Shown here: one piece after another, positions 1 to 20,000 of the stretch | Numbering within the stretch: the first letter of the stretch is position 1 | Layout: each line of letters starts with the position of its first letter | Source of the DNA: Chiloscyllium plagiosum | Taxonomy: Eukaryota | Assembly: GCF_004010195.1 (NCBI RefSeq) | Contig: NC_057751.1 | Coordinates: 17,109,986-17,129,985, forward strand | Length of the DNA stretch: 20,000 nucleotides | Reading direction: 5' to 3' | Translations under genes and position numbers: made by a program | Notes under the pieces: generated by a model | What the model saw: the letters and a program-made list of their open reading frames with translations, nothing else | Databases searched by the model: none | Told to the model about the DNA's origin: nothing

Positions 1-1960
1 CAGATCACGGAGCTTAGTAGCATCCATAAGTAAATAATAGGTAAACAGCGGCAAAAACAAAAACATAGCTACAGATGAGTGTTAAGACTTTGTGAGTCCA
101 TTCAGTGTTCTAACAACAGTAGGGTATAAACTGTTCCTAAACCGGCTGGTGTGTGTGTGTGTGTGTTCAGCCTTCTGTACCTTCTCCCCCCGATGGTAGA
201 GGCTGGAGAAAAACATTGCCAGGGTGGGATGGAGCTTTGAGAATGCTGGCGGCCTTTCCCTGACCGCGGGCCTGGCAGATGGATGCTATAGCGAGGAGGT
301 TGGCCTTTGTGAGTGTCCGGGCCGGGTTCACCCCTCTCTGTAACCGTCTCCGACCTTGAATGGGTACACAGTTTCCGTACCAGGTCGTGATACGTCCAGA
401 CAGAACGCTCTCGATGGCGCACCGATAAAAGTTGGCGAGGGTATTCGCCATCATGCCAAATTTCCTCAGCTGACTGAGGAAGAAGAGACGTTGTTGGGCC
501 TTTGTAACCAGTGTTTTTTTACATGCAGAGTCCAAGAAAACTTGTCATGACCACTCCAGGAAATTGACATCCTCCACTCGTTCCACCTCTGAGCTGTTAA
601 TGTGCAGCGGGAGCATGATTAACATGCCACCAAAAGTCAATGATGAGTTCCTTGGTTTTGCCGGCATTGAGAGTTAGGTTGCTCTCAGTGCCCCATTTTT
701 CCAGGTCTTCTGTCTGTAGTCTGCTTCTTCGCCATCTGAGATTCGACTGACTGTAATGGTGTCATCAGTGAACTTGTGAATGGCATTAGTCTGGTATTGG
801 GCCATGCAGTCATGGGTATACATGAGCATGTACACCTGGGGGCGCCAGTGTTGAGTATTAGTGAGGATGAAATATTGTCCCCAGTCTTCACAGTTTGTGG
901 CCTGTGCATCAGGAAACTGAGGATCCAGTTGCAGAGAGTGGGGCTTTGCCCGAGATCACTAAGTTTAGTAATCAGACTCGAAATGATATTAATGTTGACG
1001 GCTGAACTGTAGTCAATTAGTAGGATTCTTTCGTAGCTGTTCTTGATGTCAAGATGCTCTCGGGATAAGTGAAGGGCAAGTGATATGGAATCTGACATCA
1101 ATCTGTTGGTCCGATAGGCAAATTGGAGAGGGTCAAGAGTCATGGGGAGGCTGGAGGTGAGCAGACCTTCAAAGCACTTCATGACCACCGAAGTTAGGGT
1201 CACTGGGCGGTAGTCATTGATACATCCTGCATGAGCCTTGCTCAGCACAGGGATGATATTGGCCCTCTTGAAACAGGCAGGGACAGTGGCCTGCCACAGG
1301 GAGAGGTTGAAGATGTCTGAGAAGATCTCTGCCAGTTGATCTGCGCATGATTTGAGTGCACGGCCTGGTACTCCGTCTGGTCCCATTGCTTTCCTTGGAT
1401 TCACATGAAGGAAAACTGATCTGACCGTCGATGCAGTGACTGTTTGGATAGGTTCAGCAGGACTTGTCAGAATATGTGTTAACTCTCCACCAACATTCTG
1501 CTCAAAGCGAGCACAGAAGGCATTGAGACGATCTGGGAGGGATATGTTATCATCTGCTACCTTGCTCTGTCTCTTTTTCGAACCTGTGATGTCACTTAGT
1601 CCTTGCCATAGTCGCCGGGTGTCTGTCTGTGTCTCTAGTTTGCATGTCTATTGGTCCTTGGCTGGTCTTAATGGCTCTGTGATGGCCATACTTGGCTCCT
1701 TTACATTTGAGTGGGTCTCCTGATCTGAAGGCCTCACGCCTGGTTTTTAGCAGGTTCTGTATGTCCTGATTCATCCAGGGCTTCCTGTTGGGGACCACCG
1801 TTATTCAGTCAACGCACTCGCTGATAAAGTCTGTGACAGTGCTGGCATACGCGTCCGAGTACCTGCGGACTGTTATAACATGGTCCAATCAGCCGATTCC
1901 AGACAGCACCGGAGTTGATCCTCTGTCTCCTCCAACCAGCTCTGGACCTGGCGAGGGGGG
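1..1960 (-). mobile_element. Rex1/Babar-clade non-LTR retrotransposon, 5'-truncated, decayed RT ORF; 3' end runs off the left edge
   Basis: Minus-strand ORF pieces: NRKPWMNQDI, KAMGPDGVPGRALKSCADQLAEIFSDIFNLSL, NDYRPVTLTSVVMKCFE, LDPLQFAYRTNR, CNWILSFL, LNTGAP, FTDD (772-761) and KAQQRLFFLSQLRKFG..NFYRCAIESVL. These motifs are typical of Rex1/Babar RT. Several frameshifts and small deletions. Confidence 0.9.
149..166. repeat. (GT)9 microsatellite inside the Rex1 3' region
   Basis: Directly visible gtgtgt run. Confidence 0.9.
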
Positions 1961-1965
1961 GTCTC

Positions 1966-3125
1966 CTGATCAGACCACCAATGCCCACTTCCAGATCATT
2001 TATGTACATCGCAAGCAACAGTGGCCCCAGCACTGATCCTTGTGGAACACCACTGGTAATGTTGCTCCATTTCGAGAAACTCCCTTCAGCTACTGGTCTC
2101 TGTATCATGTTGCTCAAACAGCTCTTTATCCACCGAGCTAGGACACCCTGAACACCATTTGACTTTACTTTCTCCATTAGTTTACCATGGGGAACCTTAT
2201 CAAACGCCTTACTAACGCCCATGTATATGATACCTACATCCTTTCCTTCATCTATCAACTTGGTCACTTCCTCAAAGAACTCTATTAAGTTGGTAAGGCA
2301 TGATCGCCCCAGCCCCCTCCACAAAACCATCAGTGATAAGCCTATTATTTTCCAATTATAAATACATTCAGTATTCTCTCCAACAACTTTCCCACCACTG
2401 ACGTCAGGCTCACTGGTCTGTAGTTACCTGGAATGTCCCTACTACCCTTCTTGTACAGGGACACAACATTAGCAGCTCTTCAGTACTCCGGCACCTCACC
2501 TGTATTTAAGGATGCTACAAAGGTATCTGTCAGGGCTCCAGCTATTTCCTCTCTCGCCTCCCGCAGCACCCTGGGATAGATCCCATCCGATCCTGGGGAT
2601 TTGTCCACCTAATATCCTGTAGCCTACCCAACATGTCTTCCCTCCTTATGTCAACGTGATCCAAAGTAAATCAACTTTTACCTCTCATCTCAACATTCAC
2701 CGTACCCCTCTCCTCAATGAACACTGAGGCAAAGTAATCATTGAGAGTCTCCCCCATTTTCTCAGGTTCGACCCACAACCTTCCTTCCTTATCCTTTAGT
2801 GGACCAAAACGCTCTCTTGCTACACTCTTGCTTCTTGTATGTGAATATAATACCTTGGGCTACTCCTTAATTCTGCTCGCTAGAGTTCTTTCATGACTCC
2901 ATTCAGCTTGACTCCCCATTTAGGATTCTCCTGATATTCCTCCAAGGCCCATTCTATACTTAGCTGCCTGGGCCATGTATGCTTCCCTGTTCCTTTTAGC
3001 CCATCACATGATTTCTCCTGTCATCCCCGGTTCACGAATCTTGCCTTTCCTATCCCTTGTTTTCAAAGGGACATACGTTTACTGCACCAGCGTCAAGCTA
3101 TGTTTGAAACACTCCCACGTATCAA
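1966..3125 (-). mobile_element. CR1-clade LINE (HER1-like) ORF2 fragment, cut just before the FADD motif
   Basis: ORF 1809-2330(-): GRSCLTNLIEFFEEVTK..VSKAFDKVPH..SGVPQGSVLGPLLLAMYINDLEVGIGGLIR. Upstream sequence to about 3125 continues as CR1 ORF2-like (NYRPVSLTSVVGKLLE region at about 2375-2425). The right boundary is approximate. Confidence 0.9.
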
Positions 3126-3224
3126 GTGAAGGAGAATATTCAATTTGTTTTCTTAATTACCTGCTGCATCTGCACATCAATCGTCTGTGAGTCACGCACC
3201 CTCTGAGTCGTAGCATATAAAAAT

Positions 3225-3690
3225 TAGTTTATTGTGCTGTTAATCCTTCCACAATGGATGACTTTACATTCTTTGTAACTTTACCAACTTTGTAATCCAT
3301 CTGACGCACTCTAGTCCAGTTGCATAAGTTCTCTATGTCCCTCTGCAGACTTTGCATTTCCACCCATCACAGTGTCATCTGTGAACATTGACATGTGGCC
3401 CAGATTCGAAATCATTAGTGTAGATTGGAAACAATTGCGACCCCAACACTGATCCTTGAGGCAAACCAGTAGCTACTGATTGTCCACCCCAAAATCAACA
3501 CCTCTCCGCATTTCCTGCTTTCTTTTCGTTAGTTAATCCTCTATCCATGCTAATGCATTAACAAGAACACCATGCACCTTTACTTGCTGCAGCAGCCTTT
3601 TGTGTGATCCATGTCATCTGAAGCTTCAGAGGCACCACATCCACTGATTCCCCATTCTCCACCGCGCTCGAAATGCCCCCTCAGAATTCC
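3225..3690 (-). mobile_element. Second, older CR1 LINE RT fragment
   Basis: Minus-strand translation gives LPQGSVLGSQLFPIYTND (about 3412-3465), MFTDDT (about 3372-3389) and LQRDIENLCNW. It repeats RT motifs already present in 1966-3125, so it is an independent copy. Confidence 0.75.
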
Positions 3691-3795
3691 AGCTCACGTA
3701 ACGTGTCATGTGAATATGCTCAGATGGGAATTTCAATCAGAAACAAGAGCAAAATGATCATGTGGCACTTGATACCCATCGGGCCCAATGCAGAT

Positions 3796-4425
3796 GTTGT
3801 GGTTCTGTTCGCCGAGCTGGGAGTGTGTGTTGCAGACGTTTCGTCCCCTGTCTAGGTGACATCCTCAGGGCTTGGGAGCCTCCTGTGAAGCGCTTCTGTG
3901 ACCTTTCCTCCGGCATTTATAGTGGTTTGTACCTGCCGCTTCCGGTTGTCGGTTCCAGCTGTCCGCTGCAGTGGCCGGTATATTGGGTCCAGGTCGATGT
4001 GCTAATTGATTGAATCTGTAGATGAGTGCCATGCCTCTAGGAATTCCCTGGCTGTTCTCTGTTTGGCTTGTCCTATAATAGTAGTGTTGTCCCAGTCGAA
4101 CTCATGTTGCTTGTCATCTGCGTGTGTGGCTACTAAGGATAGCTGGTCGTGTCGTTTCGTTGCGGCATGTCCTCGTTCCGTTGTCTTTCCCTTAGGCATC
4201 TGTGGATGAAATTGTGCGGGTATCCGTTTTTGGCGAATACATTGTATAGGTGTTCTTCTTCCTCTTTTTGCAGTTCTGGTGTGCTGCAGTGTGTTGTGGC
4301 CCTTTTGAACAGTGTCTTGACTCAACTTCTTTTGTGTGTGTTGGGGTGGTTGCTTTCGTAGTTCAGGACTTGGTCTGTGTGTGTGGCTTTCCTTAATACC
4401 TTTGTGGTGAATTCTCCGTTTTCTT
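3796..4425 (-). mobile_element. Penelope-like element (Poseidon-type), 5'-truncated with an internal deletion; 3' pLTR at about 3796-3960
   Basis: NGEFTTKVLRKATHTDQVLNYESNHPNTHKRS (post-RT thumb region) and HDQLSLVATHADDKQHEFDWDNTTIIGQAKQRTAREFLEAWHS (C-terminal part of PLE GIY-YIG). The two are joined by a deletion near 4157. An HHR motif lies in the terminal repeat. Confidence 0.88.
3831..3873 (-). ncRNA. Minimal type I hammerhead ribozyme in the PLE pLTR (core intact)
   Basis: RNA reads AAGCC-CUGAGGA-U-GUCACCU(AGAC)AGGGGAC-GAAA-CG-UC-UGCA. It has the CUGANGA and GAAA core, a stem II with 6 of 7 pairs, a palindromic ACGU stem III and a GUC cleavage triplet. Stem I is short (GC/GC) with a C.U mismatch next to the core. 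Confidence 0.8.
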
Positions 4426-4622
4426 CCCATTCTATGTCTTTAAGTCTCACCCTGTGGCGATCCCGACAGCAAAGCAGTCCTTGAATTGTCGAGTCCGTCT
4501 CCTTGGTACCCATCTCATGAGACCTACCCTGGCTCTGGGCTGTGCCTTTCAAATTGATGCATGCCGCCCGCACTCACCAACTTTCTGACTGTGCCCGCCG
4601 CCTCTGACAGACGGGAGCTCCG

Positions 4623-4890
4623 AACGTCGACGCTGCCAACCTTGGACGCCACCCTCACTCGGGACCTACGTCACTCTCTCTGCCTTCATGTCTCTTCCTG
4701 CCAACCGGCACCCCAAAAAAAGCACCGTCCCCTTCCCTGTTCATCAAACATGAACCTAACGTCGACGCTGCCAACCTTGGACGCCACCCTCACTCGGGAC
4801 CTACGTCACTCTCTCTGCCTTCATGTCTCTTCCTGCCAACCGGCACCCCAACAAAGCACCGCCCCTTCCCTGTTCATCAAACATGAACCT
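4623..4890. repeat. Tandem duplication, 2 x about 134 bp (4623-4757, 4758-4890)
   Basis: aacgtcgacgctgccaacc...catgaacct occurs twice. The copies differ only around ccccaaaaaaagcaccgt versus ccccaacaaagcaccg. Confidence 0.95.
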
Positions 4891-5281
4891 GTGATGGCCA
4901 TGTTGTCACCTAGCCCAGGAAGGGACTGTCTGCCTCTCCACAAACACTCTTCTGTTGTCACTGCATTCAACTCAACATTCACTCTGGGGAAAAAAAACAG
5001 CGCACCATCTGAAAACCCTGAGCTGGTCAAACAAGCCACTTTCCTGCCACTGTTGAAAATAGTCACCTCCAACTATGTCGGCAACTCTGCTTTTGTGAAC
5101 CCACATGAAGGGAATACAGGGACGACATAATCTTGTTAAAGGGGCAGCGTGGTAACAATTCAGATCATGCAACTGTACTAAACTATCGCATGGTCACCCT
5201 CAACTAAATAACAGAGAAGGTCTTACTGGTGTTGTCACCAGTACATATCGGTAACTAAGACCATCTAACTGACTGTGCCGT

Positions 5282-5527
5282 CCGCCTCAGGCGACTGACT
5301 GTGTGGAGTTTGCACGTTCTCCCCGTGTCTGCGTGGGTTTCCTCCGGGTGCTCCGGTTTCCTCCCACAGTCCAACGATGTGCAGGGTCAGGTGAATTGGC
5401 CGTGCTAAATTGCCCGTAGTGTTAGGTAAGGGGTAAATGTAGGGGTATGGGTGGGTTGCGCTTCGGCGGGTCGGTGTGGACTTGTTGGGCCGAAGGGCCT
5501 GTTTCCACACTGTAATCTAAAAAAAAA
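5282..5527 (+). mobile_element. HE1 SINE (V-SINE superfamily), 5'-truncated
   Basis: V-domain gtgtggagtttgcacgttctccccgtgtctgcgtgggtttcctccgggtgctccggtttcctcccacagtcc, LINE-like tail gggccgaagggcctgtttccacactgtaatct and an A tail. Confidence 0.9.
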
Positions 5528-5899
5528 GGAAAGCAAATTATCCTATTAAGCTGTTTTGAGACTCCAAATTTAAACAATGGTTTCTCTGTTGTGCAAACTA
5601 TGGTAGGGCAAATGATATTTAATTAGCAGTGTACATACATTTCATGCAGATTTTTATTTAATGTCCATGTTAAAAACACGACATGGCCACTCCAGGAAAC
5701 CTACAATAACTTTACCAACATTCTCTTATTGTCCACCCTCCCTAAGTATGAATAGCACTCGACGTGGAAGAAAGGTATCATCGCCTCAGTCCACTTTTAT
5801 CTGTTCAGAATGATGGGGAGATGCCAGTGTTGGACTGGGGTGGACAACGTCAGGAGTCACACCATCCTACGTTTATGGTCTTGCACGTACAGTTGAAAT

Positions 5900-5934
5900 T
5901 GCAAGCTTTCTGAGCGCTGCTTCTTCCTCAGGTG
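5900..5934 (-). ncRNA. Degenerate minimal hammerhead ribozyme (second family, AGCU stem III)
   Basis: CAC-CUGAGGA-A-GAAGC(AGC)GCUCA-GAAA-GC-UU. The core is intact, while the base of stem II and stem I are mutated. Confidence 0.65.
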
Positions 5935-5959
5935 AAGTCTGCTTCACTTGACCAAGTAG

Positions 5960-6210
5960 TTTAGGACTTTAGATTAGATTTAGATTACTTTACAGTGTGG
6001 AAACAGGCCCTTCGGCCCAACAAGTCCACANNNNNNNNNNNNNNNNNNNNNNNNNNNNNNNNNNNNNNNNNNNNNNNNNNNNNNNNNNNNNNNNNNNNNN
6101 NNNNNNNNNACGTGCAAACTCCACACAGTCAGTCGCCTGAGGCGGGAATTGGACCCGGGTCTCTGGCGCTGCGAGGCAGCAGTGCTAACCACTGTGCCAC
6201 CGTGTCGCCC
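5960..6210 (-). mobile_element. HE1 SINE with both ends present (contains an N gap); 9-bp TSD
   Basis: tRNA-like head on the minus strand (gggcgacacggtggcacagtggttagc...gggtccaattccc) and an (atcta)n tail. Flanked by accaagtag (5951-5959) and actaagtag (6211-6219). Confidence 0.9.
6031..6109. other. Assembly gap (79 N)
   Basis: Run of N. Confidence 1.
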
Positions 6211-6911
6211 ACTAAGTAGCAGTGGTCCAAAAGTTTGTGAGTCGAAGCAAAGTTTTTGGAGTATAAGCTGGTGTCATGCAAAATCTGACCCTATTTGCTG
6301 AACACTAAACCCAGCTCTCTGAGCCGTAGTTCCAGTTCAACAGAAAACACACCCATCTGCGAATCAATGTTGGAATGTTTTCCAAGAATGTTAAACGTTT
6401 GAAAGAGAATATTTTTTTGGGTAATCCACATGTGGCTGGGGTTATGCTTCTTAATCATTCTTAATTGATCCACATACTCATCCATTTGCTTGCAAAAGTG
6501 TGCCGATATTGTCCCCATAAGAAGCGCACTGACTTATTTCTCTTGCAGAGTAGTCTTGTCACATATATCCTTAGACTGGCAGTTGGCAAATAGCTGTGAC
6601 TTCTCACTGGGTGTTCTTTCAAGTAAGATAAATGAATCGTGAGTGAGCACAAACACGGCTCACACAGACCCAACAGATCTGCTTTCACATGTTCCATGAT
6701 TTTGCTCGCTGATGGAGCTGAGATTTTGAGCTCTCTTGCTAGAAAAACATCTTAGACAGAGAGACTTCCTCTCATGAATCAAATGGGTGTGGAATGTTTC
6801 TTCCAATGCTTCTTTCTCCTGGACTAGAGAGAAACGACACATGGGAAGGAAAATTGTGTTTCTAATGCGCCTCTGCAAAATGTGTGGTTACGGAATGATG
6901 CCAATATTGAA

Positions 6912-7207
6912 AGAACATAGAACAGAGCAGTGGAGTACAGGCCTTCAGCCCTCGATATTGTGCCGGCCTTTTATCCTACTCTAAGTTTAGACTAACCTAT
7001 ATACCCTTTAAAGTACAATCTCCGCTGTGCCAATCCAACAGTCGCTTAAATATCCCTGGTGTATCTGACTTTATGACCACTGCGGGCAATGCATTCCACG
7101 CACTCACAACAATTTGTTTAAAAATAAACCTACCCCTGACATCTTCCCTAAACCTTCCTCCAATTACCTTAAAACTCATGATATACATTTCTGCCATGGG
7201 AAAAAAA
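6912..7207 (-). mobile_element. CR1 LINE 3' end (copy 1, ends at gap)
   Basis: FKVIGGRFREDVRGRFIFKQIVVSAWNALPAVV..IFKRLLDWH (CR1 ORF2 C-terminus), followed by a 3' UTR ending in ctgttctatgttct. Confidence 0.85.
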
Positions 7208-7232
7208 NNNNNNNNNNNNNNNNNNNNNNNNN
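7208..7232. other. Assembly gap (25 N)
   Basis: Run of N. Confidence 1.
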
Positions 7233-7708
7233 CTCTGGCGCTGCGAGGCAGCAGTGCTAACCACTGTGCCACCGTGCCGCCCACTAAGTAGCAGTGGTCC
7301 AAAAGTTTGTGAGTCGAAGCGAAGTTTTTGGAGAAACGACACATGGGAAGGAAAATTGTGTTTCTAATGCGCCTCTGCAAAATGCGTGGTTACGGAATGA
7401 TGCCAGTATTGATAGAACATAGAACAGAGCAGTGGAGTACAGGCCTTCAGCCCTCGATATTGTGCCGGCCTTTTATCCTACTCTAAGTTTAGACTAACCT
7501 ATATACCCTTAAAGTACAATCTCCGCTGTGCCAATCCAACAGTCGCTTAAATATCCCTGGTGTATCTGACTTTATGACCACTGCTGGCAATGCATTCCAC
7601 GCACTCACAACAATTTGTTTAAAAATAAACCTACCCCTGACATCTTCCCTAAACCTTCCTCCAATTACCTTAAAACTCATGATATACATTTCTGCCATGG
7701 GAAAAAAA
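7233..7708. repeat. Near-identical re-occurrence of 6161-6261 joined to 6832-7207 (probable alternate haplotype); includes the HE1 head at 7233-7282
   Basis: Direct comparison shows about 7 differences over about 475 bp. The copy starts right at the gap. Confidence 0.9.
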
Positions 7709-7995
7709 GTCTCGGTTTATCCACTCTATACATGCATCTCAACATCACTTACGCCTCTGTCAACTCGCCTCTCATTCTTCTCCACTCCAATGAGAAAAGG
7801 TGTAGCTGCGTCAACCTCTCTTCCGAAGACATGCCCTCCAGTCCAGGCAACATCCTGCTAAACCTCCTCTGCACCTTCTCTCAAACTTCCACATGTATCC
7901 TACAATGAGATGACGGGAACTGAACACAAGGTTTCAAGTGTGATTCAACAGGGGCTTCATATATTTCTAGCACAACTTCGCGCCTCTTAAGCTGA
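7414..7995 (-). mobile_element. CR1 LINE 3' end (copy 2, longer)
   Basis: Same ORF2 C-terminus as 6912-7207. It extends further 5' through LRKGAEEV/LPGLEGMSSEERL-type sequence (7810-7900). Confidence 0.85.
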
Positions 7996-8060
7996 ATTAA
8001 TAATACCTTAACTTGTTTAGGATGTCAATACAGTATATTGCGTGCAATTCCGGTCTCCTT

Positions 8061-8296
8061 CCTTTTTCACGCAGAGGGTGGTATGTGTATGGAATGAGCT
8101 GCCAGAGGAAGTGGTGGAGGCTGGTACAATTGCAACATTTAAAAGGCATCTGGATGGGTATATGAATAGGAAGGGTTTGGAGGGATATGGGCCGAGTGCT
8201 GGCAGGTGGGACTAGATTGGGTTGGGATATCTGGTCGGCGTGGACTGACGGGTCTGTTTCCATGCTGTACATCTCTATGACTGTATGACTTTATGA
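8061..8296 (+). mobile_element. CR1/HER1 LINE 3' end
   Basis: ttcacgcagagggtggtatgtgtatggaatgagctgccagaggaagtgg translates as FTQRVVCVWNELPEEVVEAGTIATFKRHLDGYM. The tail is ctctatgactgtatgactttatga. Confidence 0.9.
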
Positions 8297-9289
8297 TTGT
8301 ATTGTAAGAATAAAGTTTTATGGAAGACAAATTGAATCATATCTGGAATACATCTTCGTCTTCTAAAAAAAAATACATATTCAGAACTATGCCATCCCTT
8401 TGGGATGAGGATTGGATGGGGGTGGGGGGTGTGCAGTTGGCATCTGGTCTGCTTTCATCCACACCAATAGAAATGAGCACAATCAGGAAACCATTAAATT
8501 TTCAAAAAGCACTCTCCCATTGCAAGTTCATAAAAGAAAGTTAAAAAGTAAAGAGAAGGATTATTTGAAAAACAGACTCGAGTCACATTGCAAGCTAACT
8601 TGGCCACTAACTTCTCCAACACCTTCAATCTCTCTGGTTGCATGAATGCACGCTTTGCAATATGAATACGGAATTGTATTTAATGCTGTAAGATAAGAAA
8701 AACAACATGGACGAACCAGTGAAAGATGATGCTACAGAATATGCTGAAGAAAACTGTCACAGACCCATTGCTGCTCTCCAGTTCTGCATCATTACCGATT
8801 GGTGTCCGGACTTATCAGTCTCTTACAGATATGAAGACTCACTATTATGTGTCTGAAGCAATAAATTTAAAACAGAAAGGAGCAATGAAGTTCAGACCAT
8901 CTCCACATAATCTACTGACACCCATCCAGGATCAATGCAATAGTTTGGTTTTCCACAACAGAGCGTTGCTTCTTGCATATTCAGCTTCCTTTATAAAGTA
9001 GTGAGGATTTCTTTTTAAAGTGAAGCAGCGGTTGTTGATGGAACGAAAGTTGCGGTTCTGTCAGTGCAACATTTTGCCTTGGACATTGACAACAAATTAT
9101 CTCAAATCTATAAAAGTTGAAATTAACGCTGTATGAGTCTGAATATTCTGTGTTGGCAAAACACAGTGCACGAATAATGCTACACACAGCTGAAATCAGC
9201 AAAACTGTTGATAGGAAATACTGACAAGTAATCGGACATAGTAGGACTATTGAGAAAAGGATTGCACAAGAGAAAGCATGTTAAGCCTG

Positions 9290-9680
9290 GAGCGCGGGAT
9301 GGGCAGACAGGCGGGGAAGAAAAAGAAAGACAGAGGAAGGAGCAGAGATAAGGACTGGGGAGAGGATTATGGGGAGGAGCTAGGTCAGACGGACTGGGAG
9401 AGGTAAAGCGTGGGTAGAGACTCGGTGAGACAAATTGTGGGAAGGGACTGGGTGAAACAGATTGGGGAGGCACATTTGGTGAGACTCACTGGAAGGAACA
9501 CTCGTGGTGACGGACTTGGGGGGGAGACAAATTTTATTGGGAGATTCGGGGAGAACGAGAGTCAGAGGCCGACTCAGGGAGACAGATTGTGGGGAGATAA
9601 ACAGTTAGATGAGACAGCGGGAGTTGGACTGTCGGGATTACTGTCGGGAGCGGTGATTACAGACTGGAGAAGAAACTGAA
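9290..9680 (+). repeat. Purine-rich degenerate minisatellite (ggggagacagac/att-like units)
   Basis: Recurring ggggagacagattgt, ggggagagga, ggtgagacaaattgt and ggtgaaacagatt, with strong G/A strand bias. Confidence 0.65.
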
Positions 9681-10456
9681 GAAGACTGCCAGATATTAAT
9701 TTCTTCAAAGCCTTGTTTGAGTTTGATGAAAATGCCATGACCGACCATTCACTGATCCAGTTAATGACAGATGAAATGAAAGATTAACACAATGTTCTCC
9801 TGTGGTAGGAAACTGCTCAATAGATCTATGTGGCACTTCCAGCCCGCAGCTCTTTATTGAAATGGGCAGCTGTTAGAATGTATAGTCTTGGTAGAGTCGC
9901 TCTTGTAATGTTAACCAAAACATGGAGATTCAACTCCCCCAAATGTTGTGGGTCCAAAATTTAAGAATTATTACCAAGGTTCCACATGTCTTCAGAAGCA
10001 CAGTCCATGTCATTGGGACACTGAGGCTATGCTTCCCTTTATTATGTGAACCAGCAGATATAATTATAGAACTATTAATCTCAGATCTCTCTTTTGTTAA
10101 TGCTTAGAAGTTCATTTACTGCAACTCCATGGGATGGACAAATGTAGGGGAAATGTCCAAGTGACATCAACGTTTGAAGTTATTCTCATTTGGGTAACTG
10201 AGAATTTGATTTGCACTGAGACATAATGTCCCCAGTCATTTCTTTTCAATTCAGTTATCTCTGCGGTGACTGTCATCCTGAACAGTGGGCATTGTTCCCT
10301 CTCAAAACGGATCCGGTAGTATTCGATGAAATCGGTTGTTTCCTATCAAGTTCGTCACTTTCCATTGAAACATTCCAAACTTTTAGCGAGGTGAGAAACA
10401 TTTTCGAGCTCAGGTTGAGGTTCTGGATGTGAGTTTGCTCGCGGAGCTGGAAGGTT

Positions 10457-10496
10457 TCAAATGTTTCATCGCCATACGAGGTGAGATCTTCAGTGA
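10457..10496 (-). ncRNA. Degenerate hammerhead ribozyme in the pLTR
   Basis: UCA-CUGAAGA-U-CUCACCU(CGUA)UGGCGAU-GAAA-CAUU-UGA. The core and stem I (UCA/UGA) are retained. Stems II and III are decayed, partly by CpG-type changes. Confidence 0.65.
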
Positions 10497-10684
10497 GCCA
10501 CCGGTGAACTCCTGATGTTGTCTCCCGCTTGTTATTGAACAGCTTAGAGTTCTTTGAGTGCTTGGTGATGTCATTTCCGGTTCTTTTTCTCAAAGAATGG
10601 TCGATAGGGGTCAAACTCCATGAGTTTGTGGACAGAGCTCCGGTTGGATTGCCATGCTTTCTAGGGTTTGTTGGGCACGTCAGA

Positions 10685-11517
10685 GGATGGATCTATTATT
10701 CCAGCCAATGTGGTGGTCTTCCTCGTCTGCTTTTAGGAATATCAGTGACAGTGGGTCATGCCTTTTTCTGGCTAGTTGACGTCCATGTGTCCTGGTGGCT
10801 AGTTCTCGCCTGGTTGTTCAATGCAGTATCTGTACACTATCCTTTTAAATGAAGTTTGTTTTGTTCTTGTCTGTATAGGGTCATTTATGTTCATTAACTA
10901 CTGCCGTGAGTGGTGGCTTGTTGTAATGATGTCCTAAAGCAGCTTTGTTTGTGGCTGCGGAGATGTTTGCTTCTGTAGTTGAATATTTATCCCTAATGTG
11001 TTTTTCTTTGCTGTAGACTCTGGTCTGATATACCCTCTGACCGCTGTGTTCTGATACCTAGGAATGGCAGTTTGTCTTGTTTTCTTCCTATGTTGCGAAT
11101 GGATGGATCTATTATTCCAGCCAATGTGATGGTCTTCCTCGTCTGCTTTTACGAATATCAGTGACAGTGGGTCATGCCTTTTTCTGGCTAGTTGACGTCC
11201 ATGTGTCCTGGTGGCTAGTTCTCGCCTGGTTGTTCAATGCAGTGTCTGTACACTATCCTTTTAAATGAAGTTCGTTTTGTTTCTTGTCTGTATAGGGTCT
11301 TTTATGTTCATTAACTACTGCCGTGAGTGGTGGCTTGTTGTAATGATGTCCTAATGCAGCTTTGTTTGTGGCTGCGGAGATGTTTGCTTCTGTAGTTGAA
11401 TATTTATCCCTAATGTGTTTTTCTTTGCTGTAGACTCTGGTCTGATATACCCTCTGACCGCTGTGTTCTGATACCTAGGAATGGCAGTTTGTCTTGTTTT
11501 CTTCCTATGTTGTGAAT
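10685..11517. repeat. Tandem duplication, 2 x about 416 bp (10685-11100, 11101-11517), inside the PLE
   Basis: ggatggatctattattccagcc...tatgttg(c/t)gaat occurs twice with about 8 differences. Confidence 0.95.
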
Positions 11518-11883
11518 GTTATGCCTGGAAGCATATTATTGATCGTCTTGAAGGTTTCCTCTAATTTGTTTCGTTTAGTGATGATAAAGGTGACATTCAC
11601 GTACAGGAATAAAAGTTTGTGTTGGATGGTGCTGAGAGCTGTTTATTCGACTCTTAGCCTGACTGCTTCTGGGTGTTCCATTGATTTGCGTGAGGCTATT
11701 GTTATTGAATGTTAAGTGGCTGGTGAGGGATAAATCTACTCGCTTGACCATTTTGTCTTTGCTGATGAGGTTGGTGATGTCTAGTGTTTGTGTTTTTGGT
11801 TCTTCTAATCGTGTGGTCACTGTTTCTGTAGCCAGGTAGATGTGGATGGATGTGAACAGCAATGTAATGACAAAGGAGATCAT

Positions 11884-12150
11884 TAGAACATAGAACAGTA
11901 CAGCACAGAACAGGCCCTTCAGCCCACGATGTTGTGCCGACCACTGATCCTCATGTCTGCACCCTCACATTTCTGTGACCATATGCGTGTCCAGGAGTCT
12001 CTCAAATGTCCCCAATGACCCTGCCTCCACAACTGCTGCTGTCTCTGGCTGTCGACTCTATCTATGCCTCTCATTACCTTGTATACCTCAATTAGGTCCC
12101 TCTTCTCCTTTTCTCCAATGAAAAAAGTCCGAGCTCAGTCAACCTCTCCT
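11884..12150 (-). mobile_element. CR1 LINE 3' end inserted into the PLE RT region
   Basis: tagaacatagaacagtacagcacagaacaggcccttcagccc is the reverse complement of a CR1 tail. It is flanked by tcattag at 11880-11886 and 12150-12156. Confidence 0.85.
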
Positions 12151-12715
12151 CATTAGTTCATAGTCTTCCATCTTGGTGTCTGTGATGGTGTTCAGGAATT
12201 CTTGGATGGAGTCCTCTACTAAGTAGTTAAATCTTTTGTGAAGTTCGTTGCTTAGTCTGCCATTTTGTGCTCCCCGTAGTAAGATTTTAGGTCGGAGGGG
12301 GCCTCCTGATTTCTGAAGTTTGGCTAGTCCACAGAAGTGTGATGAGTTGGATCCACCTGGTTCAGTTTTCCTTTTTTGGAGGACTCTCTTGGTCAATTTC
12401 TTAAGTTTTCAGAACAAGGCGGTGTTTCTGTTCTCTCGTTGTGTGCTTGGATGTATCGCCACCTGTTGGCAAGAACCAGTATCTGCAAGCAGTGCATTCG
12501 CCTTTTGCATCGTCGTCTGATTTGTTCAAAACGACTATCCTTTGTCCGCAGATAAGATTGCGATGATTTTGTATTCTTCAGCCCTTCTAGTGCTTTCGCT
12601 TCTTACGCATTGATTGCGTTTGACTCCTTTTTCCTGCTTCATGTTGCTGCAAAGGTTTGTCTGACAGTTGGCTGCGTTTCCTTTGTGAGGACGCTGCCTT
12701 GCACTGTTGCTTCAA

Positions 12716-12939
12716 ATTAGATTACATTACAGTGTGGAAACAGGCCCTTCAGCCCAACAAGTCCACACCGCCCCCGCCGAAGCGCAACCCACCCACACCC
12801 CTACATTTACCCCTTACCTAACACTACAGGCAATTTAGCATGGCCAATTTACCTGACCTGCACATCTTTGGACTGTGGGAGGAAACTGGAGCACCCGGAG
12901 GAAACCCACGCAGACACGGGGAGAATGTGCAAACTCCAC
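12716..12939 (-). mobile_element. HE1 SINE, 5'-truncated, inserted in the PLE
   Basis: Reverse complement of the 5282-5527 copy, covering the V-domain and tail. Confidence 0.9.
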
Positions 12940-13511
12940 CCTTCTCGTTCGCGTCTGAGAAGTTGCACTTTTGAAGAGGTGCTTTCAGTGTCGACAAGGT
13001 GTAGATCTGATGAGTTTTCTTTGAAAACGAGGCTTTTATGTTGGCCTGTGTTGTTCTTTTGTGTGAGTTTGTCTCGTTTTCTTTTTCTGCAGGTCTCGCT
13101 GTTTTCTCCTCTCTCATTTTTCTGTGTTTGGCGCGGTCCAATACCTTTGTTTTGTTGGACTGTGTCTGTCCATTCATGGTCTGAAAACCTTAGTGAGTAC
13201 TCCGGCGGAAAATGTCACCATTTTATTTGTGGAATCATTTGTGGGAAATGTTAATCATCTCTCGGGGTATTCTGCAGCCGTTTTGTTCTGCTGGTTAGTG
13301 TGGTGTTAAACGGAGGTGTGTACTTAAGACATTGTGGTAGTTCCGGTTTCCTTTGGCATTGGTGCAGGGATTACAGATTTCCCTTCTTCAGACCAGTTTT
13401 TGTGGATTGCGCTCATAGGTTGTGAGCGAGTTTTAAAAATGTTAATATTTTTAAAAATATCTGGTTAAGACTGTAGATGTGAGTTTGCTCACCGAGCTGG
13501 AAGGATGTGCT

Positions 13512-13537
13512 TCAGACATTGGTAATGTCATCAGTGA
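13512..13537 (-). ncRNA. Hammerhead ribozyme remnant (3' arm of stem II and the GA of GAAA deleted)
   Basis: UCA-CUGAUGA-CAUUACC-[deletion]-AAUGUC-UGA, at the homologous pLTR position. Confidence 0.5.
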
Positions 13538-13958
13538 GACTTCAGGAAAGAGCTGGTGTTATGTCCTGCTTTCTGTTTATGCGTTTAGGTTTCTTTGCAT
13601 ACTTGGTGATATCATTTCCGGTTCCTTTTCTCAAAGCATGGCAAATGGCGTCCAAATCGATGTGTTTGTTGATAGACTTCCAGTTGGAATGTCATGTTTC
13701 TAGGGACTTCATGCTTCTCACAACTTCAAGGCCAGGAACAAGACGGATTTCTTAGCAGCATGAGAAGCAAGACGGAAAGAAAACGAACTCGCAGAGGAAA
13801 CCTGGCAAACCATCAGACAGACCATCATGAAGCAGGACAAAGGAAGGAAACACACTCAATACACAAGAAAGAAAAGCACTAGAGGGACTCAAAAAAGACA
13901 AAAATACCATAATTCTATCCGCAGACGAATAACACGTGGCAGTCCTTGTATAAAAATC

Positions 13959-15085
13959 ATTGGAATACAATGGTAGTAAAAGTGAAGTCATACATTTTGG
14001 GAGCAGTAACCGCAAAATAGATTATGACTTGAATGATTAAAAAAAGTTGCAGCATGTTGATTGGCAGAGGAACCTGGTTATCCTTTATCCTGAATCACAG
14101 AAGGTTAGTCTGTAGGGTAAACAAGTAATTAGGAAGGCAAATGGAATTTTGTCCTTCATTGTGAAAGGGTTTTCGTCTAATAGCAGAGGGGTAATGTTAC
14201 AACTGAACACAGTGCTGGTGAGGCCACTGTGTGCAGATTTGGTCTCCTTACTTAAGAAAGCATACACTGGCACTGAAGGGGGGGGTGGGGTTGCAGAGGA
14301 GGTTCACTGGGTTGACTACAGAGTTGAGGGGGTTGGTTTATGAGGAGAGGCTCAGTAGATTGGGATTTTATTCATTGGAATTCAGAAGAATGAGGTGATC
14401 TCATAGAAACATGCAAAATTATTAAGGGAATCGATAAAATAGAAATAGAATACATGTCTCCACAGGTAGATTAGATTAGATTACTTACAGTGTGGAAACA
14501 GGCCCTTCGGCCCAACAAGTCCACACCGACCCACTGAAGCACAACCCACCCATACCCCTACATTTACCCCTTACCTAACACTACGGGCAATTTAGCACGG
14601 CCAATTCACCTGACCTGCACATCTTGTGACTGTGGGAGGAAACCCACGCAGTCACAGGGAGAATGTGCAAACTCCACACAGTTAGTTGCCTGAGTCGGGA
14701 ATTGAACCCGGGTCTATGGTGCTGTGAGGCAGCAGTGCTAACCACTGTGCCTCCGTGCCGCCCACCAGGTGAAAGTAGGACAAGATGGTCTCAATATTAG
14801 AAGAGGCAGGTAAAGAAGTGAGCTGAGAAGGAACTTTTTCACCCAGATGGTTGTTACTCTATGGAATTCCTTGCCCAGGGAAGTAGTTGACGCTACTTTA
14901 ATAATCACTTTTAAAGCTAAAGTAAATACTTTTTTTTTGAAAAAAGAAAGGAATTAAGAGGTATTGTGAAGATGCGGGTAAGTGGAGCTGAGTCCATGAA
15001 CTGATTAGCCATAATCGTATTGAGTGGCGGAGCAGGGTTGAAGGAAGATGGCCGACCCCTGCTCCTCATTCTTATGTTCTTGTGG
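13959..15085 (+). mobile_element. CR1 LINE 3' portion inserted in the PLE
   Basis: SKSEVIHFGSSN, IRKANGILSFIVKGF..VMLQLNTVLVRPL, and FFTQMVVTLWNSLPREVV. The 3' UTR ends ctgctcctcattcttatgttcttg. PLE sequence resumes after 15085 (NALLADTDT). Confidence 0.87.
14468..14763 (-). mobile_element. HE1 SINE, full length, nested in CR1
   Basis: Minus strand has an A-box-like GGCACAGTGG, a B-box GGTTCAATTCC, the V-domain (small deletion) and a (taatc)n tail. The flanks share caggt (14463-14467 and 14766-14770). Confidence 0.92.
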
Positions 15086-16621
15086 TTACTATAAAAAAAG
15101 AACGCACTGCTTGCAGATACCGACACTCACCAACAGGTGTCGTTAGACCCAACCCCACAATCAGAGAATTGAATCACAGCCTTAATCTCAAAATTTAAGA
15201 ATTCAGACAGAAGAAGACAGACTTCCAACAAATGGAACCAGATGGAACCAACGCATCACACTTCTATGGACTACCACAATTCACAGGTTAGGAGCCCCCC
15301 TCTGACCCAGACTCTCAGTGCGGGGAATACCAATTTACAGACTAGCGAAGGAACTGCACAACAGACTAAAGCACCCAGTAGAGACGGAAGCCACTCCATA
15401 CACTCCTCCCAAGAATTCATGAACACCATCAAAGATACCAAGATAAAAGAGGATGAAATAATAATATCCTTTGAAGTAACAGCCCTGTCCAGCTGCATCA
15501 GCAACAACCTTGCTAAAGAAAAAATGACTACACGATTGGAAGAGCCAAAGATACAAACACCACACATCGCCAACTTCATCATCAAAGGCAAACAAGGAGG
15601 CCTATTCCTCATCAGACACTTCACTTTCAATTACAATCAATGTAACATCCATGGGAGCACTGATATCATAGCAGGAGCTGTAATGCAGAGGCTCAAAAAC
15701 ACAGCTCTACAAACTATCCAACCCAAAAATTGGGTCTGCCACGTAGATGACACCTTTCCCTCACGAAACGAAGCAAATTAGAGGAAACCTTCAAGAAGAT
15801 CACGAAAGAGGAAGAAAACACCAAGAAACTCCCTTGCCTAGATGTCACAGTACAGCAATCAGCCATTGGGGAATTTCAAACCAGCGTCTATCGGAAAACA
15901 ACACATACGGAGCAAATACTGAACTACAGAAGCAATCATCCAAAGCTGCATGAGGACGTAAGTTCAACGAGCCACTGCAGCACTGAAGAATTGCAAAGAA
16001 CAGAAGAAAACCACTGTCAAAACGATTCACCGGTAAACAATAATCACAGTCCACTAATTTCTAAGCAGAAAGCAGAAGCAAGCAGACAAAACGAGAGCAG
16101 AAGTCCGAGACACTTTACCCTGCACCAAAGACATCTCTGAAACGATGGACAGACATTGGCATCATGGTCGCACACAAACCCACCAACACACTTGAACATC
16201 AGCTGTTGAATTTAAAAGATCCTGGACAGACAACAAACAAAATGAACGTCAATTATGAAATATCTTGCAAGGATTGGAAGAAACGCTACATTGGACCACC
16301 AGGCAGAAAACTAGTCACCAGGATACATAAACATCAATTAGCCTCACACACACAAAAAAAACCATGACCCACTATCACTAATTTCCATACATACAGGTGA
16401 GAAAAGTCACCATTTTTACTGTGACAGCACATCCGTCCTCGGACAAGCCAAGTAGAGAGACGTAACATTCCAAATCTAACTCTATCAAAAAAACCACATC
16501 AATTTGGACGCCATTTGCCATCCTCTGAGAAAAAGGAACTGGAAATGACATCACCAACACTCAAAGAAAGCTAAACACACCAATCAAACGCGGGACAGAA
16601 CACCAGTGCTTCACTGGAGGC

Positions 16622-16661
16622 TCACTGATGATTTTGCTTAGAAGGGTGACAAAACGTCTGA
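16622..16661 (+). ncRNA. Degenerate hammerhead ribozyme in the 3' pLTR
   Basis: UCA-CUGAUGA-U-UUUGCUU(AGAA)GGGUGAC-AAAA-CG-UC-UGA. Stem I and the ACGU palindrome are kept, catalytic G12 is changed to A, and the 5' arm of stem II is decayed. Confidence 0.7.
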
Positions 16662-18061
16662 AACTGAACCTTCCAACACAGCAAGCAATCTCACATTCAT
16701 TCAAAACCTCTGTTTCTGATGTTTATACCATGGTAAAATCTTGTTTTGTGCTTACCTTTTCAGTCACACAATGTTGTGCTCAGCTTCATTATCGCTTACA
16801 CATTTGATTGATTTGTATAAATTTGTTGCCAGAAGCTGAAAGCAATTTATTGCGCCCAGTAAGTATCAGAGCATGCTGAACAGAGGGCTGCGTTACTGGT
16901 GGTGGTGAGGTGTTGGGGCAGTGGTGTGGGGAGAAGAGATGTAGCGGAAAGGCGCATCCAATAATTCAAACTGACCTTTCATTGTAATTTATTTATCTTC
17001 CGAGTATAGGAGGCTGAGCAGTGTCATTGAATTTGAATCAGAATCACTACAATATGGAATGAGGCCCTTCCGCCGAATGCCCCATTACCCTACTCTTTTG
17101 TTTTCCATTTCCCCTGATGAATGCGCCGAACCGACAAATCCCTGAGCACAATGGGCAACTTCAGCTTTGAACAATTGGACTGTGAACCCTGAGAGTGGAA
17201 GGCAACCACTAAGCCACCATGCCATCCCCGTAACTGCAATGCATAAAGTTATCAAGGTGGCAAATGTATTAAGCAGGAAGTCATTGTTTCCTTGTATTGA
17301 GGGATCAATGATGGTTTGCATAGATTAATGTTCAGAGGTACAAATGCTAAAATGAGAGTCATTGGATATTGCTTTCACCCAGAGCGTCGTGAAAGTTTGG
17401 AACACACGGTTTCGCGATAAACCTCCTTACAATCAGGATGATTTACGTTTTTATTTGCTGTCATCCCGCCAATGAGCCGAAATGGAAACGATGACATGAG
17501 GGTATTCAGTACACCGTGAAGCAGCAGAGGGGCTGAATGTTTTCCTCGCATTTTGCGGAAGTCTATGAATTGATGAATGCGACCTGTCATGCCTCTGTAG
17601 TGTACATCCAGGCCTGGCCTGTGCAGTTGTCTGAGTCCACCCTCCCTGCTCTCAATGACTGCGATTAACGTCAGTTTCCATGGATCGTATTTGTGTTACT
17701 GGAGTCTTTCTGTCTTCTCGTCACACGGGACTGTTTTCAGCGTGTTATTCCATAGCGGGAGAGCCTCATCCATAACAGTAACAGGGATCATCAGCTTCAG
17801 AAAAGGGAGTGGAGAGTTCCGAACATAAGAACAGGACATCAGAAAGTTCTATTAGTGGATCAAATCTGGAAACAAGAGATCAGAATGTTGCAACAATGGA
17901 AAGAGATTTATCCTGGTCTCTTTGCTCTTTCTTCAGTGGCTTGGTCAGAAAGTTCGATGTTAAATTTGGTCCATATTTTCCAATTCTTTCATTATCCCAT
18001 CTTGGTTATTGTTGGAGTTCCTGGTATGTACTCCCATCGAGTTACTGGCTGTAGTTATCTT

Positions 18062-18442
18062 GTTTAACTTTGGTATTATAAAGTCATTAATTCTGTCACG
18101 ATCTCCACTGGTGGTGTGCCTGCTGAGCTCCATTGAAGTCCTCAATGACTCCCTCTGGATCTACACTGAAACCATTATCCAATCCACAGAATGCAGTTCA
18201 AAACTTTACTAACAATGGCAAGTCAGTTAAGTTAATTAAAGTTTTATCTCAGTTTAACTTTGGTATTATAAAGTCATTAATTCTGTCACGATCTCCACTG
18301 GTGGTGTGCCTGCTGAGCTCCATTGAAGTCCTCAATGACTCCCTCTGGATCTACACTGAAACCATTATCCAATCCACAGAATGCAGTTCAAAACTTTACT
18401 AACAATGGCAAGTCAGTTAAGTTAATTAAAGTTTTATCTCAG
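18062..18442. repeat. Tandem duplication, 2 x 190 bp, apparently identical
   Basis: gtttaactttggtattataaag...aaagttttatctca at 18062-18251 and 18252-18441. Confidence 0.95.
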
Positions 18443-19331
18443 CTACATTTCTGCGTCAATTACACTATTGGTTTAATTGCACTTTTGGATAAATCGCAAT
18501 TTAGTTTCACTTTGAGTTTTCTAATGGCCCGTGGGGAGATGGGGCATGTCGTACTGTCTGTGCTTCAGGTAGAGTGTCAAGAGTTCTTAGTTTATGAATA
18601 TAATATTTGTCAGGTCAAGTAATCCAGGCAGCAGCCATTCGTTGTCTTTCTAATAATTTTACAGCATTATCATTTGTTTGCTATAAGGGCTCCTGATCTG
18701 CGCCTTCCTCCCAGGCCAGAATTTATACCTCACAATCACTCCTGTCTCCTACATTCTTCCCACCCTGGCTGTTTGTTCTTGCTGTTCTGCCGTCACTAAT
18801 TTCTTTGGGTCTCCGGAAATGTTGCTCTGTAACGATGGCAACATCAGCGCCAGAGATGTCCTAGTGATGACTTCGATATTATTCTGTCTCCAGAATCACA
18901 CTGGAGCCCTGTTTGGTTCAGTTTCCTCTATCTTTCAGCTATGCATTACTGCTAATAGCTCTGAGACCCTCACACTCCCATCAGTGCAACAACTCTGTCA
19001 CTTTTGGCTTTGTGGTCACAGCAAACCCCCTTGTAACGGCCAATATCCCTGCCACTCTTCACTCCTCTGCCCCTTCTGACCCTGTTGTCGCCTCATGCAC
19101 AGCTGGCTCTCCCACTACTGCTCGCACTCCACGCTCCCTGTAACTCAGCAGGTTCCTCTTATATGACATCGTGCTTTCATTCTCTTCTCACGTATCAACC
19201 CTTTTTCTTCTCACTCTGTGTCATTCCACATTCCCCTGGTATTCCATGTTCTGCATGAATCCATTGTCCACTCTCATGCCATACTCCGTTATTACCTCAT
19301 ACTTCCCATTACTCTTAGCTCTCTTCATACT

Positions 19332-19377
19332 ACACATACACACACACGCACGCACGCACGCACACACACACACACAC
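19332..19377. repeat. Compound (CA)n/(CACG)n microsatellite
   Basis: Directly visible. Confidence 0.9.
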
Positions 19378-19939
19378 CATTTGTTCACTGCAGTGGACAT
19401 ACATTTCCAAAGACCATTTATATTCTAATGGCTGGGGCAGGATTTGCAAGGCTTTTATCTTTGACATTCAGAACTGTCAAGGAGTGATTAGTGTCTACTT
19501 TCTGGTGATCCAGTCGATGACAGTTTCACACATTGTTCTCATGCATGTGTATGCATTCATTTGAGGAGTGAGTGTTCCCGCTGTTCTGTGTATCATGTTT
19601 TAAAACCTTTCAAACAATTTCTTTAGTCAGTTTAGATAAAAGTAGCTGATTTGAAAATCTCAACACTCTGAAAGTCAAACTGGCATCTTTTCCTGTTGGT
19701 TGATGAATAATGCGTTTTTTTTTTTGCCTTCCTTACAGTTAACTTAATGGCAATTTTTATACCACTTCATAGGAAATGAATGCATCACTCGTTGCCTGCT
19801 AGCTCGGGCCATCGTGGATCTCTGAGTCATTATTGTTGACGTGATATTGAGACATATTCCGAATATTTATTAAATTTATTCCCTAATGCCTCTCCTTGAG
19901 TATAATATCCATGCCGTTCTGATTTGGGCACCGACTGAT

Positions 19940-20000
19940 TATAGAGTCATAGAGATGTACAGCACGGAAACAGACCCTTCGGTCCAACCCGTCCATGCTG
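19940..20000 (-). mobile_element. CR1/HER1 LINE 3' tail, same family as 8061-8296; continues beyond the window
   Basis: atagagtcatagagatgtacagcacggaaacagaccc is near-identical to the reverse complement of 8249-8287. Confidence 0.85.

Follow-up and report, generated by a model that had tools for sequence, protein, structure and literature searches.

An inverted repeat split by a SINE

The window, by which we mean the whole 20,000-nucleotide stretch of Chiloscyllium plagiosum DNA analysed here, holds at positions 5810–6290 an inverted repeat that has no ORF, as its label in the first-pass annotation stated, and that is interrupted by a SINE. When the SINE and one copy of its TSD are taken out, two arms lie head to head with a 4-base loop between them, forming a reconstructed unit of ~220 bp in which no direct pLTR is left (Table 1). 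Aligned without gaps, the arms agree at 27/37 positions and, over a longer span, at 39/65, and so are unlike each other at 26 of those 65. Among 254,774 other pairings of centre and spacer across the window, none did better than 21/37. Free local alignment of longer arms gave a weaker signal, with a score reached by 9 of 2000 shuffles, because the arms have diverged strongly. We infer a common birth of both arms. Together with a direct check of the sequence, the comparison of 27/37 with the window maximum of 21/37 bears out the arm sequences and the inverted pair of hammerheads that the first-pass annotation had reported. The span it gave, 5812–6290, is right in sequence, but loose contig ends place the left start at 5810; likewise its 6-bp spacer shrinks to a loop of four bases, as the outer two bases pair.

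Similarity between the arms stops at 6290, the equivalent of 5848. Beyond this point the right flank matches the left arm at 10/37 positions, and the left arm therefore has a 38-base extension; a test for a tail found these 38 bp at one end only (5810–5847). We found no outer TSD of at least 5 bp at the ends of the element. Towards the junction, both arms end 6–10 bases upstream of the hammerhead core. The flanks (5781–5810 and 6293–6326) show a weak inverted likeness, with a 7-bp perfect inverted match near both ends. This likeness was found post hoc, and 37 of 4903 random pairs scored as high, as did 120 of 2000 shuffles in a wider test; the insertion target may have been a short palindrome, or the likeness may be due to chance.

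Table 1. Features of the inverted element and of the SINE that divides it, in window coordinates.
Feature	Position	Strand	Basis or remark
PLE tail, 38 bp, outer end of the repeat	5810..5847	-	left arm only; loose contig ends before 5810
Left arm: decayed pLTR body and hammerhead	5848..5937	-	arm-to-arm alignment; family contigs
Left minimal type I hammerhead	5900..5934	-	position-by-position check
4-base loop at the head-to-head junction	5938..5941	.	sequence
Perfect 6-bp inverted repeat around the loop	5932-5937 / 5942-5947		sequence
Right arm, piece 1: 5' strand of stem I, mutated core, start of stem II	5942..5959	+	
Left TSD copy of the SINE	5954-5959		closes piece 1 of the right arm
Younger high-copy SINE within the right hammerhead	5960..6213	-	other copies in the window, depth, TSD
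Right TSD copy of the SINE	6214..6219	+	6 bp exact; 7-9 bp with one mismatch
Right arm, piece 2: remainder of the hammerhead (to 6239) and pLTR body	6220..6290	+	stops at the tail boundary
Second assembled copy: SINE head and right arm to 6261	7233..7333	+	99/101 identical; probably the other allele, joined to 6829-equivalent sequence

Four public runs were compared with positions 5600–6500 at 80% likeness: three contig sets (X1, X6 and X8) and X21, a single-cell poly(A) RNA run of which about 2 in 100 was sampled. The SINE, whose head lies near 6211 and whose repeat tail lies near 5960–5990, carries an exact 6-bp TSD (5954–5959 and 6214–6219), has four further copies within the window and reaches depths in the millions in the public-run contigs. 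RNA reads have loose poly(T) ends at 5979–5991, and SINE head ends fall at 6210–6212. The head of the SINE is putatively tRNA-derived; ARAGORN found no tRNA. Because both TSD copies bear the same changed stem II base, the SINE inserted after the right arm had decayed.

An assembly gap of 79 N (6031–6109) lies inside the SINE, between the two halves of the element. The matching stretch measures 81 bases here versus 139 in the intact SINE copy at 14467–14765, and the gap is probably undersized. As the gap sits in a high-copy repeat, as none of the records from the runs compared with 5600–6500 bridges the SINE or the gap, and as the window has further signs of assembly trouble, two unrelated PLE stubs might have been united across the run of N. 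We regard such a mis-join as very improbable: the join of the halves rests on the TSD and on the right hammerhead, which starts to the left of the SINE and resumes in register to its right. Moreover, the left arm and SINE tail are contiguous in three samples, and the SINE head, right arm and flank are contiguous in X1.

Elsewhere around the locus, a 379-bp duplication (6829–7207 and 7331–7708, identical at 374/378 aligned positions) surrounds a gap of 25 N, and the SINE head and right arm recur within it at 7208–7333. The duplication resembles a tandem assembly of two alleles, of which the second would lack 6262–6828 and be joined through 3 bp of microhomology. Tandem duplications that are nearly perfect occur at three further sites, 10685–11518, 18055–18442 and 4620–4890 (417, 190 and 135 bp; 97–99%), and are possibly assembly artefacts.

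Two decayed hammerheads on opposite strands

Position by position, the two hammerheads have decayed in different ways. The left motif, which reads from 5934 to 5900 on the minus strand, keeps every core base and the palindromic AGCU, with an expected cleavage position between 5903 and 5902; it retains 3/5 pairs of stem II, having lost G10.1–C11.1, and 1/3 pairs of stem I. The right motif (5945–5959 plus 6220–6239, plus strand) keeps 3/3 pairs of stem I and the G–C closing pair, has 3/5 pairs of stem II, is changed at C3, G8 and G12, and carries a non-palindromic AGUU. Core position 8 of this motif reads C if taken from the left TSD copy and U if taken from the right, so that G8 is lost in both cases. 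This check agrees with the earlier description of a left arm that keeps the catalytic core and a right arm that keeps stem I and the closing pair. A 19-bp unit also occurs in two copies at 80% within the right arm (6230–6268) and may be chance.

A hammerhead fold was obtained for an intact relative, from the metagenomic locus L002 described below (z −2.28), but not for the left motif (z 0.47). With the SINE removed, the plus strand forms a long hairpin (z −3.1 to −3.9); the minus strand does not (−28.8 kcal/mol, or −12.0 with the left hammerhead forced). Since the stability of the hairpin differs by strand, we do not take it as evidence of function. A hammerhead scan of the window recovered neither arm, because their stems are broken, and Rfam returned no family at threshold in the window, its four weak matches including none at this locus and no hammerhead family.

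From the conserved positions that have changed, both hammerheads are most likely inactive. In vitro, G8C and C3G abolish cleavage, according to the cited passages on the PLE Poseidon (Frangieh et al. 2024, PMC11167929). Those on minimal hammerheads (min-HHRs; PMC4209133) report that a single motif is inactive and that dimers are weakly active; lying on opposite strands, the two motifs here cannot form such a dimer in one transcript. As the opposite strands bar the needed dimer and both motifs are mutated, the pair would have no present function. Both arms retain both sides of the cleavage site, that is, whole and uncut hammerheads, which fits an uncut RNA as substrate (compare the uncleaved template in PMC11167929).

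An abundant family and a Neptune-type relative

Several lines of evidence place the left arm in a large repeat family. The summed depth in X1 is ~8 over the unique left flank and climbs to 617,000 at 5817–5847, where X6 reaches 878,000 and X8 487,000. Summed contig depth is not equal to copy number, yet these values lie approximately four to five orders above the flank, and the repeat is clearly very abundant. Just before 5810, 649 X1 contigs have loose, mixed, AT-rich ends, and 5810 is therefore a terminus shared by the family. The right arm is more decayed and gathers few contigs, at depths of 90–130 in X1. Compared by eye with the continuation of the family beyond 5847 in the RNA reads, 6261–6290 agrees at 18/30 letters, against 13/30 with the left arm.

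Family variants bear on the ancestral hammerhead that the first-pass annotation had implied from the two arms. In three DNA-type runs, stem I is restored by variants at 5900 (33–47% of summed depth) and 5901 (35–48%), and a stem II pair by a variant at 5922 (33–49% of depth there, and 10/13 RNA reads); the change at 5911 that would restore the left closing pair is absent among the 40 of 72 variants listed. The implied ancestor is in part confirmed by these variants, and the pattern as a whole occurs intact in the metagenomic loci L001 and L002.

In the sampled part of X21, RNA reads of both orientations cover the left arm, and the right arm and unique flanks have none. These reads are evidence of family transcripts and not of expression of the 5810–6290 copy. 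Scans with the hammerhead motif and with the tail motif each returned 0 in viral contigs and 0 in prokaryote genomes, plasmids gave no match, and a search of runs listed no RNA holder.

A metagenome scan with the implied hammerhead motif returned two loci, L001 and L002, which are one element (677 bp at 99.6%). L001 contains an RT stretch. In L002 a CxxxxCxxC linker precedes a GIY-YIG frame that is oriented like the hammerhead. The linker is a mark of Neptune and Nematis in the cited passages of Craig et al. (2021, PMC8557442). The frame in L002 is 48% identical to an RT and GIY-YIG protein whose relatives include turtle proteins, and the Neptune-clade mark is present in both L002 and protein P0001; the 5810–6290 element itself has no ORF in which to carry it. 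Neither L002 nor the PLE fragments of the window gave a Pfam match to a GIY-YIG family at E 0.01, and 5/8 proteins had no hit, so that the endonuclease call rests on motifs and on P0001 and P0002. The match to L001 and L002 exists by construction, as it came from a motif search, and their host is another organism; it establishes that a hammerhead of this kind exists in a Neptune-type PLE and does not thereby identify the maker of the copy at 5810–6290. By analogy, the latter is probably of Neptune type. Three protein routes to translated junctions, or to an autonomous partner with an identical pLTR in this genome, led to none, one of them yielding no candidate and another 63 candidates of which none was significant, and 152 proteins compared with the arms gave only short, chance-level matches.

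Two observations on these relatives stand apart. The marine Neptune-type PLE seen in L001 (99–1050) and L002 (1–1470) is rearranged; its minimal hammerhead is intact, and 109 bp of its interior form an inverted segment. In the P0004 cluster, sea-turtle proteins named as isoforms of host genes (a TANGO2 homolog and GRAM-domain protein 2A) are grouped with a PLE RT and endonuclease protein, and these turtle proteins are probably mis-annotated PLE frames.

The earlier assignment of the hammerheads to a second family is fair, in that the other PLE relics of the window are dissimilar to these arms. A different PLE relic lies at 3830–4570 (minus strand), with a minimal hammerhead core at 3868, a longer stem II, an ACGU-type helix III and an RT-thumb/endonuclease-like frame. 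Decayed relics of another PLE family occupy 10410–12500, 13460–13930 and 15100–16700. Two relic ends, at 13460 and 16700, are inverted repeats that point outwards, so that the inverted layout of 5810–6290 recurs at larger size, and a 26-bp AT-rich palindrome (13431–13456) adjoins one relic end. Finally, 685–2423 (minus strand) holds two broken RT frames with Pfam RVT_1 matches, which are LINE-like.

Origin of the inverted copy

The stretch 5810–6290 is most likely a dead-on-arrival insertion of an endonuclease-positive (EN+) PLE, probably of Neptune type, that has been reduced to its terminal repeat. The asymmetry of the tail (38 bp), the sharp shared end, the high abundance and the existence of L001/L002, a Neptune-type relative with the same hammerhead, argue for this reading, and with it for the first of the two origins that the first-pass annotation had offered, an extremely truncated inverted PLE insertion. 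Features of EN+ PLE insertions found here are a minimal type I hammerhead in the pLTR, decayed at this locus and intact in L002; an adjacent, inverted, 5'-truncated copy lying head to head (27/37); and an interspersed distribution in many copies with a common 3' end (649 X1 contigs at 5810). In the cited passages, one end of a PLE insertion has a tail of 30–40 bp, and an inverted 5'-truncated copy often lies next to the insertion (PMC8557442), a 31-bp tail is on record, and palindromes at head-to-head inverted junctions are abundant (Arkhipova et al. 2013, PMC3846280). The absence of an outer TSD is tolerable, given that the copy is old and that the latter source lists TSD-less copies.

The locus itself shows the geometry, the decay and in what order events took place, and the enzymatic steps behind them would have run as follows. 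The GIY-YIG nuclease of the element would cut an AT-rich site, and its RT would initiate at a pair of adjacent pLTR start points, which set the limits of the tail, and would copy no more than ~90–130 bases of an uncleaved RNA, as far as the leading edge of the ribozyme. Insertion itself would produce the mirror arm, through priming at each of the broken ends or through fold-back of the newly made DNA. The copy would then decay, with the SINE inserting later.

A variant of this scheme places the limit in the template. A short RNA of ~130 nt starting just before the hammerhead, pLTR-only, SINE-like and mobilised in trans, could have been copied, with the mirror arm rebuilt at each insertion. The arms stop at the same place, 6–10 bases upstream of the core, which random truncation does not predict, and family reads are present in the poly(A) RNA of X21. 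However, fold-back synthesis alone makes the arms end together, an identical boundary results if the RT stalls at the folded ribozyme or if a full-length RNA begins there, and in the sampled RNA (about 2 in 100 of one single-cell run) there is no site where many molecules begin or end. We hold this reading to be possible if doubtful; it is compatible with the same geometry as a truncated full-length PLE. More specifically, and as a rather unlikely proposal, the pLTR alone may be transcribed, as a short RNA with its start a few bases ahead of the hammerhead, and copied in trans from both tail start points at the two ends of a single DNA break, palindromic stubs being the normal product of a SINE-like PLE derivative headed by a ribozyme; if this were true, twin priming by PLEs would have left an extensive natural record in the stubs.

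A fixed, two-armed, non-autonomous palindromic family of ~220 bp, with one ribozyme per strand, would account for the compact, symmetrical structure and for the long hairpin of the SINE-free plus strand. Such a family would give a strong fold-back or SINE-skipping joint, yet among the 15 of 79 joints listed there is neither a fold-back joint at 5936–5945 nor one that skips the SINE. Depth also drops past the left hammerhead, from 12,105 to 2,576 in X1, from 22,805 to 7,934 in X6 and from 8,082 to 3,706 in X8, and part of the residue is probably SINE tail. The joint test is a weak one, as palindromes interrupt contigs and the right arm has decayed too far to attract contigs of the family, and we judge a fixed family improbable. 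With regard to the fixed junctions proposed earlier as a check, the left end is indeed fixed, as in any PLE, and under this weak test no shared junction appears among those 15 of 79 joints. The alternative label of a retrozyme-like mini-element is not supported at the locus, which has no tandem direct units. As a candidate, the non-LTR retrozyme was rejected, since by definition two or more successive units of a tandem direct array must each hold a complete hammerhead, and the locus has no such array. As a short, non-coding inverted repeat, the element also resembles a MITE derived from a DNA transposon, or a miRNA hairpin. Its ends are asymmetrical, with the 38-base tail on one side, and have neither matching outer TIRs nor an outer TSD, findings that speak against the DNA transposon named earlier as the outcome that would overturn the PLE interpretation. 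As for a miRNA, the genomic hairpin is split by the SINE, Rfam has no match at the locus, and the sampled X21 has no reads on the right arm or flanks, coming from a poly(A) library that is blind to small RNAs. The MITE is largely refuted, and we give both readings almost no credence.

The truncated PLE insertion that we favour has close parallels in print. Complex EN+ PLE insertions (PMC3846280, PMC8557442) share its head-to-head inverted pLTRs, junction palindrome, tail of 30–40 bp at one end and, in some copies, lack of a TSD; they differ in that the present unit of ~220 bp has no ORF or direct pLTR, and the published examples in the passages concerned are from a rotifer and schematic. The min-HHRs (PMC4209133) share the type I fold, an extra base after A9 (between 9 and 10.1), the G10.1–C11.1 pair, a helix III that is palindromic, and dual motifs lying on opposite strands. 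In Schistosoma the motifs are reported 100–700 bp apart, versus 10 bases here, where stem II has 5 bp and both motifs are decayed. Poseidon of Anolis carolinensis, characterised in vitro (PMC11167929), has two RT start sites that correspond to the tail, both DNA strands cut and extended, an uncleaved RNA template and AT-rich targets; it belongs to another clade, and in the passages cited the stop at the ribozyme edge and the inverted junction are unaccounted for. Non-LTR retrozymes, reported in the one chondrichthyan sampled (Li, Clavereau and Pollet, bioRxiv 10.64898/2026.07.22.740005), are likewise non-coding, derived from a PLE pLTR and equipped with a type I hammerhead, in the passages cited, but consist of tandem direct units with hammerheads, in contrast to the inverted pair with broken motifs here.

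The 5810–6290 copy is thus a member of the known truncated inverted PLE insertions, its clade being assigned by analogy. The first-pass annotation had thought it poorly described; head-to-head palindromes, the tail and minimal hammerheads on opposite strands are already in print, in passages that describe the PLE class and not this family in particular. The unusual points are only the very short distance between the motifs and the weak inverted likeness of the flanks. As a single copy, old, broken and split by a SINE, the element matters little. For annotation it is a caution, since PLE stubs may pass for MITEs, miRNA hairpins or retrozymes. As a class, these stubs could be of modest importance. 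The formation of inverted PLE junctions is called undefined in the cited passages of PMC8557442, and a genome rich in short palindromic insertions would be good material with which to separate twin priming from fold-back.
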